Assembly: GCA_030614005.1 (NCBI GenBank)
Contig: JAUWKS010000036.1
Span: 1-32,000 of the forward strand
Length of the DNA: 32,000 bases
Direction: 5' to 3'
Origin: Candidatus Heimdallarchaeota archaeon
GTDB lineage: Archaea; Asgardarchaeota; Heimdallarchaeia; JABLTI01
In this document: piece after piece, positions 1 to 32,000 of the stretch
How positions within the stretch are numbered: the first letter of the stretch is position 1
Layout: every line of letters starts with the position of its first letter
Translations under genes and position numbers: made by a program
The notes under the pieces: model-generated
Told to the model about the DNA's origin: nothing
The model's database searches: none
The model's input: only the letters and a program-made list of their open reading frames with translations

Positions 1-103
1 AAAGTCCTTTTCTCTGGAGATTGCTGAAAGTATTCCTCGTGCTAACACAAAATTACTTGATCTTCAAGCGTTTATTCTTCTCCATGTCCTATTTGTCCAT
101 ATT

Positions 104-436
104 TCATGACAGCAGTTGAAGCCCTTTCTTTTCTAACTTTAACTCTGTAATGGATGAGGTATCTATTTCGAAACCCCAGAAATGTGAGATTTCTAATTCT
201 AAAATGTATAGTAAAATTATATTTGCAACAACTCTATGCGTTACCAGAATAATTGTTCCAAGTTCAAACTTGGCTATTTTTTTAAATAGTAAATTAATTC
301 GTTCAAAAACCCTGAAACATGATTCACCATTTTGAAATGACAATTTCTCTGGATGATTGTTCCAATAATCTTCGATAATTGGATCCTCTGCGAAAACCTC
401 TTCATGAGTTCTTCCTTGCCAATCACAAGTACTACT
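104..436 (-). pseudogene. 3' half of a histidine phosphatase (phosphoglycerate mutase/CobC-like) gene; N-terminal RHG half missing
   Basis: The frame of track ORF 104..343 stays open upstream to 436 (TAA at 439-437). It reads DWQGRTHEEV..SFQNGESCFRVFERI..ILVTHRVVANIIL..FW..IDTSSITEL, matching the family pattern GDWEG..PGGES..R..LVVSHGG..N.SIT. There is no start codon or RHG motif upstream in frame. Confidence 0.7.
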
Positions 437-529
437 TTATCAAAAAAAACATGCTTATAAAATTAAAGCAATTCGATAAAAAGAAGATAAAAATCAAGAA
501 AAGAGAATAAAAAAAAAGGAGGGAAGAGT

Positions 530-593
530 CCCTTAATAATCCCAAAAATGAGATTATAACTCAGAGAGTGTTTAGGGGTTGGATTATTAAGGG
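530..593. repeat. 13-bp perfect inverted repeat (CCCTTAATAATCC / GGATTATTAAGGG) just downstream of the pilin gene
   Basis: Arms at 530-542 and 581-593, with an inner TGAG..CTCA hairpin at 549-563. On the minus strand a long U-rich tract (about 478-520) follows. Confidence 0.75.
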
Positions 594-604
594 CGTTATC
601 GCGA

Positions 605-1771
605 TTATAAATCACCGAAAGCTGGCCACACATTGTAGAGAGTGCCCAAATTAGCATTGGTGTTTGCGGAGTTGAAGAAGACTATTTGTCCTGCGAAATG
701 TGCGTTTGTTTTTGCAGAGATCTTCATCATAACTAGATTCAAACCGGCGTTGAGTGTAACTTCATTTTCTACAGACCATCTGTTTTTCTTAGTGCCTGAT
801 AGAGTGTAATCACCATTTAACCAAACTTTGAATTCTGATGCACCATTTGCTCCTAAACCAACTGTGATATCATCATCACCAGGAACATAGATATAAGTCC
901 ACATATAGACTACACCATATTTACCCCAGTTTAATGTATCTTGTTTGTCCCAGTTACCATATTTGTTTAATGCAATCAATCCAGCGTGTTCGCCAGAATC
1001 ATTGTATAGAGTAATTTTATTGTTACTTTGGACTCCAATCTTTCCTTCGGTAAATTCTGTATTGTCTAGAAGGTATGGTAGATATTCTTCTTCATTACCA
1101 TTATCACATTCTGAAATGAAATCAGTATTTAGATTTGGTCTTTTATTATTATCATCAAATTCACCAAGTAAGAACCATAAGTTTGGAGAGTATCCAGTTT
1201 CTGCTGGGAATCTTCTCTTGGCGTATTCATCATCCTCGCTTGTTCTTTCAACTAATTTGTTGAAGCCTGTAAATGGAACAGATTCTTCTTGAACAATTAT
1301 TGGGATGATTTCATTTGGAACATCAGCGGCATTAATAACTACATAGCCGGGAGATGTATAAACACTATCTTCAAATACAATTTCAATATTAAAAGTTTGA
1401 ACTGGTTGTATTTGTTGGAGAACACCTAAAGCATAAATGTTGAGTTCTTCTATTGTACTAGTTCGGATGCTGTTGTCTAAAGTGTACCATAAGTAGGTAT
1501 TGTCACCTTGAGTTATAACAACGCTTTTAATATCTGCATTTGCCATGCCTTTGTTCAATATTGGCACGGTCATTCTATCAATTAAACCATCTTGATCAAC
1601 ATCTTCAGCACTAATTGCTCCTGCTGGAACAATGCTGGAGTTGAAGCTCATGGTTGAACTGAGAATGCCATAAACTAAAGAAACTGCTGATATAGTAACG
1701 CCAATCATAATAACTGCACCGATGACGCTGCTTACAGCTTTTTTGTTTTTGAATAAATTTTTAACGTTCAT
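605..1771 (-). CDS. Archaeal type IV pilin-like protein (class III signal peptide) with a C-terminal PA14-like beta-sandwich domain
   Basis: N-terminus KNKKA/VSSVIGAVIMIGVTISAVSLVYGIL fits the prepilin peptidase site plus hydrophobic helix. A DxDxDG motif (DVDQDG) is present. The C-terminal WFLLGEF..YMWTYIYVP..KVWLNG..VTLNAGLNLVMMKI pattern resembles PA14-like domains. Confidence 0.75.
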   Translation of the reverse strand: MNVKNLFKNKKAVSSVIGAVIMIGVTISAVSLVYGILSSTMSFNSSIVPAGAISAEDVDQDGLIDRMTVPILNKGMANADIKSVVITQGDNTYLWYTLDNSIRTSTIEELNIYALGVLQQIQPVQTFNIEIVFEDSVYTSPGYVVINAADVPNEIIPIIVQEESVPFTGFNKLVERTSEDDEYAKRRFPAETGYSPNLWFLLGEFDDNNKRPNLNTDFISECDNGNEEEYLPYLLDNTEFTEGKIGVQSNNKITLYNDSGEHAGLIALNKYGNWDKQDTLNWGKYGVVYMWTYIYVPGDDDITVGLGANGASEFKVWLNGDYTLSGTKKNRWSVENEVTLNAGLNLVMMKISAKTNAHFAGQIVFFNSANTNANLGTLYNVWPAFGDL

Positions 1772-2026
1772 TTAATAGTCAACTCTAAAAGTTATCTAAT
1801 CTCATTATAGTTACTAGTTATATTATGTCATTTTATATTAAAAGCGTTATAGAAAATTTGTACACAATAGTGGTACAGAAATTCGGTATGTCTAGTAAAA
1901 TCTTCCGCAGGTTTTTTAGCTTTTCTTTGATTTTTGGCACTATTTCACTCCTTTTCTGGTATTTTAACCTGATTTTTGCAGAATATTTTTGATTTTGAAT
2001 AATATTTGCAGATTGAGGATACAATC

Positions 2027-3304
2027 TTGACAGATAATTTTGATACCAGTTTGGATAGTGCGAAAAAGCTGGATGAGGAGGATTGCTTAAGTCATTTTCA
2101 AAATCGTTTTCATATTATAAAAGATAAAATCTATGTTGACGGTAATTCTCTTGGATTAATGACCAAGGAATCAGAGAAATCTCTTTTACGTGTAATGAAT
2201 GAATGGAAAACTTTAGGTATAGATGGATGGTGGGAAGGTCAACAACCTTGGTTTTATTTTAGTGAAAAACTGGGTGAAATGATTGCTCCAATTGTTGGAG
2301 CACAACCAGAAGAAGTTGTTGCAACGGGAACGACAACAGTGAATTTACATGCATTAGTTAGCTCCTTCTATCAACCAGAAGGAAAGAGAAAGAAAATTCT
2401 CGCAGACGAGCTCAATTTTCCAACAGACATCTATGCCCTGAAAAGTCAGATATTACTTAAAGGACTCAATCCTGCAGAAGATTTGATTCTTACTCCAAGT
2501 GAAGATGGATTAAATCTAGATGAAAAAGTAATAATAGATTTGATGACTGATGAAATTGCATTGATAGTGCTACCATCTGTTCTATACCGTAGTGGGCAAT
2601 TACTTGATATGGCATTGTTAACAAAGGAAGCACATAAAAGAGGTATTCAAATTGGTTTTGATTGTAGCCATTCTGTAGGAATCGTTCCTCATAAGTTTAA
2701 TGAATGGGATATCGACTTCGCATTTTGGTGTAGTTACAAATATCTCAATAGTGGCCCTGGAGCAACAGCTTTTCTTTATGTAAATAAGAAGCATTTTGAT
2801 GTCTATCCTGGTCTTGCAGGTTGGTTTGGAAATGTCAAAGAAACTCAATTTGATATGTCGAATGAATTTGATCCAGTCGAAAGTGCCGGAAGATGGCAGA
2901 TTTCTTCTCCCGGAATAATTGGTGTAGCTGCTATTGAAGGTTCATTGAAAGTTATTCTTGAAGCAGGCATAGAATCCATTAGAGAGAAATCTTTGAAATT
3001 AAATGCTTATTTCCTATATTTAGTTGATGAGCTGCTTTCTAATTCTCCTTATAATTTTAGCATTGGAACTCTACGAGATCCAAATAGAAGAGGAGGGCAT
3101 ATGGCATTAACTCGAGATGAATACTCATTTGAAATTTTTAAAGCATTAAGGGAGTATGGTATTGTACCAGATTTCAGACCAAAGAATGTTATTCGTATAG
3201 CGCCAAACCCACTCTATAATACTTATCAAGAATTATGGCAAATTATTCAATATCTTAAGCGAATAATTGATAATGAAGAATATAGGATATTTTTAGATGA
3301 ATAA
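2027..3304 (+). CDS. kynU: Kynureninase (PLP-dependent)
   Basis: Motifs YVDGNSLG, GFDCSHSVG, WCSYKYLNSGPG (PLP lysine), GWFG, PDFRPKNVIRIAPNPLYN. TTG at 2027 is preferred over the track start at 2006 because GAGG lies 8 nt upstream. Confidence 0.93.
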   Translation: MTDNFDTSLDSAKKLDEEDCLSHFQNRFHIIKDKIYVDGNSLGLMTKESEKSLLRVMNEWKTLGIDGWWEGQQPWFYFSEKLGEMIAPIVGAQPEEVVATGTTTVNLHALVSSFYQPEGKRKKILADELNFPTDIYALKSQILLKGLNPAEDLILTPSEDGLNLDEKVIIDLMTDEIALIVLPSVLYRSGQLLDMALLTKEAHKRGIQIGFDCSHSVGIVPHKFNEWDIDFAFWCSYKYLNSGPGATAFLYVNKKHFDVYPGLAGWFGNVKETQFDMSNEFDPVESAGRWQISSPGIIGVAAIEGSLKVILEAGIESIREKSLKLNAYFLYLVDELLSNSPYNFSIGTLRDPNRRGGHMALTRDEYSFEIFKALREYGIVPDFRPKNVIRIAPNPLYNTYQELWQIIQYLKRIIDNEEYRIFLDE

Positions 3305-3325
3305 ATAAATCGGTAGATGAACTGA

Positions 3326-5110
3326 ATGACAAAAAATGATATTACATGGGATATGTCTAGTGTTTTTCCAAGCGTAACTGATCCTACAATTGATAAAACA
3401 ATAGACAAAATAAATGAGATGGTTACAGGCATAATCGCAAATTATCAAGGAAAAATTGAGAAATTATCAGCAAAAGGGTTACTCAAACTATTGCAAGATT
3501 ATGAGGAATATCTGATTGAATCTGGTAATATTGGAATGTATGCTCGCTTATCTTTTGCAGCAAATATGACCTCGCCTGAGACTCAACAGCTTAATGATAG
3601 AATGAGTAAGATTCAAGCCCAATATGCCAAGGAACTTGCTTTTATTTCATTAGATGTTGGAAAACTAGTCTATAATAAAAAAGACTTGATTGAAGATCCT
3701 ATTCTTAGTAATTATAAACACTTCCTTGAGAGACTTGTTCGTGTTGTGCCACATCAGCTTTCAGAAATAGAAGAGCAATTGATTATTGGAAAAGATCAAT
3801 TTGGTATTAGGGGTTGGCAGCAGCTTCAAAGTAAATGGCTCAACACTCGAATGTTTGATGTGGAAGTTGAAGGAGAAATGAAGCAGCTTTCCTATGGACA
3901 AGCAAATGCATTACTCCCTCATAAAGATAGAGAAACTCGAAAGTCAGCTAATAAATCAATATATGGCTTATTGAGAAATGACAGTGAAATATTCTCGTCA
4001 GCAATGAGAAATATCTTCAATGATTGGGAAGCTATTACCGTAAGAAGGAAATACGATTCAGAAATGCATGCTAGTTTGATAGCAAATGACATTTCCCAAG
4101 AAGTAATAACCAACCTACTAAAAGCAATTGATGAACATTCTCATATTTATAAACGATACCTGAAATTAAAAGCAAAAATGTTGGGTCTTCCAAAATTAGC
4201 AAATTACGATATAACTGCACCTTTACCTGACGCACCTGATATCAAATACGATTTTAAGAAAGCAGAGGAACTTGTAACTGATGCATATAGTAAGTTCGAT
4301 GAGGAATATGCATTTGCTACTAAGGATATGTTCAAACGAAAACATATTGATGCATCACCAAGATTTGGAAAAAGAAACGGTGCTTTTTGTGCAAGCTGGT
4401 ATAAAGGAAAATCAGCATTTATACTCCAAAGCTTCAATGATGCGCTTGGTGGAGTGTATACTTTAGCACATGAGCTTGGTCATGCAACACATGATTATTA
4501 CTTCATTCCAGCACAAACAATTCTTAATAGTAGAACACCGATGGTAGTAGCTGAAACGGCATCTATTTTTGGCGAGCTATTACTGACAGATTTACTGATG
4601 AGCCAAGCTCAAACAGACAATGAGAAAAAGGCAATAATCTGTCAAGTTCTTGATGGAGCAGGAATGGCAGCATTTCAAGTAACAGCAAGAGCTTGGTTTG
4701 AACAAGATGTTTATGATGCAATCAAACGTGGGGAATATTTAGACTTCAAAACAATTAGTAAATATTGGAAAAAGAACCGAGATAGGATCTATGGTGATGC
4801 AATAGAATGGTTAGATGAGATGGAAGCAGAATGGACTATGAAAGGCCATTATTATATGCCTAACTTCAGATTCTATAACTATCCATATGTCTATGCCCAA
4901 ATGTTTGTCTATGCACTTTATCAAAAGTATATTGAGGAAGGAAAAGATTTTGTTCCTAAATTTAAGAAAGTTCTTTCAGCAGGAAGCAGCCTTTCCCCAA
5001 TTGAAATTGGTAAATTGGTTGGACTAGATGTTACCGATCCTGACTTTTGGAAATTAGGTATGAAGCGCTTTGAGCACTTTGTTGATGAATTAGAAAAATT
5101 AGTAAAATGA
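3326..5110 (+). CDS. pepF: Oligoendopeptidase F (M3B zinc peptidase)
   Basis: 594 aa; TLAHELGHATH (HExxH), AETAS third ligand, GKRNGAFC, HYY..FYNYPY motifs. Confidence 0.92.
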   Translation: MTKNDITWDMSSVFPSVTDPTIDKTIDKINEMVTGIIANYQGKIEKLSAKGLLKLLQDYEEYLIESGNIGMYARLSFAANMTSPETQQLNDRMSKIQAQYAKELAFISLDVGKLVYNKKDLIEDPILSNYKHFLERLVRVVPHQLSEIEEQLIIGKDQFGIRGWQQLQSKWLNTRMFDVEVEGEMKQLSYGQANALLPHKDRETRKSANKSIYGLLRNDSEIFSSAMRNIFNDWEAITVRRKYDSEMHASLIANDISQEVITNLLKAIDEHSHIYKRYLKLKAKMLGLPKLANYDITAPLPDAPDIKYDFKKAEELVTDAYSKFDEEYAFATKDMFKRKHIDASPRFGKRNGAFCASWYKGKSAFILQSFNDALGGVYTLAHELGHATHDYYFIPAQTILNSRTPMVVAETASIFGELLLTDLLMSQAQTDNEKKAIICQVLDGAGMAAFQVTARAWFEQDVYDAIKRGEYLDFKTISKYWKKNRDRIYGDAIEWLDEMEAEWTMKGHYYMPNFRFYNYPYVYAQMFVYALYQKYIEEGKDFVPKFKKVLSAGSSLSPIEIGKLVGLDVTDPDFWKLGMKRFEHFVDELEKLVK

Positions 5111-5117
5111 AATAGAT

Positions 5118-5148
5118 GGTCAGGCAATCTGACCTAATCCTCTTTTTT
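5118..5148 (+). terminator. Short hairpin plus T-tract between convergent genes
   Basis: GGTCAG-GCAAT-CTGACC (5118-5134) followed by TCTTTTTT, 8 nt after the pepF stop. Confidence 0.45.
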
Positions 5149-5160
5149 CAGAATAATCCT

Positions 5161-5838
5161 TCAATCTGCATAAATTATCCAAAAGATACTTGATTGATCT
5201 ATCTCTTTAATATAGGAATTTACTTCCAAATCTACACTTAAATCTGAGAAATCACTTTTTGAGAATGTTGTTGCTTGAAAACCATCCTTGCAGACAATAG
5301 TCCCTTCACCGGTTTTTTCAGTATCAATCGCTCCAATTAACCATTCTTTAGATTGTTTCTTGAACCAATCTAACCGTGCATCCCATATTTTATCGGAATA
5401 GCTACTAAAAAGAACCTTACCACCTTTCTTAGTTATCTTTAAACATTCTTTTACAAGAGCTAATGGGTCAACCTTGAAAGCCGATAGACCATTTTGTATA
5501 GCAAACACAACATCAAACATATTCTCATCGAAAGTAAGGTTATCAGCATTCATATTGAAAAGTTTAACATTTTTGTTATCAGATAAGTATTCTTCTGCAA
5601 GATCCAAACTTTCTGCAGATGTATCTATGCCATATGCTTCTTGAGAATTCGCAGCAATATGTTTCAATACACGACCGTAACCGCACCCAAGCTCAAGAAC
5701 AATTGATTCAGGCTTTAGAAAAGTTAACACATACTCTATTTCAGCTGATAGATATTGTTGAATTCTTGGTGAAGCCAAATCATAGCATCTTTTGAGATTA
5801 TTTGCAGATAGTTTTTCAGAGTAATATTTTTTATTCAT
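5161..5838 (-). CDS. Class I SAM-dependent methyltransferase
   Basis: Motif I VLELGCGYG, then GIDTS, FDVV and LKITKKGGKV; substrate unknown. Confidence 0.88.
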   Translation of the reverse strand: MNKKYYSEKLSANNLKRCYDLASPRIQQYLSAEIEYVLTFLKPESIVLELGCGYGRVLKHIAANSQEAYGIDTSAESLDLAEEYLSDNKNVKLFNMNADNLTFDENMFDVVFAIQNGLSAFKVDPLALVKECLKITKKGGKVLFSSYSDKIWDARLDWFKKQSKEWLIGAIDTEKTGEGTIVCKDGFQATTFSKSDFSDLSVDLEVNSYIKEIDQSSIFWIIYAD

Positions 5839-5966
5839 AGATACAACCTATTATCAGATTATTGCATCAATAGTGAACTTGATGATTCTTATTTCTTTCT
5901 TCTTTTAGTGATTCAACAATACTTTCAGTTATTCTCCTAACGTTACTATTTTAACAGTCAGTAATT

Positions 5967-6110
5967 ATGTTTAAGAAAACAACAGAACTTCAATTTGCTT
6001 TTTCCACTTGTGAAAAAGAATTGAAACAACTACCAAAAAATGAAAAATTTTCGAAACGAAGACAAAAGATTATTCAAAATGTCTTAGCTAAGACATATTA
6101 TACGTTCTAA
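5967..6110 (+). CDS. Possible 47-aa small basic protein (below the track threshold)
   Basis: ATG..TAA, MFKKTTELQFAFSTCEKELKQLPKNEKFSKRRQKIIQNVLAKTYYTF; no clear SD and no family recognised. Confidence 0.3.
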   Translation: MFKKTTELQFAFSTCEKELKQLPKNEKFSKRRQKIIQNVLAKTYYTF

Positions 6111-6388
6111 TAATTAGAATTCTTGAAATCAATTATTAGGCTGATTTGTATGAAAATTAGTATTAAAGCTTTCGATAATTTACGATATCAAAAAATCTCA
6201 TAAGAATAAGAAAAGATTCACAAAAAAGCCAAGGAAATTGTAATGAGAAAAACAATTTCTCAGTGTTAAAGGGACAATATTAAAAAACATTAATTGTTTT
6301 CTTTTCGATTTCAATTGTGACATTAATTCGCAAGACAAGAAAAAAATAGATCATTTGTTTTGGAATTTTACTCCAAGGCTTATTTCTA

Positions 6389-6718
6389 TTATTGGAAATC
6401 TAAACCTCTTAGTGCATCTCTTGCAGGAATTAATATCTCAAACAACGTTTTCATTCCTTTTAGTGTTATCTTGTATCTTACCACTTTCACTTCTTCTCCC
6501 TCAAATTTTTCCTTAATTTCTTCAACAACTTCAATAAATCCTTTCTTTACCATATCTTCTAAAATAACATTTAATTTATGATAGTCACCAACTGTAGAAC
6601 TGCGAATTGCATAAAATGATAAGCCCAACTTATTATCATCTGCAATACCATCTTCACTTTGAGCTAATTTAGAGAGAATGGCAATCCATTTATCCAAATC
6701 ATCGCTTCTACGTTTCAA
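6389..6718 (-). CDS. Winged helix-turn-helix DNA-binding protein
   Basis: LNVILEDMVKKGFIEVV..RYKITLKGMKTL is a typical wHTH wing pattern. TTG start with GGGTGA 7 nt upstream. Confidence 0.72.
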   Translation of the reverse strand: MKRRSDDLDKWIAILSKLAQSEDGIADDNKLGLSFYAIRSSTVGDYHKLNVILEDMVKKGFIEVVEEIKEKFEGEEVKVVRYKITLKGMKTLFEILIPARDALRGLDFQ

Positions 6719-6801
6719 GAGCTATCACCCTCATTTATGAACTAATTAACATTCATTTTTTCTTTCGCTCAACAATCATCCAAGGAGTTCATTCGACTTC
6801 C

Positions 6802-7467
6802 TTATTTTTCAGCTTCTTCAGTCATGAGTTTGCCGAAATTTCCTAGTGCTGTATCCAATGCTTCATCATAATTTTTAGCAATCATTTGTAATCGTCGATA
6901 TTTTTGAAGGGATGTAATAACCATATAAGTCATCATCAAACCAATTGCAATATACAATGAGATGCTTATAATCATCGAGCTAGTGTTACTTAGAAAATAG
7001 TGGATAAATAGTTCTGAATAGAAACGATATTTACTAATCATCCATATAAATCGAAAGAAGCTAAATAATCCGGAAAGAAGGACCACAATTACTAAAAAAC
7101 CAAACAAATCTCTTAGTATTTTTATCGAGCTAGAAATTTCTATTTGAAATGTTTTAAAATTAACACTTCCGTCTTGATCAATTATACGATCATTAACAAG
7201 TTGCCTCTGGATATACTTTTTTCTAATTAATAACCAGACATTCAAGGCATACAATATTGCACCTACAGCTATAGCAATCGAACTTGCAATAATTACTGTT
7301 CTTGCTAATTGAGTATCAGGAATGTAATCGGGATTTATGTTCAAAAGATATAGCTCTTGAATTCCTGCGTATAAAAAATCGATTGAAAGTAATATACCAG
7401 CCATTAGTATTGTTCCTAAGCTAAGGCATAATGGGAATGATATTTTATCGTAGTTTAGGCGCGTCAT
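6802..7467 (-). CDS. Hypothetical membrane protein, about 4 TM helices
   Basis: 221 aa with four long hydrophobic segments; TATA-like TTTTATATA about 25-30 nt upstream. Confidence 0.75.
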   Translation of the reverse strand: MTRLNYDKISFPLCLSLGTILMAGILLSIDFLYAGIQELYLLNINPDYIPDTQLARTVIIASSIAIAVGAILYALNVWLLIRKKYIQRQLVNDRIIDQDGSVNFKTFQIEISSSIKILRDLFGFLVIVVLLSGLFSFFRFIWMISKYRFYSELFIHYFLSNTSSMIISISLYIAIGLMMTYMVITSLQKYRRLQMIAKNYDEALDTALGNFGKLMTEEAEK

Positions 7468-7509
7468 GAATTAAGCATATATCGTTCAATATATAAAAAA
7501 TTAGATAGT

Positions 7510-8646
7510 TTAATTTTCTTTCTTACTTTCAGAGTGTTTTAATGCATCATTTGCTAGTGAAAGTTCCCTCAAAGATCCTTTTGCAATCATTGTTCTACTA
7601 TACGTAGGATATTCATAAACAATATCAATATTTGTTAAATCGTATCGTTCAAACAAAACGTCTTTCAAGACATCGGCAATATACCAACTTGTTTCTATCT
7701 TTTTATCAGGACGTAAGAAAATCATCTCTTGATCAATATCATATTCTTCTATTAACGCTTCAACTATCTCTTCGGGTATAGCATAATTTGGAGGAGTTAT
7801 TACTGCTTTTACTAGCATTCCATCTTGAATTTCTTCAAATGGTTTCTTAACAACTTTAGCAGTTCTTAATAATCGATTTCTAAATTGAACTGCATCTTTT
7901 GATAAAGAACTGCAATAATGCAGAGTGAAATTATAATCTGTTTCTTCCAAGATTTCCAAAGCTAATGCTTCGCTTCCTTCAACTGCTGATGAATCTTCAG
8001 TTTTGAGAAGGAAACCTCGCTTAGTCAAATTCTCAAAATTCGCTTCAGTTGCTTCTAACTCATTGAAATTGCAGAATTTAACAAATTCGAGGCTTTCAAG
8101 ATAATCCAAGAATTTTAACGTTTTTTCTTTATTATTTGGGATAATCGGTATTTCTGCACCGACAGTCCAGTTATGGAATAATGCTTTCTCAATATTTTTT
8201 TCTTGGGTTCTATTTTGTGGATGGAATCGTATTTCATCCAAACCAGCATCACTTAGCTTTTGTAGATTTTCTTCTGTAGCAAACCTTCCAGAAGTATAAA
8301 GATGAATGTAGAATTTTTCTCCAAATTCCTTTTTCATATTTGTAAGATACTCAATAGTAAGATCAATAGTTGCTAAGGGGTCTCCACCAGTAATTGCAGC
8401 ACCAAGCGCATTCATATTTGTTTTTTCTAACATCACCCCAGAGAAATTAGTTATTGGTCGCTCATTTGCTAAAATAATATCCTCCCCTCGTTTGTCTTTA
8501 GTCAATGAACAATAGTAGCAATTCTCACTGCATTTTCCTGAAATTAGAAAGAATAATTGAGCACCTCTTCTGCAAAGTTTGCAGCCTTTTGGCAAGGTCC
8601 CTTTAATATAGGATTCACCTTGCAATGGTCTAATTTTCTTTTTCAT
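7510..8646 (-). CDS. Radical SAM protein, conserved archaeal PFL-activase-related family (COG2108-like)
   Basis: KGCKLC, CSENCYYC (CxxxCxxC), ITGGDPL, DEIRFHP, HYCSS..KDAVQ. ATG at 8646 preferred over TTG at 8655. Confidence 0.87.
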   Translation of the reverse strand: MKKKIRPLQGESYIKGTLPKGCKLCRRGAQLFFLISGKCSENCYYCSLTKDKRGEDIILANERPITNFSGVMLEKTNMNALGAAITGGDPLATIDLTIEYLTNMKKEFGEKFYIHLYTSGRFATEENLQKLSDAGLDEIRFHPQNRTQEKNIEKALFHNWTVGAEIPIIPNNKEKTLKFLDYLESLEFVKFCNFNELEATEANFENLTKRGFLLKTEDSSAVEGSEALALEILEETDYNFTLHYCSSLSKDAVQFRNRLLRTAKVVKKPFEEIQDGMLVKAVITPPNYAIPEEIVEALIEEYDIDQEMIFLRPDKKIETSWYIADVLKDVLFERYDLTNIDIVYEYPTYSRTMIAKGSLRELSLANDALKHSESKKEN

Positions 8647-8685
8647 AGCGAACAACCACTGGAATTGCTTTTATTATTTAGCCAG

Positions 8686-9405
8686 CTATATTTTTGTCCT
8701 TCTTCTTACAATAGGGTTTTTATCAACAATTTGTTTAAAAATTTCTTCAATGTTTTCATCAGGAGATAATTCAATATTAAGATAAACGCCTGTTCTCCCT
8801 ACTTTATCTCGAGTAGTTAATACCCTGACTCGTTCTTTAACTAGTCCAACATTAACTCCCACCTTCTTAGCAACTATGGACTCTAAGCCCATAATGGGTG
8901 ATTCTTTGTGGCCAGTTTCAGTTGGTTCTATCAGCATTAATCTTTTATCCACTCCGGGAACTCTGCGGTTTTCCAAAAGTTCTTCTAAAGTCAGAGCACC
9001 ACCAAAACGAATGAAATCAAATTCGCGCTCTCTTATTGAGGTTAATGGAAAGGTTATGCATATTAATTCGCTCAAATAAATATGTGCTTTTACTAAATGT
9101 TTGGGTGTTGCTTGAACAATTCTCTTTTCGTAAATGTTTAATTTGTTTTGTTCTAGAGTTAATTCTAATTTAAATGAAGAAATTTGAAATGGTATGAATA
9201 AGTCAATATCACTTTTTTCAGTAACATCACCGCGGCATATTGAACCATAAATGAGTGTTTGAATGTTATTAGCAGCTAATTTGTTCATTATATCAATAGC
9301 AAGACCTCTTTTCGCTTGGAGAATCTTCCATTGTTCTTTTGAGTACGGTACTTGAGTTATATCGCCGATTTCTATTGGTTTCACTCCAGAACCTTTTCTT
9401 TTCAT
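8686..9405 (-). CDS. Pol-beta superfamily nucleotidyltransferase, conserved archaeal (COG2413-like)
   Basis: YGSICRGDVTEKSDIDL (GS..GD..SDID), RVPGVDKRL, RERVRVL..RDKVGRTGVY. Confidence 0.85.
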   Translation of the reverse strand: MKRKGSGVKPIEIGDITQVPYSKEQWKILQAKRGLAIDIMNKLAANNIQTLIYGSICRGDVTEKSDIDLFIPFQISSFKLELTLEQNKLNIYEKRIVQATPKHLVKAHIYLSELICITFPLTSIREREFDFIRFGGALTLEELLENRRVPGVDKRLMLIEPTETGHKESPIMGLESIVAKKVGVNVGLVKERVRVLTTRDKVGRTGVYLNIELSPDENIEEIFKQIVDKNPIVRRRTKI

Positions 9406-9614
9406 AATTCAAACCTACAATTTTTAATTGCTGAATACTAATCTTTCGATGGTATTGTCTAAAGTAATACTTTGCCTTGGATAATATAAACACTTAGCAG
9501 AGAAAATCCAAGTAGATAGGTTATAGCTCTCCTAGAAAGTTATAACAGCTTTTTTAAAAGAGGACAAACTTCAAATATTTTGCTTAGAAAAAATTAGTTG
9601 CGAGACTTTAAACT

Positions 9615-10793
9615 ATGGATATCTGGATTACGTTATTGATTTTAGCAGTTGTTTGGTTTATAGTCTATATTGTAGCAAAATATCTCAAAGTAGATGAGAA
9701 ATACAATTGGACAATTGGTCCTTTGTTTCTTTTAATGAGAACAAAACGATTTAACAATTTTATTAAAAAAGTAGCAAAGAAATATGCTCGATTTTGGCGC
9801 CTAATAGGTAACATATCAATCTTTGTTGGTTTCGTATTAATGTTCGCATCACTGGGGTTGTTTCTATATACCCTGATTGATTTCTTTCTACCAAATCCAG
9901 CATTAGACACTGGTGGAGCTGCAGTTGGTCTAATTATCCCAGGTGTAACAATCTCTTTCAAAACGTTTCTTTACCTTATCATTCCCTTAATTTTAGTAAT
10001 GATCCCCCATGAATTTGCACACGGTGTAGTAAGTCATGCGGATGGAGTAGAATTAAAATCAACTGGTCTTGCCTTCTTTGCAGTCTTCTTTGGTGCTTTT
10101 GTAGAACCAGACGAAGAATCACTAATGAAAGCATCTGCTTTAACAAAAATGAGAACTTTTGCAGCTGGTATGTTCCCCAATTTTATTTTGGGTTTACTTG
10201 TTATTCCTGTTTTATTGTTTTCTTCTAACATTCTTGCACCGTTTTACCACAGTCCTGATGGAGTACTGATATTCGAAGTTGTTGATGATTCACCCGCAAG
10301 TACTGCAGGTTGGGAAAAAGGAACTGTTATGTTTGATATTAATGATACACATATGGTAGATGTTGAAGCTTTCTCTAACTATATAATGGACACTCACCCT
10401 AATGACCTAATTGTTGTTAATACTTCACAAGGCATTACTGAAGTTCATTTAGGAACAAATCCTCAGAACGAATCCATTGGTTTCTTGGGAGTTAAAACCC
10501 TGACATATCAAGAACCTAAATTTGTATTTCCTGGAAAATTCTTCCCTTTCCACTTTGCTCAACAAACAATGTGGATGTTAGTTGTAAGCTTTGGTGTAGT
10601 GTTATTTAATGCTCTACCTATCCCATTTTTGCTCGATGGTGATAAATTGCTTACATCATTTCTCTCTCATTACATGAAAAATCAAAAGGTAGCTTTAATC
10701 ATAATTAGCATCTTAAGATTTCTAGCGGTTGTACTATTCTTAGCTAATCTCATTTTACCACTTGTACGTTATGGTTTTGTACCAATAGGGTAA
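9615..10793 (+). CDS. Site-2 protease (M50 intramembrane metalloprotease) with PDZ domain
   Basis: PHEFAHG (HExxH), GAFVEPDE, AGMFPN, NALPIPFLLDGD. PDZ-like insert GVLIFEVVDDSPASTAG. Multiple TM helices. Confidence 0.92.
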   Translation: MDIWITLLILAVVWFIVYIVAKYLKVDEKYNWTIGPLFLLMRTKRFNNFIKKVAKKYARFWRLIGNISIFVGFVLMFASLGLFLYTLIDFFLPNPALDTGGAAVGLIIPGVTISFKTFLYLIIPLILVMIPHEFAHGVVSHADGVELKSTGLAFFAVFFGAFVEPDEESLMKASALTKMRTFAAGMFPNFILGLLVIPVLLFSSNILAPFYHSPDGVLIFEVVDDSPASTAGWEKGTVMFDINDTHMVDVEAFSNYIMDTHPNDLIVVNTSQGITEVHLGTNPQNESIGFLGVKTLTYQEPKFVFPGKFFPFHFAQQTMWMLVVSFGVVLFNALPIPFLLDGDKLLTSFLSHYMKNQKVALIIISILRFLAVVLFLANLILPLVRYGFVPIG

Positions 10794-10837
10794 ATTAAAA
10801 AATAGTTAGAAATTTTATCCATACGGAGAATGTATCC

Positions 10838-11851
10838 ATGTCTCAAAAATTACCAACGTGCTACTCATGCTCAAAAACAGCAATAACCTTCAGAAGAACG
10901 GATGGTAGATATTTTTGCAAAGATTGTTTTAGTAAATGGGTTCTCTCAACAGTTAGAAAATCAATTAAACAGAAAAAGATGTTTGATAGGAACGATAGGA
11001 TTATTGTTGGATTATCAGGAGGAAAAGACAGTACTGTTCTATTAGATGTTCTTAATCGCATCGAGAAAAAATATCCCTCAGAATTAATTGCTGTTTGTAT
11101 TGATGAAGGAATTGATGGATATCGAGATGATGGTTTACCAATAGCTGAAATGAATGCTAAGAAACTAGATATTGAATACCATTTATTTTCATTCAAAGAG
11201 CTTTTTGGCTATACATTAGATGAAATTGTTCAACGGTCTAGAGAATTGCAAAAGCTGTTGCCATCTACTAAGAAAACAAAAAAAATCCAACATGGGCCAT
11301 GTTCATATTGTGGAGTATTTCGAAGAAAAGCAATTAATCTCGCTGCTAGAAAACTAGATGGTGATAAAGTTGCTACAGGGCACAATCTCAGTGATGTATC
11401 TCAAACGATTATATTAAATCTTCTCCGTGGTGATTCATCCAAGCTTATTCGTGGAGATTTAAAACCCGAAAAAACTCATGAATTACTCATTCCAAGGGTC
11501 AAACCTTTACAAGCAGTAGCTGAAAGAGATGTTGTATTATATGCTTTTTATAAAGATATTACTTACCACACAACAGAATGTCCATACTCTGTCGAAGCAA
11601 TGCGTTTAGATGTCCGTAATTTCTTGATTGAAATAGAGGACAAATATCCTGGATCGTTAAATTGTGTTCGAAATGGAATGGAAAAAATAAGTCAACAATG
11701 TGCTGACAAAGTCATCCCAGAAAGTATACCCTCCAAGAAAATGCAGATACAATTATGTGAAAAATGTGGAGAAACTTCAAGCAGCCCAATTTGCATAGGC
11801 TGCCAAATGATTGACGTTCTTTTTAATACTGATTTTGAAATAAAGAAGTGA
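10838..11851 (+). CDS. tRNA 2-thiolation protein, TtuA/NcsA/Ncs6 (TIGR00269) family
   Basis: PP-loop SGGKDS, N-terminal CxxC..CxxC, CSYCGVFRR, GHN, ECPY, C-terminal CEKC..CIGC. Confidence 0.9.
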   Translation: MSQKLPTCYSCSKTAITFRRTDGRYFCKDCFSKWVLSTVRKSIKQKKMFDRNDRIIVGLSGGKDSTVLLDVLNRIEKKYPSELIAVCIDEGIDGYRDDGLPIAEMNAKKLDIEYHLFSFKELFGYTLDEIVQRSRELQKLLPSTKKTKKIQHGPCSYCGVFRRKAINLAARKLDGDKVATGHNLSDVSQTIILNLLRGDSSKLIRGDLKPEKTHELLIPRVKPLQAVAERDVVLYAFYKDITYHTTECPYSVEAMRLDVRNFLIEIEDKYPGSLNCVRNGMEKISQQCADKVIPESIPSKKMQIQLCEKCGETSSSPICIGCQMIDVLFNTDFEIKK

Positions 11852-11856
11852 AGAGA

Positions 11857-11985
11857 TTATTTCTTCACCATATCTCTCAAAACAGTATGTAGAATCCCAC
11901 CATTCCTATAATAGTCAACTTCAAAATCAAGACGAACTAAGACTTCAAATTGAGTCTCAAGTTCGTTTGTACCTGTGTATTCCAA
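11857..11985 (-). pseudogene. acnA: 3'-terminal remnant of aconitate hydratase A
   Basis: The minus strand reads LEYTGTNELETQFEVLVRLDFEVDYYRNGGILHTVLRDMVKK-stop. It matches the AcnA/IRP C-terminal signature F....R.DT..E..YY..GGIL..VLR, about 2 codons short after RLD. An in-frame TAG lies at 11988-11986. Confidence 0.8.
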
Positions 11986-11996
11986 CTAGCAGATAC

Positions 11997-13047
11997 CTAA
12001 GCTTCCGAATAAATAATATCAGATGAAATTTCTTGTATTGTTTTACAAGCAGTCATTTTCATTGCCTTTTTGAGTGTTTTTTGGAAATGGTCCATAATTC
12101 TGTAGACGCCATCTATACCACCACCAACTGCAGCTCTGATAACATCTCTTCCAATCAAAACACCATCTGCACCCAGTGCGAGCATCTTTAAAACATCATA
12201 ACCAGTACGAATGCCACCATCAACTAGTATTGTTGTTTTACCTTTCAATTCTGTTACAACTTTAGGTAGAACTTCTGCTGTACCGGGTGAGTGATCTAAA
12301 ACCCGGCCACCATGATTTGAAACAACAATAACATCAGCACCTGCTTCAACTGCTTTTTTAGCATCCTCTGCATACATCAATCCTTTCACAATAAATGGTA
12401 ATTTTGTTGCTTTTTTCAACTCTTTCAAATCATCAATTGTTTTATTGAAAACATGTTTTCCATGTTTTGCCATAATTAATGACCCACAACCATCTACATC
12501 AATACCTACAGCTATTGCTTTTGCTTTTTCTGCCTTCTTATAAAAATCATTTATTACTCTTTGCTCCCGTGGTTTCACTATTTTTATCCCCCAACCATCA
12601 GCTTCAGCAATTGCATCAATACCAAATGAATTTTCTAGTGAATATGTATAGGTATCACCTCTAAAACCAATTGTTCCTGCTTTTTTACATCCTAGAACTA
12701 TTGCTCTGCAGAGCTCTTTTTCTGTGATAGCATTATCCCCACCAAAACTATTTACACCTGTAACGCTAGCAGCCATTATTGGCATAGATATTTTTTTCCC
12801 CAGAAAAGTAGTTTCAGTGGTTGGTTCAAACTGTTTACCAACAACCCTCATTAGTAATTTCAATTTAACTAATGCCTTTACATTATTGGTAAAGCTAGCA
12901 CCTGATCCTGCTCCGCCCATACTAAGATATCTACCATAACTTTGTCCCTGACATAGTCAGGGATGGATTTCCATCGCATTCCCGATAAACGCCACAATAA
13001 CCTTTCATTTTTTCTTTAGCATTTCTTCTATCTTCTTCTACTGACAC
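11997..13047 (-). pseudogene. FMN-dependent alpha-hydroxy-acid oxidase/dehydrogenase carrying a +1 frameshift near 12959
   Basis: The main ORF 11997..12920 has SNHGGR, DGGIRTGYDVLKMLALGA and KGLM. The upstream GTG at 13047 (SD GGTGG) gives MSVEEDRRNAKEKMKGYCGVYRECDGNPS. Removing one base joins it to (R)LCQGQSYGRYLSMGGAGSG, restoring the Cys-containing N-terminus I recall from this subfamily. May be a sequencing error. Confidence 0.75.
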
Positions 13048-13223
13048 GGTTATCCACCAATATCGAGCTTTTACTAGTAATAATCGCTTCAAAATTACTG
13101 AAAGCAACTCTCTAATTGCTATTTTCGTTATAATTAATTAAGCACTTGGTTTAAAATTTATATCGTGGAATGAGAATGTTAGCAAAAATTAGTTCCTCCT
13201 TTCTAATTAAATTCACAGCAAAC

Positions 13224-13238
13224 AGAATTCTTTTTAAA
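13224..13238 (+). promoter_or_regulatory. BRE/TATA promoter of the SRP RNA
   Basis: TTTTTAAA at 13231-13238, 23-30 nt upstream of the predicted 5' end at 13261; purine-rich segment upstream. Confidence 0.6.
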
Positions 13239-13260
13239 GCAAATAGGTAAAAAAATACTT

Positions 13261-13565
13261 GGCAAGACTAGGTGGGGGTCCAGGGCTCCCCTATAACGGT
13301 AAATGCTCTATAACCGGCCGAATGCCCAAATTAGGTGTTGATATTAATTCAAGCGCCCGTCGGAAACCGTCGAAGCGACGTCCTAGAAGGTGTTTAATCG
13401 TGGAAGCCTTCTCCGGAGGGAAAGGTTAGAAAGCGTAGAGGTCAATTCGGTTAGGCGCGGAAGCGAGCGTCCGTCAACCTCGTTAGGCACGCCTCTAGGG
13501 GTGCGGCGCGGAGGTAACCGGCGGTAGCGGGGTTTTAGTTGATGCCTCGAGTTTGGGGTCTCGCC
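13261..13565 (+). ncRNA. ffs: Archaeal signal recognition particle RNA (7S RNA)
   Basis: GC-rich island. Helix 1 GGCAAGAC/GTCTCGCC closes the ends. Alu domain with loop-loop complementarity AGGGC (13282-86)/GCTCT (13305-09). Helix 6 CCTTCTCC-GGAG-GGAAAGG. Helix 8 AGG-CGC-GGAA-GCG-AGC (SRP54 site). Confidence 0.93.
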
Positions 13566-13567
13566 AC

Positions 13568-13582
13568 TTTTTTTCAAAAAAA
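13568..13582. terminator. Bidirectional oligo-T terminator (T7-C-A7)
   Basis: TTTTTTTCAAAAAAA directly after the SRP RNA and downstream of the convergent gene ending at 13616. Confidence 0.65.
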
Positions 13583-13615
13583 GGATTAAAGCGAAAAGAA
13601 CTTAACCTTTTCAGC

Positions 13616-14260
13616 TTATTTTGGTCCTATAACTTCTACTGGGTCTTGATTGAAGGTCACAGCAAATAAAACGAGTAATTTTTCACCACTTACTGCTTCA
13701 GCGCCCACTAAATTTACCCCTGTTTTAGTTGCAAGGATAAAATTAAACATTTCTTTTGGACTTGAATATTTCTGATCTATTAAATCATATTTCTTTTCTA
13801 TTGTGCCAAAATTTGTCCATTCCCACATATTTTTGATAGTTACTTCACTTGTAATTTTCAACACTTTTCTATTTTGTGGGATTTGGGTTAGTGCTTCATA
13901 TTCTTCGGTTATTTCTTTAGGAATTTTTTTAACAATAAAAGCTCGAATCAGTTCTTTTTTTGTTGATATTGCTGTTTCAATTTGGAGAGAAAGAAATGGG
14001 TCACTTTCCTTCATGAAAATTACTTGAAAAACTAAATCTTGAGCTTTGGAGATATTTCCTGCGAGCATATATCTTGCTATGCTTTTAGCAATAATTTTAG
14101 GTGCAGCTTTCTTTTCAGCATCGCCACCTTCTCTGAGACTTTTCGTTCCAATTTCTTCAAAGATTTTTGCTGCTTTCAGATGTTTCCCTTCGGAGACAAA
14201 ATTTTGAGCCTTGTCTAGTTCTGCTTGGTATTTCATTTCGTCTAGCACCTTAATTGACAT
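13616..14260 (-). CDS. Hypothetical protein with N-terminal helical-repeat (TPR/SNAP-like) region
   Basis: 214-aa ORF with normal composition; small-residue helical pattern KAQNFVSEGKHLKAAKIFEEIG..AAPKIIAKSIARYMLAGNISKA. Family not recognised. Confidence 0.7.
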   Translation of the reverse strand: MSIKVLDEMKYQAELDKAQNFVSEGKHLKAAKIFEEIGTKSLREGGDAEKKAAPKIIAKSIARYMLAGNISKAQDLVFQVIFMKESDPFLSLQIETAISTKKELIRAFIVKKIPKEITEEYEALTQIPQNRKVLKITSEVTIKNMWEWTNFGTIEKKYDLIDQKYSSPKEMFNFILATKTGVNLVGAEAVSGEKLLVLFAVTFNQDPVEVIGPK

Positions 14261-14422
14261 TAAATGGATTAATCTTTCAATTAATTGTGTATTCTTGTAT
14301 TAGAATATGAATTTGTTGTTATTAACAAATAGAAATTTGGCATCTAATATAAGGTTAAAACAAATTAAAAATAAATAAAAATGAAAAGAATGGTGTGTTA
14401 TCCCACACAAAGAATAAGGAGA

Positions 14423-14641
14423 TTATCTCCTTCCTCTTCTTCGAGATCTTCCACCAGTAAGTATTTTTTGCTCGTATCTTTCTGTCCACTTGAGCTTTCG
14501 TGGGTTGCGTTTGAACTCTATCATAGATACTCTGCATTTGCGAGAACAGAACCAGAGTGCAGAACCATCGTTTTTTACATACATTGTTCCTGTGCCAGAT
14601 TCAATAGTTGAAGCGCAAAAAGCACATGTTTGTTCTTTCAT
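14423..14641 (-). CDS. rpl24e: 50S ribosomal protein L24e (eL24)
   Basis: CAFC..IESGTGTMYVKNDG..WFCSRKC..KRNPRKLKWT. Confidence 0.97.
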   Translation of the reverse strand: MKEQTCAFCASTIESGTGTMYVKNDGSALWFCSRKCRVSMIEFKRNPRKLKWTERYEQKILTGGRSRRRGRR

Positions 14642-14657
14642 AGTAAATCTACTCCGA

Positions 14658-14909
14658 TTATCTTCGTCCTCTCATTCTGCGAGCTTCACGTTCAGTTTCG
14701 CGAAGGATTAGAATATCACCAACTCTTATTGGACCTTTAACGTTACGTGTCATAATTCTCATTCGATCTGGTCCTTCTAATACACGAACCTTACATTGGA
14801 GAACTTCGCCTGTAACACCAGTACGAGCTACAACTTGAACAATTTCGGCAGGATAACCTCTATCTTGTCCAGCGCCTTCGTCTCTTGGAGCTTGTCTTCT
14901 TCTACTCAT
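14658..14909 (-). CDS. rps28e: 30S ribosomal protein S28e (eS28)
   Basis: [52 protein letters not shown] at 14909 preferred over GTG at 14918. Confidence 0.97.
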
Positions 14910-14939
14910 AATTTTCACTTGCCTTTTGAGTTAGCTATT

Positions 14940-15311
14940 TTATTTCTTTAAAGCAGTAAGTTTTTTTGCCAATGCTGCTAAAGCTTCTTTTGCACTACCA
15001 GGATTCAAGATACCTGCACTTGAGGATTGTACTTCTAATCCTAGGGCTTTACCAATGTCTTTTTTAGAGCCACATACGACATATGGAATATTCTTTTCTT
15101 CACAGAGAAGAGGTAAGTGGGCAACAATTTCGGGTGGCTGAACATCATCAGCGATCAAAACGAGTTTAGCTTGATTTCTTTCAATTGCTTTAGTCGTTTC
15201 ATTGGTACCTTTTCTGGTTTTACCGGTGTCTCTTGCTTTTTCGAGAATCTTTAGAGCTTCTTGCTTCAATTCTGTTGGAATATCTACGTTAACATAGAAT
15301 GGTTTGCTCAT
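14940..15311 (-). CDS. rpl7ae: 50S ribosomal protein L7Ae (eL8)
   Basis: RKGTNETTKAIER..AKLVLIADDVQPPEIVAHLPLLCEEKNIPY; GGAGG SD upstream. Confidence 0.98.
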   Translation of the reverse strand: MSKPFYVNVDIPTELKQEALKILEKARDTGKTRKGTNETTKAIERNQAKLVLIADDVQPPEIVAHLPLLCEEKNIPYVVCGSKKDIGKALGLEVQSSSAGILNPGSAKEALAALAKKLTALKK

Positions 15312-15320
15312 TATTGTTAT

Positions 15321-15383
15321 CCTCCTCGCGCTTCCTCATCGCTAATCAACATAGATAAATCAATTAGCTGGTCATTGCCGAGG
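15321..15383 (-). promoter_or_regulatory. Kink-turn-like 5' UTR hairpin overlapping the rpl7ae SD (putative L7Ae autoregulation site)
   Basis: Leader CCUCG-GC-AAU-GACCA-GCUAAU...AUUAGC-GAU-GAGGA-AGCG-CGAGG-AGG. Paired arms, two mirror 3-nt-bulge+GA elements; the basal stem takes in part of GGAGG. Confidence 0.6.
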
Positions 15384-15413
15384 TAATTCTTAAGTAGAAA
15401 CAAGAAGAATCCT

Positions 15414-15428
15414 ATTTTAAATCTTTCC
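15414..15428 (-). promoter_or_regulatory. BRE/TATA promoter of the rpl7ae operon
   Basis: Minus strand GGAAAGA-TTTAAAAT, placing the start site near 15390, just upstream of the leader hairpin. Confidence 0.55.
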
Positions 15429-15452
15429 TTCAAAATTAATTAATTGTCTAGT

Positions 15453-16286
15453 TTACTTTTTTTGCTCTTTTATTTTGTTTCTTACTGCTATTAACTCATC
15501 CATAAATTCATTGAGTGAAAGATCAATATTCTTAGCTAGACTTGTAAGAGTTGTAACAATAAGATAAAGCAAATCCTGATCTTTTTTCTTGTTCTTGGCT
15601 TCTTCTTGTTCGGATATTTTGAGCAAAATTTCACCAATTCTGATGGCAATAGTCTTATTCTTGAAAGGAGTTTTGCTTAAAGCTTGAATTACGATTACCT
15701 GAAATTCTTTTCGTTTTGTTAATTCTAACTGATCAAGTATAAGTTGTAATCCAGCGAGATTTCCAGTATAAGTTAATTCTTGGATTGCTTTTCCGCGTAT
15801 TTTACCAGCAGTTTCAGGATTTTTAATGAGAGCGATTAACCATTGAACACTTGTATTATCACCTAGTTTACCTAACAATTCAAGTGATTTAATTCGCACA
15901 TCAAATACTTCTCCTTTGTCTTCAACGGTACTTGTTAAAATGGAAGGAAGATCCGCACCTTTAATGTTCAATAATGCTTCACTTACATGATGAGTCATTG
16001 TGAGATCCTTATCTATAATGCTCTGTCTAAAGGATGCTATTAATGCCCAGGTAGCTCGGGGGTTGCCTAATTTTCCGAGCAAATCAGCAGAAAATCGTCT
16101 TACTTCACTATTAGAATCATATTGTAAAGAATGGATAAGTGGATCTATTGCTTTCTCTTGCCCCAAACGATAAAGCTTACTGGCTGCACCGAAGCGCTTA
16201 TTCCAGTCTGAATCGGTTTTCAAAATAGTAATCAGAGGTTCTAAATTTTCTTTAATTGGGGAATCATCTTCGGGTTGATTGCTCAT
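15453..16286 (-). CDS. HEAT-repeat (PBS lyase-like) protein
   Basis: Repeats of D..VR..AA..LG.LG type (KRFGAASKLYRLG..AIDPLI; VRRFSADLLGKLGN; VRIKSLELLGKLGD). Confidence 0.88.
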   Translation of the reverse strand: MSNQPEDDSPIKENLEPLITILKTDSDWNKRFGAASKLYRLGQEKAIDPLIHSLQYDSNSEVRRFSADLLGKLGNPRATWALIASFRQSIIDKDLTMTHHVSEALLNIKGADLPSILTSTVEDKGEVFDVRIKSLELLGKLGDNTSVQWLIALIKNPETAGKIRGKAIQELTYTGNLAGLQLILDQLELTKRKEFQVIVIQALSKTPFKNKTIAIRIGEILLKISEQEEAKNKKKDQDLLYLIVTTLTSLAKNIDLSLNEFMDELIAVRNKIKEQKK

Positions 16287-16317
16287 TTGTATAAACTCCT
16301 GAGTGAGTTAATTTTTT

Positions 16318-17415
16318 TTATTCAAAACCTCTAGCAGATAACCATTGAGCAGTTTTCCCTACAATTGCTAGGGGCACAGATCTTAATGCTTCGAGGTTTA
16401 TTGCTCCTACAAGGAACATAGCAGTCTTTAGTTCTTGAATAAAAAGAGTGATGCTTTCTATTAATTGTATTTCGGTTCCGTCCTTTAGTATTTGAGCAAT
16501 AGGCAATGCCATGCCAACGAGATTTGCTTTTAGAGATAATGCTTTGGCAGCTTCTAACCCATTTCTAATTCCACCAGAAGCAATTATTTCCACATTTTCT
16601 GAAAGCTTAGAAATTTCTAAAGTACTAACAGCGGTTGATAAACCCCAGTTTCCAAATAATTCGCCTATTTTTTGATTAGTAAGCTTCATTTGTTGTTGAG
16701 CACGAACGGCTTCTATTTTTGCCCAACTCGTTCCTCCTGCACCTGCCACATCAATTGCTTGGACACCTGCTTCAATAAGTGCATTACCATCTTCAATTGC
16801 AATGCCAGAACCAACCTCTTTGGCAATTATAGGGCAATCAAGCTCTTTACTCAAAGTAGCTATTTTAGGTAATAATTTATCGAAATTTCTATCCCCTTCG
16901 GGTTGGACTACTTCTTGTAAAGGATTAAGATGTAAAATAAGTGCATCAGCTTTTATCATTTCAACAACTTTTTTGATTTGCTTGAATGTAACATTATAGT
17001 TTAGCTGCACTGCACCAATATTCGCAGCAATAAATGCTGTAGGGGCAACTTCTCGCACAACAGAAAAAGTATCTACTAAAGAAGGGTCCAATAAGGCTGC
17101 ACGTTGACTTCCTACACCCATGCCGATTTGAAGTTTCTCAGCCACTCGAGCGATTTTTTCATTCATACTCTTTGCTTCGTGTACCCCACCTGTCATTGAT
17201 GAAAGAAAGATTGGAGATGAGAAATTATGCCCAAGAAATTTACTTTCAATACTAATCTTGTCAAAGTTTATCTCTGGAACAGCACGAGGGACAAAAAGGA
17301 TATCCTCAAAACCATTGCTAACAGACATTTCAATATCATATTTATCGCTACAGCAAATTTCAAGATGGTCATCTTTTCGTTGTTCGATAAGCTGTTTTTC
17401 ATTTTTCTTAACCAT
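16318..17415 (-). CDS. fni: Type 2 isopentenyl-diphosphate delta-isomerase (FMN-dependent IDI-2)
   Basis: RKDDHL, SMTGG, GVGSQRA, HLNPLQEVVQPEGD, KEVGSG, AGAGGTSW..IE..R, ASGGIR. ATG at 17415 has AGGTG SD. Confidence 0.96.
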   Translation of the reverse strand: MVKKNEKQLIEQRKDDHLEICCSDKYDIEMSVSNGFEDILFVPRAVPEINFDKISIESKFLGHNFSSPIFLSSMTGGVHEAKSMNEKIARVAEKLQIGMGVGSQRAALLDPSLVDTFSVVREVAPTAFIAANIGAVQLNYNVTFKQIKKVVEMIKADALILHLNPLQEVVQPEGDRNFDKLLPKIATLSKELDCPIIAKEVGSGIAIEDGNALIEAGVQAIDVAGAGGTSWAKIEAVRAQQQMKLTNQKIGELFGNWGLSTAVSTLEISKLSENVEIIASGGIRNGLEAAKALSLKANLVGMALPIAQILKDGTEIQLIESITLFIQELKTAMFLVGAINLEALRSVPLAIVGKTAQWLSARGFE

Positions 17416-17500
17416 TGAGCACACCTAAAACAAATGAAACATAATCTGACAGTACGCTAATACTTATTAAATTATTATTATCAAACAGAAATTGGTTGGG

Positions 17501-18280
17501 TTAAAGGGAATCCAACATCTCATTTTCATCTTTGTATCCTAATTTAATAGCTATTGTGTGGAGGGCTTCTGCAACAGCAGCCTGCGTCAATTTGAATTCC
17601 TCATTTTCTAGGGCATTTGTTAAAAACTCGACAGATTTCTCATCCGGTTTTTTAGCTATTAATTCCGTAATATGACTCTTAACTTCATCCGACTTTTCTT
17701 CTTGAAAACAGATTAAAAGACTATCTAAATCAATACTTGATTTACTTTTTAGTAAGGCAATTGCAGCCTGTACACGAACTTCTTCAGACGAATCCATTTT
17801 GAGATGTTTAAAAATAATTTCACCGAAATCTTCTGAACCGTTTTTACCAAACGCTTCAATAACTGCTTCACGAACCCAATGCGACTCTTCGTTATCTAAT
17901 ATGGGAATCATCAATTTAACAGCCGAAGAATTCCCAATTTCCCCGAGAGCTTGAGCGATTGCTCTTCGAACAATGGGTGAATTTTCCTCGGCAATGGCTT
18001 TACCAAATTCTTTCGGAATTGCAATACCATCAGCTAATTTCGCAAGAGAACGAGCAGCAGCAGCACGGACATCTTCGGATTCATCTCCTTTCAAAGCTGT
18101 GAGTAAAGGATCAATTACAGTGTCGTCACCGATATCTCCAAGACTTTTCGCTGCCTCCTCACGAGTGGCTACATCCCAATTAACTAACTCTTCTATAAAA
18201 TCACTGACGTTCTTTTTGGTTGTACCCAAAGTTCGTTCCCTCAAGTATCTAATAAATGCATTTCCTTCAATATCCTTCAA
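17501..18280 (-). CDS. HEAT-repeat (PBS lyase-like) protein
   Basis: At least 5 repeats (TREEAAKSLGDIG, VRAAAARSLAKL, VRRAIAQALGEIG, VREAVIEAFGK, VRVQAAIALLK); TTG start. Confidence 0.9.
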   Translation of the reverse strand: MKDIEGNAFIRYLRERTLGTTKKNVSDFIEELVNWDVATREEAAKSLGDIGDDTVIDPLLTALKGDESEDVRAAAARSLAKLADGIAIPKEFGKAIAEENSPIVRRAIAQALGEIGNSSAVKLMIPILDNEESHWVREAVIEAFGKNGSEDFGEIIFKHLKMDSSEEVRVQAAIALLKSKSSIDLDSLLICFQEEKSDEVKSHITELIAKKPDEKSVEFLTNALENEEFKLTQAAVAEALHTIAIKLGYKDENEMLDSL

Positions 18281-18351
18281 ATAGCTTTCCCTTTAAGCAA
18301 AAGGGAGGAAAAAATTCAAGATATTATTCCTCAAAACGAGAAGAACAATAA

Positions 18352-19209
18352 CTAAATTGCAGATAAAATTAATACTACAATAACTAAAATGAGACTAACT
18401 AAAGAAACACCTAATGAAATAAATAAGATAATTCTTTGGAGCCTAAATTCTTTCATCCATCTCATACGAAATTTATTGAAATCATCTTTGTTGATGACAG
18501 TTTTGTTCATCTCTTCAAGAGCAGAACTTAGTGATTCAAGGTCAGAACGAGTTTTTGCCAAACTTTTCTTGTGAACTTTATCTGCTTCAACAAACTCTTT
18601 TTTGGTGAGTAATGTTTTATTTGCAAGAGTTTCTAAAGATTGATTTACAGATAATGCCATCCTCATAGCAGTATTTTCAGCTATTTTCTCAGCACTTTCA
18701 TGATCTTGAACATGGCTCGTTAACAAATCAATAATTTCATTTGGATTGGTCATTATTTTAAATGGCACTTCAAATGATTTGCCGTCAAATCCAACTCTAA
18801 AGAATTTAGCTTTGTAATCCTTTTGATCCCGACTTTTAGCAAAAGCGTTGCCATCATTAACCATTGCAACAGCTTCTGGTAGCAATGCTTGATAGATTTG
18901 TTGAGTAGCAATATCTGTACCTGACATGAATACAGACATGCCTGGGTGTGTATGGTACCAACCTAAAATGACTTCTCCTTTTCCTCTCTCTTCTAATCGC
19001 TCTAGTATTTTAAATTGCATCATGTTATCAAATGAAACAAAAGTAGGATTTGATTCAGCTACTGCAAAAACTGCTTCAGTTATCAGAAGTTTTTCTTTCA
19101 TTATTTTACCGATAAGATATCCACCTATTTCTCTTTCTGTATTTGTTGCAGTCCAATCAATTATCTTTGCATATGCTAACGGAGAAATCTCTACAGTAAT
19201 TTTAGTCAT
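18352..19209 (-). CDS. JAB1/MPN+ (JAMM) metallo-isopeptidase with coiled coil and C-terminal TM helix
   Basis: REIGGYLIG (catalytic Glu) and GWYHTHPGMSVFMSGTD (H-x-H-x7-S-x2-D). ISPLA..KI and TQQIYQ..AVAMV resemble Rpn11/CSN5. C-terminus IILFISLGVSLVSLILVIVVLILSAI-stop. Confidence 0.9.
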   Translation of the reverse strand: MTKITVEISPLAYAKIIDWTATNTEREIGGYLIGKIMKEKLLITEAVFAVAESNPTFVSFDNMMQFKILERLEERGKGEVILGWYHTHPGMSVFMSGTDIATQQIYQALLPEAVAMVNDGNAFAKSRDQKDYKAKFFRVGFDGKSFEVPFKIMTNPNEIIDLLTSHVQDHESAEKIAENTAMRMALSVNQSLETLANKTLLTKKEFVEADKVHKKSLAKTRSDLESLSSALEEMNKTVINKDDFNKFRMRWMKEFRLQRIILFISLGVSLVSLILVIVVLILSAI

Positions 19210-19297
19210 TTTAATCGAGAGATTATTAATTTCAATTTTTAAAAACCTTTGCAGTTTTATCAGAACTGGTTTATCAATATAGTATAATTGCTCTTCT

Positions 19298-20503
19298 TTA
19301 CAGTAATAAGATCAATGTAGTAATAATTCCAGCAACTACAATTGTTCCAAGAATTGATAAGACTATTTTTAATGTGTTTTTGTTTTTAGTCTTATAACAT
19401 GCTTCCGGACAAATTTCTATACATGTGAAGCACGAGATACATCCATTATAATCGATTTTTGGAATAAATTGACCTTTCTTGTTTTTTGTAATAGTGATTA
19501 CTTTTTCTGGGCAAGCTCTTTCACAATTCAGACAACCTGTACAACCTTCAACGTATTTAGGCACTTCAAATATTATATTCGAAAACCTAGCAAAAGGGAT
19601 TCTTCCTAAAAATGCTACTTTAGGAAGTTTGAATTTTCTTTTGTGATCTTCAATTCTCTCACCAACAATTTCGATATCCTCTAATTCCATAACCCCTAAT
19701 CCTTGTTCAGCAGCGAACCTTATTGTGGGCACTATCTTAGGATCTGAACCCATAATTCTAAACGCTACTGAATCCAAAGCTACAGCATCTGCGCTTGCTA
19801 GAATAAGATTCATCTCAACTGGACTTCCTCCCGCTCCAGGTCCCATCCCTTCTAATGCAATTATTGCATCCATTACATTTAGCTTTATCCTTGTTTTCTC
19901 AAAAGCATAAATATCAACTAAGCATTGAGCAAAGCCATTAAAAGTTGCTCCAAGAGAATGTATCCTAGTTTTATCTGCTCCACAAATTGTTCCATATAAA
20001 TTTTTGATAGCTCCCGTATAGAGCGCTAATCCATGAGTTTTCATTTTGGGAATGTTGATAACTGCTTTAGATTCTAAAAATTCTGTAGAAATATTGGCTT
20101 CCTTTAGCTTCTTGCCATTTATTTCAACCTTTGTTGGTCCATGTTCCTCTAAACTTCTAACTTGTATTTTTTCGCTTTTTTCTCCTATCTCCAGATAACC
20201 ACTTCTTTTAATAGCTGCTCTTGTTCCACCTGTTTGTCCTGCACCACTTGAATCACCAATTAATACCTTCTTGCCTAATTCTAACACCATGTTTGCCAGA
20301 GTTTCTACAACCCGAGGATCAGTTCGAATCTTTGCTTTTACCTCTTCATTATTAGGTGCTGAGAGCAAATTGGGTTTGAGTAAAACATCATCTGAATGGT
20401 CAATAAATTGCTCTAATCCACCAAGCAATTCAACAGCTCTTTTGACGGCACCCCGCACGTCGTCCTTTTCTACTTTTACAATAGAAACTTTGACTTTACT
20501 CAT
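19298..20503 (-). CDS. DUF362 protein fused to a 2x[4Fe-4S] ferredoxin, with C-terminal TM helix
   Basis: VLLKPNLL, IGDSSG, INIPKMKTH..YTGAIKNLYG, DAIIALEG.GP; CTGCLNCERACP and CISCFTCIEICP; hydrophobic C-terminus. ATG at 20503 preferred. Confidence 0.88.
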   Translation of the reverse strand: MSKVKVSIVKVEKDDVRGAVKRAVELLGGLEQFIDHSDDVLLKPNLLSAPNNEEVKAKIRTDPRVVETLANMVLELGKKVLIGDSSGAGQTGGTRAAIKRSGYLEIGEKSEKIQVRSLEEHGPTKVEINGKKLKEANISTEFLESKAVINIPKMKTHGLALYTGAIKNLYGTICGADKTRIHSLGATFNGFAQCLVDIYAFEKTRIKLNVMDAIIALEGMGPGAGGSPVEMNLILASADAVALDSVAFRIMGSDPKIVPTIRFAAEQGLGVMELEDIEIVGERIEDHKRKFKLPKVAFLGRIPFARFSNIIFEVPKYVEGCTGCLNCERACPEKVITITKNKKGQFIPKIDYNGCISCFTCIEICPEACYKTKNKNTLKIVLSILGTIVVAGIITTLILLL

Positions 20504-20615
20504 TGGTAATCGGATGACATTATATGAAAATTCAATTAAATCTTTTCTCATTTATTAATTGAAATTTGTGCATCTTATTACAAAAATGAAAGAAAAAAAG
20601 ATAGAGATATGGAAA

Positions 20616-21854
20616 TCAAACATATATTTTACATCGATAGCAGTACCAGCGATTGTATTGTTTGATAAATGATAATTTGCTTCCACATTTTGGGCAATGC
20701 CCTTTTCGCTTCTTCTTTTTTGATTCCGATTTAACTTCTTTGGGTTGCTGTACTTTTTCCTTTACAGGTTCTAGCTCTGGTTCAGTTTCACTTAAAATTT
20801 CAGTAATGCTTTCTTCGTCATTATTTCCTTCAATAATGTGCATTGTATCGAGCTTTGATCTGTCAATAGTTTCATAGCTAGCATTCGCATCTGGTTGTGT
20901 TTGTGAATCGAAATCATCCATAGGAGGGACAGGAATCATTAAATCTAATTCAGCTGAAATGTCATCTACTGGTTGACTATAAGCTTCTGTTGAGTCAACT
21001 ACAGTTAACATTTCTTTGTCAATAGATTCAATTTTGTCTTTCAAAGAAGTGATTTCCTGATTTGTACTATCTATCTGAAATTTCTTTGTTTCAACAACTA
21101 ACATTCGTTCCTCTAATGCTGTCATAATTTCAGATAAACTGCTAATTTTCTCATTCAGCATGCTTAATGTTGAAATGAGCTGATTCATATGTTCTTTTTG
21201 TGGGACATCTGTTTCAATTTTTGGGGGCATAGGCAAGGGTTTTACTGTGAATGGTCGAGAATTATTATCTAATTCTTCACCGTCAGCCCTAGCCCCATTA
21301 CGAGGGAAACCTTCTTTTTCCAGAAACATTTTTCCCATCATATTGAAAGCTTCGCTGATATTTTCTCCAGTCAAAGCTGACGTATGCAGATAAGTAGCAT
21401 CGATGCCTTTCATTTTCTTAATCTTCCCAAGGAGTTTATCAATATCTTCTTGTTTCACTTTTATTTTATCAGTAAGATCATGTTTGTTCCCTAGGATAAT
21501 AAAAATCTTCAAAAAGCCCCCTGAATGCTCAACTGCCTCTTCTACCCATTGGTCAAGTTTTTCTAGTGTTTCCGGTGAAGTGAGGTCACATACTAGGAAT
21601 CCACATTTGCATCCACTATAGAATGATGAGCGAACATGTTTGTACATTGCTTGACCAGCAAGGTCCCATATTTGGAAGTGAACTTTGTTTTCACCTAGAA
21701 CTATTGCTTTTGATGCAAAATCTGCACCAATGGTCTTAATGTATTCACTCTTAAATCCAACGCCCATAAACTGGGATCGAATGCTTGTTTTTCCTACTGA
21801 ACCTTCACCCATTAGAACAATTTTGAACACGAATTCACGTTTTATTTCTGACAA
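20616..21854 (-). CDS. Rab-like Ras-superfamily small GTPase with long C-terminal extension (coiled coil, acidic linker, Zn ribbon)
   Basis: G1 GEGSVGKT, G2 YIKTIGADF, G3 WDLAGQ, G4 NKHD, G5 TSALTG. Heptad region about aa 225-290; KKKKRK-GHCPKC..WYCYRC at the C-terminus. Confidence 0.92.
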   Translation of the reverse strand: MSEIKREFVFKIVLMGEGSVGKTSIRSQFMGVGFKSEYIKTIGADFASKAIVLGENKVHFQIWDLAGQAMYKHVRSSFYSGCKCGFLVCDLTSPETLEKLDQWVEEAVEHSGGFLKIFIILGNKHDLTDKIKVKQEDIDKLLGKIKKMKGIDATYLHTSALTGENISEAFNMMGKMFLEKEGFPRNGARADGEELDNNSRPFTVKPLPMPPKIETDVPQKEHMNQLISTLSMLNEKISSLSEIMTALEERMLVVETKKFQIDSTNQEITSLKDKIESIDKEMLTVVDSTEAYSQPVDDISAELDLMIPVPPMDDFDSQTQPDANASYETIDRSKLDTMHIIEGNNDEESITEILSETEPELEPVKEKVQQPKEVKSESKKKKRKGHCPKCGSKLSFIKQYNRWYCYRCKIYV

Positions 21855-22089
21855 TTTTCTTCAGGGCTCCTTCTTTTTTCTAGTTTGCACAAATATTACT
21901 TTGTTAAGTTAATAAAGATTCGATTTATACCAATTAAGTGTTTGCTAATATGTAAATGGTATCATGTTTACTTAAACTTCTGTCTTAGGCAAACATTAAA
22001 ATTATATGTCCTCTTTTGTAAGATTTATTAAACTGTTAGTCGTATATTATCTTTAAGAATAATTCATTTACATTTTGGAGTAATAACAA

Positions 22090-22935
22090 TTGTTTAGACG
22101 GCAATCTCCTAAAAAGAAGGATACCACTCTCTGGTCTGAATACCCGGATTATAATCCAATAAATAATGTCGAAGAGAAACCACTCTATGATGAAGCACGT
22201 GTAACTGATGAACATCGTGTTCTTGGTCAAATCATTCGAGAGAATTGGAATCTTGTTCATCCACTTGCAAGAGACTATATGTTATCTGCTGCTGCTGAAT
22301 GGCGAAAGTTTATTATTGAACACGAAATGACCCCAACGGGTTCAAGTGATCAAAATGAAGTTATTGATATTATGAAGCAAGATTTTGAAACAAAAATGCA
22401 AAGAATTCTGTTGGAGAAAGATGCAGAGATTGAAAAAATAAAAATGGACATTGCTGAGAGTTTCAAAGAAGAATTAGAACGAAAGGATGAAGAATTCGAA
22501 AATTATAAAATGATGGCTGAATCTGTCCGAACAAATTTTGATGATACCAAAATTTCTCAATCAAATCTTCAGAGTGATCTTTCAGCTCGTGACAATCGTA
22601 TTGCTGTTTTAGAGAAATTAGTTGAAGATTTGCGCGATCAATGCAAATCAAAGGAAATTGAGGCAATGAATGTTCAAACAGGTATTAGTAAGAATTTTCA
22701 ACAACAAATCAGTGAAATGACTACTGAGTTATATAATCGTCAAGAGCAAATAGAGAAATTACGTGGAGTGCTTTCTAAAGCTAAAGATCAACTTGTTCAT
22801 TTGAAAGAAAAGAATGGCGAGTATATCCTATCCAGGAAGCAATTGGATGCACGCATAGAGTCTTTGGAACGTATGGTTAACGAAAGAGATCATAAGCTCA
22901 AACAAGTTGTAAAATCAATTGAAAATTTAGAATAA
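22090..22935 (+). CDS. Long coiled-coil protein with an N-terminal globular segment
   Basis: About 190 aa of E/K/Q/L-rich heptads after an approximately 85-aa non-coiled N-terminus. TTG start with GGAG 9 nt upstream. Confidence 0.8.
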   Translation: MFRRQSPKKKDTTLWSEYPDYNPINNVEEKPLYDEARVTDEHRVLGQIIRENWNLVHPLARDYMLSAAAEWRKFIIEHEMTPTGSSDQNEVIDIMKQDFETKMQRILLEKDAEIEKIKMDIAESFKEELERKDEEFENYKMMAESVRTNFDDTKISQSNLQSDLSARDNRIAVLEKLVEDLRDQCKSKEIEAMNVQTGISKNFQQQISEMTTELYNRQEQIEKLRGVLSKAKDQLVHLKEKNGEYILSRKQLDARIESLERMVNERDHKLKQVVKSIENLE

Positions 22936-22960
22936 ATCATTCTTTAAATTAAGCCTGTTG

Positions 22961-23890
22961 CTAAAGAGCACAACAGGAATTAATTCTTTTTATTTCTAAA
23001 CCAAATTTATTTTTCGCATATTCCAGTGTTCTAGTTTTGGGTATTGCAATTCTATTTATTCCTGATCGAATAGCAATTTCTTCATATTGTGGAATGCGAA
23101 CTCTCATACATCCCAAGGATTGCTCGATAGTTGGACTATTCATTCGCACATAGATCATTGCTTTAGCCATTATTTCAGGTTTTACTGTAGAGACATTTTC
23201 CATTTTAGTACCTTTTGTAGGAATCAACCCAAGAAAAACAATTGTTTCTGGATTAAACTCTAATACAGTTTTTAATGCTTCAAAATTACCTTTCTCTGAA
23301 CCATAATACAACCCCAAACATATATGTGGTACAACTTTTAATCCAGCATCTACAAGGAATTTATAGGATCTAATATAATCTTGCCCTTTTTTTCCGTTCA
23401 TTAAGATTTCATTTATTACATCAGTATCTGTAATTAAATCAAACGAAACAACATCTACACCAATTTCATATAGTACTTTTGCTTGTTCTTTTTCCACTAA
23501 TCCCGCATGAACATTTATCTGTAAACTAGTCTCTTTTTTTATTTCAGCAATAGAATTTAGAAAATCACCTAGAGGCACCTGGCTTTCTTCATTATACCCA
23601 CCACTAATAAGCATACCATTACCACCTTTGCTCTCTAATTTTTTTGCAAAGTCAACTAAATTTTTTGGCTGAGTTATAGATTTCATACTTTTTAGATAGT
23701 GCTTATTACAATAAAGACAATTTTGAGCACAGTAATTTCCAGTAACACTTATTGACGGGAATTTTTCTCCTAGATAATGAACTTTCAAAACTTTACCAAA
23801 AGTATGCCAGCTGCTCTCTCTAGCCTCTTTCATCAGAGAAGTCAAATCTTGATCTGATAACCGTAAAATTTCTTTTATTGTATATGCCAT
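22961..23890 (-). CDS. Radical SAM protein, biotin synthase-related archaeal family (COG1856-like)
   Basis: SISVTGNYCAQNCLYC, GMLISGG, INVHAGLV, VVPHICLGL, SLGCMR. Confidence 0.88.
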   Translation of the reverse strand: MAYTIKEILRLSDQDLTSLMKEARESSWHTFGKVLKVHYLGEKFPSISVTGNYCAQNCLYCNKHYLKSMKSITQPKNLVDFAKKLESKGGNGMLISGGYNEESQVPLGDFLNSIAEIKKETSLQINVHAGLVEKEQAKVLYEIGVDVVSFDLITDTDVINEILMNGKKGQDYIRSYKFLVDAGLKVVPHICLGLYYGSEKGNFEALKTVLEFNPETIVFLGLIPTKGTKMENVSTVKPEIMAKAMIYVRMNSPTIEQSLGCMRVRIPQYEEIAIRSGINRIAIPKTRTLEYAKNKFGLEIKRINSCCAL

Positions 23891-24083
23891 CTATTTTACC
23901 TTTTGGAAATCACTTTTGAGAGCTTCACTATACACTAATTTAATCTTTAGATGATGGAGCTTTTTTTACTTTTCTTCGTTTTTATTAACTGCCTATTTAC
24001 AAAGGTTTTAATTGGTTTTTGTCATATATTTCTATATAAATTATATAGTTAAGACATACATTAGTAGTAGGAGCAAAACAAAT

Positions 24084-24836
24084 TTGGGTTACTTTAAAGG
24101 TCTCTTTACGTCATTAGGAATTGCATTACCAAGCTTTCTCTTCATTCATATATATCTTCAAGAAATGTGGTTACCAAACTTTTTCACCGATTTAGTTGGA
24201 GGAAACTGGGAACTACTGCTTCAAGTTTGTGAGACTACAATCTTAGAACCTATTACCATATTTTTCGTTGCTCCAGAAGTGTTGAGAATTTTATTTGCAT
24301 TTGTACCTTGGGTAGTTGCCGCTTTCGTAGCTAGTTTCTTCTTCCGTAAGAAACATGCCGCGAGATTAGGATTAGCGACTACAATTTCATTATTCTTTAT
24401 TGCGGAGCTAGTTTATTATCTAATAATACAAAATACAGTATTAACGGTTGACACTTTAACACTACCAAATCCTTTGTATGGCTTTCTTGTCATTCAAGCA
24501 ACAGTAACTATAGTTGGATTGCTAGCAGGGTTGATTAGTCCCTTTAAAAAGGAAGCTAGCTTAGATTATAAACCTCCTCCTGCTTCACAGAGCAGAAGAC
24601 CATCTAGACCTTCTGATCCAACTCCATTGGTTACACATGAACCAGTTGATTTTGATAGTCCCATTTACATGCCAGATGAAAGCCCAAGTAGGGATGAATA
24701 CATTGAAAGGCATCACACTCCTGTGAGTCAAAGACCATCCTCTGCCCAAGCTCCTTGTGAATACTGTGGATCGTTCTTGGACCCTGATACAGAATTTTGC
24801 AGTGTTTGTGGAAATCGAGCTTCAGGTGAATATTAA
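24084..24836 (+). CDS. Membrane protein (about 4 TM) with Pro/Ser-rich tail and C-terminal zinc ribbon
   Basis: Hydrophobic segments, PPPASQSRRPSRPSDPTP linker, CEYC..CSVC. TTG at 24084 (AGGAG 10 nt upstream) preferred over track start 24012. Confidence 0.78.
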   Translation: MGYFKGLFTSLGIALPSFLFIHIYLQEMWLPNFFTDLVGGNWELLLQVCETTILEPITIFFVAPEVLRILFAFVPWVVAAFVASFFFRKKHAARLGLATTISLFFIAELVYYLIIQNTVLTVDTLTLPNPLYGFLVIQATVTIVGLLAGLISPFKKEASLDYKPPPASQSRRPSRPSDPTPLVTHEPVDFDSPIYMPDESPSRDEYIERHHTPVSQRPSSAQAPCEYCGSFLDPDTEFCSVCGNRASGEY

Positions 24837-24898
24837 ATCACCTAGCACTTTATTTTTAAAATAATTAAATTAATTCAGAAAAAGCTACGAGGTAGTAA

Positions 24899-25147
24899 TC
24901 AATCCTCGTCACGGATTAACATAGTCATTGTACTTGATATGTTATTGTATTTTCTAATTTCTTCTGAAACTAGATTATCAAGTGCTTTGGCCGAATCTGC
25001 TTCGATTTTGAGAATTAAATCAAATAATCCCCAAACTAATGAGATTTCTTCTAAACCAGCCACTTTCGTTAATTCCTCAAATAGTTCGTACTCCGTTCCA
25101 CCTTTAACATTAATTAATACATATGCTTTGACCATGTCTGACATCAT
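24899..25147 (-). CDS. Stand-alone Lrp/AsnC ligand-binding (RAM) domain protein
   Basis: KAYVLINV..G.E.E..E.L..EISLVWGLFDLILKIEA..L..IR..I.ST.TM; no HTH. Start could be 25147, 25144 or 25135. Confidence 0.88.
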   Translation of the reverse strand: MMSDMVKAYVLINVKGGTEYELFEELTKVAGLEEISLVWGLFDLILKIEADSAKALDNLVSEEIRKYNNISSTMTMLIRDED

Positions 25148-25325
25148 CCTAGTTTTAGAATTTTTTTTGTAATACTCACAGATTTGCTCCAATAGATTTT
25201 AATGTTTATCTTTTAACTATTGCTTAGTTTAATTCAGTGATTTCACAATAAAATAGATTAACAACTGAATAATAAATCTTTATATCAAAGAGTACCTTAT
25301 TGAAAGCAAAAATTATGTGAATGCA

Positions 25326-25922
25326 ATGACAGCTCAACCTAAAGCAGGATTTCTCTTAGAAAGTGATATTACATTATACATTTACAAGACCAAACAAGAT
25401 GATCCTAAGAAATGTACTGCAGTTCGCATGCATAAACTTGGGAAAGCTACCTTAGTTTATAGAGTAGGAAAAATTCCTATGAACAGTGTACTATTGAATC
25501 CATTCGCTCCAAAAGCATTATCCATTGAAGATTTACCTGTTATGCAAGCCAAAGGTCTTGTTGGTCTAGATTGTTCTTGGGTACATGCAGAGGAAACTTT
25601 TGGACTTGATGAAACAAAGAATGGGAAAATGAAACAGAAAGGTCGCTGGAAATTCGTTAATAGAATTCTGCCCTACCTTCTTGCTGCAAACCCAGTGAAT
25701 TATGGCAAACCTTGTAAATTAAGTACTGTTGAAGCGATTGCTGCAGCTATTTATATCGTTGGTTTCAAAAATGATGCTGTCAAAATATTAGACGGTTTTA
25801 AATGGGGGCATTCATTCTTTAGTTTAAACAAAGAATTGTTAGATGCATATGCTTCTGCTAACAGTAGTTTAGAAGTAGTGCAAATTCAAAATGAGTATCT
25901 TGATGATTTATATGCTGAATAA
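25326..25922 (+). CDS. tsr3: 16S/18S rRNA aminocarboxypropyltransferase Tsr3 (DUF367)
   Basis: QDDPKKCTA, LDCSW, RILPYLLAANPVNYGKPCKLSTVEAIAAA, FKWGHSFFSLN. Confidence 0.96.
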   Translation: MTAQPKAGFLLESDITLYIYKTKQDDPKKCTAVRMHKLGKATLVYRVGKIPMNSVLLNPFAPKALSIEDLPVMQAKGLVGLDCSWVHAEETFGLDETKNGKMKQKGRWKFVNRILPYLLAANPVNYGKPCKLSTVEAIAAAIYIVGFKNDAVKILDGFKWGHSFFSLNKELLDAYASANSSLEVVQIQNEYLDDLYAE

Positions 25923-26011
25923 ATTAGCCTTTGTTGAAAAATAACAAAAACGATAAAAGCAAACTTAAATCCAAATAATTAAGAAGATATCAGTAACTGG
26001 AGATCATTGAA

Positions 26012-27217
26012 ATGTTAATTGGAATCGTTGGTAAACCTTCTAGTGGTAAGAGTACTTTTCTAAATGCTGCTTGTTTAACTTCATCGAAAGTTGGTGATTA
26101 TCCATTTACTACTATTGAAGCAATTCCCGGTACAGGATATGTTAGGATACCTTGTGTTTGTAAAGAATTGAATGTAGAAGATAATCCACAAAATTCTATC
26201 TGTTTAGATGGTGTGCGATTGGTTCCAGTTCAGTTACTTGATGTTGCAGGGTTGGTACCCGATGCTTGGAAAGGTCGAGGTTTAGGAAATAAATTGTTGG
26301 ATGATTTACGAAGAGCAGATGTTTTAATTCACGTTATTGATTTTTCCGGATCGTTAGATGAGGATGGTAATAATATTGAACGCGGAAGCTATGATCCTGA
26401 AAAAGACATTGATTTTCTTAGTTTTGAAGTAGTAAAGTGGCTCGAGCAAGTGCTCAGGAAAGATTGGACAAGACTAAGCCGAACCTCTGAAACAGAAAGA
26501 ATACCTATAGACAAGCTTCTTGCAGAAAAGCTTGCAGGTTTGCAAATAAAAAGAATTCATATCAAGAAAGCACTAACGAAATCAAAAGTAAATATCGCAA
26601 TTCCAACTAAATGGTCTGATGAGGAATTATTACATTTCCTAACTATTCTTCGAGAAGAAGCCAAACCAATGATATTTGCTGCAAATAAAATTGATATAGA
26701 AGGTGCCGATGAGAATTTTACTCGTCTTAAGGAAAAATATGGTAAAGATATAATTCCAAGCTCCGCACTTGCTGAATACTTCCTAAGAAAATATGCTGAA
26801 AAGGAAATTATATCCTATACACCTGGTGATAATGACTTTAAAATTCTAAAACCCGAAAAATTATCTGAAAAGGATTCAGCTTCTCTTGAAAAACTTCGAG
26901 TGAATATTCTTCAAAAATATGGTTCTACCGGTGTTCAAAATCTTATTAACAGGGCTGTTTTTGAAATAATGGATGTAATTTCTGTCTATCCTGTGGAAGA
27001 TCAGCAAAAGTACACAGATCATAATGGAAACGTTTTACCTGATGTGTACCTAGTTCCTAGAGGGACAACAGCAAAAGAATTTGCTGGTATGATTCACCAA
27101 GATTTAGCAAAATCATTCATCAATGCAATAATAGTAAAAACCCAACGAAGAGTAGGTGAAAATTATGAATTACAGGATGGGGATATTATTAAAATAAATG
27201 CCGCTGATGGGCAATAA
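26012..27217 (+). CDS. ychF: Archaeal YchF/Obg-family translation-associated GTPase/ATPase with TGS domain
   Basis: GIVGKPSSGKST, YPFTTI, DVAGLVP..GRGLGN, ANKID, C-terminal TGS (GTTAKEFAGMIH). Confidence 0.92.
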   Translation: MLIGIVGKPSSGKSTFLNAACLTSSKVGDYPFTTIEAIPGTGYVRIPCVCKELNVEDNPQNSICLDGVRLVPVQLLDVAGLVPDAWKGRGLGNKLLDDLRRADVLIHVIDFSGSLDEDGNNIERGSYDPEKDIDFLSFEVVKWLEQVLRKDWTRLSRTSETERIPIDKLLAEKLAGLQIKRIHIKKALTKSKVNIAIPTKWSDEELLHFLTILREEAKPMIFAANKIDIEGADENFTRLKEKYGKDIIPSSALAEYFLRKYAEKEIISYTPGDNDFKILKPEKLSEKDSASLEKLRVNILQKYGSTGVQNLINRAVFEIMDVISVYPVEDQQKYTDHNGNVLPDVYLVPRGTTAKEFAGMIHQDLAKSFINAIIVKTQRRVGENYELQDGDIIKINAADGQ

Positions 27218-27224
27218 TAATTAC

Positions 27225-27605
27225 ATGGTGAAAAACTTGAGTAAAGATATAGAAGATTTCCCTAATCTCAAAAAAGAACTTGAAAAGAAAAACAAAGTAC
27301 TTCCCCTTAAATATGTAGATGAGGAAAAAGCACAACAAATTGAGGAAGAAATAGAAGAGGAAACTAAGGAAAAAAAGCCTTTGGTTGATCCATATCGATT
27401 TGTTGGCTATAATCCTACAGTAATTGATTTCATTAGACGTTGTGAAACTGAAAAAGATGCTAAGGAGATAATTGACTTTCTAAAGAAAAAGGGTGATTTG
27501 ACCAAAGAAGACTCAGTAAAACTTCTAAAACAATTAGAATCGGAAGGTTTGAGAAGCTTTGGTGAGAAGAAGCAAGCGGGTTTTTATTCTAAAAATAACG
27601 AGTAG
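27225..27605 (+). CDS. DUF2095 family protein
   Basis: GYNPTVIDFIRRC..EIIDFLKKKG..L..EGLRSFGEKK.AGFY. ATG at 27225 preferred over the overlapping 27198. Confidence 0.85.
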   Translation: MVKNLSKDIEDFPNLKKELEKKNKVLPLKYVDEEKAQQIEEEIEEETKEKKPLVDPYRFVGYNPTVIDFIRRCETEKDAKEIIDFLKKKGDLTKEDSVKLLKQLESEGLRSFGEKKQAGFYSKNNE

Positions 27606-27626
27606 TTCACTGATAGTTTTAATTTG

Positions 27627-29177
27627 TCAGAGTTTAATGAAATCCCATGGGTGCGTTTCTACTTTTTCTCTTTCTTCTGCTAATTTGTTTATGTCTAATC
27701 CGAATTCTTTTAGAGCTCTACGCCAGTCTCCTAGACCTCCTCCAAGTTTTGCAGCAAGTTTCAGAGGTTGTGAAATCTCTTCTCCACTTATTGATAGTAT
27801 TGTTTGAATTCTAGCCCATTTTGGGTTATAAATTTCACAGTCAATTTTTGATTTCTTGGAAAATTGTTTTGTCAAATACTTTCCCTTTGCTTGCAATTCA
27901 CTCAGTGAAAAGATAGATTCATCTTGATATTGTGTTCGAGGTTTTGGTATAAGATATCCACAAGAAAATCTTATTTTTCTGATATTCTTACCTTCCTTTG
28001 CCATTGCGTTTCCTAATCGGACAATGCCATCGATATCCTCTTCAGTTTCACCAGGCAAACCTAGAATAAAGTATGCTTTTATTCTCGAGAGACCTCCTTC
28101 GGAGGCAATACCAATTGCTTGAATTATCTCTTCATCAGTTACTCCCTTGCAAATTTCCTTTCGTAACCGTTCTGTCCCCGCTTCAGGTGCAGTAGTAATT
28201 GTTCTTTGTTTGGATTCCACAAGTGTTTGCACTAATTCCGCGGATATTTTATCAGCGCGGATTGAAGGTAATGAGAAGTTTTTCCCATCTGACAGCATAT
28301 TTTGTAAAAGTTCAACCAATGGTTTATAGTCAGATATCCCAGATCCTATAGGCGTTATTTTGTCTACTTGGCAAGCTTCCGTTCCTAACTGATATAGTTC
28401 TACTAATTTTGAGAGAGAACGTGCTCTTTTTGGTCGAGTTATCTTACTTGTTAAACAGAATGAACATCCTCTATTACATCCTCTGACAACTTCTAACAAA
28501 AATGACTTGCCAAAAACGCCATAATAAGGATCAGTAATTTCTAGTTGTGGGATGATTTGTTCAATTGGATAAAAATAGTCATCTATATTTCCTTTTGGGG
28601 AAAACCTAACTTCTTTATCCTTATTCAAAGTTGGAACCCAAATCCAGGGAAAACTATCAATAGTTTCAAGTCTACTTTTTCTGGAAGAATTGTTTAGAAA
28701 TCCTTCATTTATTAATTGATCATTCACAGGTTCTAAATCACCGATCATAAAAGCATCAATGAATGGCGACATTGGAACTGGATTTGATTGTGCACTTGGT
28801 CCTCCAGCTAGAATTAGAGGGTGCCGCTCATCTCTATCTTTACTCTCGAGTGGAATACTTGCACGTTCTAGAATATTCAAGATGTTGGTATAGTCATCTT
28901 CATATTGCATAGTAAATGCTACTACATCCATTTCTCTCAAAGGTCGATCCGATTCTAAAGTATAAGGTTCAACATTTTTTTTTATTGGTAGGAAAGCTCG
29001 TTCACAAGCAACTCTATCATTGGAATTCCACAAACGATAAATTAATTGCAACCCTAGAGAAGCCATTCCAGCTCGATAGGTGCTGGGGTAACAAAAAGCA
29101 ATTTTAAGATTAACTCTCGATAGATCTTTCTTGATCGCATTAATCTCTTCTATACTGGCTTCAATTTTGTTACTCAT
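27627..29177 (-). CDS. Radical SAM protein with N-terminal B12-binding-like domain (COG1032-like)
   Basis: YPSTYRAGMASLG, CERAF, LAGGP, EVVRGCNRGCSFC, APEAGTERLR, YFILGLPGETEED. Confidence 0.88.
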   Translation of the reverse strand: MSNKIEASIEEINAIKKDLSRVNLKIAFCYPSTYRAGMASLGLQLIYRLWNSNDRVACERAFLPIKKNVEPYTLESDRPLREMDVVAFTMQYEDDYTNILNILERASIPLESKDRDERHPLILAGGPSAQSNPVPMSPFIDAFMIGDLEPVNDQLINEGFLNNSSRKSRLETIDSFPWIWVPTLNKDKEVRFSPKGNIDDYFYPIEQIIPQLEITDPYYGVFGKSFLLEVVRGCNRGCSFCLTSKITRPKRARSLSKLVELYQLGTEACQVDKITPIGSGISDYKPLVELLQNMLSDGKNFSLPSIRADKISAELVQTLVESKQRTITTAPEAGTERLRKEICKGVTDEEIIQAIGIASEGGLSRIKAYFILGLPGETEEDIDGIVRLGNAMAKEGKNIRKIRFSCGYLIPKPRTQYQDESIFSLSELQAKGKYLTKQFSKKSKIDCEIYNPKWARIQTILSISGEEISQPLKLAAKLGGGLGDWRRALKEFGLDINKLAEEREKVETHPWDFIKL

Positions 29178-29184
29178 ACCACAT

Positions 29185-30462
29185 TCACTTGTCCTTCTTT
29201 TTCTCCTTTGCTTTTATTTTCCAATCTTGAGTAATTGTGGGTTGATCAACATAAACAAATTTGCCTGATTCGAGATTTCTTTTAAGAATGACTCCGGTTC
29301 CAATTGCAGAATTATTTCCGACAATAACACCTGGCATAAAGTAAGTGTTAATGGCTGTTTTCACATTATTACCCATTATTACACCCATCTTTCTTCGTCC
29401 AGTAGAAATAACATCTTCTCCTACTTTTGCTTTCACAGCACTATCATCTAATCTAAGATTTCCAGTAATTGTTCCAGCACCGAAATTGCAGTTTGCACCA
29501 ATAATAGAATCACCAACATAGGAAAGATGCCCAATATGTGTTCCATCATAAACAATGGTATTTTTTAATTCACAAGCATTACCAATTCTTATGTTTTTAT
29601 CTAATGAGACGCCTTTTCTCAGGTAACAATTAGGTCCAATATCACAATTCTTCCCTACTGCTAATGGGCCCTCGAGATAACTTCCTGACCTTATTCTTGT
29701 CCCCTTCTCTATAGAGACTTTCCCAATAATAGTTACATTATCTTCTATTGTTCCGTGATTTTTTTCTTTAATAGTAGTAATTAACACTTGATTTGCATCT
29801 AATAAATTCCATAAATAGTTGATTTTCCAAAATTCTGTTTTCTCGATTTCATACGGCATTGTATTAAAGAAGCTGGCAATTTTCGTACTAACTCTTTGGT
29901 AAATATCTGCTACACAAGTTGCTCCTAGTAAATTGCTCTCGAGATATCTTTTAGCAAAATAAGCAATTCCCATGAACTCTTTGTCCTTATCATCTTCCTC
30001 CTCATTCTCTTGTACAAGAGCTAATTTATCTGTACCTTGAGTCTTTCGTAAAAAGTCCTCGAAGAATTTTTTAGAGAAAATTACATTACCTTCAATCCAT
30101 AGAGATTCTTTTGAAAGGAATCCTTCTAATAAATTGGCAGAAATTTCACGTGATAAACCATTCTTTGAATTCAGCTCAAAGAAATGGAATGGACCAATTT
30201 TATTTGGTGGTTCGCTTAAGAGCATATAATCACTTAAAGCCTCTCTAAATCGTACGGTGTCATTCTTAGTGGCAATGATACCAATTTCTTCTACACCGTA
30301 TTTTTTGGTTATTTTGTATATCCAGTCAATGATTTTTTTTCCTGCAACGTGAAATAGTGTTGGTGGAGTATTCTCACTTAACGGTAATAATTGTTCTCTG
30401 TTTTTTTCTGAAACAAAAACAACCAACTTTATTTTTTTCTCTTCCAATATTTCTTCAGCCAT
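29185..30462 (-). CDS. glmU: GlmU-like protein: degenerate nucleotidyltransferase domain plus left-handed beta-helix acetyltransferase
   Basis: Hexapeptide repeats with IGPNCYLR, IGNACELKN, HLSYVGDSIIG..NFGAGT, TGRRKMG. The N-terminal domain has the NTP-transferase layout but lacks its signature; adjacent to glmM. Confidence 0.85.
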   Translation of the reverse strand: MAEEILEEKKIKLVVFVSEKNREQLLPLSENTPPTLFHVAGKKIIDWIYKITKKYGVEEIGIIATKNDTVRFREALSDYMLLSEPPNKIGPFHFFELNSKNGLSREISANLLEGFLSKESLWIEGNVIFSKKFFEDFLRKTQGTDKLALVQENEEEDDKDKEFMGIAYFAKRYLESNLLGATCVADIYQRVSTKIASFFNTMPYEIEKTEFWKINYLWNLLDANQVLITTIKEKNHGTIEDNVTIIGKVSIEKGTRIRSGSYLEGPLAVGKNCDIGPNCYLRKGVSLDKNIRIGNACELKNTIVYDGTHIGHLSYVGDSIIGANCNFGAGTITGNLRLDDSAVKAKVGEDVISTGRRKMGVIMGNNVKTAINTYFMPGVIVGNNSAIGTGVILKRNLESGKFVYVDQPTITQDWKIKAKEKKKDK

Positions 30463-30495
30463 ATGCTTCAAATCCTTTTGCAGTAAATTCGATTA

Positions 30496-31875
30496 CTATT
30501 TCATTAATATATCAATTTCTTTTTTCACTAGAGTTGCATAGAAATCTAGCCTTTCTTGGGATTCTTTCTCGCTCATAGCTTGAGATGTAACTCTAAAATA
30601 AGGTTCTGTTCCACTAGGTCGAATTAGAACCCAACTGTCATCTTCAAAATTAATTCGCAAACCATCGATTTTGAGAATATCTTTGTAATTATCTTTACTT
30701 GACAAGTCCTTATCGAGAGTTGCTAGTATTTTTTGTTTGAACTCATTTTCGCAAGGGACTTTTACTCTTTTAACAGGGTAATCGTTAACTTCATCTACCA
30801 ACTTGCTTAAGGGCCCGCGTTCTGAAACCCATTCCAGAATTTTCAAACCTGTTAATGGTCCATCCGGACATAGATGATATTTTGGATGAATCCACGCACC
30901 ACATGGTTCTCCACCAAATAACGCTTTTTCATTTGCAATCATATTGCCTATAGCAACATCACCAACTTTGGTCCGTTTTACCGTTCCACCAACATTTGTC
31001 ACTAGTTTATCTATTAACATTGAAGCATCTACATGAGTAATGATCAATCCTTTCCCAGAGTTTTGTTCGACTACATACTGGGCATAAAGAGCGATTAAAA
31101 CATCTAATGGTACAAAGCGACCCTTTTCATCAACAGCTACACAACGATCTGCATCTCCATCAAAAGCTAACCCTATTGCTTTTTCGTTATGATGTTGCAC
31201 ACTTGATATCAGAGCGGCAAGGTTTTTACCAACAGGTTCGGATGGACGCGCACTGAAGTAGGCATCAAAAATACCATTTATAGTAAGCATATTTAGTCCA
31301 AGTTTTTCATATACTTGAGCTACTAATTCACTTCCTGCACCCCCACCTGGATCAGCGATTACAGTATTAAATTTCCCTAAGTCAATATTTGATCCTGCAT
31401 CGAGTAACATTTCCTCATAAATAATCGAACCAAATACTTCTCTATCTTCACCAAAGTCTTCCCAAGCTACTTGTTTAAGGGCATTTTCAGCAATAGCTTT
31501 CTCAATTTTCGCTTCATCTTCTGGTGATAAACCCATACTAGTTTTATCGAAAACTTTGATGCCATTATACTCAGGTGGATTATGTGAGGCTGTAAGCATT
31601 ATTCCAGCACAAGCATTTGTTTTATGAGTGTGATAAGCAAGTGCAGGGGTTGGCATAATCCCTTTTCTTTCAACATTACATCCACCGGCTATTATTCCTG
31701 CGCTAATTGCATGTTCAACCATTGGACCAGTTAAACGAGCATCTCTTGCAAGAATTATTTCTGAACCAGAATTATTACAAATAGCTGTCGAAATTGCCAT
31801 GCCAACCTTTGAAATAAATTCCGGGGGAAGATCGGTTACTTTCCGCCGAATACCTGATGTACTGAAAAGCTTCAT
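30496..31875 (-). CDS. glmM: Phosphoglucosamine mutase / phosphomannomutase (alpha-D-phosphohexomutase)
   Basis: LFSTSGIR, LTASHNPPEYNGIK (catalytic Ser), AFDGDADR (metal loop), GGEPCG, IRPSGTEP. Confidence 0.88.
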   Translation of the reverse strand: MKLFSTSGIRRKVTDLPPEFISKVGMAISTAICNNSGSEIILARDARLTGPMVEHAISAGIIAGGCNVERKGIMPTPALAYHTHKTNACAGIMLTASHNPPEYNGIKVFDKTSMGLSPEDEAKIEKAIAENALKQVAWEDFGEDREVFGSIIYEEMLLDAGSNIDLGKFNTVIADPGGGAGSELVAQVYEKLGLNMLTINGIFDAYFSARPSEPVGKNLAALISSVQHHNEKAIGLAFDGDADRCVAVDEKGRFVPLDVLIALYAQYVVEQNSGKGLIITHVDASMLIDKLVTNVGGTVKRTKVGDVAIGNMIANEKALFGGEPCGAWIHPKYHLCPDGPLTGLKILEWVSERGPLSKLVDEVNDYPVKRVKVPCENEFKQKILATLDKDLSSKDNYKDILKIDGLRINFEDDSWVLIRPSGTEPYFRVTSQAMSEKESQERLDFYATLVKKEIDILMK

Positions 31876-32000
31876 TGAGTGTTCAACCTGTGTAGAATAT
31901 CTATAGTATCAAAAAAGAATAGCATTCAAAAATTTATCCTTAAAAAACACAAACATTATTAGAAGAAAGAAAGAAAGAAAAAGAGGATTTTTCCTCGCAA

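Follow-up and report, generated by a model that had tools for sequence, protein, structure and literature searches.

Genes for GTPases in Asgard archaea generally lie outside operons with regulators (Tran et al. 2024, PMC10933270). One conserved Asgard operon has been described (Liu et al., bioRxiv 10.1101/2020.10.19.343400), in which the gene of a Rab-like GTPase is joined by those of a LAMTOR1-like Roadblock protein and a DENN-domain protein. Here we analyzed a stretch of 32,000 nucleotides from a Candidatus Heimdallarchaeota archaeon (referred to below as the window), in which a preliminary description had grouped seven genes as a candidate membrane-associated system (Table 1). Its account of the gene content was borne out, as all seven ORFs and their domains were found as described, and so were the strands, with only the coiled-coil gene, divergent from the GTPase gene, off the minus strand. 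The single system itself survived only in part: the link between the GTPase and the coiled-coil protein is kept across families, but five of the seven genes are scattered in related genomes. The reading that we favor, with a probability of about 0.7, is that these 7.5 kb are a syntenic patchwork at the level of one family, and not one system, holding one real two-gene unit formed by the GTPase and the coiled-coil protein (CC281). The patchwork would consist of fni with two HEAT-repeat neighbors, a tail-anchored JAMM protease, a tail-anchored DUF362 redox protein and the GTPase/CC281 pair. The genome sample comprised 80 genomes of the class and 300 of the phylum, many of them incomplete MAGs, with families labeled f1 to f7 and f30; f1 is a Heimdall-group family with two genera.

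Table 1. Features of the 7.5-kb stretch, with positions counted from the start of the window.
Feature	Positions	Strand	Matches and size
HEAT1	15453-16286	minus	HEAT_2 64 bits; 277 aa; between fni and L7Ae
fni, type 2 isopentenyl-diphosphate isomerase	16318-17424	minus	TIGR02151 401.6 bits, cut-off 281.3
HEAT2, PBS-lyase-type HEAT-repeat protein	17501-18280	minus	HEAT_2 115 bits, HEAT_PBS 55.9 bits; 259 aa
Tail-anchored Rpn11-like JAMM/MPN+ metalloprotease	18352-19209	minus	Pfam JAB 63.9 bits, cut-off 22.5; 285 aa
Tail-anchored DUF362 + Fer4 dicluster protein	19298-20551	minus	DUF362 171 bits + Fer4_7; 417 aa
Rab-like small GTPase	20616-21854	minus	Pfam Ras 127.7 bits; 412 aa
Divergent intergenic region, GTPase and CC281 genes	21855-22089		235 bp
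Coiled-coil protein CC281	22090-22935	plus	No Pfam family; AF2 model all helical; 281 aa

Judged from gene order, the GTPase/CC pair is the sole link of the stretch that is kept across the class. Adjacency of a CC-family gene with one Rab-like GTPase subfamily persists in f1, f2, f6 and f30 despite rearrangement. The two genes are divergent in every f1 genome examined, separated by ~220 to 250 bp. In f2 they stand in tandem, CC gene first (G012, G016, G024, G026, G030, G042, G064 and G069), overlapping by 1 nt at the closest and standing 33 bp apart at the widest, and tandem pairs were also found in f6 (a 4-nt overlap in three of three genomes) and in f30 (G300). Independent metagenome contigs also show the CC gene followed, after 2 to 4 bp, by that of a Ras-family or orthologous GTPase. 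A looser spacing, of 1.5 to 2.5 kb with other genes in between, was seen in f5 and in a single metagenome contig, while in f4 both genes are present and unlinked; there, the tailed GTPase stands out with E values of 1e-64 to 1e-66, versus 1e-45 or weaker for the others.

The GTPase carries all five G motifs (GEGSVGKT, TIGADF, WDLAGQ with the catalytic Gln, GNKHD and TSALTG), and among solved structures it is closest to the Thorarchaeota Rab 7EZB (2e-29), with eukaryotic Rabs next. In the AF2 model, the G domain (residues 1 to 180) is followed by a linker, a helix (219 to 288), an acidic, disordered linker of low confidence and a confident C4 ribbon (~384 to 412), and the C terminus combines a polybasic patch with a C4 zinc ribbon, CPKC-x14-CYRC. 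A C-terminal cysteine prenylation motif (CC, CxC or CaaX) is absent, the terminal ...CYRCKIYV lying within the ribbon. The tail beyond the first helix, zinc ribbon included, was found in f1 only, and the orthologues in f2, f6 and f30 terminate in the helix, without cysteine. The f1 ribbon is also carried by a polytopic membrane protein and by a repeat protein with a tail that looks Roadblock-like by eye. In a tree of within-genome and CC-adjacent sequences, all CC-adjacent GTPases and two paralogues from G000 formed one clade (support of 91/80), outside which the other 11 Ras-like paralogues of G000 fell; this clade is an unresolved polytomy, and orthology within it is not strictly proven. One of the two G000 paralogues in the clade, on contig C81, has 23 bp upstream a coiled-coil gene that contains the two key N-domain motifs and matches the N-domain profile weakly (13.7 bits).

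CC281 begins with a conserved domain of ~70 residues (motifs TLW..YPDY, EH and W.L.HPL.RDY), which continues into two long helices (AF2 model, pLDDT of 82.8). In the alignment of this domain, His-Pro is invariant and a Trp, a His and an Asp are near-invariant. The search against Pfam and NCBIfam returned no family beyond generic coiled-coil matches such as SMC, hydropathy gave no transmembrane (TM) segment, and no sequence or fold similarity to any tether or Rab effector was found. Members of the family are short (226 to 357 aa) and rare, with only 38 matching clusters among 1.84 billion proteins; they are present in f1, f2, f4, f5 and f6 and were not found in f3 or f7 (23 genomes searched). 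By these sequence comparisons, the N-terminal domain is previously unrecognized and the family hardly occurs outside Heimdallarchaeia.

It is unlikely that the adjacency is just inherited order without functional coupling, with the coiled-coil protein acting on its own, for instance in a cytoskeletal or chromosome-associated filament. The wider region is indeed loosely syntenic between f1 and f2, with the CC gene 5 to 10 kb off fni in both, and the unlinked genes of f4 and the purely generic database similarities of CC281 would fit such a history. However, the two genes are divergent in f1 and tandem in other families, so that their adjacency has outlived an inversion, whereas those intervening between the pair and fni were wholly replaced, and the paralogous pair on C81 keeps the same arrangement. 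Also against it, the 4-nt overlaps and the gaps of 1 to 4 bp suggest that both genes are transcribed and translated jointly, and the tailed GTPase was seen together with the CC family and not where the latter was not found (three f3/f7 genomes checked).

The remaining genes of the stretch each have a distribution of their own. The product of fni, which exceeds the TIGR02151 equivalog cut-off, is a housekeeping enzyme of isoprenoid lipid synthesis, and of the 80 genomes sampled, 74 gave a match to the gene, 73 of them a single one. No HEAT genes flanked fni outside f1; in G021 (f3), it directly adjoins L7Ae-S28e, with no HEAT gene in between. Full-length HEAT1 orthologues were recovered from all 11 f1 genomes and from no other family, as matches outside f1 were at repeat level only and in proteins of other sizes. 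In f1, fni would have gained two lineage-specific HEAT-repeat neighbors. Both HEAT proteins match generic HEAT_2/HEAT_PBS repeats only. A phycobilin lyase or NblB-type identity (CpcE, CpcF, NblB) was considered and rejected, with 26 to 51 bits versus NCBIfam equivalog cut-offs of 220 to 330.

The JAMM protein consists of a catalytic domain (residues 5 to 160), a helical stalk and a hydrophobic tail or TM segment at 255 to 285 (hydropathy). Its metal-binding motif, E...HTHP-x7-S-x2-D, is intact, with EIGG... and HTHPGMSVFMSGTD readable in the sequence, and the closest solved relative of the domain is the ubiquitin-processing Rpn11-like protein of Caldiarchaeum (6FJU; E value of 2e-30 over residues 5 to 162). 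This is a class-wide gene, found with the same architecture and other neighbors in f2 and f5, where the other six genes were absent within ~10 kb of its homologues (ten genomes). A ubiquitin gene (contig C123) and three E2-like genes are located elsewhere in the genome, on other contigs. The predicted substrate is most likely a ubiquitin or ubiquitin-like conjugate at the membrane, and the protease would remove the modifier from proteins at the cytoplasmic membrane face. Contig C9 carries another JAMM gene, which follows a Ras-family GTPase gene, an arrangement seen in f1 only.

The DUF362 product would be a tail-anchored redox protein, with a 2x[4Fe-4S] ferredoxin domain (two CxxCxxCxxxCP motifs) and a hydrophobic tail or TM segment at 392 to 417 (hydropathy). 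Its true start is probably Met17, because orthologues align only from residues 10 to 21 onward; this would give 401 aa and a gap of 112 bp, and the orthologues listed in full start with MSKVAIV. Those of f2 share 41 to 48% identity; in closed genomes, ~1.2 to 2.4 Mb separate their genes from JAMM and the GTPase, and at four of the five f2 loci DUF362 comes after a HAD hydrolase gene. No DUF362 orthologue was found in f4 to f7 (E value of ≤1e-20).

Gene-neighborhood conservation across related genomes had been proposed as a check on the whole set, and here the result went against it: the seven-gene order is retained in f1 only, and the genes are scattered in f2 to f6, where no neighborhood of all seven was kept beyond the level of general collinearity. 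Two closed genomes of a sister family of f1 illustrate this. DUF362, JAMM and CC/GTPase/fni are found at 0.11, 1.41 and 2.42 Mb in G016 and at 0.29, 1.52 and 2.67 Mb in G026, that is, the three loci are separated by >1 Mb in both. Within the window, the gaps from HEAT1 to the GTPase gene measure 31, 76, 71, 88 and 64 bp. As to the TATA-like boxes that the preliminary description reported ahead of some of these genes, such hexamers occur too often at a G+C content of 34% for promoters to be located by them.

A system restricted to f1, in which the HEAT proteins, the two anchored proteins, the GTPase and the coiled coil make up a membrane-associated assembly recently put together in that family, would account for some of these data, and yet we consider it quite unlikely. 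Both f1 genera retain the order, at 45 to 65% protein identity; nonetheless, the collinearity reaches equally to the L7Ae, S28e, LipS1, Tsr3 and Obg-like GTPase genes, over the whole ~15-kb region, and since these housekeeping flanks are just as collinear, gene order alone is uninformative on function. Two of the proteins are tail anchored by hydropathy, and full-length HEAT1 and the zinc-ribbon tail of the GTPase, both found in f1 only, can be read as gained together. However, in each of the other families the components were dispersed or were not recovered, and the middle of the set is occupied by fni, a housekeeping gene of lipid synthesis. Opposite-strand genes separate JAMM from DUF362 in five f1 genomes (G003, G004, G008, G009 and G011), and also HEAT2 from JAMM in G003, so that none of these has an uninterrupted same-strand run fit for one transcript. 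The JAMM/GTPase adjacency on C9 could be taken as a further sign of such a system, but it is likewise confined to f1.

Returning to the two-gene unit within the patchwork, its conservation yields a testable pair of GTPase and partner. The two proteins may form a complex in which the amphipathic C-terminal helix of the GTPase would pack against the long coiled coil of its partner, while the N-terminal domain of CC281 would either sense or control which nucleotide state the G domain is in, or else dock the complex to a target. The polybasic patch and zinc ribbon of f1 could replace a lipid anchor or serve as a docking module. We put forward, only tentatively and as a possibility short of an expectation, that the CC281 family is an unrecognized class of dedicated regulator or effector for one subfamily of Heimdallarchaeia Rab-like GTPases, which would engage the C-terminal helix of the GTPase in a heteromeric coiled coil, the f1 zinc ribbon tying the switch into a membrane-proximal network. 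That the coiled-coil protein instead serves as a vesicle tether of the golgin or Rab-effector type, which the GTPase would bring to an internal membrane, seems very improbable. Although the nearest solved relatives of the GTPase are Rabs, CC281 is modeled as a long two-segment helical rod and the f1 patch and ribbon could bind membrane, the partner is short, lacks a TM segment, contains neither GRIP nor another known targeting domain (as no Pfam family was detected in it) and matched no tether by fold. Outside f1, the GTPase terminates in a helix without a membrane-binding feature, and internal membranes are not established for the lineage.

Compared with described systems, the JAMM protein is closest, among solved structures, to that of the archaeal ubiquitination operon of Caldiarchaeum subterraneum (6FJU, 6FJV), with which it shares the intact metal-binding motif; it differs by its added helical stalk and C-terminal TM anchor and by its location outside any ubiquitin/E1/E2 operon. 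The Thorarchaeota Rab (7EZB; Tran et al. 2024, PMC10933270) is the best match to the G domain of the window GTPase, which has all the G boxes, and both proteins are missing a prenylation motif. Unlike it, the window GTPase has a conserved C-terminal helix, to which f1 adds the linker, polybasic patch and zinc ribbon, and a dedicated neighboring partner gene. Eukaryotic pairs of a Rab with a coiled-coil effector or tether (golgins, Rab effectors) resemble the gene pair of the window in combining a Rab-like switch with an elongated coiled-coil protein, whereas the latter pair has neither a membrane anchor nor a known Rab-binding domain. Neither the seven genes nor their flanks contain Roadblock, longin or DENN domains (Pfam). 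As in the Asgard Roadblock/Rab-like/DENN operon (10.1101/2020.10.19.343400), a Rab-like GTPase is kept beside a candidate regulator across lineages, but the partner in the window combines a coiled coil with an unrecognized N-terminal domain.

The preliminary description had read seven neighboring genes as a candidate membrane-trafficking and ubiquitin-like module. What stands of this claim is a two-gene unit, formed by a Ras-family (Rab-like) GTPase and the coiled-coil protein CC281 (281 aa), which is real and conserved across families, whereas the remaining five genes are dispersed or not found outside f1, the family of the window. The source genome of the contig (C30) is a Heimdallarchaeia MAG of 3.6 Mb and 90% completeness (G000). 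Gene calls in the window were checked by ORF listing together with Pfam and NCBIfam scans, and all seven genes were confirmed in this way. For the comparison with relatives, a sample of 80 Heimdallarchaeia genomes was used.

Genes of the window cluster and zinc ribbons encoded in the same genome (G000)
Feature	Position	Strand	Annotation or basis
HEAT1	15453-16286	-	HEAT repeats
Type 2 IPP isomerase (fni)	16318-17424	-	TIGR02151, 401.6 bits vs cut-off 281.3
HEAT2	17501-18280	-	HEAT repeats
JAB/MPN+ (JAMM) protein	18352-19209	-	Pfam/NCBIfam scan
DUF362 + Fer4-dicluster protein	19298-20551	-	Pfam/NCBIfam scan
Ras-family GTPase	20616-21854	-	Pfam/NCBIfam scan
CC281, no family assigned	22090-22935	+ (opposite strand)	ORF listing
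Zn ribbon, C-terminal end of window GTPase	window 20616-20700		
552-aa paralogous GTPase with C-terminal Zn ribbon	C63:3665-5323	-	
451-aa polytopic membrane protein with C-terminal Zn ribbon	C17:303-1658	+	
726-aa protein with internal Zn ribbon	C71:76528-78708	-	

The membrane anchors proposed for the JAMM and Fe-S proteins were borne out by hydropathy, with one C-terminal transmembrane segment in each (255-285 and 392-417, respectively) and none in the remaining five cluster proteins. The JAMM motif reads as intact in the sequence, and the closest solved relative is the Caldiarchaeum ubiquitin-processing Rpn11-like enzyme 6FJU (E value of 2e-30), so that the protein is best read as a putative isopeptidase, anchored in the membrane and facing the cytosol, with ubiquitin or a relative as its substrate. 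Ubiquitin and E2 genes are present elsewhere in the genome, away from the JAMM gene. The DUF362 product is a predicted membrane-anchored iron-sulfur redox protein, and HEAT1 and HEAT2 are generic PBS-type solenoids, with scores far under every lyase equivalog cut-off. The nearest solved relatives of the GTPase are a Thorarchaeota Rab and eukaryotic Rabs; in its AF2 model, the G domain is followed by a single long helix (219-288), an acidic linker predicted with low confidence and, at the terminus, a C4 ribbon predicted with confidence. The model of CC281 is all helical, with a small N-terminal helical part followed by two long helices. TATA boxes in the intergenic regions were discarded as promoter evidence, being uninformative at 34% G+C. 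Elsewhere in the window, the Pfam profile of an FMN-dependent dehydrogenase (11997-12920, minus strand, 307 aa) was matched in two stretches, the better of which covers profile positions 205 to 348 only.

Gene order is preserved in the genus of the window and in the second genus of f1, but the flanking genes (L7Ae, S28e, a 214-aa ORF, LipS1, a Zn-ribbon membrane protein, Tsr3 and an Obg-like GTPase) follow in equally preserved order. Since all genes are collinear at this depth, gene order within f1 is uninformative on function. The cluster is also interrupted there, as opposite-strand genes split JAMM from DUF362 in G003, G004, G008, G009 and G011, the insert being a methyltransferase-like gene of ~230 aa, sometimes accompanied by more (8.7 kb in G009). 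A plus-strand 359-aa gene separates HEAT2 from JAMM in G003. The radical SAM gene at 22961-23890 (minus strand), which has CC281 on one side and the Zn-ribbon membrane protein on the other, scores above the cut-off for lipoyl synthases of the LipS1 family (266 bits against 230).

Outside f1, the genes part ways. JAMM homologues in families f2 and f5 match the window protein in length, stalk and tail anchor, with none of the other six genes within about 10 kb. Full-length orthologues of the tail-anchored DUF362-Fer4 protein were found only in f1 and f2, and those of HEAT1 only in f1. At four of the five f2 loci, the DUF362 gene comes after one for a HAD hydrolase. The fni gene is nearly universal and single copy, and no HEAT genes adjoining it were found outside f1; in G021 (family f3) it directly abuts L7Ae-S28e, indicating that HEAT1 is an insertion of f1. 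In G016, a closed f2 genome, DUF362 is located at 0.11 Mb, JAMM at 1.41 Mb and CC/GTPase/fni at 2.42 Mb; in G026, likewise closed and of f2, the corresponding positions are 0.29, 1.52 and 2.67 Mb. With five of the seven genes scattered in related genomes, the neighborhood comparison, which the preliminary description had suggested as a check, refutes the module for those five, and the set as a whole is unsupported as a system. A solenoid, a GTPase, a coiled coil and a deubiquitinase side by side resemble a proto-endomembrane sorting kit, but here they reflect ordinary synteny at the family level, a caution against inferring eukaryote-like modules from component classes alone.

In f2, the tail-anchored JAMM is preceded by a conserved protein of ~345 aa without a Pfam match (L033:10323-11360, minus; L032:10281-11333, minus; L031:8546-9595, plus), in which a kinase-like GDFHQSNL...IDP motif was recognized by eye. 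This protein may be the genuine partner of the tail-anchored JAMM. On contig C9 of G000 (8560-10269, minus strand, locus L121), a gene for a 210-aa Ras-family GTPase is directly followed by that of a second JAMM, a 329-aa protein in which JAB is joined to a TRAP_beta-like C-terminal domain. A general JAMM-GTPase linkage was rejected, as this adjacency is kept within f1 only.

The GTPase/CC pair behaves differently from the other five genes. Divergent in f1, it is found in tandem, CC first, in eight genomes of f2 that represent five genera (spacing between a 1-nt overlap and 33 bp), in all three f6 genomes (4-nt overlap) and in G300 (family f30), while in independent metagenome contigs the GTPase gene begins 2 to 4 bp downstream of the CC gene. 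In f5, as on one other contig, 1.5 to 2.5 kb separates the two genes, and in f4 they are unlinked. Given about 14 to 21 Ras-like genes in the 3.6 Mb of G000, the probability that one of them falls within a few hundred bases of any given gene is roughly 1%. Chance adjacency is therefore unlikely, and moreover the neighboring GTPase always belongs to one subfamily. When the CC-adjacent GTPases and all 14 Ras-like paralogues of G000 were placed in one tree, the former made up a single clade (support of 91/80) together with two of the paralogues, leaving the other 11 outside; the inner branching of the clade had no resolution. One of the two in-clade paralogues lies in a paralogous tandem pair (C81:16475-18069, minus strand), made up of a 245-aa coiled-coil protein and, after a 23-bp gap, a 277-aa Rab-like GTPase. 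The coiled-coil member carries the TLW..P.Y and W..LHPL..D motifs, with a weak score of 13.7 bits to the N-domain profile. At the catalytic position of switch II, the f6 GTPases (L053:2862-3755, plus; L054:7803-8711, minus; L058:1124-2017, minus) have DLAGH rather than DLAGQ, which suggests that intrinsic hydrolysis is altered or lost in this family.

What CC281 shares with its homologues in other families is not the coiled coil but an N-terminal domain of ~70 residues, with the motifs TLW..YPDY, EH and W.L.HPL.RDY and an invariant His-Pro (alignment A1). A search for related loci with the single CC281 protein retrieved just two near relatives and one weak coiled-coil match. The N-domain profile detected the family in f1 (10/10 genomes), f2 (27/28), f4 (11/11), f5 (1/1) and f6 (3/3), but in none of the 21 f3 and 2 f7 genomes, and in three of about 220 genomes from other Asgard families. 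Against 1.84 billion representative proteins, it matched only 38 clusters at an E value of ≤0.001, nearly always at the N terminus. The family had no match in Pfam, NCBIfam, PDB folds or the ESM Atlas: Foldseek of the CC281 model against PDB gave nothing at E ≤ 0.001, and the ESM Atlas feature search with residues 1 to 100 reached a top score of 0.76, under the meaningful level. Family f4 has a second, far longer paralogue (421 to 744 aa) with the same N-domain (L103 to L108, in G018, G014, G057, G060, G063 and G022), and neither copy adjoins a GTPase gene. A short contig of an f2 MAG (G034:C164:1-744, L099) encodes a CC281 homologue of 57% identity, a level typical of genus g1, and is probably misbinned.

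A C-terminal amphipathic helix is common to the CC-adjacent GTPases of every family. Two f4 genomes contain a stand-out tailed GTPase (E values of 1e-64 to 1e-66, ORFs of 284 to 321 aa; the rest at 1e-45 or weaker), and none was found in the two f3 genomes and one f7 genome checked, from families that gave no CC match, the top matches there being ~190 to 200 aa. This co-occurrence agrees with the pairing. The CC rod and the GTPase tail helix vary in length together, f2 having the shortest and f6 the longest of each and f30 and f1 falling in between, only a hint given the four lineages. Gene coupling and architecture favor a putative complex of GTPase and CC281, either stable or nucleotide dependent, in which the C-terminal helix would pack onto the coiled coil and the conserved N-domain would engage either the G domain or a target. 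Co-folding of GTPase residues 1 to 295 with CC281 (18-row alignment each, without controls) scored 0.00, evidence for neither side. No result of the present analysis shows a role for the pair in membrane trafficking.

In f1, the GTPase tail adds a polybasic patch and a Zn ribbon that may act as a lipid-anchor substitute or docking module. Ribbons that closely resemble it, with the pattern C-x2-C-x14-C-x2-C and the internal motifs FI.QY and YC, occur in three other proteins of G000, and the ribbon seems to be a docking module common to these proteins and limited to f1. An assignment of the GTPase ribbon as a Ribosomal_S27a ribbon was dropped (20.5 bits, under the cut-off of 22.3). The C71 protein has a repeat-rich N terminus and a Roadblock-like tail, judged by eye only. 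A multi-TM protein with a C-terminal Zn ribbon lies 1 kb from CC281 (24012-24836, plus strand), and in f2 the gene convergent to the GTPase encodes a polytopic protein that has a ribbon at each terminus (L114:6540-7829, minus; L115:2465-3790, plus; L116:6486-7769, minus). Homology or orthology of these two is unsupported because hhalign aligned the generic ribbon alone (81.8% probability, 40 columns), leaving the TM parts unaligned.

Asgard genomes encode dozens of Ras/Rab-like GTPases. Rab-like ones without lipid anchors have been described, and assigning partners to Asgard GTPases has been hard because operons that join their genes to regulators are rare (PMC10933270). Neither the CC281/GTPase pair nor a tail-anchored JAMM from Asgard archaea was found described in the literature searched, although absence there is no proof. 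Kept through rearrangement, duplication and several families, the pair provides two concrete proteins to study together and is directly testable. It belongs to a kind already known, the small-GTPase/partner gene pairs of Asgard archaea, but differs from the one conserved Roadblock/Rab-like/DENN operon described (bioRxiv 10.1101/2020.10.19.343400) in having none of those partner domains.

Follow-up and report, generated by a model that had tools for sequence, protein, structure and literature searches.

The window (the whole stretch of DNA that was analysed, 32,000 nucleotides) carries on its minus strand a complete gene for an Rpn11-like JAMM/MPN+ metalloprotease of 285 aa, in which a catalytic core is followed by a helical stalk and a hydrophobic C-terminus. 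Both this tail-anchored architecture and its phyletic pattern are well supported. Judging from motif, predicted topology and relatives, the protein is probably a cytoplasm-facing zinc isopeptidase of the Rpn11 type that cleaves ubiquitin from membrane or membrane-proximal proteins and acts alone. To our knowledge, the characterised JAMM deubiquitinases (Rpn11, CSN5, AMSH, BRCC36, CsRpn11 and archaeal JAMM1) are all soluble. If the predicted activity and anchoring hold, this would be the first membrane-integral JAMM deubiquitinase, and a small expressible handle, with a soluble domain for activity assays and an anchor for localisation. The gene and its parts are arranged as follows:

18352..19209, minus strand: complete gene for the tail-anchored Rpn11-like JAMM/MPN+ metalloprotease, 285 aa plus stop (ORF list, translation, homologues of like length and architecture)
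18754..19209, minus strand: JAMM/MPN+ catalytic core, aa 1-152 (Pfam JAB, phmmer and Foldseek to 6FJU, AF2)
19129..19131, minus strand: codon of E27, presumed to be the general-base glutamate of the JAMM motif (same residue in every sequence of alignment A1)
19045..19047, minus strand: codon of P55 in the Ins-1 loop, S-N-P-T (nearly invariant in A1; aligned to the CsRpn11 Ins-1 proline)
18913..18954, minus strand: zinc-binding and catalytic motif H86-x-H88-x7-S96-x2-D99 (invariant in A1)
18433..18744, minus strand: helical stalk, aa 156-259 (AF2 secondary structure, pLDDT 58-76)
18433..18474, minus strand: basic juxtamembrane patch, aa 246-259, net charge +5 (sequence)
18355..18432, minus strand: predicted C-terminal transmembrane (TM) tail anchor, aa 260-285 (hydrophobicity), with the TAG stop directly after it at 18352-18354
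19236..19245, minus strand: TATA-like, A/T-rich box TTTTTAAAAA some 30 nt before the ATG, possibly the gene's own promoter (sequence only)

The open reading frame is single and intact, with 285 codons and an ATG start (ORF list and translation). A search of 5.8 billion proteins returned about 65 full-length relatives (266-307 aa) at E values from 1e-173 to 1e-63, with source records that are mostly from Heimdallarchaeota; a chance reading frame is thereby excluded. The Pfam JAB model (PF01398) matches residues 5-112 with E 1.5e-17 and 63.9 bits (cut-off 22.5 bits). The JAMM protein with a C-terminal TM segment that an earlier note on this DNA proposed is real. DNA nearly identical to the locus occurs in marine-sediment and cold-seep metagenomes from several studies, and at the 3' end of the gene the contigs of independent runs differ by substitutions only, with zero indels. 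The tail is present in about 63 of the 65 close homologues, and every complete close relative has a C-terminal hydrophobic helix. An assembly frameshift as the source of the tail and a tail missing from the homologues are therefore both excluded. A search of sequencing runs for the locus found it in no RNA run. The TATA-like box is a possible promoter of the gene, a weak candidate in a genome of 34% G+C.

The catalytic core begins at residue 1. Its five catalytic residues, E27, H86, H88, S96 and D99, are invariant across the 32 sequences of alignment A1 (30 close homologues and two distant members), and the MPN+ motif is accordingly as complete as the earlier note had stated. The H86-x-H88-x7-S96-x2-D99 segment aligns with the same motif of CsRpn11 and of human or yeast Rpn11; for E27 we assume the general-base role of established JAMM enzymology. 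An AF2 model built on A1 reaches a pLDDT of about 90 over aa 1-152 (mean 83 over the whole model) and shows the MPN fold, which Foldseek matches to 6FJU with a target-normalised TM-score of 0.87 (E 3.8e-18). By phmmer, the nearest solved relative is likewise CsRpn11 (6FJU: 2.3e-30, gapless over about 158 residues, 34-39% identity). Eukaryotic Rpn11 comes next and is the closest eukaryotic JAMM by sequence, at about 1e-16 and 60-65 bits (human chains 64-65, yeast 60), followed by CSN5 and AMSH at about 1e-10 and 45 bits, and by BRCC36 at 3e-7. The likeness to Rpn11 that had been noted for the core is thus upheld.

CsRpn11 of Caldiarchaeum subterraneum (6FJU, 6FJV, 6FNN) is a soluble monomer of 202 aa that cleaves ubiquitin precursors and conjugates (PMC6043591), and it is encoded within a Ub-E2-E1-RING operon (PMC6043591; PMC5654768). 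Common to both proteins are the JAMM core, its catalytic motif, the proline of Ins-1 and the first two of the C-terminal helices. In contrast to the short, soluble, operon-encoded CsRpn11, the 285-aa protein adds about 60 helical residues and a TM segment, and its gene is unlinked. The Ins-1 loop carries a proline in CsRpn11 and AMSH and a glycine in lid-bound Rpn11, and the proline has been linked to autonomous, AMSH-like activity (PMC6043591). By analogy, the conserved P55 would fit an enzyme that acts alone.

The sole hydrophobic segment of the protein is aa 255-285. In its last 22-26 residues, the Kyte-Doolittle mean over 19 residues is 3.11; the segment runs into the stop codon, leaving 0-3 residues after the TM helix, and there is no N-terminal signal peptide. 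A single TM segment ending at the stop (aa 260-285) and a basic patch before it (aa 246-259) had been described from the start, and both were recovered. Across homologues the tail is conserved in hydrophobicity and not in sequence, and the net charge of the patch ranges from 0 to +7 in the 30 close A1 homologues and is -2 and 0 in the two distant ones. The position of the patch fits the positive-inside rule. Given a lone C-terminal TM segment, no signal peptide and a basic patch, a tail anchor with the JAMM domain in the cytoplasm is to be expected, and this prediction from hydrophobicity and charge agrees with the placement of the enzyme on the cytoplasmic face of the membrane in the earlier note. 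ArsA/Get3-like genes are found in the same genome, but the family was also matched in all 14 control genomes and its presence is therefore uninformative.

Membrane-anchored eukaryotic deubiquitinases are known: USP19 and USP30 likewise have one TM helix that holds them on the membrane. As cysteine proteases of the USP family, however, they are related to JAMM enzymes neither in fold nor in mechanism. In a preprint, USP19 is placed at the ER by a C-terminal tail anchor (10.1101/2020.10.05.326363). In the open-access literature, no description was found of a membrane-integral JAMM or of the TM tail of Asgard Rpn11-like proteins, in keeping with the earlier statement that no characterised integral-membrane JAMM is known; PMC6043591, PMC5654768, PMC9192718 and PMC10307638 do not mention a membrane-anchored JAMM. 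The cluster analysis of Fuchs et al. trimmed off sequence outside the JAMM core, and Hatano et al. merely counted JAB genes.

The protein had been presented as a singular find; instead, many Asgard lineages have it as the usual form of the enzyme. When 1.84 billion cluster representatives were searched exhaustively with HMMER, many more Rpn11-like proteins (205-300 aa) came up, a large proportion with a C-terminal TM segment, under source names that include Baldrarchaeia, Odinarchaeia, Heimdallarchaeum and 'Promethearchaeota'. Among 300 genomes of the phylum, 163 have a match at E <= 1e-10, and the best 30 matches all end in a tail anchor. Counting these 30 and 20 further loci, the architecture of MPN core, helices and TM segment, which the earlier note had suggested looking for across archaea, is found in at least 14 GTDB families (f1, f2, f3, f5, f6, f8, f9, f13, f17, f19, f23, f25, f29, f30), in proteins of 217-304 aa. 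Six families (f4, f7, f14, f15, f18, f20) had only soluble JAMMs among the loci fetched, and the 76 genomes of f11 gave no match. In a quick maximum-likelihood search on 165 JAMM cores, 67 of 72 tail-anchored sequences fall into one group of 81 rows (SH-aLRT 86), and the tail-anchor label changes 12 times on the tree against about 54 changes expected from shuffled labels. This group lies apart from a tight eukaryotic PSMD14 clade (named by source records) and from a soluble group with Caldiarchaeum-type sequences. Because the backbone is weak (support 41) and the root arbitrary, the tree is taken only as pointing to a coherent, old orthogroup, largely separate from the soluble, operon-linked paralogue.

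Asgard archaea are the closest prokaryotic relatives of eukaryotes and carry eukaryote-like ubiquitin and ESCRT systems, and the wide distribution of the tail-anchored form bears on how ubiquitin was used in the ancestor of eukaryotes. A deubiquitinase presupposes a ubiquitin-like system, and the genome from which the window comes (3.6 Mb, 90% complete) encodes one: a single ubiquitin gene, 77 codons long with GG directly before the stop, three E2-like genes, several ThiF/E1-like genes and three Snf7/ESCRT-III genes. The same genome has four JAMM genes: the tail-anchored gene, which matches JAB best, and genes for a soluble 329-aa paralogue, a 146-aa Prok-JAB protein and a 211-aa protein. In the complete 1.4-Mb genome G001 (family f8), the tail-anchored gene is the sole JAB-family match.

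The tail-anchored gene adjoins ubiquitin, E1 or E2 genes in none of six genomes (our own, G001, G011, G026, G029 and G038). It lies on a contig other than that of the ubiquitin, E1-like and E2-like genes in our own genome and other than that of ubiquitin in G011, and its distance from the ubiquitin genes is 830 kb in G001, 183 kb in G026 and 46 kb in G029. In G038 it is 59 kb and 136 kb from two ubiquitin clusters, and this genome also has the soluble form, an Rpn11-like gene (224 aa) that sits next to a Ub-E2-E1-RING cluster. What ties the tail-anchored protein to ubiquitin is therefore homology and phyletic pattern. The protein is present in nearly all families that have E2, and in families where E2 was not found (f11, 0/76; f21, 0/5; f10, f16, f26 and f28) it was not found either; f24 has E2 in one of seven genomes and no match to the protein. 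This family-level co-occurrence is suggestive only, because related genomes are not independent.

In the mechanism we propose, the C-terminal TM helix is probably inserted post-translationally into the cytoplasmic membrane, and the JAMM domain would be held in the cytoplasm at the inner membrane face, on a stalk of about 100 residues reaching several nanometres. With zinc bound by H86, H88 and D99, E27 would activate a water molecule for hydrolysis of the isopeptide bond that follows the Gly-Gly of ubiquitin, whose tail would be positioned by the Ins-1 loop as in CsRpn11. Most likely, ubiquitin would be removed from lysines of membrane or membrane-proximal proteins and thereby recycled. The enzyme would work alone, as CsRpn11 or AMSH does, and not in a proteasome lid. 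A conserved, membrane-built isopeptidase of the Rpn11 type would suggest that the membrane is one of the places where Asgard archaea turn over ubiquitin.

An ESCRT-linked role is attractive by analogy with AMSH and Doa4, endosomal deubiquitinases that are recruited by ESCRT. The likeness to AMSH/STAMBP and yeast Doa4 is functional only: it consists in the proposed removal of ubiquitin at a membrane, in a genome with ESCRT-III. AMSH is also a JAMM enzyme, and Doa4 is a cysteine protease. AMSH is recruited through its MIT and SBM domains, whereas the 285-aa protein has a TM helix and no Pfam match to an MIT domain. A tentative extension, for which we would claim perhaps one chance among several, holds that the tail-anchored form is ancestral and the principal Rpn11-like deubiquitinase of Asgard archaea, and that it strips ubiquitin from membrane cargo before remodelling by ESCRT-III and Vps4, as a hard-wired analogue of AMSH and Doa4. 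If so, membrane-linked removal of ubiquitin would predate the soluble lid role that Rpn11 took on toward eukaryotes.

The stalk had been described as a coil of 80-90 residues. A helical stalk is indeed predicted, but it does not form a single coil: in the AF2 model about 105 helical residues are divided over four helices (156-170, 173-197, 203-237 and 241-284), of which the last, long one includes the hydrophobic tail. By structure comparison, the first two correspond to H4/H5 of CsRpn11; the third and the start of the fourth form a lineage-specific extension. Residues 156-259 are amphipathic, with hydrophobic positions at a spacing of 3-4, and a 7-residue insertion in the stalk, exactly one heptad, sets the three closest sequences apart from the others. 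Spacing and heptad indel are compatible with a short coiled coil or helical bundle. A complex prediction with two full-length copies scored 0.28 against a mark of 0.42, a score that is counted neither for nor against oligomerisation, and an ESM Atlas feature search with aa 156-285 gave no usable match and assigned no family to the stalk. Full-length Rpn11, CSN5 and BRCC36 chains align with the model through their C-terminal helices (Foldseek, 260-290 columns), and the helical extension is therefore a trait of the family and not a sign of a SNARE. We read the stalk as a spacer, possibly also an assembly element.

These helices bear on a different account of the protein, in which it serves as the deubiquitinating arm of a degradation machine docked at the membrane and is active only with an AAA+ unfoldase (PAN, Cdc48/VAT or Vps4); the arrangement would be ERAD-like or that of a membrane proteasome, with the stalk as the docking element. 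Rpn11, CSN5 and BRCC36 all join complexes by the C-terminal helices that align here, the nearest eukaryotic relative is Rpn11 itself, and an amphipathic stalk with heptad-like spacing would suit docking. We nevertheless hold this account to be doubtful. Both the Ins-1 proline and the resemblance to CsRpn11 suggest an enzyme that is active by itself, and the length of the stalk is not conserved: in close relatives its membrane-proximal part is 48, 50, 51, 54, 57, 66 or 68 residues long, whereas distant tail-anchored orthologues, with total lengths of 217-245 aa, have about 25. Eukaryotic Rpn11/PSMD14 shares the order of an MPN+ core followed by C-terminal helices, but it is soluble, paired with Rpn8 and built into the helical bundle of the lid, and has a glycine in Ins-1, whereas the C-terminus here is a predicted TM segment. 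BRCC36, in BRISC and BRCA1-A, combines a JAMM core with a C-terminal coiled coil for assembly and aligns with the model over about 260 columns, but it is soluble, more weakly similar and requires an MPN- partner (Abraxas/KIAA0157). No proteasome-lid context was seen for the 285-aa protein, and the conserved neighbours of its gene include neither an MPN- partner nor an AAA+ gene.

Removal of ubiquitin by an enzyme acting alone must also be weighed against action on another beta-grasp modifier (SAMP/Urm1-like), or the mere trimming of modifier precursors, which we consider unlikely. There are desampylases among archaeal JAMMs, and the genome has several ThiF-type E1-like genes. However, its ubiquitin is encoded already ending in GG; precursor trimming is therefore unneeded and deconjugation at the membrane is the likelier job. 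A membrane anchor is also hard to reconcile with precursor trimming, and the separate 146-aa Prok-JAB protein belongs to the small type that is the usual desampylase. CsRpn11 lends itself to both sides: precursor processing is its best-shown activity, but it did not cleave SAMP precursors (PMC6043591).

It is very improbable that the protein is an MPN pseudo-enzyme in the manner of Rpn8 or EMC8/9, serving without catalysis as a scaffold or receptor at the membrane. A weak, sub-threshold match to UPF0172, the EMC8/9 family (22.2 bits against a cut-off of 24.4), speaks for this reading, but the match to JAB is far stronger, and all five catalytic residues are invariant. We give hardly any credence to a SNARE-like or tethering stalk and TM segment, with the protein acting in membrane fusion or tethering. 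A SNARE motif is an uninterrupted run of heptads, about 53 residues with 16 layers, next to a TM segment; the tail anchor and the roughly 60 helical residues beside it (aa 203-262) recall such an arrangement, but the helix is interrupted and the membrane-proximal length varies (48-68 residues in close relatives, about 25 in distant ones). SNARE and synaptobrevin HMMs (PF05739, PF00957 and relatives) did not match the stalk and TM segment of the 285-aa protein at E up to 10, and the best SNARE-type match among three family members (E 0.21, 11.9 bits) covers only the TM segment of one homologue. The SNARE-like stalk suggested in the earlier note is therefore not supported, its variable length, helix breaks and absent HMM match speaking against a SNARE motif. 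A preprint that does not mention JAMM or MPN proteins reports prototypic SNAREs from some Heimdallarchaeota (10.1101/810531).

In the close family, the gene order around the locus recurs as radical-SAM, coiled-coil, Ras-like GTPase, DUF362-ferredoxin, JAMM, HEAT, Fni, HEAT and L7Ae-S28e-L24e. It is interrupted on one contig by a methyltransferase and a GNAT gene on the opposite strand, and on another by an SDR gene on the same strand, each inserted beside the JAMM gene; one member has neither the GTPase nor the DUF362 gene. A functional module of GTPase, Fe-S, JAMM and HEAT proteins was considered and rejected: the synteny is limited to the close family and interrupted, and the neighbours in other classes differ. 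It is therefore not used as functional evidence and is best explained by common descent of closely related genomes. Two conserved genes (about 400 aa and 250 aa) instead lie upstream of the JAMM gene in Odin, Baldr, f23 and f25 genomes. Neither has a match in Pfam, the PDB or the Atlas, and an AF2 model of one such neighbour reached a pLDDT of 53, too low to search for similar folds. Searches of our own genome with a single sequence and a 7-row profile did not find these neighbours, and the HEAT protein downstream of the JAMM gene is unrelated to the 259-aa Odin neighbour. In f17 genomes, a Roadblock/LC7 gene lies near the JAMM gene.

The following stretches of the reverse strand lie around the tail-anchored JAMM gene in the window:

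window 19298-20551, reverse strand: DUF362 protein with two 4Fe-4S motifs, 417 aa, upstream neighbour of the JAMM gene
window 20616-21854, reverse strand: Ras/Rab-like GTPase (Pfam Ras, 4e-37)
window 14940-15311 and 15453-18280, reverse strand: conserved run downstream of the JAMM gene

Like the JAMM protein, the DUF362/4Fe-4S protein has a hydrophobic helix at its C-terminus, which makes the products of both neighbouring genes look tail-anchored. Two related contigs likewise have the DUF362 gene ahead of the JAMM gene. Downstream, the conserved run consists, in order, of HEAT, Fni (a type-2 IPP isomerase-like FMN_dh), HEAT and L7Ae; this order is unchanged in related contigs, in which S28e and L24e follow L7Ae.

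The Ras/Rab-like GTPase carries an extension of ~230 residues with a CxxC...CxxC zinc ribbon at its end, and its position is kept in the related contigs L020 and L021. A Roadblock/LC7-domain gene lies close to the tail-anchored JAMM gene in 15 genomes of family f17 (among loci L035-L055) and near it in a Baldr-type contig:

L024:9868-10443, reverse strand: Roadblock/LC7-domain gene

Because of these nearby Roadblock/LC7 genes and the GTPase neighbours in the window, there are hints that the tail-anchored JAMM is linked to small-GTPase regulation.

Odin-, Baldr-, f23- and f25-type genomes have a pair of uncharacterised genes immediately upstream of the tail-anchored JAMM gene (L023; also L024, L047, L050, L052, L064 and L067), the larger of which, in the f25 locus L052, sits at the locus edge and did not group with the others in clustering:

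L023:3841-5076, forward strand: uncharacterised protein, ~400 aa
L023:5180-5959, forward strand: uncharacterised protein, ~250 aa

Neither gene had a match in Pfam, PDB or Atlas, and the AF2 model of the ~250-aa protein reached a pLDDT of only 53.

Elsewhere in the source genome are a second Rpn11-like paralogue and the only ubiquitin-family gene found there:

L003:859-1848 (contig C9), reverse strand: Rpn11-like paralogue, 329 aa
L001:1486-1719 (contig C123), reverse strand: ubiquitin-family gene, 77 aa

The paralogue is soluble, with a C-terminal extension of ~130 residues, and is directly adjoined by a 210-aa small GTPase gene; in family f4, no Rpn11-like genes turned up besides the paralogue's ~300-aa relatives. 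Within the Asgard phylum sample (300 genomes), the 76 genomes of family f11, those listed being 91-99% complete, gave no E2 (UQ_con) and no Rpn11-like match. In family f14 (68 genomes) E2 is present, but the JAMMs at the two f14 loci retrieved are soluble and more distant. The 77-aa ubiquitin has GG as its last residues before the stop codon; metabolic genes flank it, and E1, E2 and E3 genes are not among its neighbours. Genome G038 has a compact ubiquitin cluster:

L076:1710-5983: soluble 224-aa Rpn11-like protein, ubiquitin ending in GGF, E2, E1 and a Cys/His-rich RING-like protein

G038 also encodes a tail-anchored paralogue, ~136 kb from this cluster.

Follow-up and report, generated by a model that had tools for sequence, protein, structure and literature searches.

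How might a Rab-like switch be positioned in a cell without a lipid anchor? Switches resembling Rab, Arf and Rag are encoded by the dozen in Asgard archaea. The Rab-likes among them lack the lipid anchors and the escort proteins that position eukaryotic Rabs (PMC10933270), and a Rab from Thorarchaeota has no prenylatable cysteine, with no REP or RabGGTase found (Tran et al. 2024, PMC10933270). We analyzed a 32,000-nucleotide stretch of DNA (the window) from Candidatus Heimdallarchaeota archaeon (contig JAUWKS010000036.1) that contains a gene for a Rab-like GTPase ending in a zinc ribbon.

The GTPase and its G domain

The open reading frame is at positions 20616-21854 on the reverse strand of the window, as are the parts of the gene located below, and its translation is 412 aa long. 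The start codon is TTG, a choice supported by orthologs, in which an ATG falls at the same aligned position. From N to C terminus, the protein consists of a Rab-like G domain, a heptad helix, an acidic disordered linker, a basic patch and a C4 zinc ribbon, with ~228 residues C-terminal to the G domain. The stop codon is followed by runs of T7 and T5 (20575..20618) that read as a likely archaeal terminator; therefore the gene is probably transcribed alone. The neighboring genes (encoding a DUF362/4Fe-4S protein, an adjacent coiled-coil protein at 22090-22935 and a radical SAM protein) point to no pathway, and gene order around the GTPase gene is kept only in close relatives. Because of this limited synteny and the T-runs after the stop, we rejected a functional operon with the neighbors.

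We assigned the G domain to residues 1-184 (21303..21854) based on Pfam, PDB, Foldseek and AlphaFold; when Pfam and the translation were checked for an N-terminal extension, the domain was found to begin at residue 10. As a sequence-only reading of this DNA had claimed, all five G motifs are intact in the translation, with IGADF and WDLAGQ. G1 is GEGSVGKT (residues 16-23), G2 is T41 within YIKTIGADF, G3 is WDLAGQ (63-68), G4 is NKHD (123-126) and G5 is TSAL (158-161). These motifs are invariant or almost so in an alignment of 116 sequences. Compared by eye with the RabF1-F5 consensus (Pereira-Leal and Seabra 2000), IGADF, HFQIW and LVCDLT look like RabF1, F2 and F5, and YKHVRSSF and FYSGC have only a partial likeness to RabF3 and F4.

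The best 60 PDB sequence matches of the G domain were all Rabs, headed by the Thorarchaeota Rab 7ezb (1.4e-28, over residues 6-180). All of the Foldseek matches listed, to rank 49, were also Rabs, with target TM-scores of 0.77-0.87. We used an AlphaFold model built from a 116-sequence input, in which the G domain has pLDDT >90; an earlier input of 23 near-identical orthologs gave a mean pLDDT of 55.6. Pfam matched the protein to Ras (4e-37, 127.7 bits), Roc (1.6e-24, 86.9 bits) and Arf (46.1 bits). There was no Pfam match to a COR domain at E up to 1, and Roc scored below Ras. We rejected membership in the Roc/COR (ROCO) proteins on these grounds, and the Rab-like assignment made from the letters alone held up. 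These comparisons place the protein among the Asgard Rab-likes, as a predicted GTP-binding switch.

The Thorarchaeota Rab (PDB 7EZB/7EZD/7EZE) has the same Rab-like fold, and both proteins are without a prenylatable cysteine. In contrast to the Heimdall protein, with its additional 228 residues of helix, acidic tether and ribbon, the Thorarchaeota Rab is a bare 182-residue G domain with a truncated C-terminus. Eukaryotic Rabs (Rab8, Rab1, Rab4, Rab7, Rab11, Ypt1 and Ypt6) share G1-G5, the IGADF/WDLAGQ switches and the fold, at 29-35% identity, but they have a hypervariable tail with CC, CxC or CaaX that the Heimdall protein does not have.

We found no CaaX, CC or CxC terminus in the 412-aa protein. 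Its C-terminus is CKIYV, and because the last cysteine sits five residues from the end (at -5) and is a zinc ligand of the ribbon, there is no prenylatable end. The sequence-only reading had proposed about 230 extra residues with a ribbon in place of a prenylation site, and the count of 228 and the CKIYV end agree with this. A prenyl-type terminal cysteine was also absent from the best short homologs (0/120). The source genome is 90% complete, and in it there was no match to GDI/REP (PF00996). The sole match to PPTA (PF01239) in the genome was under the cut-off and is a TPR protein, and we rejected it as a prenyltransferase. PF00432 gave one partial and borderline alpha-alpha toroid match (profile positions 22-113 of 304). 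Overall, the 90%-complete genome gave no match that would make a convincing protein prenyltransferase.

Large Rabs have an N-terminal extension with an EF-hand and a coiled coil, and they keep C-terminal prenylation. CRACR2A/Rab46, Rab44 and Rab45/RASEF resemble the Heimdall protein in combining a Rab-type G domain with a coiled coil and in being far longer than a standard Rab. The likeness to Rab44/RASEF that had been drawn from the sequence is an analogy of size only: the extension here is C-terminal, there is no prenyl site, and Pfam detected no EF-hand. We rejected membership in the large Rabs (Rab44/45/46) because of the C-terminal extension and the undetected EF-hand.

The extension and its ancestry

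The G domain is followed by a Pro-rich flexible linker (residues 185-218; 21201..21302) that includes PLPMPP, has low pLDDT and 6 Pro in 34 residues, and is 38% identical among orthologs. Next is a helix of the coiled-coil type (residues 219-292; 20979..21200), assigned from heptad registers and AlphaFold. The in-register heptad stretches are 220-255 and 258-285, and AlphaFold draws both as one helix of 73 residues (220-292, pLDDT about 77-95). The conserved core of the helix is ALEER(M/L).

The helix leads into an acidic disordered tether (residues 293-372; 20739..20978), recognized by its charge and by three conserved short motifs. There are 21 D/E and 5 K/R in the acidic stretch 291-372, and the net charge of the tether is -13 to -30 across 23 orthologs. 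In the ortholog alignment, the conserved motifs are IPVP (307-310, with P310 invariant), IDRSxLxxM (330-338) and EESITEIL (347-354). AlphaFold predicted short helices within the tether at 333-337 and 348-355.

A basic patch that includes KKKKRK (residues 373-386; 20697..20738; from the charge count) precedes the ribbon. Its mean identity among orthologs is only 27%. Over the 15 residues that immediately precede the ribbon, net charge is +6 here and varies from -6 to +7 among orthologs. The patch is specific to this species group. We rejected it as a family feature because most orthologs are without it, and for the same reason it cannot be the mechanism of the family; on this point the sequence-only reading finds no support in the form given. 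The helix that it took for a coiled coil, the acidic linker and the zinc ribbon are borne out by the heptad registers, the charge count and AlphaFold.

Each of the 12 genomes searched from Heimdallarchaeial family f1 has a single-copy ortholog. Among the 200 Asgard genomes searched, this tail was found only in f1 and not in the about 190 others. The G domain is 78-96% identical within f1, and the best match outside f1 is 49% or less. A search with the tail only gave 41 homologs, and all of the 23 that were aligned have the common layout. Mean pairwise identity among orthologs is 90% in the zinc ribbon, 82% in the G domain and 27-42% in between. This pattern of conservation is that expected where a spacer connects two functional ends. 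The tail homologs, the common plan and the region-by-region conservation put the architecture, a Rab-like GTPase with a zinc-ribbon tail, far beyond chance. We did not find a Rab-like GTPase with a zinc ribbon described in Asgard archaea in the literature searched. An ESCRT survey and the asCOG preprint contain other zinc ribbons only.

The closest relatives in other families have the G domain, the linker and one heptad helix, and then stop. The first half of the helix described here aligns with the terminal helix of these G-plus-coiled-coil relatives from other Heimdall families, and the tail helix can be aligned across families f1, f2, f4 and f6. In a G-domain tree of Asgard proteins, all of the G-plus-heptad-helix proteins grouped in one clade, with support of 100/99, separate from 13 short Asgard Rab-likes. 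The nearest relatives of the G domain are all Asgard proteins. The G domain belongs to a Heimdall clade of Rab-likes that always end in one heptad helix, and family f1 added the acidic tether and the ribbon to two of three paralogs of this helix-tailed GTPase.

The zinc ribbon and its relatives

The C-terminal C4 zinc ribbon (residues 387-412; 20619..20696) has the pattern CxxC-x14-CxxC and was modeled by AlphaFold at pLDDT 91-95. It has a net charge of +6, six aromatics in 26 residues and zero acidic residues. A charge of +6 is no less suited to binding lipid or RNA than to binding protein. No curated Pfam family reached its cut-off for the ribbon, and a search of the ESM Atlas with the tail gave zero matches. 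Some relatives go under the name S27AE in their sources.

We found that the ribbon is not confined to this protein. Seven proteins in the source genome carry the module: two Rab-likes, a propeller-longin protein, three LOR/scramblase-like proteins and a polytopic membrane protein. The same carrier architectures recur in 11 of 11 other f1 genomes. Outside the Cys and aromatic positions, identity between this ribbon and the others of the genome is only 19-50%, and because of this a single shared partner is not implied. The ribbon-bearing Rab-like paralog is followed, 46 nt on, by a gene for a putative longin of the Mon1/Fuz type, 174 aa long, whose match to Pfam Fuz_longin_1 lies exactly on the cut-off (E 1.1e-5). 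A motif of this longin-like protein recurs in the tail of the propeller-ribbon protein.

A profile search with the ribbon had been suggested along with the sequence-only reading. The profile, made from the seven ribbons of the genome, matched 1143 clusters. Among 473 modules in the top 150 proteins, 446 have exactly 25 residues and fit the consensus CPxCG-x3-L-x-[YFW]-[IV]-x-Q-Y-x-R-[WY]-Y-C-x2-C-x2-Y. The ribbon of the GTPase fits this consensus as well. Elsewhere the module occurs in arrays of 2-9 copies, and an MMPL transporter and an S8 protease carry it in their tails. A search with a three-ribbon protein as the query found it in Bathyarchaeia (where it is common), Brockarchaeota, Methanobacteriota and Nitrososphaerota. 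The ribbon of the GTPase is, by these comparisons, a member of a large, uncurated, pan-archaeal module of 25 residues that is often in tandem.

The solved sequences nearest to the ribbon profile are the ribbons of eS31/S27ae (E 0.007-0.014), which match the CPKCG and YxRxYCxKC spacing. It is possible that the ribbon binds RNA or the ribosome in the manner of the eS31 (S27a/S27ae) zinc ribbon, and the site of action of the GTPase would then be the translation apparatus instead of a membrane. Weak matches to Pfam Ribosomal_S27 and NCBIfam S27ae, the name S27AE given to relatives, and the strong positive charge, which suits nucleic acid, are all consistent with this. However, the eS31-type matches are all under the curated cut-offs, and the likeness, by pattern and in another context, falls short of establishing homology. 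In addition, the G domain is that of a Rab and not of a translation GTPase, the genome has the module otherwise on membrane or trafficking-type proteins, and the module is generally near neutral or acidic. We consider binding to RNA or the ribosome quite improbable.

How the ribbon might place the GTPase

We favor, at slightly better than even, a reading in which the ribbon is a putative tethered docking or address module, most likely protein-binding, the helix pairs chains, and the GTPase is placed without a lipid anchor. The heptad helix would pair two chains, either two copies of the protein or the protein and a paralog. The tether, of about 95 residues, would let the ribbon reach its docking site. 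As the address, the ribbon would bind a fixed partner and so place the GTPase. That partner is most likely a protein, and for this very basic version of the module it may be an acidic surface or anionic lipid. Since six other proteins of the genome carry the module, the ribbon would assemble the switch, membrane proteins and a possible regulator at a single location. Within the tether, the three short motifs are candidate sites for regulators or effectors.

The ribbon could instead be a direct membrane anchor, with its basic and aromatic surface, helped here by KKKKRK, binding anionic archaeal lipids and the helix dimer adding avidity. This principle, a dimerizing helix joined to a basic zinc module or patch for membrane contact, is the one that the sequence-only reading had proposed. 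It is at work in EEA1, whose dimeric coiled coil carries a FYVE zinc finger at its end, and in the polybasic tails of Rit and K-Ras4B. The composition of the ribbon favors an anchor: it is without an acidic residue, more basic than all 473 related modules (the maximum is +5), and its basic residues are almost invariant in orthologs. Other carriers, the LOR/scramblase-like proteins and the polytopic membrane protein, are membrane-related. In contrast, the module family is near neutral, with a median net charge of +1 and a minimum of -8 over the 473 modules, and some of the proteins with the module are membrane-embedded already. Most orthologs have no polybasic patch, and the long acidic tether beside the ribbon would oppose binding to anionic lipids. 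Pfam found no FYVE, C1 or PH match in the 412-aa protein at E up to 1, and the protein lacks a farnesyl group. We regard a direct anchor as unlikely. The sequence-only reading had offered lipid-independent binding of a membrane or a partner by the patch and the ribbon. For the ribbon, the first is weakened, because the module is on the cytoplasmic tails of integral membrane proteins and is generally near neutral, and the second fits better.

A further possibility is that the tail is mainly regulatory, the ribbon folding back on the tether, a tether motif or the G domain and gating nucleotide state or effector access and not position. On a single chain there is a ribbon of +6 and a tether of -13 to -30, three short motifs are conserved within a tether that otherwise evolves fast, and conservation is highest in the G domain and the ribbon. 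Against this, order was predicted by AlphaFold only in the G domain, the helix and the ribbon, with the tether at low confidence in both models. In addition, the module is on proteins without a G domain, which means that its underlying role is not tied to GTPases. A mainly regulatory tail seems distinctly unlikely.

For docking through the ribbon, an experimental precedent is CdpC of Haloferax volcanii. Its disordered linker of 243 residues leads to a C4 ribbon that directly binds FtsZ1, and the binding is lost in Cys mutants (bioRxiv 10.64898/2026.07.16.738847). Like the Heimdall GTPase, CdpC has a long disordered linker that ends in a C-terminal C4 zinc ribbon. Unlike the GTPase, it has no G domain, and CdpC-like proteins are reported to be absent from Thermoproteota (bioRxiv 10.64898/2026.07.16.738847), whereas the module of the GTPase is common in Bathyarchaeia.

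A broader version of the docking reading, which we hold as doubtful, is that the 25-residue ribbon is a shared address label in f1. Through it, two Rab-like switches, a longin-type regulator scaffold, LOR/scramblase-likes and a polytopic membrane protein would all be brought to the same site on a membrane. This would be a patch identity free of lipid anchors, given by an archaeal module and not inherited by eukaryotes.

The architecture itself reflects lineage-specific domain shuffling and not eukaryote-like inheritance: a Heimdall-wide GTPase consisting of a G domain plus a heptad helix was extended in one family by a module common in other archaea. The very strongly conserved 26-residue zinc ribbon on its flexible tether is a candidate positioning device, and the six further ribbon carriers in the genome make the positioning of archaeal switches testable.

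Layout and Rab-like character of the GTPase

We found that the open frame at 20616-21854 (- strand; 412 codons) encodes a Rab-like GTPase with a long tail. The frame starts with TTG, and this start is right because aligned orthologs have ATG at the same position, reading MS(D/E)IKREF. There is an AGGAG 13 nt upstream of the start. T7 and T5 runs within 40 nt past the stop codon make transcription as a single gene probable.

All five G motifs claimed in the sequence-only reading are present and intact in the translation: GEGSVGKT, T41 in YIKTIGADF, WDLAGQ, NKHD and TSAL. That reading had also called the G domain Rab-type, and three comparisons agreed, none grouping it with Roc/COR or another non-Rab clade. 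Pfam gave Ras (4e-37), Roc (1.6e-24) and Arf (4.8e-12), and found no COR domain. The best phmmer match to PDB sequences was a Thorarchaeota Rab (7ezb, 1.4e-28), and the remaining 59 matches listed were all Rab or Ypt. The Foldseek matches listed for a good model (to rank 49) were all Rabs; their TM-scores, normalised to the target, were 0.77-0.87. The nearest sequences in a large protein collection were Asgard 'Rab family GTPases' (40-47% identity) from Heimdall, Hodarchaeales, Kariarchaeaceae, Odin, Gerd and Promethearchaeota. Since the tree of G domains comprised Asgard proteins, the correct label is 'Rab-like' and not 'Rab'.

The G domain (residues 1-184, pLDDT >90) is followed by ~228 residues. 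These comprise a Pro-rich linker (185-218; 6 Pro in 34 residues), a heptad helix (219-292; registers 220-255 and 258-285), an acidic tether that is low-confidence in the model (293-372; 21 D/E vs 5 K/R across 291-372), a basic patch (373-386; 7 K/R within 373-385) and a zinc ribbon (387-412, pLDDT 91-95). The tether has three short motifs conserved in the ortholog alignment: IPVP (307-310), IDRSxLxxM (330-338) and EESITEIL (347-354). Residues 220-292 were modelled as one helix (pLDDT 77-95). A lone long helix in a monomer model is what would be expected of a coiled-coil segment without its partner, and from this we infer possible pairing. The C-terminus reads, in order, KKKKRK, GH and a CxxC-x14-CxxC ribbon, as had been described. 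The final Cys, at position -5, serves as a zinc ligand, and the protein therefore lacks a CaaX, CC or CxC terminus.

Conservation and origin of the architecture

With the tail only (residues 185-412) as query, we obtained 41 proteins, which are 228-449 aa long. A Ras-family domain is recorded for 37 of them, and most are labelled Heimdall or Asgard. The NCBI name of the orthologs is plain 'Rab family GTPase'. There is one ortholog in each of the 12 genomes searched from the Heimdallarchaeial family of the source genome (f1), with G-domain identities of 78-96%; the best G-domain match outside the family is at most 49%. In a phylum-wide sample of 200 Asgard genomes, the tail was found in f1 only.

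We compared the regions of 20 full-length orthologs by mean pairwise identity. The G domain (82%) and ribbon (90%) are highly similar, and identity is 38% in the Pro-rich linker, 42% in the heptad helix, 37% in the acidic tether and 27% in the stretch before the ribbon. Judged from these sequences, the ribbon is the most constrained part of the GTPase. The polybasic patch described in the sequence-only reading is not conserved: among 23 orthologs, net charge in the 15 residues before the ribbon ranges from -6 to +7, and only the three closest sequences have a run of six K/R there. In the same 23 orthologs, the tether has a net charge of -13 to -30 and the ribbon +4 to +6, all but one being +5 or +6.

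In six f1 loci synteny extends over the entire neighbourhood, which reflects close kinship and points to no functional link. This neighbourhood includes housekeeping genes and genes for a DUF362/4Fe-4S protein, a radical-SAM protein and a HEAT-repeat protein. A gene divergent from that of the GTPase (22090-22935, + strand), adjoining it in all six f1 loci examined, encodes a 281-aa protein that matches no Pfam family and combines a ~90-residue N-terminal domain with a long coiled coil. The product of 18352-19209 (- strand; 285 aa) has a eukaryote-type JAB1/MPN domain (PF01398, 1.5e-17) with an intact HxH...S..D metal motif, followed by coiled coil and, at the C-terminus, a transmembrane helix. 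This membrane-anchored JAMM peptidase is encoded two genes away from the GTPase.

The closest relatives in three other Heimdall families (f2, f4 and f6) are 242-311 aa long. In them a linker joins a like G domain to a single heptad helix, and the chain ends there or shortly past it. Their helix aligns with residues 220-255 (e.g., IEERLNTIQ vs ALEERMLVV). The f1 genomes have three such helix-tailed paralogs: the 412-aa type, a long type on contig C63 and a helix-only type on contig C81. The C63 paralog (L010, C63:3668-5338, - strand) has 552 aa in the source genome and 552-586 aa across f1, with helix, acidic tether and ribbon as in the 412-aa protein and a longer tether. The C81 paralog (L104:279-1109, - strand; 277 aa) has a Rab-like G domain, a linker and one C-terminal heptad helix. 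This type lacks the ribbon, is 270-281 aa long and occurs in other f1 genomes too.

In a maximum-likelihood tree of 36 G domains, every helix-tailed protein fell in one clade (support 100/99), separate from 13 short Asgard Rab-likes. Because of this clade and the plan of the relatives, we conclude that the unit 'G domain plus heptad helix' came first, and that acidic tether and ribbon are a family-level addition. The tree does not fix the branching order of the three f1 paralogs, and tether and ribbon were gained once or twice in f1. A 467-aa Rab-like GTPase from family f5 (L103:259-1659, - strand, genome G031) has a long helical tail with tandem LSDKVKEIDV-type repeats and a very long branch in the tree.

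The zinc ribbon and its possible partners

The zinc ribbon is real, and a regex and profile scan found ribbons of like flavour in seven proteins of the source genome, that is, in six besides the GTPase. No Pfam or NCBIfam model matched the ribbon at cut-off; sub-threshold matches were to generic ribbons (IS1595, S27a, Zn_ribbon_6). The closest solved sequences were eS31/S27ae ribbons (E 0.007-0.014), a likeness that is suggestive but not significant. The carriers include both long Rab-likes (412 and 552 aa) and an FG-GAP propeller protein of 728 aa, which bears the ribbon mid-chain and has a longin-type motif shared with another protein. A polytopic membrane protein of no Pfam family (L003:214-1590, + strand, contig C17) has the ribbon at the end of a Pro/Ser/Ala-rich cytoplasmic tail. 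Three proteins of 228-267 aa have it at the N-terminus (L005:943-1626, - strand; L006:1471-2271, + strand; L009:1-777, + strand). Sub-threshold Pfam matches and ESM Atlas neighbours (0.85-0.89) offer leads only that their bodies may be LOR/scramblase-like. One of them has KKKKRP directly before its ribbon. Judged by frame length, each of the 11 other f1 genomes has this set of architectures too; the remaining families of the class gave weak matches only. In the window itself, a 274-aa membrane protein (24012-24836, + strand) has a Pro/Ser-rich tail ending in a CxxC-x10-CxxC ribbon of Zn_ribbon_3 type, shorter than and distinct from the 25-residue module.

A profile of the seven ribbons matched 1143 clusters at E <=0.001 among 1.84 billion representative proteins. 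The best matches have 2-9 tandem copies with acidic or Pro-rich linkers between them. We counted 473 modules in the best 150 proteins; 446 are exactly 25 residues long, with the consensus CPxCG..L.[YFW][IV].QY.R[WY]YC..C..Y. Other carriers are an MMPL/RND-type transporter, whose C-terminal tail has the module in tandem, and an S8 protease of 1850 aa with CARDB domains, which ends in a single module (P0072 and P0176). Some proteins with SAP or HEPN domains carry it as well. Named genomes with the module are mostly Bathyarchaeia, and also Brockarchaeota, Methanobacteriota and Nitrososphaerota. Based on these carriers and genomes, the module is a widespread, uncurated archaeal part, neither Asgard nor eukaryote-like.

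The established parts of the GTPase are a complete Rab-like switch, a coiled-coil-type helix, an acidic spacer that evolves fast and a terminal ribbon that hardly varies. The heptad helix would pair chains, the tether would let the ribbon dock onto a fixed partner, and docking would position the switch. It is somewhat probable that the ribbon is such a docking or address module, with a protein the likelier partner than lipid. We favor a protein because the module also occurs on proteins already in the membrane, its family is not generally basic (net charge median +1, range -8 to +5 in the 473 modules), and conservation in it falls on aromatic, not charged, positions. In addition, the Haloferax CdpC protein, which likewise has a C-terminal C4 ribbon at the end of a long disordered linker, docks on a protein through it (bioRxiv 10.64898/2026.07.16.738847). 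The Rab-like ribbon, at +6, lies outside the charge range of the module. This exceptional charge would suit a direct lipid anchor on anionic lipid, which we consider unlikely given the membrane-borne carriers. It would also suit binding to RNA or the ribosome, to us the least probable role. The opposite charges of tether and ribbon are what an autoinhibitory fold-back would use; that the tail serves mainly such intramolecular regulation seems scarcely more probable than RNA binding. A weaker idea is that the ribbon may use its aromatic face to bind Pro-rich segments, which lie beside many modules and in the GTPase include the invariant P310.

A possible regulator and the search for prenylation machinery

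A 174-aa protein (L004:922-1446, - strand) is encoded 46 nt after the C63 paralog gene and matches Pfam Fuz_longin_1 exactly at the cut-off. Fuz_longin_1 is the first of the longin domains in MON1, FUZ and HPS1, subunits of Rab exchange factors. The N-terminal motif of the 174-aa protein recurs in the tail of the propeller-ribbon protein (BLASTP 4e-8). The same ribbon is thus found on a GTPase and on a possible regulator, a hint in favor of the docking reading.

No prenyl-type terminal Cys motif was found among the 120 best short homologs, and no GDI/REP match in the source genome (90% complete). Its PPTA match is a TPR protein. Its one Prenyltrans match, partial and borderline, is in a 536-aa protein on contig C85 (L112:371-1981, - strand): an alpha-alpha toroid match of 28.4 bits (cut-off 26.5) over profile positions 22-113 of 304, of a kind present in none of 14 control genomes. 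It is not convincing as a protein prenyltransferase. These results agree with those of Tran et al. 2024, who did not find a prenylatable Cys, REP or RabGGTase for Asgard Rabs (PMC10933270).

No description of the helix-tether-ribbon architecture or of the ribbon module was found in the literature searched. It is known that Asgard genomes have many Rab-like GTPases without prenylation signals (PMC10933270), and that Asgard 'eukaryotic signature' proteins frequently combine several domains, shuffled in lineage-specific ways (asCOG preprint). The GTPase is thus no surprise in kind, yet it offers experiments a clean way into the question of how such switches are positioned in archaea.
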